Below are positions 1 to 64,000 of a stretch of DNA of 64,000 nucleotides, in pieces. Under the pieces are notes generated by a model. It did no database searches. It was not told the origin of the DNA and was given only the letters and a program-made list of their open reading frames with translations. Positions within the stretch are counted from its first letter, which is position 1. The number at the start of each line of letters is the position of its first letter. The stretch covers positions 2,914,001 through 2,978,000 of the forward strand of contig CM052829.1 in assembly GCA_028534125.1 (NCBI GenBank). The letters are read 5' to 3'. Both the position numbers and the translations under genes were made by a program. The DNA is from Lama glama (Eukaryota).

Positions 1-1084
1 CTTCTGGTTGCGTGGGCCAGTTGCAGAGCAGCAGGCTTCCAGACTCAGTGGGTGACCACAGATCGCTGCCATGGGCTCTCGTCTGTCTTTTCGTTTTCAG
101 TATTTGACCTTTCCCAGAACAGTCCTGATTCTGAGAGTTTTAAGCTTGTGTAACGAGAGTATCAGAGGCCTGTGTTCATTTGGTTCTAGTGCAGCTTAGG
201 TAATGAGAGCGCGTTACTGTAATGAGCCCTGTTCGCTCCTCAGATGACGTGGAGAGTCCAGCTATGTTGAGGGCCGCAGGCCGGCTGCCAGCCCAGGCCA
301 CTCAGTGCAGAACCAGCAGCGCCTTCTGTCTCGTTCCACTCCTCGCTCCCGGGTTGTGCAATGCTTGTCAGCTTAGCACGTCCACCAGGGCGCCGCGTGC
401 TGCCCTCTCCCACGGCGAGCTAGTTGACCGTAGCAGTCTACTTCTTGCCCTCAAATAGGTTTCCAAAACGTTCCTGAAAATTTCTTTGCGGGGCTTGTGT
501 GTACACGCGTCCCCCAGGCGGCGGCGCTGTCCCATTTCAGCGTGTGGTCACTGGTCTCCAGGCTGAGGAGGGACACTGCTGGCCCCGTGTGCCCGAGATT
601 AGAATCAAGCCCTTAGGGTCGGCTGTGAGGTCCTGACTCAGGCAGAAAGCCCATTGACGTCAGCAACCGGGGAACATGGTCTGGCTTCATTAGAAGTTAA
701 AAGTGGTCACTGTCAGAAGGAAATAGAGAAAGGGCAGGGTGTTTTTAGAAAATTGTGTTTAAAAACTGAACCTGCTCTGCATGGTTTTTGCTTTGCGCTT
801 CATTGCACACAGAGCTCATCCTCAAGCAGATGCTGTCTCAGAGCCTGTTCTGCACTAACCCAACCCTGACTCTGACCTTGAGGTGGCTCTGTCCTTCAGG
901 GGCTCAAACGTTGTTTGCCTCTGGAGGGAAGGATGGATATACTGTAACATGGCTGGGGTGGCCTTGCCTGCCTCCTGCCCTCCCCGCTCGCCGCCCAGGC
1001 TGTAGCACCCAGGGCCAGACTGCCCGAGGTTCCCCCGCATATCTTCTTTATGGCACGAGAGGGTCCTTCCACATGTAGAATTTT

Positions 1085-1345
1085 TCCTCCCTTTGTTTAT
1101 CAAGCAGTCATTCCTCAAGACTCATCTCAAGCCTGGAAGTCTTCCCTAACCCCCACTGCACACACACGCTCAGCATGACGCGTTGACTGTCCTCCCCTTC
1201 AGATACCAACGTGTCTTGTTCCTCCATCTCTTGATATCCTGCCACCACTTACATCTCCCCCTCTCCAGACTGTGACTTCCCTGGTAGCAGAAACCATCCT
1301 ATTTACTTCTGTATCCCCGGCACCCAACACAGAGTAGGAGCATGT
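1085..1345 (+). mobile_element. L2 3' fragment
   Basis: ccctctccagactgtgacttccctggtagcagaaacc...tgtatccccggcacccaacacagagtagg resembles the L2 3' end. Confidence 0.6.
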
Positions 1346-2441
1346 TAGAAACTCCACAGAACAGTTTTTGTGGAATCAGAGTTGGCATAATTCAAGCTGG
1401 GGTTAGCTCAGAGCTGCCAAGTGGGTAGCCTTCACAGAACCTTCCTGAAAAAGCTCAAAAAACAGCAACGTGGCCCATAGTGTTGTTGGTTTTGTGGTTT
1501 TGCCCATGATCAAGAGGACAAAGCAGACACACAGGCAGAAGGCGTGGAGCCCCTGAGACCGAGCTGCGTGGTTTCTCTTAGCAGTGTTGGACACCTGGCT
1601 CTTCTGCAAGCTTTCCTGTTTTCCCAGGAATTCATGCCCAGGCACCTGAAGTCAGGGCCTTTGGTTGGAACAAAATATCCATCCTTCTGTCTGTCTGTAG
1701 AGCCCTGGGATGCTTTGTAACTGATCTGTACAGGCAATGCATTTAACTGAGATACTATTAGCTATGAGGCACGGAAGAATCTGATAATACAAATAGAATG
1801 TCTGCCTTTGTCCTCCTGTTTGTAATCCTGGCAGAATGCAGGTACAGACATAAGTTGAATGTCCTACAGTTTCCCACCAGTGATGCCAGAGAACTTGCTT
1901 AGATAAACCTTTCAAATGTCTCACTTTCTCTCATTGGTACCTACCTATAAAATCATTAACATTACTTTAGCTAAGAGAGAAAAATCATGTATATATTAAA
2001 CTGTACCTTTTTCCTCAGAGGTCTTCCTAAGAGTACACGAAACCTAGTAAGTTGCATAATGTAAATGTTGTTTTGAAAACTGAGATAAGCTGATGATGAA
2101 CTACTTCCTGGGATGGTGTAGTTGGTAAACACTCTCACCACTGGCACTTAGGAGATGGGATTTCATTCCAGTCACAATAAACTCTAAAGATTATCTTTAT
2201 AAAAGTAGGTGTAAAACTGCATAGGATGAACCATGTAATCTGCAATGAAAATTAATTTAAATTCAAATCTGACTTTCTAATTCTTTCTAATCCCCAGTGT
2301 ACGCAATATATTCGGTAATGAATGACATTTTAGTTTTCTTGCCCCTAAATTCTCTACTATTCCGTATGATGTTAGCTGCAGAAGGTAAAGGAAAAGGACA
2401 TGCTAAGTGCTAATGTTGCGAGCCTCTAAGAAAGGTGATGT

Positions 2442-2925
2442 TTTTTAAAAAAAACAGCTTTATTGAGGTGTAATTTGCCTAGCTGAAGCATACAGTTTAG
2501 ATGGTTTGGGATTTATTAACAGATATGTCACCACAGTCGATTTTGGAACATCTTCATCACTTCAGAAAGAAGCCATAGTCCTTTAGCTCTCACTCCCTAA
2601 CCCTGGCCCCATCACCCTCCCACATCCCTAAACAGCCACAAACCTACTGTCTATCTCTGACAGTCGTTCTGTTCTGGACTTTGATACGAATGGGATCACA
2701 TAGTATATGGCCTTTTGTGACTGTCTTCTTTCATTCAGCATAATCTTTTCAAGATTTATCCATGTTGTAGCATAAGTCAGTGCTTCACTTCTTTTTATGG
2801 ACAAATAATAATCTATTTGATGGATGTACCACATTTTGTCTCTGCACTTATTAACTGCCATCAGTTTGGGTTATTTCTACCTTTTGGCTATTGTAAATAA
2901 TGCTGTTGTAAACATTTGTATGCCA
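2442..2925 (-). mobile_element. Old L1 (L1MB/MC-like) 3' end and ORF2 C-terminus
   Basis: Starts tttttaaaaaaaacagctttattgag; the minus-strand ORF KMWYIHQIDYYLSIKRSEALTYATTWINLEKIMLNE is a degraded L1 ORF2 C-terminus. Confidence 0.85.
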
Positions 2926-3315
2926 GTCTGTGCTTTGTTGATTTTCTCTGTTTTTTTTCCAGTTTTCCATTTCATTAATGTCCACTCTGAGCTTTATAGT
3001 TTCTTTCCTTCTGCTTGTTTTAGGGCTAGTTTGCTCCTTTCCAGGATCTTAAGGTAGAAGGGTAGGTTGTTGATTTGAGATCTTTCTGCTTTATTAATAT
3101 AGGCATTTACAGCCATATATTTCCCTCTAAGCACTGCTTTAGCTGTATCCTGTAAGTTTTGATATGTTGTGTATTCATTTTCATTCATTTCAAAGTATTT
3201 TCTGATATCCTTTTTAGTCTCCTTTGACCCATTGGTTGTTTAATAAGAGTGTTGTTTAATTTTCATCTATTTGTGAGTTTTCCAAATTTCTCCATGTTGT
3301 TATTTCTAATTGTGG
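2926..3315 (-). mobile_element. Old L1 ORF2 fragment (post-endonuclease region)
   Basis: [41 protein letters not shown] is a classic L1 ORF2 segment. Confidence 0.9.
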
Positions 3316-3996
3316 CCAGAGAACATACTTTCTTTTTTTTCTCTTATTTTATTTTATTGAGTTATATTTAGTTTACAATGTTGTGTCAATTTCCAGTGTA
3401 GAGCACAATTTTTCGGTTATACATGAACATACGTATATTCATTGTCACATTCTTTTTCACCATGAGCTACCACAGGATCTTGTGTGTGTATCTCTCCATG
3501 CTATACAGTATAATCTTGCTTATCTATTCTATATATACCTGTCAGTATCTACAAATTTTGAACTCGCAGTCTGTCCCTTCCCACCCTTCTCCCCACTGGC
3601 AACCACAAGTTTGTATTCTATGTCTGTGAGTCTGTTTCGGTTCTGTATTTATGTTCATTTGTCTTTTTCTTTTCTTTTCTTTTCTTTTAGATTCCACGTA
3701 TGAGCAATCTCATGGTATTTTTCTTTCTCATTCTGGCTTACTTCACTTAGAATGACATTCTCCAGGGACATCCATGTTGCTGCAAATGACGTTATGTTGT
3801 CATTTTTAATGGCTGAATAGTATATATACATACACATCTTCTTTATCCAGTCATCTGTCGATGGACATTTTGGCTGTCTCCATGTCTTGGCTATTGTAAA
3901 TAGTGCTGCTATGAACATGGGGGTGCAGGTGTCATCCTGAAGTAGGGTTCATTCTGGGTATATGCCCAGGAGTGGGATTCCTGGGTCATATGGTAA

Positions 3997-4251
3997 NNNN
4001 NNNNNNNNNNNNNNNNNNNNNNNNNNNNNNNNNNNNNNNNNNNNNNNNNNNNNNNNNNNNNNNNNNNNNNNNNNNNNNNNNNNNNNNNNNNNNNNNNNNN
4101 NNNNNNNNNNNNNNNNNNNNNNNNNNNNNNNNNNNNNNNNNNNNNNNNNNNNNNNNNNNNNNNNNNNNNNNNNNNNNNNNNNNNNNNNNNNNNNNNNNNN
4201 NNNNNNNNNNNNNNNNNNNNNNNNNNNNNNNNNNNNNNNNNNNNNNNNNNN
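3997..4251. other. Assembly gap (N run)
   Basis: 255 N inside the young L1. Confidence 1.
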
Positions 4252-4360
4252 TCACTGGAGAATTGCTTGTTTAGTTCTTCTGCCCATTTTTGTATTGGGT
4301 TGTTTGTTTTTTTCTTATTAAGTCGTATGAGCTGCTTATATATTCTGGAGACCAAACCTT

Positions 4361-4493
4361 NNNNNNNNNNNNNNNNNNNNNNNNNNNNNNNNNNNNNNNN
4401 NNNNNNNNNNNNNNNNNNNNNNNNNNNNNNNNNNNNNNNNNNNNNNNNNNNNNNNNNNNNNNNNNNNNNNNNNNNNNNNNNNNNNNNNNNNNN
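4361..4493. other. Assembly gap (N run)
   Basis: 133 N inside the young L1. Confidence 1.
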
Positions 4494-5464
4494 TATTGCT
4501 TGGGTAAACTGCCCTAGGAGAACATTTTTGAGATGTATGTGAGATAATGTTTTGCCTATGTTTTCTTCTAGGAGGTTTATTGTATCTTGTTTATGTTTAA
4601 GTTGTTGATCCATTTTGAGTTTATTTTTGTGCATGGTGTAAGGGAGTGTTGTAGCTTCATTGATTTACATGCTTCTGTCCAGTTTTCCCAACACCATTTA
4701 CTGAAGAGACTGTCTTTGTTCCATTATATGTTCTTGCCTCCTTTGTCGAAGATTAGTTGACCAAAAGTTTGTGGGTTCATTTCTGGGCCCTCTGTTGTGT
4801 TCCATTGGTCCATATGTCTGTTTTTGTACTAATACCATGCTGTTTTGATTACTGTAGCTCTGTAGTATTGTCTGGAGTCTGGGAGAGTTATTCGTCCAGC
4901 CTCTTTCTTTTTCTTCAGTAATGCTTTGTCAATTCTAGGTCTTTTGTGATTCTATATAAATTTTATTATGATTTGTTGTAGTTCTGTGAAATATGTTTTG
5001 GGTAATTTGATAGGGATTGCATTCAATATGTAGTTTGCCTTGGACAGTATGACCATTTTAACAATATTTATTCTTCCAATACAGGAGCATGGGATATCTT
5101 TACATTTTTTTAAGTCTTTAATTTCCTTAATCAATGTTTTATAGTTCTCTGTGTATAAGTCTTTCACCTCCTTGATTAGATTTATTCCTAGGTATTTTAT
5201 TGCTTTGAGTGCTATTTTAAAGGGGATTGTTTCTTTTCCTATTGATTCATTGTTAGTGTAAAGAAATGCAACTGATTTTTGTACGTTAATCTTGTAACCT
5301 GTTACCTTGCTGAATTCTTGGATTAGTTCTAGCAGTTTTTGTGTGGACCTTTTAGGGTTTTCTATATATACTATCATGTCATCTGCATATAGTCACAATT
5401 TACCTCTTCTTTTCCAATTTAGATCCCTTTTATTTCTCTCTCTTGCCCAGAGAACATACTTTCT

Positions 5465-8400
5465 ACTATTTTCATCTTTTTAAATTTATTAAGTTTGTTT
5501 TATGGCTTAGCATATTGTCTATCCCGGAGAATGTTCTGTGTGCTCTTGAGAAGAATGTATGTTCTGCTGCTGTTAGCTGAAGTATTCTATAGCTCTAGGC
5601 GGTTTTTAGTGTTATTCATGTCTTCTATTTCTTTGCTTATCTTCTGTTTCATTGTTATATCCATTATTGAAGTTGGGATATTAAGGCCTCTAGTATTGTT
5701 TCTTTCTTCAGTACTTTCAGATTTTGCTTCGTGTATTTTAGTGCTCTGTTGTTATGTGCATATATCTTTGTAATTGTTATATCTTTCTGATGGATTCTCC
5801 TTTTTATCATTATAAAATATCCCTCTTTATTTCTGGTTACATTTTTTTGTTTTGTTTTAAGGTCTATTTTGTCTGATATTAGTCTAGTCACTCCAGCTTT
5901 CCTGTGAGCACTATTTGCCTGATACATCATTTTCATCCTTTTACTTTAAACCTATTTATATCTTTGAATCTAAAGTGTGTCTTCTGTGGACAACAAATAG
6001 TTTTTTTATCCAGACTGACAATCTCTGCCTTTTGACTGGATTATTTAATCCATTTACATTTAATGTTGTTATTAATGTAGTTGGACTTAAGTCTGCCATT
6101 TAACAGTTTTTTTCTATATGTCTCATGTCTCTTTAGTCCCTCTGTTTTTTCTTGAATTCTTCCATTGACATTGCATAATATTTTCTAAGGTATTTCTAAG
6201 ATAGCATTTTAATTTAATTAGTGATTTTTTTCATTCTATTATTTTTTTCTTTCTGATTACAACTCTCACTCTGTCTACTATATTAGGCCACTTCTCACAT
6301 TTATGATTATAAATAGTGTTCCCTCTGTATGGCTCCAGTTCAGGTTGCGTGCTTTCTCCTTAGGTAGTAGCCCTTATGCTGCTGTGCAGTATGGGTGTAA
6401 AAGTAGTTTTCAGTCCTGCTTTCACTTCTGGCTATAAACACAGAGGTAGGACTGCTTAAAGTTTTGGGAAGTTGCCATGTCTTTTTCTGTAGTGGCTGCA
6501 TTGTTTTACATTTCCACCAGCAATAAACAAAGATTCTGATTTCTCCACATCCTTGTCAACACTTCTTATTTTCTATTTGTATTTGGTTTTGATTTTGGCT
6601 TTTGATAATAGTCATCCTAATGGATGTGAATTGGTCACTATATTTTTTAGTTAGTTTTTACTGGTTGCTATAAAGCTTACCATATACATCTTAACTTACC
6701 AAAAACAGCTTCAAATTTATACTAACTTAATTCCAGTGATAATAGAAATGTTACTCCTGTATAGCCTTATTCCATTTCTCCCTTTTGATGGTGTTATTGT
6801 TATACATATTACATTTATTATATTACAAACCCCCAAATATATTCTTATAATTATTACTTTACCATCTGTCATCATTTCCTTAGTAGTTATAGCTTAGCCC
6901 CCACCTACTTCCTTTGTGCTGTTATTGGTAAATACATTATAGTTCTATTGCATTTTTTATGTTATAGGCCTCAAAATATACAATATATATATTATTTTAT
7001 ATAGTTATTTTATACAATTGCTTTTAAGTGAGTTAAGAATAAGGGAAAAAAGCATTTATAGTGTCTTTTATAAATATTTCTACTGGTGTTCTTTACTCGT
7101 GTGGATTAGAATTAGGGTCTTCAGGCTGAGGAATTCTTTTAGTATTTTGCATAAAGCAGTTCTGCTAGCAATAAATTATTTCAGTTTCTGCTTTGAGGAA
7201 ATTCTTTATTTTCCCTTTATTTTTGAAAGACACCTTTGCTGGATATAGAATTCTTTCTTGACAGGTTTTTTTCCTCTTTGAGCACTTTGAATAGGTTGTT
7301 TGGCTGCCTCTGGCCTCCATTGTTTCTTCTGAGAAGTCAGCTTTTAATTTGTTGGGATTCCCTTGAATGTACATCATTTTCCTCTTGCTTTTTTCTAGGT
7401 TTTCTCCTGTCTTTGACATTCTTTATTTTTACTGCAATGTATCTATTTGTGGGTGTTTTTGAGTTCATCCAGTTTGAAGTTCATTGAGCTTCATAGGTGT
7501 ATAGGTTATTTGTTACAGTTTTTCAGTAAATTGGGGGAGCTTCAGCCATTATTTATTTGAATTTCTTTTGCCTTTCCTCTCTATCCTTCTGGTACTTACA
7601 TTATGTGTATGTAGGTATGCTTAATGGTTTCCCACTTTCCTGTGAGGCTCTGTTCATTTTCCCTCATTCTTTTTTTCCTTCTTGTGTAATCTCCATCAAA
7701 CTCTCTTCAAGTTTGCTAATTCTTTCTTCCTCCAGTTCATATTCACTCTCAAGCTCCTCTTGTTGAATTTTTGTTGTACTTTTCAATTCTACAGTTTCCA
7801 CCTGGTTCTTTTTCATAAATTCTCTCTCTTTACTGATACTATTTGATGCAACATTGTCTTTATGACTTTCTTTTCTTCTTTAATCACGGTTTCCTGTAGT
7901 TTTGTGAGCATACGTATAATGGCTGCTTTGACAGCTTCTACTAAATCTGACATCTGGTTGCTTTCACCAGTTGTGTATTTTTTGTTTTCCCTCCCTCTGC
8001 CCCTCTCTGTCCCTTCCCCAGGGTGTGGATCATACCTACATGCCTCATAATTTTTTGTTGGAAACTGGATATTTTGGATAATACATTCTAGCCACTCGGG
8101 GTAGTTGTCCTCCCTCTGCTCAGGGCTTGTTGTATTTGCTTGCCTGTTTGTTTAGTTACTGCTGGGTTATTTTAGTGAAGCCTATTCATACACACACACA
8201 TACACACACACTGCATATACCTCTGATGTCACTCCTTAAGGAGGCACAGCTTCAGATGTGCCCACAGTTATCCTGGGGTGACAGTGGTACTGGTGGGGCT
8301 CTCTGCCTGCTTTCTTGGACTAAACACAGTTGTTTAACTCCACTAATTGCCTTGTTGGCTGATTGTTCAGTTGCTTTCAACAATGCCCTGGGGATAAACT

Positions 8401-9340
8401 GATTTACAAACTAATCCAGTCAAGTCCTGTTTCCTTTGAAAGAAAGGTCATGTTTGATATTCTAACCCTAAGAGGGCCCCCACGAGCTATCTTATTCCCT
8501 GGTTCTTTCTAGCAAGCTAGCCAGTCTACAGCCTAAGCTGTCTCTTCCTTACAACCACAGATCTCTTCCCAGTTGCCTTTCGCCATAACCTCCACTGTTC
8601 TTGAGAGTGCCCTCAGGCTTAAACTTCCCTGGGCTCCATTGCAAGTGAAGTCAGTTCCTATGGGAAGAGATAGGAGCAGTCTGTTCCACAGCCAGCTTCT
8701 CCCTCCAGGCAAAATCTCTGAACTAGGGCTGGCGCTGAGTGGGGACGGTGGCTACCTTCTGCTCTAGGGGCTGAGTGCTTGTGGGGGAGGAAGGGCAGGC
8801 CGCAGTCTGGGGTCCTCTTAGCTTGCCTTTCCTGGCCTGCAACCAGCACCTCACAGCTGGGGAAGGGTGATGGGGTCCAGTGGTCTCCACGTGCCCTCTC
8901 AACAGAGCTCCCGTTGCATGAGTGGAGTCTGCGCTGAAGGAGGAAGCCCTGCCTCTCTACTGCACTCGCCTGGGACTTTGCCTTCGCCCCGGGAGCTGGG
9001 GGAGGGTAAGAAGCATTAAAGTCAGCCCTCTGGTGTCCGGGGAGGAAGCTCTGGCTGGGAGCTGGGGAGAGGGAGCTGCATGTCTGGCTGCAGCTGTGCA
9101 GAGTGGGGTCTCCACCTCGCTGAGCCGGGAGGGGGAACGAAGACGTCATCTCAGCTCAGATGTCACAAGCCCTCACAGTTCTTAACGTATTTCTGTAGAT
9201 TTTCTTGAACAGATGCTTCTCCGTTTGCTGCGTGCTCTTCAGATCCTTTGCCGAGGCTTCGGTATGGTTTTCCCACACTTTTCAGCTGTTTCACTGGGGA
9301 AGGAGCCCACAGCGCTCTTCACGTTGCCATGTGGAAAGTC
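5465..9340 (-). mobile_element. Old L1M 5' half: ORF2 endonuclease, ORF1 and 5'UTR, with a further L1 3' fragment at about 6280-6640
   Basis: Endonuclease remnant YQANSAHRKAGVTRLISDKIDLK...KEGYFIMIK...IYAHNNRA (5664-5936); ORF1 remnant KLKADFSEETMEAR...RILYPAKVSFKNKGKIKNF (7165-7419); GC-richer 5'UTR-like stretch to about 9340 (end approximate). Confidence 0.8.
8187..8211. repeat. (CA)n microsatellite, imperfect
   Basis: catacacacacacatacacacacac. Confidence 0.8.
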
Positions 9341-12190
9341 AGTCTCTAAATGATCCGCTCTTAATATGATGCACATTGTTTGTCTCACGGGAAGAAACCT
9401 TCATTGATGTCTCTGTATAGAAACGTTGTTCGCTCAGGGGAGAATGTATGGCAGAAATGGGGCTGTAAAATAAGAATTTTCCAATGAGAGATTTACTCCT
9501 AGGGAGGAAAAAATCCCATAACTGATTGAATGGAAGGCCGTGGCAAGTACAGGGGAAAGCTGCCAACTTGTTAAAATTCTGTTTTGAGGGAGTTAACATT
9601 CTCCGTGAGAAGGTTTTTGTTTCGCTACAGAGCCTGACTTTGTTCTGATTTCTCATCTCTTCTTTGCCACCAGCATTCCCTTCTCATCCATCTTTTGTCC
9701 CAGATAGTTAAAACCAAACGACACAAAACCTTACTGGGTGGTATTTTGACTCAGAGAAGCTTCTAGCTGAGCAGGCACTTAGAGATGGTGGAGTGCAGTC
9801 TCCTTTCTTCTAAGTGAGGAAATGCCGTTGGCGCAGGAAAGCGGCTGGCCCCGTGGCCCGGAGTCCCGCAGGCACAGAGCTCCGTCTCTCAGCCCCGCCC
9901 CGCCGCTCTCTGCTCCACGCGCGGCAGTTACAGGACACTGTAGGGGTAGAGTTGAAGAGCAATGAATTCTAACCTCTAGTACATGACTCAACAGTTTGTT
10001 TATGCATCCGACTGCCAATCCATGTGACAGCAAATTACCCCTGACTTTTTCCAATTTCTGCTCTGACCCCTTCTTTCCCAATATGCTACTGGAGGTAGGC
10101 TTCCTCACGCTGTTTGCAGCTACTACAGTTAAACATGGTGCAGAGTGACCTGAAAATTAATTATAAGGGTGAGGGTCATGTTAAAAAAAAATTTAAAGGA
10201 TTCCCTAATTCTCTGATTTTGTAAGTTTATCTCTGTAGCTAACTTACAATGAGGCACACCTGTGCCCTGCCCCAAAGGCAGAAAGTCTGTTGTATGATAG
10301 CCACCTTTCCTTTTGCTGTCACCTTCACAGTGCCTTGAATTATGCCCACATTATCTAATATTGTTGCACACAGATGTTGTGTGATTTTGTGAGATGTTTC
10401 AACTTGTATTCATCAAAAGGAAAATGTTCACTTTCAATTAGACTTATGAAATTCAGAATACATTTTAGAAAAATAAAATAACAAGTTGATTTCATTTAAC
10501 TGTATTAGCAGGGAAAAGAACTTTTATGGGCATTATGGAAACAGCAGGCATTCTTTGAAATTGCTCAGCTAGGCCCTGTGAATGTATTATTTTACCTTCT
10601 TGACTGAAGTTAATTGGCCCCACCAAAAAATTAACCCCTTAGATGAATTTGGTTGGTGCCAAGATATGGAAAATACAAGGCTGTCCTTTCAGATTGATGA
10701 GACTTGATCAAACAAATCAGATTCTTAAAACCAATACTGAGTGACTTACAGTACTTACAGGTTTTTAAATAATAGTGAAAAGAGAAACCATGGTAGTAAT
10801 GTGGAGTATAATCTTGCCTGCTACTCATTCTAAAAAAGTCACTGCGGTTTTAAACATTTCCCCCAGCGTATGATTTCACACAATATTCTCCCAAATGAGA
10901 ATCTGAACTGACCCTTGGATAGAGATCCACAGTGAAACTTGACTCACGAAACCAGTGTTCGCAAGCCCCTGATTCAGATTCAACACTTAGAACAAATTAG
11001 AGGACATATGGTTTTTTTAAATTAAAATGTGACACCTAGAACTGATACATCTTTTAAAAGATGCTATCTAGACCAAGTCTGTCCTCTGTGACATTAACGA
11101 GAGGCCCAGGTTTCCTGCAGAAGAGAAACACATTGCAGGCGGGGCTCTGCGGCGCGGCTCCTGTGGGTTCAGCTGGAACTTGGAAGTAAAACACAATTGC
11201 TCCACTTCTTGTAGTAGACAACACTTTTTATTCTATTAGAAAATGAAAGAAAGATTGAAACAAGATGATCAAAAATGCCTAGATAATTTCTAAATACAAA
11301 TTTTCTCCTAAATGCAGAATCTGTTTAAGGTTAGCAGTGTAAGTTTGTTTACTATCTGTGTTACTTCCAAGAAAGTGCTTTCTGGACTAAGGGTTAAAGA
11401 GAAGTACTTCTCCACATGTTTGACTCCTGGTGTTTTAGCCATAAAACAGATCAAAAGACCCGCAGAAGACAGAGGGCAGATGCTGTGACTGTGGTCGGGG
11501 GACAGACAGGGTTCCTGGGCCAGTGACCCAGAAGCCTGAGCCCAGCCTTACCCAAGGGAGCAGAAGTTTTTTTAATGGCCAGATTATCATGATATGGGCA
11601 TGCCAGAGCCTAAGCTTGGATCTTATCCTCGTTCTGGGCTACCTGGAAGAGGCGGGAATGTCTTTAGCTTTTCGTAGCACAACAGTCTGCTACGAAGTTA
11701 TGCCCCAAAATACAAGCTAAACCCTTTGTCCCACCTGCTTTCAGCATAACTGAGGGGTGGGATATAAGAACGGAGCTGGTACCCTCCCAGCACCAAGCTC
11801 CTTTACAACCTCTCAACACCCTGTGCGGCTGGGCTGTATGTCATCTCTCTGTAAAGGCACACAAATCTGTGGTTGGGGCTGGAATGAACGTGTGTCTCCC
11901 TGCATCTGAATCCCCCTCAGTTTCACAGCTCATCGCCTTCCTGACTTTGGCATAAGTGGCGTCCAGTGACCAGAGCACTACACTGGTCTAGGAACCAGAT
12001 CTATATTCAAGGATTAGTCCTGCCACTAATTAGGTACTTTCAAAAATCACATCTTTTAACTTAAAATTACTGAGCAAAGGGGACCTATTCAAGGGATGAC
12101 TCACTGTCAGGACTCCAAGGGCTGACGTAAGCTGCCTGCCTCCCAGTTCATTTGCTGTGCGTTCAAAACGTGTGACAGCTATAATTAAAA

Positions 12191-12880
12191 TCCATTAATT
12201 CCACAAATAAGTAATGAGTGCTTGTTTTGAAAATGCAAGATAAGATGGTAAACAGGACCAACTCAGAGTTTATAGCCCCGTAGGAGGCAGGATGAAGAGC
12301 CAAGAGCTGGGATCCCCTGGGGAGTTGGGCTAGGAAGACCCCCTACTGGGACTCCTGACGGAGGCTGGGATGCTCAGGGGAGGCCCCCTGAGGACACCTG
12401 GGCTGCGACGTGAGCCGGAGTTGGCTGGCTAAGAATGGGCGTGAAGGAAAGGAGACTTGAGGAAGAGCTTGTGCAAATGTGTGGGAGGCATGGCGGGTGA
12501 GCACTCAGGGAGCTGGAAGCAGTTCTGTGCCCCCTGGCACCTGCAGGGGGTGGGAGATGAGGCTGGAAGGCACTGGGAAGACCCTACAGCTACGCCAAGT
12601 CTGGACCTGCCCCCAAGAACCAAGGGGGTGGCCAAATAGGCTCGCCATTTCTGGGGCTCGCACCAGCTTGATGAAGGAGACAAACCAAGGAGGCCGGGCT
12701 GCAGGCGGGGAGGCCGGGCACCAGGCAGGCTGGGCGCCGGCCATCTGTGCAAACGCCTGACGTGAGAGCTGTGGAGGAACATGCAAGGTCACTGGCTGGG
12801 CAGCCCGGAGCCAGAGGCTGTTCATTTTCTGTTGGGGTGGGACCTTGTGAAAGGAGGTTTTAGGATCATGTCAAAAACCT
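12191..12880 (-). mobile_element. Degraded L2 fragment
   Basis: tccattaattccacaaataagtaatgagtgc tail followed by purine-rich L2-like body (caggggaggccccctgaggac..., gaagagcttgtgcaaatgtgtgggaggc). Confidence 0.5.
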
Positions 12881-15800
12881 GCTTGGAAATGAGTAATGAT
12901 CCCTGCAGAGCAGCGGAGGGTCTTGGGCTGAAACTATTTAACATTGAAATGAAAAAGGAGGCAACACGTGGAGGGAGAGTTCTGAGCTTGGCTGAGGCAG
13001 GCCTGTATTCAAATGTGACTCCTGCCAGTTCTGCTGTGTGACCAGCAAAGACAATAGGCTCTCACAAGTGGGGGCACTCAAAGCTCCACGGTTGACACGC
13101 CCAGCAGAGAAAATCATGTAAGGCATATAAAAGCACCTGGTTGAAAAAGAGGGGGCAGAGTGAGCTGTATTACTCACTAGGGAAGGATACGATTGCCTCG
13201 TGATGTCTGATGAATGCCTGGTGTACGTAATGATACAGATGTTAGCGGGTCTCTGCGCTTCCACCTGGAGAGAGAGTCACTTTCAGGTCAGCCCCCTGAA
13301 ACCACTACCAAACCGGTGGACATCAATGTTGAAAACTGCATCCTGCTAATGGCACTAGGGGACAGTTGAACTGCTTAGATGATATTTAAAGTCTGTCTCA
13401 CTAAGTAAAACCTTTTATTTCGTGAACTCCTCAATTTTGCAATTCCTCTGTTCTTATCAGAGTGAAATACAGGGTAACGATGCTCATCTTTATCTTAAAG
13501 AACCACTTCAGGGTCCCTCAGTTTGGCAACTTTGATTCCATAATTAAGACGTCTTCATAAGTCAGGTTGAAAGACATCTTCCTTACAAAAAGCTGCCTCC
13601 TATGGCAGGCAGCAGCCTGCCTCTGGGCAGTGTCTGGGCGCTGGGAGGGCGGGATAGGTGCTTTCAAGTGGCAGGAGGAGGGGGTGGGACTAAAGGAAGA
13701 TGCAGAGGCGGGGTGAGGGTGGGGGACAGCATCCTTTGAGTTGTTTTTGCTAAAACTTCCAATAAGGAGAATTTTGAAAGTCATTTAAAAGAACTATTGT
13801 TTTTGTTCTAGTGTTATTCATGTCACTCTCCTTAACATCACACTATTTTACATTTTCCAAAGCCTTCCTAAAGCATGCATAATAGCATTTAACGGAGAAG
13901 GTGGTTCTGCAGAGCGCGTAAGAGCGAGCAATATCTGTGATGAGCTGCGGAGGCCCGTCGGTGAAAGCGGCGATGCCCACTAGAGCCAGCAAGCGAGTGG
14001 AGGGTACTTGTGCTCGCGTCTGTGCTCTGGTCCAGGTGACTAGTGTCCACCGCATCTCTGGGGGTTCTCTGCAAAGCACTTACCAAAGGATGTTGGAAAC
14101 AAGAGAACAGATACAAACATCATTTATGATTCGACTGAAAAATGGCTATTTTTCTTCCTACCAACGTGCATGATACTACAGACCTTTGTTTCAGAAGTCA
14201 TTGTAAATGCTGACACGACAAGAATTCAGTCCTCACCCTAATGTTCAAAACAGAATCAATAAGCCAGACTCTGGGAGTGGCCGAGGCTCCTCCGAGCACC
14301 AACAAAACGAGGTGTTTACCTGGAGGTAAAAGAGGCCTCGCACAGCAGGCGTGGCAGCAAAGAAGGGACGCAGGGGACGTTTACGGAGGGTCAGACTCAA
14401 GGAGGAACCACATCAGGAACTGTCTACTGTCACTGTTCACCAGGCACTGTGCCCAGCACAAAAGACCCAAGAGTGTTGCAGGTCGAGACTAAACACATCC
14501 TATCTCGGGACCCCAGAGGGCTCCTCACGGGAGGACAAGGAACGCTACCTTGTCAGACGAGTGTGACTGCAAAGCTGGTTCTCTTTGTCAGAGATCTTCC
14601 AGATGATTCTGAACCACTGCTTTAAGGGAACCACCCCGCCAAACACACACACAGTCATTTCCAAAATAATTATGTTAGTATCGATGCCTTAAAAATATAA
14701 TTTTGAATTTTAAAAAATTGTCTCCTTTTCTATAGCCACACAGACCGAAGTGTTAGGACTAGCTTTTTATTCCTTTTTTGGGTAGCAGATGTCACTATTG
14801 TCCATTTGGAAATGGATTTAATCTTACAAACTCCAGTGTTTATCATATGGGCAGGTGGGATGAGGTAACATCCTGCCGTGCTCTGTCAATACAGGAATTG
14901 TTATAACAAAGGGAGATTCAAAAGCTGGTCTGCACCACACTCACATACCTATCTCTCTAGGAGTTTTCAAACGCAGTTTCCAAAGTGATTTAAGAGTCTT
15001 CAGAATACAGGTTCCAACGTAATGTAAAGATATTACACAGAATAGCATTTTCTTCAAGCTGGTCACATGAAAATATGTAAGAAGAAATTGATGTATTTAG
15101 GCAGAAACTAATGAGTATTTTTAAAAGGAAGCATTTTGGGGTGTATGTGTTACACAGTGGTAGAAATTTTCAAGGTACCTTTATCTAAAAATTGTCTGCA
15201 GATTGTGACTCAAGTTCGAGGTCAGTTTATATAAGCAAGCCTCCATTTTCTTTTTCCCCCCTTGTCCTCGAGAGGTCTCCATCTCCCGGGAAGGCGCCGC
15301 AAGTTGCAGCTGGAAGTCTGCCTTCTGGTGAAATGGAGAAAGCATCATTTTCACCTCGTTTGTCCAGTGGGGGGGTTGCTGCAGCTCAGCTGTGATCCTC
15401 TTGCTTTCTTGCAGCAACTCACTTAATTTTAGAATTTGCAAAATACTGTAACAGGCCTTAAATCTCTTGCTCTTTACTATATTGTTCCCTAAACCGTAGA
15501 GTAGAAATTTTATGGTGGAGTTTTTTTCACTTTTTCCAGTTAGATGTTGCCCTACTTAAGAGAAGAACCAAAGAACAAGATCCATAATCGTTTTTGCTTC
15601 CATCCCGGTGGTGCATCTGACAACCCCAGCAGTGTCCACGAGTACTCACCATAGGTACCCGCAGTACTCCACAGTGTCCACGCTGGGTAAGCCGTAGTCC
15701 TCAAAAGTGCCCACCGTGGGTAGTGATAACCAGCAGTACCCATCTAGGGTACCCAGGATCACCCACGGTGACCGTATGATGGAGGCTATTCTAGAAGTGC

Positions 15801-17859
15801 CACTTTCCAAACTTTTCTCTCTGTGTCCCTAAATTGGACACGTGAAATCTTGTGGCACCATGTCTTTAAAGGAAAGTGAAAGAGGACAGAGCTACATAAA
15901 AGGCTAAACCATGTAAAATCCCATTTCTATAGTTCAAAACCAGTTGAATATCAGCCATTTCATAGGTCCAACTGTACTACATATATTTCTCCAAACTGTG
16001 AAATAGGATAGCCTTACACTTAAGGAGACTGTGAAGCACTTCCTTGCCAAAGCTCATGCGCTTTGGCAGCTTTGGGAGACCAACTTTGCCTTGTTGACAG
16101 CATCTCTAGAGAGTTTTTGTCAGAAAGAGGAGGCAGCCCACTCAAGGGCTGGGAGAGGTGAGAGCTGTGTCAGAATCCAGACTTTCCCTCTCCAGATAGA
16201 CTTTCTGGTCCCATATCCTTCTCTGGGATTGGTGGGAAGGCTGAGAGAAGGTTCTTCTCAACTTTTCTGTATCAACTCTGAGGCTCGCATGAGCTTTCTC
16301 TCTCTCTCTCTATTTTTTTTGGCTAGTGCCTAAGGCTTCTATAGCATAAAGACCATTAAGGTAAGGATCAAGTTATCTGAGCTTAAGCCAAGATTTATCT
16401 GCCTAAATTCGTTTTCCAGTAGAGCTATTACCTCGCCCTTCTTCCCACCCCTTCACCTCAAGGCCCCCCCACACGGTGAACTTGTTCCGGAGTTAAGCTG
16501 AGATGAAGGCCAGCGAGGCTGCTTTAACCCGGACACCGCGGTCCACGGCTGCCTGAAGTGACCGCATGCTGCTATTTAAAACATCTTTCATATGTAATGT
16601 TATTACGAAAATTTCAAAGTTCCAAACAGATCATTTCAGTGGGGTTTTTTTCCTAGACAACCTCCCATCTTCTTTCACCTCCTAATGCACTCCTTAACAT
16701 AAAAGAATCTGGAACAGTCTGGCTGACTGTTTTAAATCTCTTTCTGGAAGAAAACAGGCCAGAGCCTTGTGGATGACAGTTGATTTGGTGGCTGTTGCTA
16801 GGGTAGAATTTCCGCCACATGTGAAAAAGAATGTGCTTGCTAATTTATCATTCAAAGAGGATTTTTTTTTTCTTTTTTGGTGAGAGCTAATATGCAAAAC
16901 CTGTTAGTACAAAGGGAAAAAGAGAGAGGGAAAAGCTGAGTGTGGGTGGGTGAGGGTTGTGCTCTAAGCACTGCAAGGGGGTTTGAGATAAATGTGCAGC
17001 CGACACTGGCGGGGGCTGGGGGCTGGCACAGACCACAGCGCATCAGAGAAAACTGGAAAGAAAACAGGAAGGGGAGACAATTTTTGATAACTTTATTTTG
17101 GAGTCTAAATAGAATGGTTATGAAGATTTGTGCTTTCATCCTTCCAGTTTAAATTTTAAAAAGAAATCCTCAAAGGTTATTGCTTCTTAAGAGAGAATAC
17201 AGGTACATTTTCTAAAAATATGGAAGAGCAAGATTTGACTATGAGGCTTAACCACAGGGAAGGAGTCATGGGGAGGTGACCTCCAGAGAAACAGAACCAA
17301 AAATGTTTGGGGACAGGGGAGAGAGAGAGGAGATCCCAGCCTACCAGTTTAAATGTTAATCTCATTTAAAAGATGCTGTTCCTACAACTTCCAGACCAAA
17401 CATTTGGGCTCAGCAAATTGACATGTAAAATGAACCATCACAGGAAGGAAGAATGTCAATAATTTAAGCAAGATTTTGTACTTTTTCTCTGAAAGTTGTT
17501 ATCAGAGCAGTTCCACTTCTTGGCAATAAGTTAGTCCCCGTCCTGTCAGAGGAGATGGCCCTGGAGGTCCCCTGGTCACCTGCCAGGCTCTCCGAAGGCC
17601 TGCCTCCCCTCACCCCGAGGGCACAGGCCTGTCCCGACACACAGGAGGGAAGCACCGATGTGGAGCACCACTCTGCCAGTCCCCCCGCACCCTCTCCCTT
17701 CTAGAACAACTCAGGAGAAAAGTGTACACGTGAAATGTAGATGAGTTTTTTAAAAACAGAAGTCAGATCACATGAGTCCACCGAAGTTTCCCCATTTCAT
17801 GAAGAAAGAAAACCGAGGTCAGTGGCCTAAGAGGGCTGGCATGAGCTGGGCACCATCCC

Positions 17860-18257
17860 CTTTCTGCCTCCTGGCCCCTGCGGCGCCTCCCCTCCCCTCC
17901 CCTCCCCACGTTCTCCAGGCACTCTGACGTTCTGGCTCCTTCCTGAGAAGCCACACATGCTCCGGTGGGGCCGTCACACGGGCTGTCCCTGAACATCCTT
18001 CCCTCCACTCCCCGCAGGCTCACCCTCACCTCCGACAGGGCCTAGGGAGCCCAGCCCGACCCCTCTCCCTGCACTCACCACATCCATGTTAAGCAGTCGA
18101 GTTACTTAGGGTATTTATTCCTTTCTATTCTCCATGCTGGAGTATAAGGTTCACAAGGGCAGGGATTTTTAACTGTTTGGTTCACTTGTGTATCCCAAGT
18201 GCCTAGAATGACACCTGGTGTGTAGCAGACCCCCAGTTCATACTTGCTGAATGAACA
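17860..18257 (+). mobile_element. L2 3' end
   Basis: gtataaggttcacaagggcaggga...ttcacttgtgtatcccaagtgcctagaatgacacctgg...tacttgctgaatgaa. Confidence 0.8.
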
Positions 18258-19399
18258 CACGAGTGATTTCCCAGTACTGCGGGGAGAGAGCGGGCAAGCA
18301 GCCCCAAAACCCCTCACCCAGCACTTCTGGGTTTTCCTCACTGGCCTGATAGAGGTGATGTGGGAAGAGGTGGGAGTCCCTTCCAGTTTGCAAATCTTCT
18401 CTGGGGGTGACCACACACGTGGGCACCCCAAGAGTGTTCGTACATCCGATTTTAAATTACCTTGTTTTAACTAAATATGTAAGTCACTCAAGAAAAATTT
18501 GAATTAAATATATTAAAGGCTTATTTCCCTTTCTCCATACATGGAAAATACTTAGAGAATAATATACTTTACTCTTACGAAATCAAAATAAACCCTTATT
18601 TAGACCCAGGTGTGAATAAGCACCGTTAACGACTTAACCAGAGCAGTCTAATTTTATTTACACTTTTCAGTGCTGAAATGTGAAGTTTTATGGTTTGGTT
18701 TTTTGACTTAATACATGTCCTCTAAAACAAAAACAAGCAAACAAAGCAGATACTTAAATCTCAGACCGTCAAACACATACAGAGTTGCCTATTTGCAGAA
18801 TAGGAAATTCATATTAAAACCTATAGCCATATGTTTAGGGCAGACAGAGAAATAGAGAAAACCATTGATTTTTTTAATATCCAATTATCTCGATGTTTTC
18901 ACCTCTCTTCTTCTCATTAAGATAACTTATTCTAAAAACTCAGGCTTGAAAACTTTGATCCTTTTTCCCAGAAGGAAAGGTCCTAGGTGTGGTGGGTTGG
19001 TGTGTGCTGTGGGCATCTGGATGTTGAATACTGAAACTCAGAGAGGAGGCTGAGGTCTGAGTGGGTAAGGAAAAGGCACTCAGAAAGCGTGCTTCTCCCA
19101 GCTTTGCAGATTGGGGTTGGGAGACCCCCACAAAACACATGAAAAGTCCCCAGTTGGAAGCTGGTGTTGGAAGTTAGTGTTACAATGTTCATAGACAGCT
19201 GGCTACACTCTGCTTGCTCCGTGGTCTTGTTTGGAAGAGGAGTCTCTGGGCACTTTGAGTCCTGGTGGCTTCTGTCCTTCTTTGGTGACAAGGTCATTGG
19301 TTTTCTTTGGCCTGGTTAGGCCCTCAAGAATAATCAGTTAAGCTGAAACTTCGTTAGCTGAAAACACAGGGCGGTCCAAGATGTCTCCTTTTATAGCCC

Positions 19400-19590
19400 T
19401 AATAAAAACAGCAGGCCCTGGTTACTGGACGTTGGCTCTGTGCTAGGCACCCATCAGTCTAGGGGTTTCCATGGTTTCCATGCATTTTCTCTCTGAGTCC
19501 TCACAGTTACGTCTCATGTGAGTTGAAAGACCTGCCAGGTTGTGGCAGAGCTAGGACTCAAAACCAGGCTGTTCTGACTCCAGAGGCCAA
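19400..19590 (-). mobile_element. MIR fragment
   Basis: tgtggcagagctaggactcaaaaccaggctgttctgactccagagg is the antisense MIR head motif. Confidence 0.65.
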
Positions 19591-19690
19591 TTTCTTTATT
19601 TCTTTCTCTTCTTTCTTTCCCCTCCTTCCTTCCTTCCTTCCCTCTCCCTCCCTTTCTTTCCTCCCTCCCTTCTTTCCCTCCCTTCTTTCT
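19591..19690. repeat. Polypyrimidine (CCTT/CTTT/CCCT)n low-complexity tract
   Basis: About 100 bp, almost purely C/T. Confidence 0.9.
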
Positions 19691-19910
19691 GTTGAGTGCT
19701 TACGACATGCCAGGCACTGTGCTAAGCATTTTACACACATAATCTTCCACGATTCTCAAAGCAGCATTAGGAGGTGAGTACTAGTATTCTTTCCACTTTG
19801 AGGGTGGAAGACGACACCCAGAGAAGCTCGGTATTTTGTCTATACACACATCTGGAATCTGGAAGGAGGGATAAGCAAGATTTGAACCTGGCAATTTGTC
19901 TCCAGAACAA
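19691..19910 (-). mobile_element. MIR SINE
   Basis: ttgagtgcttacgacatgccaggcactgtgctaagcattttacac...gatttgaacctggcaatttgtctccaga. Confidence 0.8.
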
Positions 19911-22900
19911 AGACATGAGTCTGCTTCTGCGTGACCCTGCCCAGCTCAGGTCCTCCTTCCCTGCCTGGTCTTTGTAAAGGTCGAGCATACACATGGACAC
20001 AAAGAATACTTGAATTAAAATGTAAAATTAGATATTTTACAGGTCATATGCTTTTACTACAGTCCAAAACAATAAAGTAGTAATAACGTGGCTAAAAATC
20101 TTCTTCATTACTTGGAAGTTGCTCAGATGCATCAAAGAGGATATTAAAACTAAAAGTAAGAATGTAGAAATGTATGAAAGGGGGAATGTTTTATTTTGAA
20201 GTCTGTGGGACCCCCCCCAAATCTCAATTCAGGGGGAATGTGTAGAAGGACACATCTTCAATTTGAAAGAAGAAAGACTGAAGACAAAGGCACTGGGAAC
20301 ACGTCATAGAACATAAGAAAGCAAACAAAAATGGAAGTGCGAAGAGAGAGTTCCTAACAGCTGAAACTAGTGCCGTGTAAAGTCAGAGGAAGTCAGGTAA
20401 ACACGGAGCCTGATCCTTTGGAGCCGGAGGTGGTTGAAGAGGCTGGAGTTGGGGGTGGAGGTCTGAGCGCTCCGAGGGGCCCTCTTGCCACCACAGCAGA
20501 GTAGCGCCTGCTCTTTGAGGACCTGAGTGTTAACCCTTGTCTCTCCAGAACTGACAGAGAAGCTATAGTAGTCTAACAGAGCCAGTCGTGCTTTGGCAGG
20601 AGAGAAGCCATTACAGATATTTAACTGCTATGCTTTCCTTATTTTGGAATAGTTTGCATCAAAATGGGGTTCCAGATTCCTGATCTGCGATGCTGACTTT
20701 TGTAAATCAAATTCTGTGTAAATGCGCTGGGAGAGGTTGCAAACTAGTCAGGAATCTATTTTACTTCCACCTGTGAAGGTGCACATCCTTCCCCCTTCCT
20801 TCCGTCTCCTTTACCTGCTGATAAAGGTGCATTGTCTTCAGAGTCTGCTGTGCTTGGTGACTCCTTAGTCAACAAATAGACCATGATCTGTAGACCCTGT
20901 TTGGATACTTCGCCACTGAAGCCTCACGTATGGCCATTGGTTTGGGCTTTTTGGAGGCAAACTTTTATGACAGTCATAGAATTTGCTCTACTTTTGAAAC
21001 ACTTATGCTAATTTTGGATTTTTCTGTTATTACAAAACTCTCCATTTGTATTTTGTGATTGTGCATCTACACTCTCACTTTCCCATTAAGATTTGCCCCA
21101 CCACACAGACTTCACACTCCATCCTGCCCACCAGCAGGGCTGCCGCAGGGCCACCATGCCGGTGCCCAGGAGCCGTGAGAGTGCTTCTGCTCTGTAATGT
21201 TTTCAAGTAAAATGTGAATTTGATAAACCAAATACAAGATTTGAAAAAATTTATTAAAAATTTCACTAATTCTACTTTCTTCAGAATTATACAGTGCTTG
21301 GTGACTGTATTCTGGATGAATTCACCTAGAAATGACAGTTCTGGGGTGTGTTAAGTGTTTAGTTCCAGGTTTAACTGCTGTGAGCAGTGTGGGCTCAGTG
21401 CTGTTACCTTATTTTAATCCTTTGTAAAGGGAGATGTAGGGGGGAAGACTCTCTCGTATCCAGTGAAGACTGGCAACTCCAGTGGCCACAGTGGATTGCT
21501 GGAGTTATGTAAAAAGGCTTTGGTCAAGAAAAAGCCATTGCTTTGGACATTGACCCAAATAGATGAGTAATGCATAGCTTTATGCAATGAATGAGTTTCT
21601 GATAAGCTTTGTGAAAATCTTTTTTATAACTAAAATCAAACTCTAAATGCAAGATTCAAAGGGGTGTTTTAAGTGAGTCACAGATCTATCCTTGTATTGA
21701 TCTCTCTTCTGGAAACTTTATATTAGGTTTGTTTAAGTCAGAGTTCAGAACATAAAATCGGATTTCATCTGTATTTTATAATTACTTAAGAAATAAGATT
21801 TGACTGAAAACAGATAGAGTTTCATAGTATACATACTGATCCAGCTATAAACTTGGGCTGTTTAATGTTGAAGCTTGCTTTTCTATCAGAAGAGCATTTT
21901 AATTGAGCCCTCTTTCAAATAACCTCGCCTTAATCAACACAAAAATCTGGAAGTACTGAGAACATCTGGAACATCCTGCCTTAGAGAAGGAAGCACACAG
22001 CACACAGCACACACCTAAGGGGGAAATCAAAAGCCCTAATTTGCCTTCTGGAGCTGCTTTTTATCAGGCTTAAATCGTAGCCCATGAAAGGTCTGAGGTC
22101 AGCTATGAGCAGTTATGGGAGTAAATTAACTGAGTCTTTGAGTGAGGTCATAATGAACACATTCATGGAGAGACACAGAAAATAGTCAACGTGAACGCGG
22201 CAGAGTGAGCAATCTATTCTCTCCCCCTGGGCTGACTTAATTCACTGGTGCTATGTAATACATGCTCAATTCTCAAGTTGGGGGGAGTGAGCACAAGTAC
22301 CTGGGCTGAATTTACGCTCTTCAGGGGCTCTGTGTTCTCTGTGATCATTCCTGAGGTATCATGCTCATTGTATCCCTACAAAATAAAATTTGCAACTTTC
22401 CCAGTCTTGGGAAAAATGGGTTAGGAAAATTTAATCACAGTAAAAAAAACAGTAAAAAAAACAGAAGAGGGTTTCACTGTAGCCAATCATTGGATGATAT
22501 TCAAAAAAACAAGTAGACTTTGGGAATTTACAACGAAGATTGTTTACTCTTTATTCCTCAAAAATAGTGAACTTCTTGCCAAAAAAGGGTGATTTCATAT
22601 TGATACATTGAAAACCTCTGAAATCCATCTCTTTTACTAGTGTAGCCTAATGTGAAAGGTGGATCAGATAAACTGAGTCATGGGTATATAGTGTCCAGTT
22701 GTTAAGATTCTAACAGTTTGCAAGAAGACTATGGGCTATGATCAGCAGAGACACCTCCCAGCTGTAAGATAATATATGATTGAGGTCTCCTTCTTCCACT
22801 GGGGCTCTACCATAACTCATCTAAAGGTCTCCACACCACTGTAACTTCTCAATTTGTTTGCATACATTTATCCCCATTCTTGTTTCTCACCTAAGGTGTG

Positions 22901-25725
22901 TTTAATGCTGGCAGTTAGGGTCGTCTAAGACCCCAGGAGTTGTAAGCCCTCTCTACCACCTCTAACCTGAGCAGCCTCCCCAGAAATGATGCCATTACTT
23001 CTGGGTCACTCCAGAACCAAAGAATAAAGAAGGAATGTAGGAAGTATTTAAATTAAGGTGACTATGTCATGATTTATTTGTCAATTATATAAGATTATCA
23101 GATAAAAGTCACAGTCATTTTAACTTGATTTTAATTGTCCAAATCCATTTTTTAATCAAGTTGGAGAATCTTTCAGAATGCACGTTAACATTTCTAAAAG
23201 TTTGTTATTAAATGAGTTGCGTCTGAGTGGATGATGTTCCATTATAATTCTCAGAGCACTTGTGGTCAGGAGTTTACACTACGGATAGGAGAATAGCAGC
23301 TGAATGGTAGCTATGATATGATTGCCTTAAAGCCACCCTTTGTTTTCTGTATTTCATTCAAATGCATGTTTTGGTGACTCATGTTAAGAAGGGTAGTAGG
23401 TCTATAGGCCTTACGTCAGTCTATACGCCGTATATGTCGGTCTACACATGTCTTGGACCAAGAGTCCCAGGTCAGCACCAGAGGCCCACGCTCAGACCCT
23501 TTGGAAGGAGAAGATGGACAAAGCCTACACAGAATGTGCAGATGACCTGCTCATCTGAAGCGCTCTGTCTCTGAGTCCCCAGGAGCCTCCCTAACCATTC
23601 ACGTGCTGCAGGATTCTTTTCCTGGCCCTCTGCCAGGTGGCGCAGCTTGAGCAAATGCAGCCTCCAGATACTCCCTTCCTGCCCAGTTCAACCACAGACT
23701 TGGACTCTGGCCAGGTGGGTCCTTTGAAAAACAACCAATGTGACATGGAAAGCGAAACCAACAAATTATTTAGCACCTCTTAGCCTTGGTGTGTTCTTCT
23801 GGAAAGATGGCGCCCGCCTCGTTGGTCATAGTCGTGGTCGTCAGCTGGAAGATCTCAGTACAAGCAGATGAAAGAAAAGCAAAGTGGAGATTTATTGTGG
23901 AGGTTTCCAATCAGGAGGATATGCTGGCTTTTTAGTCTGTTTTTTCAGCTAGGGTTGATATGCTCAATAGGTGTTGTTTGTTACTGAGCAGAGATGGTGG
24001 GTCATTTGAATGGCACAAGCATTGTTACGTGGGAGTTTTTGAAGCCCAGTGAGCATAGTACAGAATAATCTGCCAGGAACACAAGACTCCTGGGTGGAGA
24101 TTTCTGGAAACTTCCCATGGAAACATCTACCAGAATGGAGTGCTGGAGAGCAAAGGAGTAAAGGGAATTTTCCCACACAGCAGTAGAGAGCAAAAAGGTA
24201 ACTGGAGACCTGGATCAGTGAAGAGGCAGCTTTGAACTCAGGGGGCCTCCAGGTGCTTGGCTAGCAGTCTCCTAAAAAGATCCTGTCTGAAACAAGGAAA
24301 TCCTACCATGTCCCTGCTCGCAGATCAGGAGCATAATGTGGGTGCAAATGGGCCCCCGGGAGGAAACCCCACTTCTCCACCTTGCCTTTGTCGATGACTA
24401 CAGTATGAATTAGTGCAGAAGATAAAACACAGTTATCAAGCCCCAGCATCTCAAGGAAACAAAATGAATTTGTCCAGAGATTATGGAAGATACGTTGTCT
24501 CAACTACCCATCTCTGGCTGGCTGTCAAGTCACACAGACAACCAATGAGGCTGAAAGAACAGGGCTGCTTACCTTCTGAGTTTTGTGAGCTATTTTTTGT
24601 GATAAGGGTCTTTTCGGAAGGTTTAATACACAAAGTTCTAGCAATGGTTCACAATATGTTGCTTTGACAGGCTGGATGGTGTGTGTGCCAGCAAGGAGGG
24701 TGACACAGCCTAGGCAAGGGCCTTGTGTGTCAGAAAATCCAAGTCCTGGAGAGAACCGTCTGGGCCTGGGGATCTCCTGTCCGTGGGGTGCGCCAGCAGC
24801 CCCGGGCTTTCCCTCCATCTCTGTTCTCCTTTGGGCGCTTTCATGAGAGGAACTCAGGGAACCTGTCAGGGCCTGATGTCAGAACGACTCACTGGTGTAA
24901 ATGATCACGGCCAGAGCTGCACGACTTTAAATGTCCCTCCAGGCCTGGTCCAGACCAGAACTCTCATTGCCAGGCCAGGCCAGGCCGTGCTTCCTCCCTT
25001 CCTCCCTTTCTTTCTTTCTTTCTTTCTTATGAAAGAAAGGAATGCATTCTCTGGATGAAATGAGCCATTTCAATCCTTGTTTGAGACAAATCTGTAAGTC
25101 AACAGTTCTGCTTTTTCCCGTAACTGCTTCAGACCCCTTTGTGTAGATGTCAAGGCTCATGGTAAAACCATGGCTATTAAAATAATGTATGCAAGAAAAG
25201 GATTCCCAAGCTACAGATGAAGACCTGCTTGTTTCAAATGACTTTAACAACATACAATTCAAGCATCACACAATAATTTGTGTGGGCACTAAAGGTATTC
25301 GTCATGGGGGGACAGATGCAGTGGGGATTTTGACAATCTTTTACGAGCCTCTCTTCTCTTTGTATGGCAGGTGGACACAGGCTAAGTTGTCTGGAGCCCT
25401 TCCTAGCTCATCCTTTTTATCCCGAATGCCCCTGTGGTCACTTTCTACGTAAATGCTTTGAATGGACTTTGATTCTCTTAAAGTATTTCTTTCCTTTAGG
25501 CCTTTTATTTATAGAATTATATATAAATATTTCTCTCATTCTGCTTCTATTTGACTCTTAAAATAGCCTCAAAGGAAATGGGTACATCTGACTTGTAAAA
25601 GCTTGACGAAGGTGTTGGCTGTTTAACTGGAACTCAGGGCTGTAGTCTAATTTGTGTGTGTTTGAGAAATGAAAACTGCTTCAGCATTCTGCACATTTCA
25701 GTGAGCTTCTAAAGTGAATCTGAGA

Positions 25726-25858
25726 GGGGACGGTGTAGCTCAGTGATAGAGCGCATGCTTAGCATGCAGAAGGTCCTGGGTTCAATCCTCAGTACGTCCT
25801 CCAAAAATAAAAAAATAAGTAAACCTAATTACTTCTCCCACCAAATAAAATAAAAAAA
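25726..25858 (+). mobile_element. tRNA-Ala(AGC)-derived SINE, camelid Vic-1-like
   Basis: Head GGGGACGGTGTAGCTCAGTGATAGAGCGCATGCTTAGCATGCAGAAGGTCCTGGGTTCAATCC (A and B boxes), tRNA-unrelated AAACCTAATTAC segment, A-rich tail, TSD TAAAGTGAAT at 25710-25719 and 25859-25868. Confidence 0.9.
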
Positions 25859-28800
25859 TAAAGTGAATTCAATATTTAAAAAATGGCAACATCTTCAAAA
25901 TTTAGTTCTGTATCATAACATGGTGGTGTTCTGTAAGAGAGAAAATGCTCCCAGGGTTGTCACAAGACTTCGTGCTGACTGTGTAACCTCGGCCGGCCTT
26001 GTAACACCGCTCTCCTGGGGCCGGACCCTCAACAGCCATTCGGCAAAGCTTGTGTTCATGAAGGAATTAACTGGTTTGCTTTTGATTAATGAAATTTTCT
26101 ACTTGGATCTTATTCATCAAGAAACACACAAACCCCTTTTCAGAAGTTATGGACACTTAAAAATATTTGTCTGGAATATTCGTGTTTTAACAATTGGCCT
26201 GTTATCAAAAACATTCTCATTAAACATTAAACACTAAACATTTTTTTAAATGAAGAATAATATAATATAACCTGTGCTGGTTTTTAGTTGTTTAACAACA
26301 TAAAGCAACAAGAAAACTGTAGTTTTAGTGAATTTGTTGAATTCATAAAAATAATTTAATTGAAACTGCAGACTTAGGAATGTTAGGGCTGAAGAGGCTG
26401 TTTTTATCAGCTCTGGTCTATTGCCAAGGCTGTCCCACTCAGCTTGTTGACTTTATGATATTTTTCTTCTTCTTATCAGGCCCCCTGTTTTTAGGCCTGA
26501 GTACAGCACTACTGTGAGAATGCATCCCTCACTTTAGTTAGGATTTGTTAACATCAGTGCTGATAGAAATTTGTAACCAGTTAGCAGGCAGGTGACAAGT
26601 AGGGGAGCAAACGCTGGCTCTTGTGTGCTAGCCTTTATGAAAGGCTGTGACTGGTGATCGTGATCCCGATATAAAGAATTGTCAATGCAAATTACATGTG
26701 TGTTACATTTTCTAGGAGTCTTAATGCAACACACTCATATATGCAGGTAAAATACATCAGCTCCAGGAGTCGAGATGACAAAGCTGTGATGCAGCTGGGG
26801 ATGAGGAAAATTAAAGGAGGCTTTGGGAAAGGAAGCCCTAGGACGAGTAGTTTTCACGACTATGAATTAGCGCCTGGCAGCTGAACTCCATTTTTAACAC
26901 ACCAGACAAGGAATAAATTATTTTATTAGAATGCAGGGAGTTTGTGTGATATAATATATGTTGCTAATTTACTAGCAATTAAATTGAAAAGTCTGGTATG
27001 TAAAACTCACATGTTTCTATTGAGCTGGGGAGCAGCAGACACTTGTTTATGAATTATTTTGCTCAAATAACTATGTATTTTAAAGTCACAAACATTAAAA
27101 ACAAAGGTAAAAAGAACGTCTTTTTATAGACCTTATCAGTATAAGTAGATGAGTTTAATGTTTAATCAGTCTTTGTTTTAGATCTTTATAAAGAAAGGTT
27201 GCTGGTGTTTTAAAAGAGAAAACGAATTATTCAAGAACCGGCAATGTAAAATTTACAGCTGTAAGCACTAATATTAGAAGTTGTAAAATAAAATCAATTA
27301 AGACATAGGCCCACATGTTGACCCAAGAAGTCATAAAATACCAACCATGTGTATTGTAAACCTAACTTTTAGACTGTTAAAAGGGGTGCATGATTAAAGT
27401 GTCATAAAGAAATTTTATGATTTCATGAGATCAACACTTTAAAATTTCCTAGGCTCTTCCTTGACCCGTGTTGTAAAATGTTTTTAAGCACAGATCTTTC
27501 AGATTACATAATAATCAGGCAGATACTGTTTCCTCTATATGTGAATTATTATGCGTAAAATATTCCAAGTAATATAGAATTCAGCTAATTTAAAATAACA
27601 ATACGTGGAAGAATACTTGGAGAATTTAGACGTAGTTATGGTTGCACAGGTCCACTAACATAAGATTTCACTCCCAAAGTACATTCTTTCTTGGTCATTT
27701 TCCTTAGTAAATGGCAGAGACAAATGCTTTCTATTCTTTGAAAATGTTGAACTACTAGTAATGATCATCATAATTTTGGCACCTTTCCTGGTGTGAGCTG
27801 TCCACTTCATATTCTTTTAGTTTTTAGTCTTTGCAGTGTGGGCTGGCATTTCTTCAAATGAGAATGAGGAAAATTGTTCATTTCACAGAGGGCCCACAGT
27901 GGTGGTGTGAATTTCCACTGTTGCTCCTCCTAGGCTCCTGGAGCTAACAACTGATAATTTCAGTTGTACTTAAACTGTATTGAAATCTGATTACATTTGG
28001 ACATGTAACTAAATTGCAAGTTTTATGGGGACTGTCAGTGCGGAATTGACTTAATCATGAGGCAATGTGCTTATTCCTAAAAGGTTTGGAATGACAAATG
28101 TTTAGTGACAGTTTTCTCCCTTTTCTAATACATCAGTAAGGAAGCTCAAAGCGAAGGAAAAGAATCTGCAAGAAGCACATTCTACAGGTGTTGCGACACC
28201 TGAACACAGGGTGAGTGACAGCGCCTTTATATCTGTGTGTTTGTAATTTAAATCTTCGACTAAACAATATTTCATGAAGAAAGAAACACTGGCTGGGTGC
28301 GTATCAGGCTTATGTTAACGGAAGTGGACTCCAGTATTAAGTAAGGAGAACACTTAGCAAGTATAACCGATAGCCAGTAAAACTCCTCCTAAATGTGGTC
28401 CTTTTCCGTTGTCATGCTGTGTCATTTTTAATTTGTCCAGGAAATGTGTGCCTCCCAGCAAACATTTGGAGAAAAGAAGGAAGAAAAATAGAAAGAAATT
28501 GATTCCAGAAAAGGGTTACTGAGAATTCTAAAGTTTGCCTCCTGATTTAACAAAGACCCAGGGAACACATACTTGACGTTTTCTGCCCGGCTCCTGGCGC
28601 CCCGCGCTCCTATGGAGGTTTATATTCAAGTTAAACGTAAATTTTCTTGAAACTGGAGTCACTTTAATGACTCCAAAAAGGCAACTAAAGAAACTTAAAC
28701 GACAAGTAGAAACGTTTTGCCTGTAAATGAGTGATGAGTAAACACTTCAAGGAGAAACACGTCTTCCCCAAACCTGTGAGTTGCTCCGGAGACCCTCCCT

Positions 28801-30748
28801 GCGGGGCCAAGTGCGCAGCCCGCGCGGATTCCCGACTCCCAGGAAAGTAACAGGTGTCGGGGCTGCGCGGCGCGGACAAGTCAGCCTGGAGGATGCAGCA
28901 GCAGACTAGGAAGCACGGCTCAGTCGTTCTAGCTTTTTCTTCACAGTGGGGGAAAAAACTGCAAAGGCAACGGCAAAACCCCCCTTAGTAAGGTGAGAGC
29001 GACCAGGATCTTATTCTTGTTCGGAAAAATTAGGGAGTCTGATCCAGTGAGTGCCAGGACTAGCGCCCGTCACGCGCGACGCTCCAAATCTGCCTCGCAG
29101 TCGCGGAAACGCCTGGGGACTTCGCTGAGGGAGGGGAGTCGCACTGCCTCCCAGGCGCTCCACCTGCCGAGTTTGGTGCAAATGCACATAAGCTCTCTTC
29201 CACTGTGGATGTTTGGATGGGAGTGGGGAAAAGCAGACTTGGGGACAATCTGGATGGAGTACGCTTCAAAATGAAAAACACCCTAGAACTGGACGGTGAG
29301 AAGAAAACTCGGAGGGCGAGAAAAGACCCCGCGGCCAAGCGCACACCGGGGCCCCGGGCCCTGCATCAGCGGAGCGGCTGTACTGCCGCGCACGCCTCGC
29401 GCTCTGGTGACCGCCTCGACCTTCGCGGAAGCTGGGCTTCGGCGCGTGTGCTCCAGTCTTGGGAAGGTGACCTAGTCTAGGGAGTCTGGATAACCCGTCC
29501 CACCCGGGGTGCAGCAGGCCTCCACCCCAACTCGGACCCTGCGCGCTGTGGTGGCTCTGCAGCGCGCCTGCCCAACACAGACACCTGCGCATCCTTGCGC
29601 TCCGCTCTCCAACTTTCCAAACTTCTGGCGGCTCGGTGTTCGGAGCGCCCGTGAAGCCGCACATCTTCCTGCAGTAGTAACCCTCTGGATTAGGGCTGGG
29701 GAAACAGGGAGTGGGGCGTTGTACAAGAGCCACAGGTGAAGAGGTGGTCCTCAGGGCTTTGGGGCCATGATCTCCCAGTTTTTATTTTTTTTGCCATAGT
29801 TTGCGTTTTCCATTCTCTAACCTCACCGGGTCAAATTAGGTTGTGCACACGAACTTCCTTATACAGTGAGCATCAGAAAGGGATTCTTGGGGATGAACTG
29901 GCTTTTTAAGCCTTAGTTTATTTGGAAATATTGTGCCTTGACGGAAACTCCAACCAAACGTCTTTGAGTTTGCACTCTCCGGGGAGCTCTGAGCATAGCT
30001 CAGTTGGAACTGCTGGCCCGCCATCAGGAGAGTTGCCTGGCTCGGGCAAGGAACAGGCCGCCGGGGCTCGCCCAGCAGTGTACAGCTGTAGCAGCTGCCG
30101 GGCGGCGGATTTCGAATTCGGAACAACAGACCCAGATGTGAGGACGCCTCACAGAAACGCAGGCGTTTCGCGGCCCTCCTGTCCTGGCCCGTGGCGCACA
30201 CTGTCCGCCGAGGGCCGCCGGGGTGCGGGGCCTGGCGCCGTGGGGCCGAGTCGCTGCGGGGCGCGCTACGTGGGCGCGGGCGGCGGCGGCGTGGGGAGCG
30301 CCCGCTCCGCCAGTGGGCGTCTTCTGCAGCCGCCGCCGCCGCCTCCACGGGCCGCGGCACTGCAGCGCTTTTCTCCGCTGCTTTCGAGCAGTCGCTGAGG
30401 CTCAGCCACCGGAGCGCACACAAACCACGCCACGCTTGCAGGCAGCGTTTCTGCAGCCCCTCGCCCCAGCCGGGAGCACGCCGATTGTGCGCGCCAGCCT
30501 GCAGCCAGGCCCCGTCGCGCGGGACTCGTCCCCGGCCCCAGGTCCTCCGGCATCCAGTGCGGAACACGATATGAAGATTGGGCCGAGAGGGGCGCGGAAG
30601 ACCAGAACGAAGGACTGAGTAGACTGACGATCGGGCCGACCGGCCCGGGAGAGCTGGTCCTGCGGGGGCGGAGCCCGCCGAGTCCCGGCCCGCGACGCGC
30701 CCCTCCTGCCGGTGGCCGGCCCCCACCGGCGCCCCGAGGAGGAGGGTC

Positions 30749-31640
30749 ATGGCCGGCCCCGAAGACCCGCTCGCTCCCCGCCCCCAGGCCCCCCTGCCTG
30801 CGGCCGGGGACAAGCCCGGCTCCGGCCCCGGCAAACTCCGCCCGGAGCCCGGGCGCAGGGCGGCCGGCGGGGGGATCGGGGCGGGCCCGGGCCCGGCTCC
30901 CGAGCAGCCTAGCCGTGGTCGGGCCGAGCGTGTCGCACCCCCACGCCCGCCCCCCTCCTCCGCAGGTCGCGCCAGCTCCGCTGGGGGCCCCGGCGCTCAG
31001 TCTGCGCGCGGCGGCGGAGGCTGGGTCGCAGCCCGCGCTCCTTTCGCGCTCGCCTTCTCCCCGGTCCGCTCCTCCACTCCATCTTCCTTTTACTTCTGGC
31101 CGCCGCCCCCCCTGGCCCCGCCTTCTCTTCTCCCCTCCTCATCTGCCTTTCACCTCCCCGTGCGTCTCCCAGGAAGGGAGGGCGCAGCGGCGGCGGCGGC
31201 GGCGCCGGCTCGAGGAGGCGGCGGCGATGCTAGCGGAGGAGGAGGAGGAGGACAAGAGGCAGCTCCCTTGAGCGTTCCCCCCGGCAGTAGTCACCGCGGC
31301 GGCGGTGGCAGCGGCGGCGGGAGGCGGCGGCTCTTCCTCTCTCCTGCGCTCCAGGGATTGCTGCTCCCAGCACGCGCCGGGCCCCGGCCGCCGCCGCCGC
31401 CGCCCCGGCTCCCGCTCGGCCCGGCTGCCTGTCGCGTGGGCTCCCACGGCTTCCCAGGAGCCAGCGGGGGCTGCCCCGGCCCCAGCGCAGGCGGCGGCGG
31501 CCGAACTCCGCGGCGGCCCCGAGGCGCCGGCGCCGCCCTCGCCGCCGCGTCCCCGCTGCTCTTCGGCTCCGACATGGAAGATGGATCTTCTAATAATGCG
31601 AGCTGCTTCCGAAGGTTGACGGAATGTTTCCTGAGCCCCA
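30749..31640 (+). CDS. PDE10A: PDE10A first coding exon, long N-terminally extended form (partial CDS, phase-1 donor)
   Basis: ORF from ATG 30749 (gtcATGg, strong Kozak) reads without a stop into ...LLFGSD-MEDGSSNNASCFRRLTECFLSP. The exon ends CCA|GTAAGT at 31640/31641. The extension resembles my recollection of the long human PDE10A isoform (MASLEEPLAPRPQ...FYFWPPPP...RRRLFLSPALQGLLLPARAG...LLFGSDMEDG). Confidence 0.8.
31574..31640 (+). CDS. PDE10A: PDE10A2-type N-terminus of cAMP/cGMP phosphodiesterase 10A, 22 codons + 1 nt
   Basis: gacATGg start; MEDGSSNNASCFRRLTECFLSP(S) matches the PDE10A2 N-terminus, including palmitoylated Cys11 (31604-31606) and the PKA site RRLT16 (31619-31621); canonical GTAAGT donor. 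Confidence 0.97.
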
Positions 31641-34600
31641 GTAAGTGTCTGGCTCCCCATTCCCCGCGGTGGACGGCGGGCAGGGTGCGTGTGCCCGGGG
31701 CGTTTGCCTGCCAGCGGGCTTCTCTGGAGGGGCGGGGGACTGGAGGCACATTGGCGGCTCGGGAACCTGGGCCAGCGCCGGGACACCGGGATTTCCCAGG
31801 CTTCGCGTGCATGTGGGGGAAGGGTGATCTGGGAGAGCGGTGGGAGCCGCGCGTTTAGGACGGGACCTGCTGCCCGCCTCGGGGCCCCGGTGCTGTTTCT
31901 GGCCACACTTGCCCTGCGCGTCTTTGTACTCTCAACTCTGTGACCGCTTACGCCAGGCTCCTCTCCCTTCAGCCTAGGACCGCTCGGCTGGAGTAAACGC
32001 GCATCCTTGGGGGTCCCGCCCGCTGAGTCCTCTGTTTGGGCGAGGGCAGGCCAGGGCCGCGGAACCCCGCGCTCCCTAAAGTGAAGGCACTGCTGTTACC
32101 CGGGTTCGGTGCCTGCGCCCGGCCGCTCCACCGCCGAACCCCAGTGCGTGGACTGGCCGTGTGGAAATGGGTGCGCCTCCGCGAAGAGTCCACTTTCTCT
32201 AGATTCTGGGGCTTAGGTCGTACTCGGGTTGGTAGAGGGAAGGACAATGAGGCGTTAGGGCAGAGGAGAAAAGCGCCGCCGGTCCGGACCCCCGGGAGGA
32301 CCACGACCATCCCGCCTCCCCAGCTCCGGGAGTGGGGCTGAGACCGCGCTGGAGCAGGGGTGGCAGAAGGCGTGTCACGGGGGAGGGGGACTAGACTGAG
32401 CAGAATCGTCAAAGCAGAGATTTGCTAGAAGGCAGGAGGCGGGAGACGTTAAGGGGAGAAGCGCCGGGTGCACAGAGGAGGGGGTCGCCGTTGTCTTGGA
32501 TGGAGGGCGAGCGAGGTGAGGACGGGAGACCCGGGGCGGGGCGGGGCGGGGAGGGAGGTCGCGCCCGCGGGGCACCAGGCGACTCCGGCGCCGGCCGGCT
32601 CGGGCGCGGCTTCCCGCGGCCCAAAGCACGGGTCTCCGGCGCCGCCGTATACCGCGTGCGCACCCGAGCCTTTGTCTGCTTCTCGCCGGGGAACAGCGTT
32701 TCCGCCGCGCCTTCTCCCGGCAGACTCTTCCCTGCTGTTTCGGCTTCCTGCTCCCATCTGCCACTCACGCCCCAGCCCCGACCAACCTGCGCCTCCCGGG
32801 TACCGGGGTCCAACCCCTCCTCTCGCCGGAACTTGTCCGGGCTCACTGCTCGCCTGGGCGCCTTTAGGGTACAGCTCCTGGGTGTGCGATCGTGTCTCTT
32901 GGGCTTGGCTGCTCCCCCCGCGATCCCACCTCCCGGGCGATGGTCAGTTCACGCGGGCCGCGTGGCCCAGCGGCCTCTCGCACGTTCTGGCGGGCTCCGG
33001 CCGATGGCGGCGGGCTCTGCCCCTGCCTGCACGTTGACCTGATAGGACGGTGGGGCGTGGACCCTGGACTCCCAGCTGACCCCCTCATCCTATTGGCCTC
33101 CCCTAGTCTGACCGGAACGTGAGCTCCCAGGTATCTGCCTTCCCCGGGACCCCACCTGAGGGTGCTGACTGACTGATAGATGTGGTTGGGGAGGGACGTG
33201 GTCTGGGCAAGGGTGGCTCGCCGGCTGCCCTGAGATGTGTTAGGTGTGGACATTTTACTTGCTGAAACAGATGCAGGTTGGCCGTGAACTGAAGATGGGG
33301 AGAGCACAGAGCTCCCAGCGCGCTGACTTGGGTTAGCCTCAGGCCTAGGACTGGGTGTTTTGCCCCCTTCTTCGTGTACTGATGATTTCCCCCTCTAAAA
33401 AATAAACATAGTTTTCACAGTTGGCAGCTGGTGGGGGAGTGGGGACGGGGTGGGGGTGGGTGGGGGGGCTGCCACACCTTGCATATGAATATTTTGGGGA
33501 AGAAAGCTGTGCTAAGGAGACCAGGTATGTAGCGATTTGGGTGGAACACCTTTTCCTAAAATGATCAGGTTTCTGTTCGTTGTTATTCCTGCTGTTTGGG
33601 GAGGGGCAGGTGGTGAGGGATGTTGTGGAGCAGAATAGAGTGACAGCTCAGGTGGGAAGGTGTCCTAGGGGAGCCCCCCCAGGCACTCCTTTTGGAAAGA
33701 CAGGACCTGGAGGAGAAGAGGGCATCTCAGCCCCGCCCCCTTCCCACCCTCAGCTCTGCAGGAAGTTCCCATGGGGAGAAGCCCAGGGGTAATAGACTCA
33801 AGAGTTGTCGGGAGCTTTTTGTTTGTTTGGTGGTTGGTTTTTGTTTTTCCTTCTCTCCTAACCAACTCAGTGAGGAGGAGTTGCTTGGGGTTTGAATAGG
33901 ATCCAGAGGTTGTAAAAATCCTTGGGATAGGACTAAGGTTCTTTTAAGCAAAATCTATTATTAGACCCGCCTCACTGCAAAGGTCCGAAGATGGATGCTT
34001 TAAGGACAGTTGCCAGTTTCCGCTCTGACACTGTATCCTTCACTCTGGGAGACCGCGTTTCTGTCTGTTGCTTTAGGACAAGCCACGTTTGTGTGAATTG
34101 CTGAGGTACCAGAAGCCTGGCAGACTTTTTTTGAATATTTGTCAATAAAAATGGCTCTTTTTGAAAAAAAAATTTATAAGACTAAAAATGTCCAGGTGTA
34201 TACAAATGTGTCGTAATTGTTGCGTGTTTCTTCCCCCTTTCCCTTTCAGTTTGATTGCCTTTGGGTCTAACAAGCAAGTTGTCATGTAAAGGCTGCTGTG
34301 TCCAGTTGTTGCTCGTAGGACTGCCTGTTTTATCATCATCAAAAAGCGACTTGTGTTGGGAAAGCATACTGCCCTAGTTCCATTCCTGCCCATCCCGGCT
34401 CTGCATTTGGTTCACACAGTCACCGGTTCACTCAGTAATGCACAGAGCAAACACTTATTAAAAGCTCCTGCCCCTTGCCAGGCACTGCCCTAGCTGGGCT
34501 GTGGTCCAAGAGGAATTCAACGACCAGGAGAAGTGAGCCTTCCAGAGCAGGCCAGCATTGATGCTCAGTGCTAGAAGGGTCAAGGGTCACTCTCCATCAC

Positions 34601-35926
34601 TATCATGCCTCATCTACCATCTACCTTGAATTGCTGATCTCTGAACATGTCCCCAGACGCTGGGCTTCAGGACCTCACTGTTCCCCGAGTGGTTGCTGGT
34701 TGGAATAGAAAGCAGCTCCTGCACAGGGAGAGCCCACATCCTCCCAGAGCAAATTGAGAAGTCCACTTTGCAGGGGTGCACGCGCGCGCGCTCCCACACA
34801 CAGAGGAAAGGAAAGTGAAGAAGTCGTGCCTTGATGGGCCAGCAGGAGCTGCACTAGTCTTCTGGAGAAAACAGCTCACCTTGTTTACACTTGGTGCTGC
34901 TGTGGGAAGTCCAAGAGATGCACCTGCGGGAAAAGGACTCTGAAGCTGAGTTGAGTTAAGAACACTGCCTTAAGCACATTCAAAAGTCGAGAGTCATTTT
35001 CTTTCACTCCCTCTCACAAATGCTCCCACGTCTCTGTTCTAATGTATGTGTTTCACCAGTTGGCTGCTCTGAATGATGCAGAGAGCTGTGGAAAAGGAAA
35101 ATGTTGGTTGGTCAGGGAGAGAGCAGAGACACAGGAACACGAGATGGGAAAGATGTGTTAGCGCAGGCAGCAGACACTTCTTCACACTGCAGTTTGTGGT
35201 GTATTTCTCAAATATTCCAAACAGTGTGTGTGTGTCTAGGAATCGTGGATTTCAAACAGGCTCTTCAGCCATCACTAACCACTCTCGCTCTATTTCTCGA
35301 GACTTAAGATACTGTGTGGCCAACACTTGAACAAACTGAGATAAATACGATCCCTTATAAGAGCAAGTGTGTTTAACACATAGAAGCTTTGCTAGACTTC
35401 ACTTTTAACTTGTTTTTATGGACCCGATGAGAGTGGGATTGCAGAGAGATTGCAAATCCAGCAGCGCAGTGATAGAACTGGGCGTAAATCAGTCAACAGC
35501 CAACTAACAGGTGATGATCGAGTACCTGTTTGGTGCAGTTGTTTCAGGGAATTGCAACTAACAAAAACCAGTCCCTCAAAGGACCTGAAATACGGATGTG
35601 GATACCACCAGGACAGCCAGTGAAGGGAGGCCAGGGTGCAGGCCATGAAACACCCAGGTGGAGTGGAGCTGTCTGTTTCTGTTTTGGCTGGAGTCATCAG
35701 CGCTTAAATCCAGAGGGCAAGCTGTTTAAACTGGGTAGAACTTTGTAGATTCATTAATTTTTATTTCACGAAATTCCTCTTTTAATTTCAAAAACTTCCA
35801 TGAGCCAAGATAATCCCTAAAATTGTAAATGAGAAACAGTAGAAACAGTAGAAAATGGTGTCTTTTGCGACATAAACCTCATATAGTAACTTCAGATAAT
35901 TTTGCATATGAAACTTTTTCTACCCA

Positions 35927-36075
35927 TTAAGAAAAATAAGTGCAGTACAATAAATAAGTAACAGGGATGTAATATGCAGCATGGTGACTGTAGTTAGTAA
36001 ATACTGTGTTGTGTATTTGAACGTTGCTAAGGGAGAAGATCTTAACAATCCTCAACACAAGAAAAGAAATGCAGT
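35927..36075 (+). mobile_element. L1MA/MB 3'UTR fragment
   Basis: gatgtaatatgcagcatggtgactgtagttagtaaatactgtgttgtgtatttgaacgttgctaagggagaagatctt. Confidence 0.8.
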
Positions 36076-37419
36076 GCACTAGGTAATTATCAGGATCTTG
36101 TTTACTATAAAGCAGGTTAAACATGATGTGAACGTTTTACCAGTTATTGCAGTGTTAATTTTTGTTTGTTTGAAAACAGCTCAGGGGGTCTGAGAAGGAA
36201 GGAAAAAATAATTTTCATGGAAGAGGAATATTTCTCTCTTAAAAGGGAAAACTCTTAGTTTTATTCAAAACATTTTAATTTCTCTTTAAAATGTAAGTCA
36301 GTTTCCTCCAGCTGATCTAAATATGTCCAAGGGAGCACTCCACAGTGATAGAATTGCTCAAGATCTTATAAAGGGAACAGAGGATGCCTCACACTCTGAT
36401 TTTACGTGAAGCATTTACCACTTCCTGGAATTTTCATGCTCCTTTCCAGGCCTACTTGTTCACTGCCCGTCTTCCCTGGGCAGAAGGCAAGGTTGGTGAG
36501 AGCCTGAGGGCAGGGGCTGGTCCTTTTGGTCACGTCCCTGAGCCTGTAATGGGACTCAGATACTTGTGCTGAAAATCCAGAAGTGAAAGGAAACAAACAC
36601 AACGTGGTGTCTGTCTTCAAGGAACTTAGAAGTTGAAGGCCACTTGCGGACAGTGTCCTTGGCCTTGGCCCGTGTCCTGGGAGCCAGGAGTCAACCATGT
36701 GTGTGAAAGAGTCCTTCTTGCAGGAGCACACAGCTGCACACTGAGCAGGCGAGCTTACCTGGCGGAGGCGGTGTGGTTGCTCGGGGCCTAGAACGGAGCA
36801 TCCTCCCACCGGAGGGTCCTGGGGGGCTTCCTGAGGAGCTGGTCTGGGTCTTGAGGTGAAGGGGATTCTTCTTGCCCTGTGCTGGGAGGAGGAGGAGTCT
36901 GGGAACGCCTTGCTGGCGTGGGGTCCAGAGCTGCTGCCAGGGCAGAGCTGGGGCAGGTGTGGGAGGGAGCTGGGGAGCCAGGGAGAGGATGCCCTGGGCT
37001 GATGCTGAGGACCTCGCAGTTACCTGTCACTGCGAAACCCTTTGAGGGGCTGTGCAGTGTGGTGAGATCGAAAGGTAAGAAGACTGCCTTGGAGGGTGGA
37101 GCTGGACTTCTCGGTGCTGGAGGCAGAGGGTTGACATCTGTGGCAGACACTCTGCCAGGTGAAGAGGTGGAGGCTGAGCCAGACGGGGTGCATTCAGGTG
37201 AAAGGCAGGGGGCGGTAGAAGCCATAGGTGGCAGGTGATGTTAAAAGGACCTAAGACTGGGTGACTGTAGGTCGGAGGCAGATGGCTCCTCCGTTTCTGG
37301 CCTGGGAAGTTGGAGGGGCGTGTGGTTGGAGGGTGGGGGCAGGTCATGGTTCTGTGTCCCGAGAAAAGAACTGTCAGCCTCGAATGACTCCTCTGTGTGA
37401 GCACTGTCTTTGGTACCAG

Positions 37420-39100
37420 GGGTGTCTGCTTGTATGGAGCCTGCACTCCGTGGTGCAGACACTAAGCAGTCAGACAGACAAAGCGACAACGTCACATGTC
37501 AGAAGTATCAGGCATCCCACGAGTGTGCAGTGTGTGAAGACTGAGAGTTGGCCATGGGGCCACTCCAGCTTGGGTGGTCTGCGGAGGTCTCTCTGGGTGG
37601 AGGAAGCTAAGCTGGGCTGCAAAGGGCTGAAAGCAGCCAGCCCCCTGGGTGTTGGAGAGGAGCACCCCGGGCAGAGGAGACTCAGACTCCAGACTGGGGG
37701 AGGGGCTGTGCTGGGGCCCTGGAGCCCCGAGGACTGTCATGTGGAATGAAGCCCAGGAGGCAGCCGGCCCAGTGAGGGCTTTGTAAGGGAACCGCGCAAG
37801 GGGAAGGAAGCTACTGGAAGGTCTGAAGCAGGTGGGTGATGTATGATTTGTGGTCTTAGAAGTGCATTCTGGCTGGGGTTCACTGAATGAACCTAGGGGC
37901 TGCCATGGAAACGGAGGACCTGAAGGCCACCACAGTAGTCAAGACAAGAGCCGGTGGTGACTGGGATTAAGGTGATGGTGATGGGAGTGAAATGTGGCCT
38001 CGGGAGGTGTTTGGAGACAGACTCTGTGAGACGTGGACTGAGTATTTGGAGTAAGGGAGAGATGGAGGTCAAGAATGGGGCCGAGGTTTTCAGCTGGAGC
38101 AGGTGGGCGCGTGGTGGACTATGCTGTGATGGGGAAGGTGGAGAAGGGAGGGACAAGGAATCGGGCCTTGTGTTGGGCCATGTTAAGCCTGAGACGCCCG
38201 CTGCACAGTTCAGTGGAGTTGATAAGAAGGCAGTTGGGTATATAAGTCTGGAAATCAGAGGGCTGACACCAAGACTGGAGAATAAAGACTGTAATCACAG
38301 TGTTCAAAATCATGGGATTGTGTGCCCCCCTTGAGAGTGTGCAGATGCTTCCTGTCAGCACCAGGGCTCTGAGGAAGATTCAGGTGGAGTCGGCTAATAA
38401 ACGGTTGTGTGGTGTCGGGTAGGTCCTCCACCCAAGTCTGATGAGTGAGAGGAGGGCCTGGAAACCTGCAGGGGGAACTGATTAGGGACCTAGTTGTGTG
38501 ATTCTCCAGGGAGTGGTGGCAGCCACAGGCCTGAAGGGGGACTGAAATGAGAATGAGAGTGAGAAGAGGACAGGAGACGTATCTGATGCAGGAAGCATGG
38601 AAACCCTGAGAAGGGGTGATGTGGGAGCGAGGAGTTGGAATGGAACCAGACGTGGTGTGGAATTCGGAAGAACCTCAAGACAAGGAAGCCACATGCCCCA
38701 GACTTCAAGTCAGTCAGCGCAGCTGGGGTGCCCTCAGCCACCTCTGTCCGGGGTTCCAAGGGGAGCGGCCGGCGGGGAAGTCTTTTTTCAGTGGGAGGAG
38801 GGTCGGTGGAGACAGATACATTTGGCGGCTTTGGTTCTCAGGGAAGGAGAGGTGAGAAGTCGCCCATAGCTGCAGGGCGAGAAGAGCTGGCTGTTTCCCC
38901 ACGTAGAATTGACTTGAGGGTGTTTCTTTGTTGAGGAAGAGGAGTTTGAGGAAATATGAAAGGAGAGAACAGAACAAAACCTTAGAGGAGATGGGCGGGT
39001 GGAGTGCAGGGGTCAGGAGAAGCCTGGGGACAGCAAGGGGACTGAGGTCGGCAGGTGGAGAGAGGGGGCGGGTCGGAATTAACAGCACTTTCATAAGAGC
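37420..39100 (-). mobile_element. Fragmented L2
   Basis: gatggaggtcaagaatggggccgaggttttcagctggagc...ttgggccatgttaagcctgagacgccc...aggcagttgggtatataagtctgga are typical antisense L2 segments; boundaries approximate. Confidence 0.7.
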
Positions 39101-40119
39101 CTCTCTGTCCGTGTCCCCTGATCGGGCAGCGCCACGGTCATCTGAGAGGGCGAGCCCCGGGGAAGCTTCGAGTGGCGCTGTGGACAGCGGGAGTGAGCGG
39201 CCCAGCGCCACGGGCGAGTCACCGTCGCGGGTTGGAAGGGCCCGCCCAGACTGGAGAGGAGGCACCGGTAACCAGATGACTCGCTGAGTGACGGGAACGA
39301 CTGAGAACTTTTTAGAAGGAAAGTTATGTGGTTTAAGGTAATAGTTGAGGAAGCTTATCCAGGCAGGGCTGAGCCTGAGTGCTGTGGAGAGGGACTTGGA
39401 CCAGAGCAGGCTGGCACCCAGCCGGCATACAGACTCCTTTCCATTTACAGAGCCTCCAAACCAGAAAGCGGAGCGCTTTTAAGCTCTCAATACACAACTT
39501 TGTGAAAATTGCCCAGCAAGATGCAATGTGAGTGGTGGCTCCAGGGAGAACGAGCGTTGGAGCTGAGGGAGGGGATGCTTCCCCAAAGAAGAAGGACAGA
39601 GCCCTGAAGGCAGGGAGCTGCGGGCACAGTTCAGGAAATGGGGTAGAACGACTTGAAGGTGGTGAGGGCTTCCTGCAGAAGACCAGGGGAAGATGCAGCT
39701 GTAGGACGGAGCAAGGAGAGTGTCACACCCCCCCGTGGAGGTCACTCGAGTGTTCTGTCGGGGCAGGGGTGGAGGCACGGCGGGTCACGGCATGATTAGC
39801 TGCTGTAACGTGTGGATGTTTATGGACTGTGCTGTGCAACAGTTGCCGTCGGAATCACTGATAATGACTGTGGCCAGACCCGTTCCTTGCCTTCCTGGAG
39901 CCACGGTTTCCCAGGGAAACAGACAAGATCAGGGCAGTCGTGGTCCACTTTCACAGTGACAGTTGGTGCAGGAGTGCATGGGTGGGACGGAGCACTCCTG
40001 ATGGCATCCACGCCCACAGGACGAGGCCTGAGCTCGTCTCCGCTCTCCTACGAGGCTCTCTGCGGTGGCCCCTGCTGCCTCCTGCCTCGCGGCCCCTCCG
40101 CTGCTCGTGGTGCTTGTAG

Positions 40120-40380
40120 ATCTTGACCTTCTGGCCCGGGTCAGGGCTTCTCCTCCTGTGGGGAGCCCTTCTTCCCGTTGCCAGCTGCGGTCGCCTGGAA
40201 TCCCACCCTCCTTCCCAGCTTCCTCACTGTCCCCGGCTGCGTCTCCCTGGTGCCTGGCTCTTGTACTTGTCCACCTTTGTGTGTGTGCCTTGAGCACAGG
40301 AAGCAGGTTTGATCCTTTTTCTCCACCTCAGTGCCTAGCACAATGCCATGCACAGGGAGTCTAATGAGGAAGTAAGTGAA
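40120..40380 (+). mobile_element. L2 3' end
   Basis: ccttgagcacagga...ctccacctcagtgcctagcacaatgccatgcacagggag...aagtaagtgaa. Confidence 0.65.
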
Positions 40381-41226
40381 GGTGTTTAAGTGGGAGAAAA
40401 TGATCAAAACGGTCTTTTAAAAATATTAGTTTTCCCAAAGGAAGGAAATAATGAAATAAATAACGTGGTTTTTAAATTTTGCCAGCATATCTTGAAACTT
40501 CATTTGGTTCTTTTTTTGGTTTGTGTTTTCACGTGATCCATGTATACTGTTTAGCACCAGTGACCAAGGCTTCTGAGTTACTGAGAACACAGTGTGTTCA
40601 TTGCCTGAGCAGCAGGGATGGTGAGCTCGGCAGCTCCAGGAGTCGATGGAAGGAGGCAGATAAGTGTTGAGAGCATTTTGGGCATCTCTTTTATTTCCTG
40701 AGGCAGTGATAAAAAGCTTTTTACTTTGACGAAAACATTTTCCACACTGGGAAAGAGAAAGTGTTGCTTATGAAGCGCTGAAACAATGCCATGTGTATGC
40801 ATATGATGAATTATTTATAAGACACAAGCATATTTGGAGTTTTAAAAGTTGGTAAGTACTGTGTCAGAAGCAATTTTGCCTGAAGGGGAGGTCACTCTGT
40901 GGGAGGAAGCATCAGAGGTGTATGGAATGCAGGCTGTACCTACTTGCGCATGAGTCTGTGTGTCTGTATTGTTATTTTAGCAGCTTCCAAAATAAACATC
41001 TAAAATGATACCCACAAGGGCTTGATTACTCTGCTTTCCTAGATTCGGTAATTATCTATTTGATCTTTGCTATTAGGATTACATGCATTTTCAAATTGTC
41101 TTTTTGTCCCAGGACCAGAAGTTTACTTCTAAAAGCATTCTTGTTTCCTGAGTCATTGTGCCTTTTAGAGTAATACTCTTTTGGTCTCATGATTAACTAT
41201 GTCATCTAATTCTTTTAAGGCAGGTT

Positions 41227-42690
41227 GAAGACCTAGTTATAAAACAGCAATGATGAAAGAAATGTGGTACTGGCATGCATATGAAAAGATGAATCTAATC
41301 AATACAGCGGAAGAAAAAAGTCTTAAAACAGAGCCAGACACGTAAAGGAATTCAGTCTACTTTAAAAGTGTCATCTTATGTAGGAGGAGTAGAGATAGAC
41401 TGTTGAGAAAATGATTTGGAGACAACTAGATAGTCATGTAGAAAAAAATAAAATCAGACCATTCCTTTTACTGTACTTCCAGGATAAATTCCATATGGGT
41501 CATGTGTTTAAATAGATATCAAAAAAAGAAACCATAGAAAGAAAAACTTGAAGAAATTCCGTTCTAGCCTTGGCGTGGAGAGAGCTTTTAAATGTGACTC
41601 AAAATCTAGAAGTAATCAAAGAAAAGATTGATAAATTAGTCTACATTGGCAAAAAAACCCTTTAGATGGCCTTGAATACCATAAGCAAAATCCGCATGCA
41701 TTCCTGCAAAGCTCCTGTGCGCTGACTCCCTCTGCCTTCCTGCTCCGCGGACCCTGCTTCCTGCGGTGCGTCCAGCGTTCCCACAGCACAAAACTGCTGG
41801 TGGTTCTTGACTGTCTGCCCTAGGAAAAAATACTGATAACTCATATCATAGCGTAGGGCCAGCGTCCCTGACGTAAGAGAGCGCCTAGAAATGGTTAAGA
41901 AAAGATAACTCAATAAAAAATAGAGGATCTGAACAGAAAGGTGCTCAGCTTTATTCATAAGATAAATGCAATTTAAGATAATGCTGAAGTACCATTTTTA
42001 CCTGTCAGATTTGCAAAAATGAATACACTTCATAACACACCGTTGGCAGTCCTATAAGGAAGCAGGCACCGGTGTCCATTCCTGGCGGGAGCGTCGGTTG
42101 GTACAGCCCTGGAAGTGGGCAGTTTGGCAGTGTCCGTCAGTGTTAAACATGCACGTGCCCACTGAAGCAACAGTCCTACTTCCGAGAATTTATCACTCAG
42201 ATACGCTCACACATAGGCAAGATGACTCAACATGGTATTGATACATTACAGCTTTGGTTGAAAGAGAACCTTAGAAGAAACATTAGAAGTGAAGGTCAGC
42301 CTGTGGGGGCTTGTTGAAATAACATTTGTAGCAGTGAAATGAAGGTACTAAAGATCTTCCAGATATACTGCTCTGTGGAAAAAGCAAAGTGTGAAACGGT
42401 GCACAGTACATTAAACGTTATACTGAAAAAAATGTACACACACTTTTGTGTTAGAAAGGACAATAAAAGTATATACCTGTGTGACCTGTGTGTGTTTGTG
42501 TTGCATAAAGAAACAGGGCAGAGACTCAAGACAGCACTGGCAGCACTTTCTTGGCAGTGTGAGTGGAGATGGGGGAGTGGGGACTGGGGGACAGTGGGAC
42601 AGGGGTTGTACAGAGACTTTCTAACCTTTTTGTTTTTTTTTATTTTTGAATAATACAACTTACTCCCTATTCAAAAATTCAACTGAAAAA
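41227..42690 (+). mobile_element. Old L1ME-like 3' portion, interrupted at about 41690-41815
   Basis: aatgtggtactggcatg..., gacaactagatagtcatgtagaaaaaaataaaatcagacc..., gaagtaccattttttacctgtcagatttgcaaaaat..., cctggcgggagcgtcggttggtacagcc resemble the L1 ORF2 C-terminal region and 3'UTR. Confidence 0.8.
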
Positions 42691-43328
42691 CAAACAAGAT
42701 TTCACTGAAATGCCTTTCTTCGTCGTCAGCTGCCCTGGTTTGTGGTTGACGTAATCTTTTCTCGCTGTTGTGTTTTCACTGTCGTCCTATTGAGATCGTA
42801 GTTGGTTTTTCAGCCCCTGAAGTTTGTTCACTTGATTTCTGCCTTCCTCTGTCCTCCCACTTACTTCTCCTACACAAGATCTCAAAATGTCAAACCATGA
42901 ATATTAAAAAAAAACCTCGCAGGCATCACATCCACACCCCTCGTACTTACCAACAACTCCTTTTCTACGTCACGCATAGATTTGAAAATGGGAAAAAAAC
43001 CCTCTCAGTGCTATTTTAATATAATTTCTGACTCTGATGGAGTCTGTGGTTTCACACTGAAGATCTGAACTGTTGTGTGCACTCCTGGAGAGCTGCCCAG
43101 ACAGCCTCATCTGGTGGAAGTCACTGCATTCTGGCAAGAGGCGGAGTGTCTTCCCCGTGAACGCGTGGGCTTTCCACGCTCGCACTTCCCCGGGGAGCGG
43201 AGATGTGGCCTCAGGTCGTCTCGCCACTTGGGATCCCCCGCCACAGGGGCCACGGCAGGTCGTTAGAGTTTCTTCTGTTGTCACAGGGATTTGATTTTTC
43301 ATGTCGAGCAGGGACAGCGTGAACTTCT

Positions 43329-43440
43329 GCATTCATTCATTCCTCCGCAGACGTTTGCCGAGCCGGTGTGGGGGCCGTTCTAGGCAGACCAGACGGCAGC
43401 CCGCCCCTGACCTCAGGGACCCCGCTGTCCAGCAAGGACA
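43329..43440 (-). mobile_element. L2 3' tail
   Basis: cattcattcattcctccgcagacgtttgccgagcc...cccctgacctcagggac. Confidence 0.6.
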
Positions 43441-44679
43441 GTGCCCCGCCGCCCCCCGGCTGCGCCTTTGCAGTGGAACCGAATCCTTCAGTTCCTCTTA
43501 TTTGAGCTCCTCTCTGATTTTATTTTGGGCTTAAAGTTAATATTCACTGTTCCTCTAAGTATCTCGGGGGCTTCTTTCCTCCTGCCTCAGTTTGCCTGTC
43601 ACCCTGCTGATTTTCCTGTTCTGCTTCTGGTGTTGACATCTTCCTTTGTCTTATCACTTACTATTATTCCCTCGTAGTCCACCCATTGGTTTTATTTTAG
43701 CTACTACTTCCTTCCTAGTTACTGGATTTTGTGAAATCCGGTTCCTAACCTTCAACGTCCGCCTTCCACTACCCTCACGAAGTTCTTTGATCCTGTATTC
43801 ATGCTTCTCGGGTCTTCAGGCAATTTAAGTTACACGCTCTAGCCTCTGGGATGTGGAAGTTGTCAGCTTGTACGTCCTTAGGCCTCTTTCTTGAAGACAC
43901 GATTTTCTCACAGTAGCCAGGGTCCAGGGAAAGCCCTGATGACTGGATTGCTTGCTCTTCCCGGAGTGGGGCGTGGGCGTGGGGGTGGGGTGGAATCACG
44001 GTCCTGTCACTCCACCCAGCACTGCAAGTGCTTGCAGAGGCTTGCCGGGTCACTGGGAATGCCTTTATGTTAAAGCCTGTTCTTTATTAATGCTAGTGCT
44101 CCAGTGGAATTTCATTTCTCACGAGATCCTACCATCACTGTAGGGTTTTGGCACCCTCTGTGTTTGTAACTGGTCTGTTTTTTTTTTTTTTTAGTCTAAT
44201 GGGTTATCATTAGGAAATCTGTCAATTTTTTTCCCCAAGTGATTTTTGAATTCTTTTTGTTTTGTGTTGGTACATTTTTTGATGTATCCTGGTCACATTT
44301 TTGAGATTCGAAATTACTGTGACTTCCTGTATGTGGGGTACAGTCTGGTGAGAAGTGCCCCGTATTGCTAATGCAGAAGGTGTTGAGGACCAGGTTGTGG
44401 GGCAGGTGTGGTGATAGACAGCGATCTGCCTAGGGCCGGGGAGGGGTTTTGGAAAGAGATACAAAAGTTTACTCTTGTTCATTTTTCCTTTCTTTGTTGA
44501 TTCACTGCTGGCCCTGGTCAGTATTTCCTGGTGCCTTGGGACTGCCGACTTCTCAGTAAGGAACAGCGGATAGTCCGAGTGCTGAGAAGTGGGTCTGTGT
44601 CTCTGTTAAGCAGATGCCGAGGACGCGGTGTAACGTGGTGCTTGTTGAGTTAGGCTAGCCCACGTCAGAGTGCTTGCTC

Positions 44680-44780
44680 CGCCAATTGTGAGGTTGTTGT
44701 CAAATGAAATGAGATCACACATGTCAAGTGTTGGCAGTAGTGCCATGAATAGAGTAAGTGCCAAGGCATGTTCGCCACTG
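44680..44780 (+). mobile_element. MIR core/3' fragment
   Basis: gaggttgttgtcaaatgaaatgagatcacacatgtcaagtgttggcagtagtgccatgaatagagtaagtgcc. Confidence 0.65.
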
Positions 44781-45884
44781 CCACGTCCTTGGACTTGAGC
44801 GAACCCTACGAGACAGTCTTTACTGAGAGGGACTCGGTGGCAGGGAGGCAGTTGGGTAGCAAAGGGAAATGAGGAAAAAGGCTGCCCCAGAGCACCCGCT
44901 TGGCTGGAAAAGGGGTTTCTCTGCGGTTACAGGAAGTGCAGCTTCTGGAAACCCTAAAACCAGGAAATGGCTGGAGTCTTAAGAGCAATTCCACTTTCTT
45001 GGCAGGAAATTAAAGGAAAATGCGTCTAAAATAAAAGGGAAGAATTTTTGGAAAGAGAAAGAACTAAGAAAAAAAATAGTGATTGTGATTAGCCCTCTTC
45101 CATGTAGGGGAATCTATTTTCTGAATGGCTATTCTGGTCGTTTTCCCCATTTTTGGAGCCTCTGCACATCCAGCGGGTCTGACCTCTGTTCTCTTGTGCG
45201 TCTGAACTGTTCACGGCCGCCTGGGCTGGCTGGAGGCGCCGTTTGCGTCAGGCGTCCTGCTGCTTGGGTTGAGGGGAAAAGGCAGCCCTGGGCGCAGAGC
45301 CAGCCCCAGGACAGGGGTGCGCATTATCCAGACGACACGTTCGCTCAGGTTTGGTTTGTGTGTGTAATTTTTCGTTCACAACTGGCTCTGTAGAGTTTTG
45401 TAGGCTGTTGCTCTATATTCTTAGCCATATGAGTGGTTTTAGTCCTATGTATACATGTCACATTTTCCTTTCCTAATTCAATACACTCTGACTTGGAAAG
45501 GTGAGAGTGTGCCTGGAACAATATCCCCTTACGATTTTGAGGCTACACTTTAAACTGTTTAAAAAACATTCTACATCTGGTTTGCATTTATCAGAAACAA
45601 ATCTACCAATCGGTTATCTTATTTTCATTTAAAACTTTACAAACAATTTGAGGAATTACACTCTTACCAGGATCTTTTGGAATTCTTTAATACTGTATAG
45701 TAGAAATGTGTATTTGAAAAATACTGAATTGGCTTCTTTTCAGTAGGTAACAGTTCATTAAAAGTAAAAGAAACTTCAAACGGGCACTCAGCTGTGCAGG
45801 GTGGCAGTGGCCCCTCCGTCCCTCTTCTCTTTGTATGGAGACCTGGGTGATTAATCTGTCATGAGACCAAAATTGATCTGATCA

Positions 45885-46000
45885 CCTGCTCGTCTGTCTT
45901 TCCTTGACACTGTGAGCCTGAGGTTTGCTGTCTTCGATCTCAGGTGACCAGCAAAGTCTTCAACAGGAATCAGTCACTCAGTAAGTATGTATTGAATGAA
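45885..46000 (+). mobile_element. L2 3' end
   Basis: cactgtgagcctgagg...cactcagtaagtatgtattgaatgaa. Confidence 0.6.
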
Positions 46001-47781
46001 GAATTCCCAAGAAGCAGTAGGGTGCACTGGAAACATGTATTTTGGGGGGAAAAATCTGGGTTCACATTTCAGCTCTGCTTAATTTCTGAGCTAAGCTCTG
46101 CTTATCTGTAAAATGGGTGCTCAGTCTATGTGAGCTTCCCTTCAGAAGAAATAAGAGCTCTAAGTCATCACATTTTGGAATTCTCTTGAGTTGTAACAAT
46201 TTTAGAGTGGTAATGTTTTCTCTTTGATTCTATATTAAGTTTGAGAAGCTCAGCTTAGGGTTTTTTTTTTTTTTTTTTTTACCATTAAAAGAAAAAAGAA
46301 AATGCAGGGCAGTTTTCAGAAATCCTTAAAATGTTGCTTCTGATTTTTAAAAGAATCTGTGACTTCGTGGAAAGGTCTGTGATGACAGTTCCGCGGCCCT
46401 GGGGTGTAGGGGGCGGGCTGCCTCGGGGCCTCCCCCCTGCCCACCTGCCTACCAGCTGCAGAGCTGGTCCTGGCCAGTCTGGCCCATCTTCCTGAAAAGA
46501 CTGATACAGGCTCCTGTTTGGGGATTTGACCTGCTGCTTCGACTACTGGACAAAGTTGCCTCCTTTGTTCTCCTGCCTCCCGTCTGTAAGGATGCTGTCC
46601 TCCAGTGTAAGAGTCTGTGAGACCGTGGCTTTTGTCCAGTAGCTGTTCCGGGTGGAGACGAGTGACTGGCTGAAGTCAGTAAGAGGTTAGGGAGATCTCA
46701 GCTGCCCACTCCCGGGGCTTTTCCAGAGTCGAGTGAGGTTGCGTTTCTGTGAAACTACCCTGAGGTCACGCCTCTGACTCCAGTGATTCTCTTAATTACT
46801 CAGTTTCCCTTGAAGAAAGATTCAAAGAACCCTACTTTCTCAGTTTGGTTTTCCTCCAAAGCAGAGCCTGAAGTGAAGACAGGTGGTTCACTTTGCGGTG
46901 ATTCCAGCAGATGGGAGGGAAGGCGCGAAGTGAGGGTCACAGGTCAGGAGTTGGAGCCAATAGAGGGAGAGTTATTCTCATGAGGATGCAGGCAGTCAGG
47001 GCTCCACTCTGCTGGAGCTCCTCTGTCCCTGAGGGGCCTCCCCCTGGAAGGGTATCCCCAAGAAGGCTGGGGTGGGGGCCAGCAGCACTGACGCCCCTAC
47101 CCCCTCCCCCTGGAGGGGGCTGTTCTGGGGGCTCTAGCTCTGCGCTTCCAGGCTCTTCCGCACTTGCCAGAGGACCGGTGTGGTCTCTCCAGAAAGCAGT
47201 GAGGCTCAGGGTGCACACCTGAGCAGTGGCTTTTTAAAAAGTGTTACTGTTTCACGTTCCAAGGTTTTCCTTGAGATCTGTGTAAATCCAAGCAGCTGTG
47301 GTCATTCTGCTTGTACAGTATATTTCAAGGTGAAATTATGCTTGTCCAGAGACAAGGCATTTAATCAAAAAAATGCTGCTATATGGTCAGGCAGGAATGT
47401 GGACATACCATGTTTTGAAAGGGTTTTAGCAAAGAAATTAAAAACAAAAAAGGTTTTCTGATTAACCCTCAATTACAGAGAATGTTAAATAAACCAGAAC
47501 ACTCTATTCAGAGAGCATTCGACTTAATCGAGTTTCCACTGTTCTGGTGTCCCCCACCCCTCAGCTTTTAAAAGTGATTCTTCTAGATAAGATACTAAAA
47601 CTGCACAGGGATTGTAGCTGTCCTGATAATTTTGGCACAGACGGGATCTAGTTTAGTAAAAATATCTTTACTATTGCATGTTTCTGATTTGGTGGAAGGT
47701 GATATAAAGTAACAGGTATTAATCAGGATTATTAATATGGCAACTGCATAAGACTAATGACAGACTATTTTAAAATAAATA

Positions 47782-47994
47782 CTTCTTATTTATCTATTTT
47801 ATATATAGTAGTATCTACAGTACAGGAAACCATATTTGAAACCTTGTCATGACCTATGGTGAAAAAGAATATGAAAAGGAATATGTATGTGTGTAATTGA
47901 ATCACTGTGCTGTGTTATCGGAAATTAACACAACATCGTAAATCGATGATACTTCAATAAAAATAAATAAATAGATACACACATACATACATAC
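47782..47994 (+). mobile_element. Short lineage-specific L1 3' end with inverted 5' segment
   Basis: Sense 3'UTR from 47817 (acagtacaggaaaccatattt...tacttcaataaaaataaa) preceded by a 35-bp antisense piece of the same family; compare the copy at 60752-60996. Confidence 0.8.
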
Positions 47995-48044
47995 TAAAAC
48001 TAGCGTATTCTATGAAGACATGTATATGAAATTACCTTCTTAGA

Positions 48045-48218
48045 CAGAGGCAGACTCTTTGTGTAAAGGGCCACACAGCACCTGTCCCAGACTTTGCGAG
48101 ACGCAGTCTCTGTTGCCCCTCCCCAGCGCTGCCACTGAAGCAGGAAAACCCAGACGGTGCGTAAGTGAATGAGCTGATTTACGAAAACTGGCAGTGCACT
48201 GCAGTTGGCTGACCCCTC
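48045..48218 (+). mobile_element. MER58A-like hAT-Charlie DNA transposon
   Basis: ...tgtaaagggccacacagc...gtctctgttgcc...tttacgaaaactggcag...gcagttggctgacccct follows the recalled MER58A consensus. Confidence 0.75.
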
Positions 48219-50916
48219 ATGTTAGAAAAATATGTTGTTTTTGATGAACACAAATTTCCCCGGTTTGGGTGTTTAGAAAGCACTCTACTTCAACAGAAAG
48301 AGTATCCAAAATCACATTCATAGTTTGGGAACAGGGACACCCACCCCAAAGTAGCGAGGCTGGCTGGCTCTTTGCTCCAGGGGCCCACTTCGTGGAAGGC
48401 AGGGCGCCCTGTCCCAGTAATACAACTTCTGTGGGAAGTCGAAAGGGCAACGGTTGCATGAACCAGGAATTTTGGTGTTTACCACCTACAATTTGGATCA
48501 CTGGAATTTTTTTTTATTAGCATCTTGTAGTCCTAAATCACTTCACAGAGAGTGAGACAGAAATCAGGAGACGCGTGTGTAAATATGCACTTATCTCTGG
48601 AACTGTATGATGTATGTGTAATTTTTTGGCAGAACACTTTACATTTTTTTATATAGTTGAACTGTCTTGGAGAGAAGCTATTGCTATATCTCTTTTTGTA
48701 GATAACTAAATTAAATTTACACAGAGGTCAATGACCCAGTACTCAGAATGGCCAATTTGTCAAGAAACCCCTGTGTCACAGACATACTCAAATCTTTCTT
48801 TCTTTCTTAAAATGTTGATTACTAATCCTAGGGAAGATTTGGATAATGCAGCCTTATTATTATTTAGATACATTAGGAAAGTTTTAGAAAAGTTTACATG
48901 CTAAATGTGTGTTACATATATAATGTAAAGTAATGTGTGTGTATATATATATATGCACATTATGTATGACGATGTGTTGTTATGATAACACATGTGTAAT
49001 GGTAATGAGTGAACAATGTAATGGCTACACTGCAGAAGGTGAGGCCCCTGGGAGACCCCTGGGCAGGTCTTCGTACGTGTGATGTGGGGTAAAGTGGGCA
49101 GGCGGGGATGCTGGGATCACCCTCGCTCGGATAGAGGATGGGAGGACCTCAAGTCTGTGGGCTGTCGAAATGGTAATTATTTTACCAGCTGTCTTCAGAC
49201 TGGTACCCACTCCTAAGAGGGAACCTGAGGTAAAGGTTTTAAGAATAAAGAGAAGGATTTAAAGAAATCAGTTTCTATGTCCTGGGTGTTTGTTTGTGTA
49301 GACTCTTTGAAAAATTAATTTGCCTGACAACATCTGCCTGCCTGAAGTTTTCTGCTTCCCTTTCATGATCCAAGCTTGTCCCATTTCCACAGGAAGAAAG
49401 GTTGCCCCCGTTCCTACACAGAATGTCACTGTGGTCGGTTGCCCCAGAGTGTGCACGCAGGGCACTGAGCCCTGGTGCCGTCTGGGGGGACCCTGATCTG
49501 AGGGCGGCCCGGGGGGAGCAGGGCCAGGCCAGTTTTGTGGACGTGGAGACTGGTTCTCATGTTCACTGCTCACCGCAGAGCTCTGTGCCCCCACCCACCC
49601 AGGACCCAGCACCCACCCTCGAACTCTAATGCCTAAGCGAGATGCCAGCCAGGATGTGCAGCTAAACTGTAAAATGGCCTTTTCAGACGGAAGGGAGGTC
49701 TGACTTAGTTACTCGATGGCACCGGAGGCTGGCTCTCCGGTGAGGGTGTGTGATGGACGGACTCCCTAGACCGGACTGTTCCGCAGCTCCTGGTTCTGAC
49801 GGAAGTGCATAGAAGACAGATTGGCTGTAAAAAATCTGTGGGAACACACATGCGCATCTGTTAAAACCTGTGGTCAAAATTCCTATATGTCAGCCTAAGG
49901 TGTATGAGGATACAGCTTCTTCTGGAAGTAAAATATGCTGCTAAGGAGAGAGGAGATGCAAGTTAATGAATTAATCCGCTGCACGTGGGTGAATTACCTG
50001 GTCCCATGGTGTCCTCCCACGCGAGAGTACACAGAACTCTAAGGGTGGGGGAGGGAAGCCAAAGGGTAAAGATTACAGATGGGGACTGTGCTTGAGGTTT
50101 GGCTGGCAAGTCTTCTCAGCGAGAGCAGAGAGGACGCCAGGAATTGTCTTCCTGCTGTCAGCCGGCTCATAGGCCCAGCATCACGACCGGTGACCAGATG
50201 CCTGGGATCACACACCCCTGGTGCTTTGCGGAGCACACCCTCAGACACCTCCGATGCCTTAGCAGTGGGTCATGTTTGTTTATTTTACCTGCCACGTTGA
50301 TGTGCTGGCTCCCCCGGTAGGATGCACTTCGATCAAGTGAGTGTTTTCTGAGGGCCACGGCCACGTGTTGTTTATACAGAGGGGAATAAAGCTGGCAGCA
50401 TCCATGCCCGGCAGCCGTAGTCCAGCAGTCCAGGCGGACCTAACAATGCAGCATGCTGGGCTCATGTGCTAGTCTGGGCATTTGTCCCTCTGAGGAAGAG
50501 ACAGAGGGAAAAGACTGATTAACTGCTGTGGATGCTCCCTGAGGAGGGAAGGAGGGGAGCGGGGCGGAGATGGGAGGGAGGGTGGAGGAGCGGCAGGAGC
50601 AGAGACCTGGGGAGAGGGCGCTTCTCGCCCAGGTGCATGTGTCTGGATCCGGTGTCGTGGGGCAGCTTCGTCCTGGCCAAAGCCACAGGCTGTATTCCCC
50701 ACAAGGTGAACAGATTAAACACAACACGAGTTTATGATGGATGACGGCGGAACCAGATTAATGGAGGGCACGCCCAGAAAGTGGGGAGTGACTTCTCGGA
50801 GCGCAGCTGCCGCCGGTGCTGCGGCCGCGGAGGCATCCCGCGCCCCGGTCAGTCACGGCGCGCCCCAGGCCTGCAGCCATTCTCTGGTTTTATGTTCATG
50901 CCCTCACATGGTTCTT

Positions 50917-51128
50917 TTTTTGAGTTGACTTATAATTGACTTACAATATTATATTAGTTTCAGGTGTATAACATAGTGATTTAATATTTTTATACATTAT
51001 GAACTGATCAGCTCAGTAAGTCCAGTTTCCATCTGTCACCACACAAAGTTATTATAGTGTTATTGACTATATTTTCTATGCTGTACATTTCATCCCCGTG
51101 ACTCATGCATTTTATATCGGGAAGTTTG
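50917..51128 (-). mobile_element. 5'-truncated L1 3'UTR with degenerate TSD
   Basis: tataattgacttacaatattatattagtttcaggtgtataacatagtgatt...; TSD CTCACATGGTTCTT at 50903-50916 vs CTCATTTGGTTCTT at 51129-51142. Confidence 0.85.
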
Positions 51129-52899
51129 CTCATTTGGTTCTTAAAATAGTCCAAAGAGGACAAATTGTAAGCAAAGAGAGACTCAGAAGCGCGGGCCTGG
51201 GTAGCCCTGTAACACAGAGAACCTCGGTCCACGCTGGCTTCTGTGCTGGGATGCGCTGGTGTGGTGACCTCCTCCTGCAGTATCACCCTGAAGTGGACCA
51301 CCTTTGCCTCCGTGGTCCAGCTTCTCTGGGTCGAAACGTTTCCCAGATTACTGAAGTGTAACTGTTAAAGCATCTACTTTTAATAATTTATGTTACATAG
51401 AAATCTCCCCAAAACGTGTGATGCCTTTCTTATCTTATTAGATGTATAATGTGAATCTAATATTTTCCCTTTTATCTTTATGAGCATCAGTTATTGTTCT
51501 TTTATAAGGCAGAAAAATCTTTTAAAAAACTCTTAAGGTTTATGGTTCTAGGCTGCTGTAATTGATAACCTCAGGCAATCATGCGCTTTTATTTACCTTC
51601 CTTGCAACCTTTAAGGGTTTTCCCCCCTTTTTTTCCTCTGTGGATCCATCAGCACTCTCTTCTGGTCCCCACATGCTGCTCACAAAGGCTTTCTGTTCCC
51701 CCTCCTCTGGGCAGCTTGCTTCATCCATCAGCTCTGATCAGGAAAAGCAGATGATCACACGTGTGTGTAAGGTCCTAGCCTGAATGTGGGAACTGCGGGC
51801 CTGCTTGTGGATGGAGTTACACCGCTGCGAGGTGACATCACTCTTGACTGCACGGAGAGTGGTCACTGGCGTGGTGACCTCGGATGAGTGATGCTGATTT
51901 TATGTGTGCATTTTTAGTATTTCCAGGTGGGCGGAGTAACAGTCAGTATAAAGTTATTGTCCTTAGTGGGTAAATTATATTATTTTCTGCCAAACTTAAA
52001 AATTGTTTTAGATAAGTATGTTTTATAAATAAATGGTATAGTCTGTTATTTACATAATCCATGTTTGATCTCAATTTGTATCATCTCATAACAAACAACA
52101 TTGCATAGGTTATCAAAATTTTATTTTATATATCTGACATCCAGATAAGAATCTGGTGTGGTTTCAGCCCTTGGAACAATAACGTATGGAAAGCAGGAAA
52201 TGGGGGAACATCGCAGCAGTTACTGATAATTAATGACAATGTACATGTTAGTACATGAAAGTTCTCCTTTATTTTTACTAGTTTTCACATTCTTTCCATT
52301 TTCTTTGTGCTAAATTAATTAACTGCTTTTCTTGCCGTTCTGGTGTGACATGAGTAAGCTTGTTTAAATTTGACAATATAATTAATTGATAAAGTAACAT
52401 GAAATTTCAATTTTTTAGCCTTTCCAGACCAAGAAGAGTAGAGATGTACTTGCTTAACATGTGTTTACTGAGTAAATGATATACTATGGTTTGTGATTTA
52501 AAAGTGGTGTAAAATCTTAATATTACATATAAAATAATACAGAAAGGCACGTGATTTTTAAAGGATTAAAAAGAAAACCGGTAAATGAAAGTCATCATAA
52601 CTTTTATGATTTGAAAATCTCTTGGCAATTTAAGATGCATTTTTAGCATCTAGAAATTTCATGTTGTCTGCATTTCTTTATCCTAATGGAAAAGATTAAC
52701 ATGCATGCAGTTTAAAGAACTTTGCTTCATTTGATGTTACGTAAATTGTGTTTTATGTCTCCCTTCATTTTTAATCTAGATTAATTGCAGTTGAGAATTA
52801 TAGTAGGTGTGACTTCCTGTAGAAACTAGTTTGTTTCTGTGTTTTCAGTGGTACAAACTAAGGTAATGAATGAAGAGTCGATACAGTATAGGTATCAGA

Positions 52900-53150
52900 G
52901 TGTAATGTAAAAAGTATAAGCCTTGGAGTCAAATGACGGGAGTCTGACTGTTGAGTAGTTTAAACATTGGTTCCTCCGTCTTCTGGTTGCGGACGCCTAG
53001 GCAGTCACTGCATTTGTGAGTGTTTCCCCTAACCTGTAAAATGGTGGCAGTCTCGCTGTCTGCCCCTCGCCTCCCCCCTCCCTTCTTTGTCAGGATAAAC
53101 ATGAAATAATGAATGTGAAAGTGATTTGTAAACTGTAACTTTTGGCACAA
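52900..53150 (+). mobile_element. MIR SINE
   Basis: gccttggagtcaaat...gtttcccctaacctgtaaaatgg...tgtcaggataaacatgaaataatgaatgtgaaagtgatttgtaaactgtaa. Confidence 0.75.
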
Positions 53151-54084
53151 ATGTAATGCACCATTAGAGCACTGTTCCAGAATCTGGGGGACAGAACATG
53201 GGGAAGTTCACAGTTCTCATTGTTCCGTGGTGGTGAGCGGCAGTCTGTGCTCTGGTTCTGAGTCTGGCCCCTCAGCACAGCGGTTAATTTGCCATTGTTG
53301 TCCGCATGGCTTGTTAGATTGCTGGCTGGCTGGGCAGCTCCGTTCACACCTTGTTACACAGTGTGGGTGACTTCACCTTGGGAGGATGAACTTAGCTTTT
53401 ACCAGCTTGTCTAATATATGTTTAAATAATCAAGTTTTAAGATTTCATAGTGTGTGCTTTTTAAAAATTTTATTTTCTTTGCATCTCTCAGTGCGGTTAT
53501 CCTAACAGCATAGATTATAGGGTGAGCGTCCTGTACCAAATGCCAGCGCAGATGGGCAACTTTGAGCAGAGGGACAGGATCACATGCATCCTTTCAGCGT
53601 GCAGCTCAGGGGGACAGTCACTCATACAAGAAAATTAAGTTCTTTGTCTTTTAGTGATAGATTTTCTTTGATGTGAAAATGACGGAGCTCTTCCTTCTTT
53701 CCTTCTTTCTTTGTTAAAATTCCTTTGCACTTACTTGCATTTACTTTTGACTCATCCTGTGCTTAAAGTAATCTGAACTATAAAGTGGAAATAAAAGGAA
53801 AGGGTGGATGTGCTGCTTTAGAATCATTTTCAAGTGGAAAAGGTTAAAATTGGTTTTTCTTCCTTCCTTCCTGTCGGCAAAGAAGTAGGCAGCTTTCCTC
53901 TGAGGCATTTCACGAAAGACATAATCTGAGAATCTGATTGGGTCTCCTTTGAGCTGGACCTCTTCTTTTTTTCGAACTTACAATTCACTTATTTATTTTG
54001 TTATTACCCAGTTCCCTACACAGCAGCGTCAGCCCTGTCACTGGCCACATTAAAAATTCAGTAGGACGATATGATGAATTGTGA

Positions 54085-54620
54085 AAATCTTCCCAAAGGG
54101 TCGAAAAGACAGGAAATATAAAAGATGCAACATCCAACTAACAGGTGTTTCAGAAAAAGAAAACAGAAGGAGCTTTGAAACAATTTAATATTTTACTTCT
54201 TAAGTTGGATAACAAGCACATGGGTATTTGTGTGTCATTCTCTACGCTCCTCTTCAAGACTTGTAAAAAAAAATTATTCAAGTGTTTCTCCAGTTGGAAG
54301 AATCATCAGACTGCAAGGGTGCACGTGCCAACCCACATCCAGTTATGTCCTTGAATCTCAAGACCCTCATGGTACAAGGAAGGACCCAAGTTCCAGGGGA
54401 AAGGCCCCCCCCCCCGGCCCCCGCCACGGAACAGGACTCAGAGCATCAGACCTGAATCCTACAGGTCAAAGGAGCAGCTCTTCCACTGCCCTGAGGAAAG
54501 ACAGCTCTCACGCAGAATTCTGTATCCCGCCAAACTGCTGACCAAGTGTGAATAGAAATTCCAGAGGGCTCAGGACACGTGCTCTAACACTCCTCCAAAC
54601 TGAGCACCTGTCACGTCCCT
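54085..54620 (+). mobile_element. Ancient L1 ORF1 / HAL1-like fragment
   Basis: Degraded ORF1 motifs NIQLTGVSEKENR (about 54129) and RILYPAKLLTKCE (about 54514). Confidence 0.65.
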
Positions 54621-55905
54621 GCAGGTGCTCACGGGTCATGACAGGTGGGCTCGGAGCCCTGACCCCGCCACTGACCAGACCCCACAAACGCATCAGCAAT
54701 GAGGAGCACTTTGACGAAGTGAATCTGGGCCCCAAAGCCAAGGTTGGTGGAGGGGCCGCTTTTAACCATGACCAGAGGAGCTGTGACAGGCCGCCGGACG
54801 TGGGGCGGGGGGACCCTTGAGCCCGAGCTGGACCTTTTCACCCAGCAGAAAGAAAACGGACTCATTTGTAGCAAAGATGTTATTGACGGTGTTCACTAAC
54901 CACAAGTACCGGGTGGAGGAAATGAGGGGGTGGGGACTGGAACAAAGACCTACCGGAAAATAGGATTATGGAGGATAATTGCTAAAAAGCATTTTCTTAC
55001 ATCAAGAGGTAGACAGGGCACGGTTTTATAAATTATTTTTTGGCTTTAGGGAAATTCCAGCGAGATTTTGCCTTCTGCTTTAGTACCTGGCTTTGCTGTA
55101 AGGAGCACGGCCCGGAGCATTCACCGGGAGCGCTGGGAAGGCTTTGCCGCGCCTCCGGAGGGCCTCCCGCCTGTGCCCGGAGACGTCCGCTCAGGTCTGG
55201 GGGGGGGCCGGCCCTTGCTCTTCTTTTCCCTGTACTTGGATAAGAAGAAATTCGTAGTCTGGTTGGTGCAAAGCCTTTTACATACCGTTAAAAATGAGGC
55301 CTTTGTGTTTGTGCTCCTGTTCTGCTGCCTGACGCTTAGCAGGTGCTCCAGAATTAGTTACTGAATATCGCCTGGACATAACATCTATCTTCTCACGGCC
55401 AGATGTGGGTGCTTTTCCAAAGCCTGTGTGTCACCACTGCCCACCGTGAAGCTCAGCTTGGGGGACGGGACAGGTCCCACCCAGCCTTTGACAGTTGTGG
55501 ACAGTTGGTGCACCTCATGGATGGATTTTTCTGGTCCTAAATACACCGCGAAGCTTGGGCAGGTGGGGTGGGCAGAAGCTGTGGGCCGGGGCTGCAGGAG
55601 TGGAAGCTGGTGGGAGGCAGTGACCACTCTCCGGATGGTCCATCTGCCTCAGCTGTGGTCCTGGCCTTGCCGCCCGTGCGTGGCTGGGCGGTTAAGCGCT
55701 CCAGCCCCGGGCCGCACCCGCAAGCCCCCCTCCTGGCCTGCCCCCCGCCGTCTGCGAGCGGCTGGTGGCGGTTAGTCCCGTAACTTCTTTTTGCCTTCTT
55801 TACCTCCTCTAGAAAGTAGAATGAAAGGAATAGCACCTGTTTGGAGATTAAATGAGTTAAATAATAGGTGTTAGGACAGTACCCTGAGTACATATCAGCT
55901 ATTCC

Positions 55906-56034
55906 TTTTTTTTGGCAGGGAGGAGGAGATAATTAGGTTTACTTATTTTTTTTTAATGGAGGTACTGGGCATTGAACTCAGGACCTCATGCATGCTAAGC
56001 ACGTGCTCTACCACTGAGCTCTACACCCCCCCCC
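55906..56034 (-). mobile_element. tRNA-Ala-derived SINE, Vic-1-like (second copy)
   Basis: Reverse complement GGGGGTGTAGAGCTCAGTGGTAGAGCACGTGCTTAGCATGCATGAGGTCCTGAGTTCAATGCCCAGTACCTCCATT...AAACCTAATTATCTCC...poly(A); same family as 25726-25858. Confidence 0.9.
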
Positions 56035-58299
56035 ACATCATCTGTTCTTTCCTTTTTTGAGGACTTTCAGTTAATTCTGTCAGGTGTGGTCACAGCCATC
56101 CTGCTCAAGAGGCTGCTGTTGTGCAGATCACACAGTTGGTTTTGAGGTCTTGAGTGACCTGGTGACGGTCGCTCAGCCCCGGCTGAGTTCTGACACTGCC
56201 GTGCCCACCCCATACACTGCCCTGTCTTCCGAGGTGAAGGCTGTGTGGGGCCGGCGCTGGTTTGGGGGGCAGGCGTGTGTACAGCAGATGGAATGTGCCT
56301 GGTTAAAACAAGTGAGCACGTGGCATCAGCAGGAGGCTCGTTTCTGTGCCTCAAGTCAATTTTTCACATCGACTTTCATGTGGGTGCATAAACAGCCTAC
56401 CCAGTTTTTGCAAAATAATTGCTCGTGTAGCAAATTTCTCGGTTTGAATAGTGAGTGTCACGTTTGCTGTGGGCTGTGGACAGGCACAGACAGCTGCTGT
56501 TCCTGGGACTCACTCGAGCCTGGCCACGGAATGCCTGGAATGTGAAGTTTCCTGTCAGGACGGCTTTTGCCTGCATTCTTCCTGTGAAAATTTTCCAAAA
56601 AGCTGTAAATTGTAATCAGCTTAGAGTGCTTTTTTTTTCAATGACTGAGGTTTAATCCTCAAAATTCTGTTATCAGTGGAAAGACTATAGATTTCATAAA
56701 TGTGACTTATCAAATTATATTTCCGTATTTTTGCCCTCAATTTGGCTCCTCTGAATAATTGTTTGAGCTTTGTTTTGAGGGGTGTTGTGTGTGTGTTCTG
56801 TGTTGTGGGTATTCTGTGTCAAAATTTCCTTTGCAAGCAGCCAGTGAACTGCCTTATGTGTTTGCTAATATGATGCCATGCATGGGGACAAGCATATGGG
56901 ATTTATTTCCCAGGATTTACTTTAGACCAAGGAAAAGAAATATGGGATTCTTCTCATGATATGCATCGTATGTCCTAGGTGAACAGGAGATTTTAATTCA
57001 TTGTGTGAATGTAAATGCCTGTCTACTGGTAGACTTACGCATTTGAAATCTGTACAAAAAATAAAGAACAAACACTAAAGGACTTCCCCAGAGGTCATGG
57101 GGACAACTCAGATCACACTGAGATGCTTACTGTAATGATAATGCTTAGCTTGTGGTACTTGCAGTCATTTTGAATGTTACTGTTTGAAACATTTCATCCA
57201 GGCAGGTTGCTGTAATTACACAGGACTATTTTTCTGTTAAGAAAGTAGAATCTTTGGTTTTCACTAAATTAAAGGATAACATTCCTGTCTCTGTGTTTTT
57301 TGTCCATAGTCACTCCTCAGGTGGTTATTAAAGATACCTTCTTTATTGAATGCCCCCAACTGTGTATCTCAGCAAAGACTGCGGTCTTCCACATTTTTTA
57401 TTTGGACAGACCTATTCATTTATTTGAACGTAATTTAATTACTTTTCTCTAAGAAGTAATTCCAAATCTCTGAGAGAATTTTACAAAATACTTAGGTAGG
57501 AAAATGTCACAAATCCCTTTTAAAGTAAGTTTAAATGTAAGTGTAGTCTGAAGCATCCCCTTGTTTTATTGTGTGGCATAATTCCAAATCTGGTATGACA
57601 CGTGCTGTGGACTGAGGCTTCCTTAGTTAATTGTCTCCAAATGTAGACCTGAGGACTTCTGCCAGTCTCCCTGCCCATTAGCTGATGGGAAGAGTATTCC
57701 CTTTTCCCTCTCTGAACTCTTGATTAAGGCAAGTGAGTCTTTGTTCAGCTGACCACCTGGAGGAGCTGTGCCCTAGCCACTTTTCAGGAAATATAATAGA
57801 TGACTGACCGCCACCTGAAAGCTTGAGTTAAGACAGGCCAGAGGGGCAGACTCACCTGGACCCTGTCACTTTGGACCAGCCAGTGTGAACATGGGGACGC
57901 TGCAGTGAGGTTGTGTCTACAGGAAGTTTGTTATGAAAGACCGGCAGGTGGGGGACGTGCTCGTTCTTTTAATACCAGGAACATTGTTCTGTTTTTTCCA
58001 GAACCAAGTGGCCTGCTTTTATTCTAAAGACACTGAATTGTGTAAATGAGCGCTTCACATCTTCAGCTCAGCTGCTGAGAGTCTGCAGGCAAATTTTTGA
58101 CTTATCTCTAGTGTGTGTTACTCAGTGTGGTGCATCTTTTGTCTTATTCACATCCCGGCTATTTTATTTCCCAATTTTTTTGCTTGCTTCTTTTTCTTTC
58201 TCTCTTTTCTTATTTCTTTGTTTGATGAATGTGATCTTGCTTTTTCACTGTTCTTTGTGAATACTTGTAGTGCATACTCTGGGACAAGGCAAGGTAAAT

Positions 58300-58470
58300 A
58301 ATCTTCATTTATTCATTATTTAGTACTATCCTGAGACAGCAGAGCATATTATGTTTGTTTTACGTAAGAGGAATCAGCAGCTTTACGGTCACACAGTGAG
58401 CCATGCGAGCGGCAGGACAGAGCTTCAGCTGTAGGTACCTTTCCTGGAAAACCCAAGCTCTGTCTTCCAG
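58300..58470 (-). mobile_element. MIR fragment
   Basis: tttacgtaagaggaatc...tttacggtcacacagtgagcc...ggcaggacagagcttcagc. Confidence 0.5.
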
Positions 58471-60751
58471 CCAGGCGGGGTTCTCGCAGGAAAACTGACA
58501 GCTACAAACCTAACAGCTCAAGATGCCCCACAGACACGACTGAACTTCACTGGGGAGGCTGCGGGCACCGCCACACCACAAGCCCAACGGACACATCCAG
58601 GGTGACAAAGCTGACCTGCAGCAAGGGTTCTCGGGGTGCAGGGGACCCCACCCCGCACCTTCTGCATCAGAAACTTGGAGCGAGGGGCCCAGCGCCAGCT
58701 CATGTGCTCCGTGGTTTGAGAACTGCTCAGAGTATTTTCTGTTATGAAAAAATAATTGCTTCATGGATAGGATTTTCTTAAATAACAGGCACTTCCTGTC
58801 TGCTTTCATTTGAATTCAAGTTTTAAGAATTCGGTTTTGATACATTGCTTCAGTGAAGTATCTATTGTGCAAAAAGAGGAATTTTTAGAAATAAAAATGA
58901 TCTAGATTGTTTTTGGGGACTTGTCCAAACTATGGTTCCCTATTTCCTTTGGAGAAATAAACGCAGGGTTTTTAAATACTCATTTGTTTCTTTTCTGAAT
59001 TATTCCAGCCTTTCTCTCTTCCCAGGGTAAGTTTTCAGTTTTTTCCAGCCTGTGATCTCTGTCACTATAAAGAAAAAGTCCACCTTTCACTAAAGATTTT
59101 GTAGAATCTTTATTAAGTAAACTACATCTCCTGAAGATGAGGAGACTCTTTTGCCCTCGGCCTTTTGGTTGTAAGGCTCGCTGACGTCAGTACGTGCTCC
59201 TGGGGGCTCCCCTTCCCCTCCCACAAGGGGCCCCGCAGCTGTAATCTGCTTCCACGTCACTGATTCTCTTCTGCACAAAAGATGCGGGGCTCCCGAGTTC
59301 CTGAAGTGTCTGCTCCTTTGGGAGCCCGCGGTGTCCTCAGCGTGGGGAGCCGCTTCTCAGCTCTATTCCAGGCACATGGACTGAACGCAGGGTGCCAACT
59401 TGTGGTCATCATTAATTCCTTAATTTTTCCCTGGTGCTTTGAGGCTTCAAAAAAGTCACGTCTCTATAGTGGCTTTGTGTTGATGTAGAGACGGTGAGCC
59501 TACATCCCCTAAATTACAAACCACAGGCATTTACTTTATTACGCGGTGTGAAAATCAGACCAAGAGGAGAAGCTGTGTTTCTCTAAACAGTGACTTTCTG
59601 TGTTCTCAGAAACCAGTGTGGTTTGCTCTTTACAGAAGTTGTGAAATAACCTCTTCCAGCGTCCTGACTGGCTGGCTGGAGCACACACAAGGTGCTGTGA
59701 TGCTTTCGTCACGCGTTCTCTGGCCTCGGGTGGGAGGGAGCCCTGCGTGGTCACGCTGGCACTGGGGCCCCATGGCACAGCTGAGTGGTTCCTGGGTGTG
59801 CAGCCCTGAGGAGCAAAAGGGTTGTTGCCGCAGCACGTGCGTGGGGACGTCCTGGAGCTGGTGTCCCGTAGCCCCCGCGTCTCTGTCTGGTTGCATTTAT
59901 GTGCCCGAAGGAACCCTCATTCCCGTGCTTGTGACCACAGTTGTGTCCAGCCAGCCTGTTCCGCTCTGGCATGTCTGATGCGTGCAGGACACTTCGCCCC
60001 GAAGGGCTGGAGAATCTGGGCAGAAATCCTCCCGCCAAGGTTCACCAAGGCCCTCGGGCCACGGTCATAGCAAGGCTGTCTGTTTTTGCTCTCAAGGTGA
60101 AGTCATCAGGTTCGGTGCCTGTGACGCACACCTCGTTCGATGAGGGGTCCATATCTCCATGCAAGATTCAGACCACAGTGCAGTTTCTCTCAGGAGTCTC
60201 CTCAAAACGGTGCATTTCACAGTAGTTTTCTAAAGTGTTAGAAGTTTGTTAAAATTACAGTGTGAAGAAATTTCTATGTAGAGAGAGAGAGAGAACGAGC
60301 TACCCCACTGTTCTCTGTCCTCTGGGGCTTTCTGTGCGGCTGTGATTTCACATTGGCCATCCCAGTCTCCTCTCTGAGCTTTCTTATGAGCTGTCAGCAC
60401 AAACTGAATTCCACTTCCTTTGATTCTGAAGCAGCGTGGCCCCCGTGGCTCCCCGCTGCGTGAAGGATGCTGTGCGTCCCCAGGCCTGGAACCAGCCTCT
60501 TAAAACAATTTCTTATTAAAAAGCTGTTTGGTCACATCACCATTGCCTTGAGTATTGGGTACTGCCCTTCGGCAGCTGTCTATAGTCTGTTTCTAAGTGT
60601 GCGAGGGTGTTTCTGCTAAACGTGGGCTCTGTGTGGGACACAGTACCCGGTGCACGTTTGTAAGACGCCTGTGACCTCCGTGGGCTGCACGCTGCTCGGA
60701 GCGGGTGTTTCTTTTCCCCCTCTTGACTCTTGGCGATCACCAACAGTTCTT

Positions 60752-60996
60752 TTTTATATATGTGTTTATTTTTACTGCAGTACAGTCAGTTTACAATGTT
60801 GTGGCAATTTCTGGTGCACAGCATAACGCTTCAGTCACACATGAACATACATATATTCATTTTCATCATCTTTTTTACCATAGGTTACTGCAAGATATCG
60901 AGTATAGTTCCCTGTGCTGTACGGTATAAACTTGTTGTTTATCTGGCTTATATATAGTAGGTAGTATCTGCAAATCTTGAACTCTCAGTTTATCCC
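60752..60996 (-). mobile_element. 5'-truncated lineage-specific L1 3'UTR with 15-bp TSD
   Basis: Similar to the 3'UTR at 3345-3580; TSD TCACCAACAGTTCTT at 60737-60751 vs TCACTAACAGTTCTT at 60997-61011. Confidence 0.9.
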
Positions 60997-61871
60997 TCAC
61001 TAACAGTTCTTATTTATGTGTATAATGTTTGGTTTATCCATGGTTTAGTAACAGTAAATTTCATCTTATAATAAGAAACATGTAGAAAGTTATTTAATTC
61101 AGATGTATAATTAATGGCAGACTGTAACTAATAAGTTTGAAATGATACAGATAACGCAGAATTCATTTTTGGAAGGAAATTATGGATGACAGTTTTACTT
61201 TGGTCCAATCTGTCTCACTCAGGCTGTCCTAAGGGGACTGACTTTATGCCCCAGCCCTACTCCCAGGTGGATGCTAAGGGTGATGTGTAGTTTCTGATAT
61301 GTCAGATGGTTGAGCTGAAATCAAACCTTCCTTCATGCAGTCAAAAGAAAACAGGTGGCCTCAGACACACTGCACAGCAAAACAGTGATGCCAGTTGTTT
61401 TGATACTTATGTTTATTTTATTGTTAAAAAAAAATTCATTGCACTGGGCTGATTTGCCGGAGAGCTAGGAAGCGCTTTGGACTTGGAGCGGTGAGGCTCT
61501 GCCCAGCTGACTGTGGGAGAGCTGTGCCTTGTGCTCTGTCTCTCCTGGATTCCCTGGTTCTTCTCATTTTATATTCAGGAGACTTAATGTGAGTAGAAAG
61601 GTCTTAGATCTTTTTCTAGGCTGTCAGCATCATGCTTTTTGTGAGCTCACTCTGCCTTTTCTCTATCTGTAGCTGGAACACCAGGGTTGTCAGGTGTACC
61701 TTTCCCTGATAATTTACAGTAGAAATGTTTTTCTTTTCCAAATATGCTCTGTAAATGTGTCCTACCGGTGTTAGTTATGGTGGTCAGAATCCAAGTGTTC
61801 TAAGTGTATAAGGCAGAATGAGAAATAGAACAAAGAATGAAAAGGAAAAATTAACTTCAAAAATGAATAAT

Positions 61872-62990
61872 ATGGGGAATTGGTGCTAGATATGACACTA
61901 AAAGCATGAGCAGCAAAATAAAAAAACAGGCAAACTGGACTTCATCGAAATGAAAACCTTTGGGGCATTAAGGGACACTATCGAAATGAAAAAATAATAC
62001 TTAGAAATCATATATTTGGTAAGGGTTAAGTATCCAGAATACATAAAGAATTCCTACAAGTCAAGAACAAAAAGATAACTCCATTAAAAGATGGGCAGAG
62101 GACCTGAGTAGGTATTTCTCCAGAGCAGGTGTACAAATGGCCAGTACAAGAGCACGAGAAGGACTCAGCATCATTAGCCACTAGGGAAATGCAAGCCAGA
62201 GCCGCACCCAGCACAACAGCTGTAATAAAAAATGGGAAGGTAGTGTCGACGAGGCTGTGGAGAAACTTGGACCCTCCTGCGCTGCTGATGGGAATGTAAA
62301 TGGTGCAGTCAGAAGAGAAAACAGTCTGGTGGTTCCGCAAAAAGCTACCCATAGAATTACCATGTGAGCCAGCCAGTCCACTCTTAGCTGTGTGTCCAAA
62401 GGAAATGTAATCAGAGACTCAGACATGTGTACGATAATGTTTATTGCAGCATTATTCACAACAGCCAAAAGGTGGAAACATCCCAAATGTCCATGGACAG
62501 ATGAATGAATAAACAAACTGTGGTCTGTACACAGAGTGGAATATTAGTCAGCTTTAAAAAGAAAGGGAAGTTTGCCACATGCTGCCATGTGGATGAATCT
62601 TGAAGACATTATGTCGGACACAACAGGATAAATACACGGTGGTTCCACTTACATGAGCTACGTAGCGCAGGCAAATTTACTGAGACAGAAAGTGAAATGG
62701 AGGTGCCGGGGGCTGGGGGCACACAGGATGAGGATTACTGCCTAAAGGTTACAGAGTTTCTGTTTGGGGGAATGAAAAAGTTTTGGACCTAGGCGATGGT
62801 GATGGTTGCAAAACATTGCAAATCTAATTTCTGCTATTGTACGCTTAAAAGTGGTTAAAATCGCAAATTTTATTTTGAATATTTTTTACCTCAATTTAAA
62901 AAATGTTATATACCCAAGCCATTGAATTGTACATTTTAAAGGGGTTAATTGTGTGTGCTGGGAACTATAGCTCAATAAAGCTGTTACAAA
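61872..62990 (+). mobile_element. L1MB-like 3' portion (ORF2 C-terminus and 3'UTR) followed by a second short L1 3' end
   Basis: aaactggacttcatcgaaatgaaaac..., atgtttattgcagcattattcacaacagccaaaaggtggaaacatcccaaatgtcc..., ends tttacctcaatttaaaaaa at about 62903; then ...ctcaataaagctgtt to about 62990. Confidence 0.9.
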
Positions 62991-64000
62991 GAACCCAGTG
63001 CTACTGACGTTTCAGGGAGCCTAGCGGACTCGAAGACACTCGGTCATGAAGGAGAACTCGTCGCGTACGGGGGTCTGTCATGCACGGCTCCGCCCGCTGA
63101 CCCTGCCTTTATCCAGCCGCCCTCCGCCCTGCTCCTGTGCCTCGCAGGTGGTGGCACGCTTTTGCTGAATGCTCATGCAGACACATAGAGGCCTCGCAGA
63201 TCAACCTGGAGACGTTTCAGTTCCATTCAAGCATGCCTCCCTTAATAATGTATTTAAGAGGGAGGGAGGAAGAAAGAGAAAGAGAACATGTCTGCATAAT
63301 TCCTTCAGGTCACTATACATTAAGTTGTATGGAATAACTACAATCCGTTTTCCACATAATTACAGTCAGTTACAGTCTTTATGTACGTTTGAATCAGTGT
63401 TGAAGTGGCCGAGCTTGGATCCTCTGGTTTTGTACTGAAGTGATGAAGTTTTCGAGGAACTTGAAGTGTTGCTTCAGATGTTCTCATGTTTGATTTTCCT
63501 GATTGTGGTTGAGTTCTTTATATTGACAGGTGTTTAATTGAAACCAAAATGCTACTAGTGCAATATAAACGATTTCATATAATAGTTTATTCTTGTTAGT
63601 TTTTAAATTGAAAGCCATTGCTACTCAGCTGATTCAAATTCTCTAGCATGCTTTAAGTTACCAAAAATTCTCGTAACTCAAACTAGGCTAATCAAAAGTA
63701 CTTTCTAACATTTCTTCATGATTTACTTGGAAAGTTTATAAATTAAGTTATATTGAATTAAGAAAATAAAAAGTGTGGATTTGAAAATGTCACTCAAATG
63801 ACTTGTTCTCTGGCTTTCTGAATTCAGTGTTGATGATATTTAAATACTCCAGCCTGGGGGAAGCTGTCCTACGGAAGGAACCTGAGCTACCTGCCGTTAG
63901 GGTCACACCTCATTCTAGCACACAGCCTGCTGGAGTTCTCCTTTCCCTGGTAGCTTTCATGTGGGCAGGCAGGAGAACCTAGAATCCTTCCTGGAACTGC

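Follow-up and report, generated by a model that had tools for sequence, protein, structure and literature searches.

The window, by which we mean the whole 64,000-nucleotide stretch of DNA analysed, contains the 5′ end of the camelid PDE10A gene. The frame at 30749–31639 was identical at 282 of 297 positions to isoform X4 of Camelus bactrianus, and the PDE10A2 donor that follows it at 31640 is in phase 1, 67 nt from the classic ATG at 31574. The common LTDEK exon lies outside the window. The main features of the locus are:

30749–31640, forward strand: coding part of the main PDE10A2-type first exon, with the long-form ATG at 30749, the classic start at 31574 and the donor at 31640
32500–32515, forward strand: short phase-1 first coding exon (MEGER), matching the MEGE(P/Q)G isoforms of a mustelid, an otter and a bat
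28501–33000, no strand assigned: CpG-rich promoter region of PDE10A (CpG observed/expected 0.61–0.96 and GC content 0.50–0.79 in 500-base blocks)

The candidate stretch discussed here is CpG-rich (observed/expected 0.77–0.87 at 28.5–29.5 kb) and lies ∼1.3 kb ahead of the long exon-1 ATG at 30749 and ∼2.3 kb upstream of the PDE10A2 ATG at 31574. TATA, CCAAT and GC-box elements gave no match within 28400–29500. Since the first exon sets the place of PDE10A in the cell, another 5′ exon matters, and it would add to the promoter and isoform list of a drug target. According to excerpts of the literature, PDE10A1, A2 and A19 differ in their N-termini (PMC4872433), and reviews put the splice variants of PDE10A at about 18 or speak of up to 15 minor forms (PMC12571622, PMC13095499, PMC7855852).

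Several further observations concern the surroundings of the candidate. Between the long-form and the classic PDE10A2 Met, 30749–31573 (+) encodes an in-frame, 275-codon extension rich in Pro, Gly and Ala, which is present in many mammalian models, including a marsupial, and would make Cys11 internal. The MEGER exon (32449–32515, ATG at 32500), for which P0067, P0078 and P0116 (mustelid, otter and bat) were the isoforms compared, is intact in the camelid and has a donor (GAG/GTGAGG) of 9.75 bits. Another well-formed exon candidate, 46 nt long, lies at 28947–28992 (+) and may be a 5′ exon without coding function; its acceptor has 14 pyrimidines out of 17 (a level reached by 68 of 2106 YAG sites) and its donor (AAG/GTGAGA, 10.5 bits) is the best in 28000–34000. 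Two putative CRE half-sites (TGACG, CGTCA) lie near the candidate stretch itself, at 28574 and 29068. Strong donor-like sites downstream of the island edge (28501–64000) numbered 32 on the forward and 16 on the reverse strand, compared with 22 and 20 upstream of it; the forward-strand excess is as expected inside a transcribed gene. RNA runs contained up to 0.31 of the words of 28900–31700 and were not used as evidence.

Start codons, frame and donors of the candidate exon

The first-pass annotation had proposed an alternative first exon of PDE10A that encodes a myristoylation-type N-terminus from ATG 29217 and is spliced from a donor at 29295 to the LTDEK exon. Its local reading of the DNA was correct: the ATG at 29217–29219 opens MGVGKSR, 29293–29301 reads ACG/GTGAGA, the 79 nt from 29217 to 29295 leave the donor in phase 1, as at the PDE10A2 donor, and a second ATG with A at −3 is in frame at 29271. 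The elements that bear on the proposal are:

29217–29237, forward strand: ATG and MGVGKSR myristoylation-type motif, in a weak start context (T at −3, G at +4)
29271–29273, forward strand: second in-frame ATG, with A at −3 and without Gly2; non-Met in three of the three homologues that cover it
29293–29301, forward strand: donor ACG/GTGAGA of the first-pass annotation, phase 1, 7.95 bits
29404–29412, forward strand: donor CTG/GTGACC with exon end at 29406, phase 1 from ATG 29217 (190 nt), 4.54 bits
29182–29274, forward strand: out-of-frame upstream open reading frame with ATGs at 29182, 29209 and 29254, overlapping both in-frame ATGs
29295–29351, forward strand: basic patch with 8 Lys/Arg and 2 Asp/Glu in 19 residues (residues 27–45)

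Four points had been overlooked: the T at −3 of ATG 29217, the three out-of-frame ATGs whose frame ends at 29274, the openness of the ATG-29217 frame up to 29480, and additional in-frame phase-1 donors at 29406 and 29466. Two of the out-of-frame ATGs (29182 and 29209) are ahead of ATG 29217, and ATG 29271 has the best start context among the five. All three donors are in phase 1 from ATG 29217 and able to join the LTDEK exon; on a rough matrix of donor base frequencies they scored 7.95 (29295), 6.59 (29466) and 4.54 bits (29406). With the 29295 donor, the N-terminus would have 26 residues, with no Cys and 5 basic versus 4 acidic residues. The 63-residue version made with the 29406 donor adds the basic patch, which is encoded from ATG 29217 only when this donor is used, and the case for myristoylation is stronger with it than as first framed with 29295.

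A camelid-restricted, myristoylated PDE10A would start just upstream of 29217, end its first exon at 29406 (or 29295) and be acylated by NMT at Gly2; with the 29406 donor, the Lys/Arg patch would provide a second membrane signal, and membrane location would be independent of Cys11/Thr16. We regard such a product as improbable. ATG 29217 is in frame with both donors, MGVGKSR meets the M-G-x-x-x-[ACGST] signature of NMT substrates (M1GXXX[ACGST]X7 in an excerpt of PMC9018777), and residues 27–45 are like the patch of a myristoyl-electrostatic switch (PMC10940682, in excerpt). However, the start context is weak, out-of-frame ATGs lie upstream, the 29295 version has neither a Cys nor a marked basic excess, and no matching protein was found among the matches listed, in weak searches of 90% clusters. 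The motif was also missing from the homologues that cover it, and its frame was lost in P0127 and the panda, as described below.

We also estimated how often such a combination arises by chance. Within the window, 84 of 6842 GT sites reach the 7.95 bits of the 29295 donor, MGxxxS[KR] opens 1 of 1380 ATG-initiated frames on both strands, and an ATG with an open frame to an equally strong phase-1 donor occurs 17 times on the forward and 7 times on the reverse strand. In 1500 order-2 Markov resamplings of the forward strand, searched for an ATG plus an equally good phase-1 donor, MGxxxS[KR] was found in 11 (0.7%), MGxxx[ST] in 190 and MGxxx[ACGST] in 393 (13–26%), and plain MG in 897. The strict motif is uncommon by chance, yet it was chosen after the fact, and the general signature is not rare. 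Its low frequency in the resamplings (11 of 1500) favours the myristoylated form and counts against the leader-exon reading that we prefer.

Homologous DNA and the giant panda model

An exhaustive search with the open frame 29064–29477 as the query retrieved five ENA/Logan proteins (P0123, P0124, P0125, P0126 and P0127; E 5e-24 to 2e-4). They are known as translations alone, and we read them as translations of orthologous DNA from other mammals. A ruminant origin is probable for P0123 and its cluster mate P0128, the tail of P0128 being a close match to a sheep-hybrid protein. ATG 29217 is covered by P0123, P0125 and P0127; the other two begin downstream of 29295. At the motif position, P0123 reads MRVGKS (Gly2 lost), P0127 reads IRVGKS (ATG and Gly2 lost) and P0125 reads MGVGKR (Ser6 lost), followed in P0125 by stretches resembling the other two frames of the window. 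M-G-x-x-x-S was therefore conserved in none of the three (Gly2 in one, Ser6 in two, both together in none), and the myristoylation-type N-terminus, present in the camelid, fails the conservation test outside camelids. The ATG itself was kept in two of the three, with frame shifts in P0125, P0127 and the panda model described below, and the second ATG was kept in none, being replaced by Ile in two and lying in a shifted frame in the third. One upstream position differed in the opposite direction:

29190–29192, forward strand: AAG, where three of three homologues have an in-frame Met (MP(L/F)), nine codons upstream of the MG/MR/IR position

This Met is possibly the ancestral start of a short frame, and because of it the MG/MR position would be internal in the homologues. 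The frame from an ATG to a phase-1 donor position near 29295 was open in all three covering homologues, although open frames are favoured here because the homologues were found by a translated search. The open frame and the shared upstream Met could indicate a short coding exon, against the leader reading. Its product would be a short, unacylated, cytosolic N-terminus that starts at ATG 29271 in camelids and at the upstream MP(L/F) ATG in other mammals, comparable to the MEGExG and MKRSYG isoforms, short phase-1 N-termini that are annotated for PDE10A. The start context of ATG 29271 also fits such an exon. We nevertheless consider it improbable, as frame shifts scramble the peptide in P0125, the 29295 GT appears to be lost in the panda, and none of the proteins among the matches listed starts in this way.

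Conservation was not bounded by the 29295 donor. Identity in the proposed exon (16/23, 15/23 and 6/23 aligned residues) was no higher than in 29358–29477 (29/40, 29/40, 26/40 and 27/40, leaving out P0127, which is in another frame there), and similarity ran through both donors and through stop codons of the window to ∼29730–29790. This is the pattern of conserved promoter-flank DNA and not of a coding exon ending at 29295. The GT at 29407–8 fared better: it is certain in P0127, which has a Val codon at 29407–9 preceded by Gln, and compatible with P0123, P0124, P0125 and P0126, so that the position is kept or compatible in five of five homologues. The frame of the MG position leads into 29406 in P0123 and P0125 (in P0125 only via compensating shifts) and is lost in P0127 and the panda, where the basic patch is not kept in frame either. 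Farther downstream, P0002, a hypothetical protein of an Ovis hybrid, joins a homologue of 29598–29729 to the PDE10A2 exon and is probably a gene-prediction artefact.

Annotated isoforms were sampled by a search with the PDE10A2 peptide and by cluster look-ups, which gave at least 99 LTDEK-bearing proteins; large clusters are represented by part of their members, as with 15 of 222 in one case. Among the 99 LTDEK-bearing matches listed, 78 were A2-type, the PDE10A2 exon being itself the query, 12 were A3-type, 3 were MEGExG isoforms and 6 were others; three camelid PDE10A records were among the matches listed (P0007, P0008 and P0065). The proposed N-terminus, or a junction at 29295, was present in 0 of these 99. 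A 29406-type 5′ end was present in one, the giant panda protein UniRef100_A0A7N5JDT6 (P0149, 184 aa), which reads ...HASRSGLTDEKV... and corresponds to the following part of the window:

29276–29406, forward strand: orthologue of the 5′ exon of panda A0A7N5JDT6 (P0149), whose frame departs from that of the camelid near 29350

The first 44 residues of P0149 map solely to 29276–29408 (E 1.5e-12, the sole match at E≤0.05), residues 1–27 matching 29276–29356 in frame +2 (59%) and residues 25–44 matching 29349–29408 in the ATG-29217 frame (80%). The protein joins the LTDEK exon in phase 1 at window position 29406, 111 nt beyond the 29295 donor. One automatic gene model thus supports the earlier idea in part: it joins an exon upstream of the main PDE10A start to LTDEK in phase 1, but with 29406 instead of 29295 as the donor. 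The GT at 29296–7 was probably lost in the panda, because Thr stands opposite the window's TGA at 29297–9. P0149 lacks a Met ahead of the LTDEK exon, its junction is not reached in the MG frame, and it shifts frame again downstream, a shape that it shares with a dingo model and with mouse S4R197. On the basis of the homologues compared and of this model, we reject the idea of a coding exon that is conserved and ends at 29295.

Only one LTDEK-bearing protein among the matches listed starts with MG, isoform X5 of a kangaroo rat (P0081); it carries an A3-type exon with Gly for the usual Ser2 and represents another lineage-specific MG start. Other searches added little. With window 29175–29294 as the query, 14 candidates among proteins of 71–2000 aa were found and none scored, in a search insensitive enough to miss P0123 as well, and a weak profile search among proteins of 404–2000 aa scored 0 of 8000. 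These protein searches are weak because isoforms collapse into 90% clusters. JGI metagenome contigs gave 598 and 338 pattern matches for orthologous DNA, none of them confirmed, and the ESM Atlas yielded no usable entry for either the candidate peptide or the N-terminus of the panda model.

The leader-exon reading and its alternatives

Taken together, these results make it probable that PDE10A has an additional minor 5′ exon here, already included in one panda model and with another donor than the one proposed. We favour, at about even confidence, the reading that the stretch is the 3′ part of an alternative, largely non-coding PDE10A leader exon at the 5′ edge of the CpG island, with its donor at 29406. 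An extra leader exon is likely because the panda model splices from matching DNA. The MGVGKSR start probably arose as a by-product of sequence drift in one lineage, since the compared sequences from other mammals do not keep the lipid-anchor start.

According to this reading, transcription would start within 28.7–29.2 kb, and the camelid would join the 29406 donor to the LTDEK exon. Where there is no in-frame ATG, as in the panda model, ribosomes would start at the downstream MQGVV Met and give a 714–718-residue form, which is predicted to be cytosolic because Cys11 is absent; MQGVV-initiated isoforms of 714 and 718 residues are annotated in a bat and a kangaroo rat (P0122 and P0086). The frame of the leader exon would drift, the MG position being in step with the 29406 donor in P0123, P0125 and the camelid but not in P0127 or the panda. 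In the camelid, scanning ribosomes would have to pass as many as four ATGs lacking a −3 purine to reach ATG 29271, and leaky scanning past weak-context ATGs (PMC13082882, in excerpt) would favour this ATG, which has no Gly2. An MG product would likely be a minority for this reason. Two points speak against the reading: the junction comes from one automatic model with a further frame shift, and the camelid may splice elsewhere than at 29406, because that donor is weak on the rough matrix (4.54 bits versus 7.95 and 6.59).

A less probable but serious alternative is that camelids have no functional exon here. The stretch would then be conserved promoter-flank DNA of the CpG island in which ATGs and donors arose by chance, and the panda model would be an artefact of a rare transcript or of the pipeline. 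The similarity that ignores exon boundaries and stops agrees with this explanation, as do the 17 forward-strand and 7 reverse-strand cases of an ATG with an equally strong phase-1 donor, the other 5′ ends in 98 of the 99 LTDEK-bearing matches listed, and the literature excerpts, which name no exon just upstream of exon A1/2.1. What argues against it is that the panda junction falls precisely on an in-frame GT, a position that each of the five homologues keeps or is compatible with, and that the stretch is CpG-rich and lies so shortly ahead of the long exon-1 ATG.

Much less probable still, the stretch could be a cassette exon inside long transcripts that begin at a far-upstream promoter. It would be entered through a weak acceptor (29100 or 29154), and Met-Gly would be internal and unmyristoylated. 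Both 29155–29406 (252 nt) and 29155–29295 (141 nt) are open and multiples of three, long Pde10a transcripts in mouse come from a promoter far upstream (bioRxiv 10.1101/2025.10.02.680088, in excerpt), and the camel isoform P0065 begins with a long N-terminus of A3 type that maps outside the window. Yet the acceptors have only 10–11 pyrimidines out of 17, which at least 470 of the 2106 YAG sites equal or exceed, the cassette occurs in none of the proteins among the matches listed, and its frame is not kept in the panda.

The leader exon could also have become coding in one lineage. Loss of the upstream ATG (AAG at 29190) together with small indels would have made MGVGKSR first and placed it in frame with 29406. 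In camelids, an older leader exon of PDE10A would then encode an N-terminus of 63 residues that carries a myristoyl site as well as a Lys/Arg patch; we think this unlikely. If the camelid frame were translated from 29217, a lipid anchor would have arisen from leader-exon sequence in one lineage, and membrane binding of PDE10A would not depend on Cys11, bypassing the Cys11/Thr16 PKA switch. A leader exon with a drifting frame, as we prefer, would be a modest annotation gain.

Comparison with known phosphodiesterase N-termini

The literature excerpts contained neither a myristoylated PDE10A nor an exon at this place, a negative limited by the fact that MacMullen 2017 (Gene 606:17), Fujishige 2000 and O'Connor 2004 may already describe the exon. 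In excerpts of the cited papers, PDE10A19 resembles the candidate in having an alternative first exon that is in frame at exon 2 (LTDEK), alters localisation and is lineage-restricted (PMC4872433). It differs in that the A19 exon lies 6.6 kb downstream of exon A1/2.1 and encodes an unrelated N-terminus (PMC4872433), and in that A19 is cytosolic and backed by RACE and protein data (MacMullen 2016, PMC4872433). Identity of the candidate with PDE10A19 is ruled out by position (∼2.3 kb upstream of ATG 31574) and by sequence.

PDE10A2 shares with the candidate the gene, the CpG island and a phase-1 donor, whereas its exon is conserved in 78 of the 99 matches listed, in a sample drawn with a PDE10A2 query. 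Its membrane anchor is palmitoylated Cys11 under the control of Thr16 and PKA (PMC6955301, in excerpt); the background given in the first-pass annotation on this point matches the excerpts of PMC4872433 and PMC6955301, and that on N-terminal acylation of PDE2A3 matches the myristoylation and palmitoylation reported in PMC3169605 (also in excerpt). PDE2A3 is likewise a phosphodiesterase splice variant that reaches the membrane through its myristoylated N-terminus (PMC3169605), but it is palmitoylated as well, whereas the first 26 residues of the candidate contain no Cys and its motif is unconserved.

Panda A0A7N5JDT6 is also close to the candidate, as its first 44 residues are orthologous to 29276–29408 and it makes the same kind of phase-1 join to LTDEK; unlike the exon first proposed, it uses the donor at 29406, has no Met before LTDEK and follows another frame upstream of ∼29350. 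The MEGExG, MKRSYG and MQGVV (714–718-residue) isoforms are minor PDE10A 5′ variants and the likely class for a leader with a drifting frame, MEGExG differing in that it comes from another exon (window 32500–32515).
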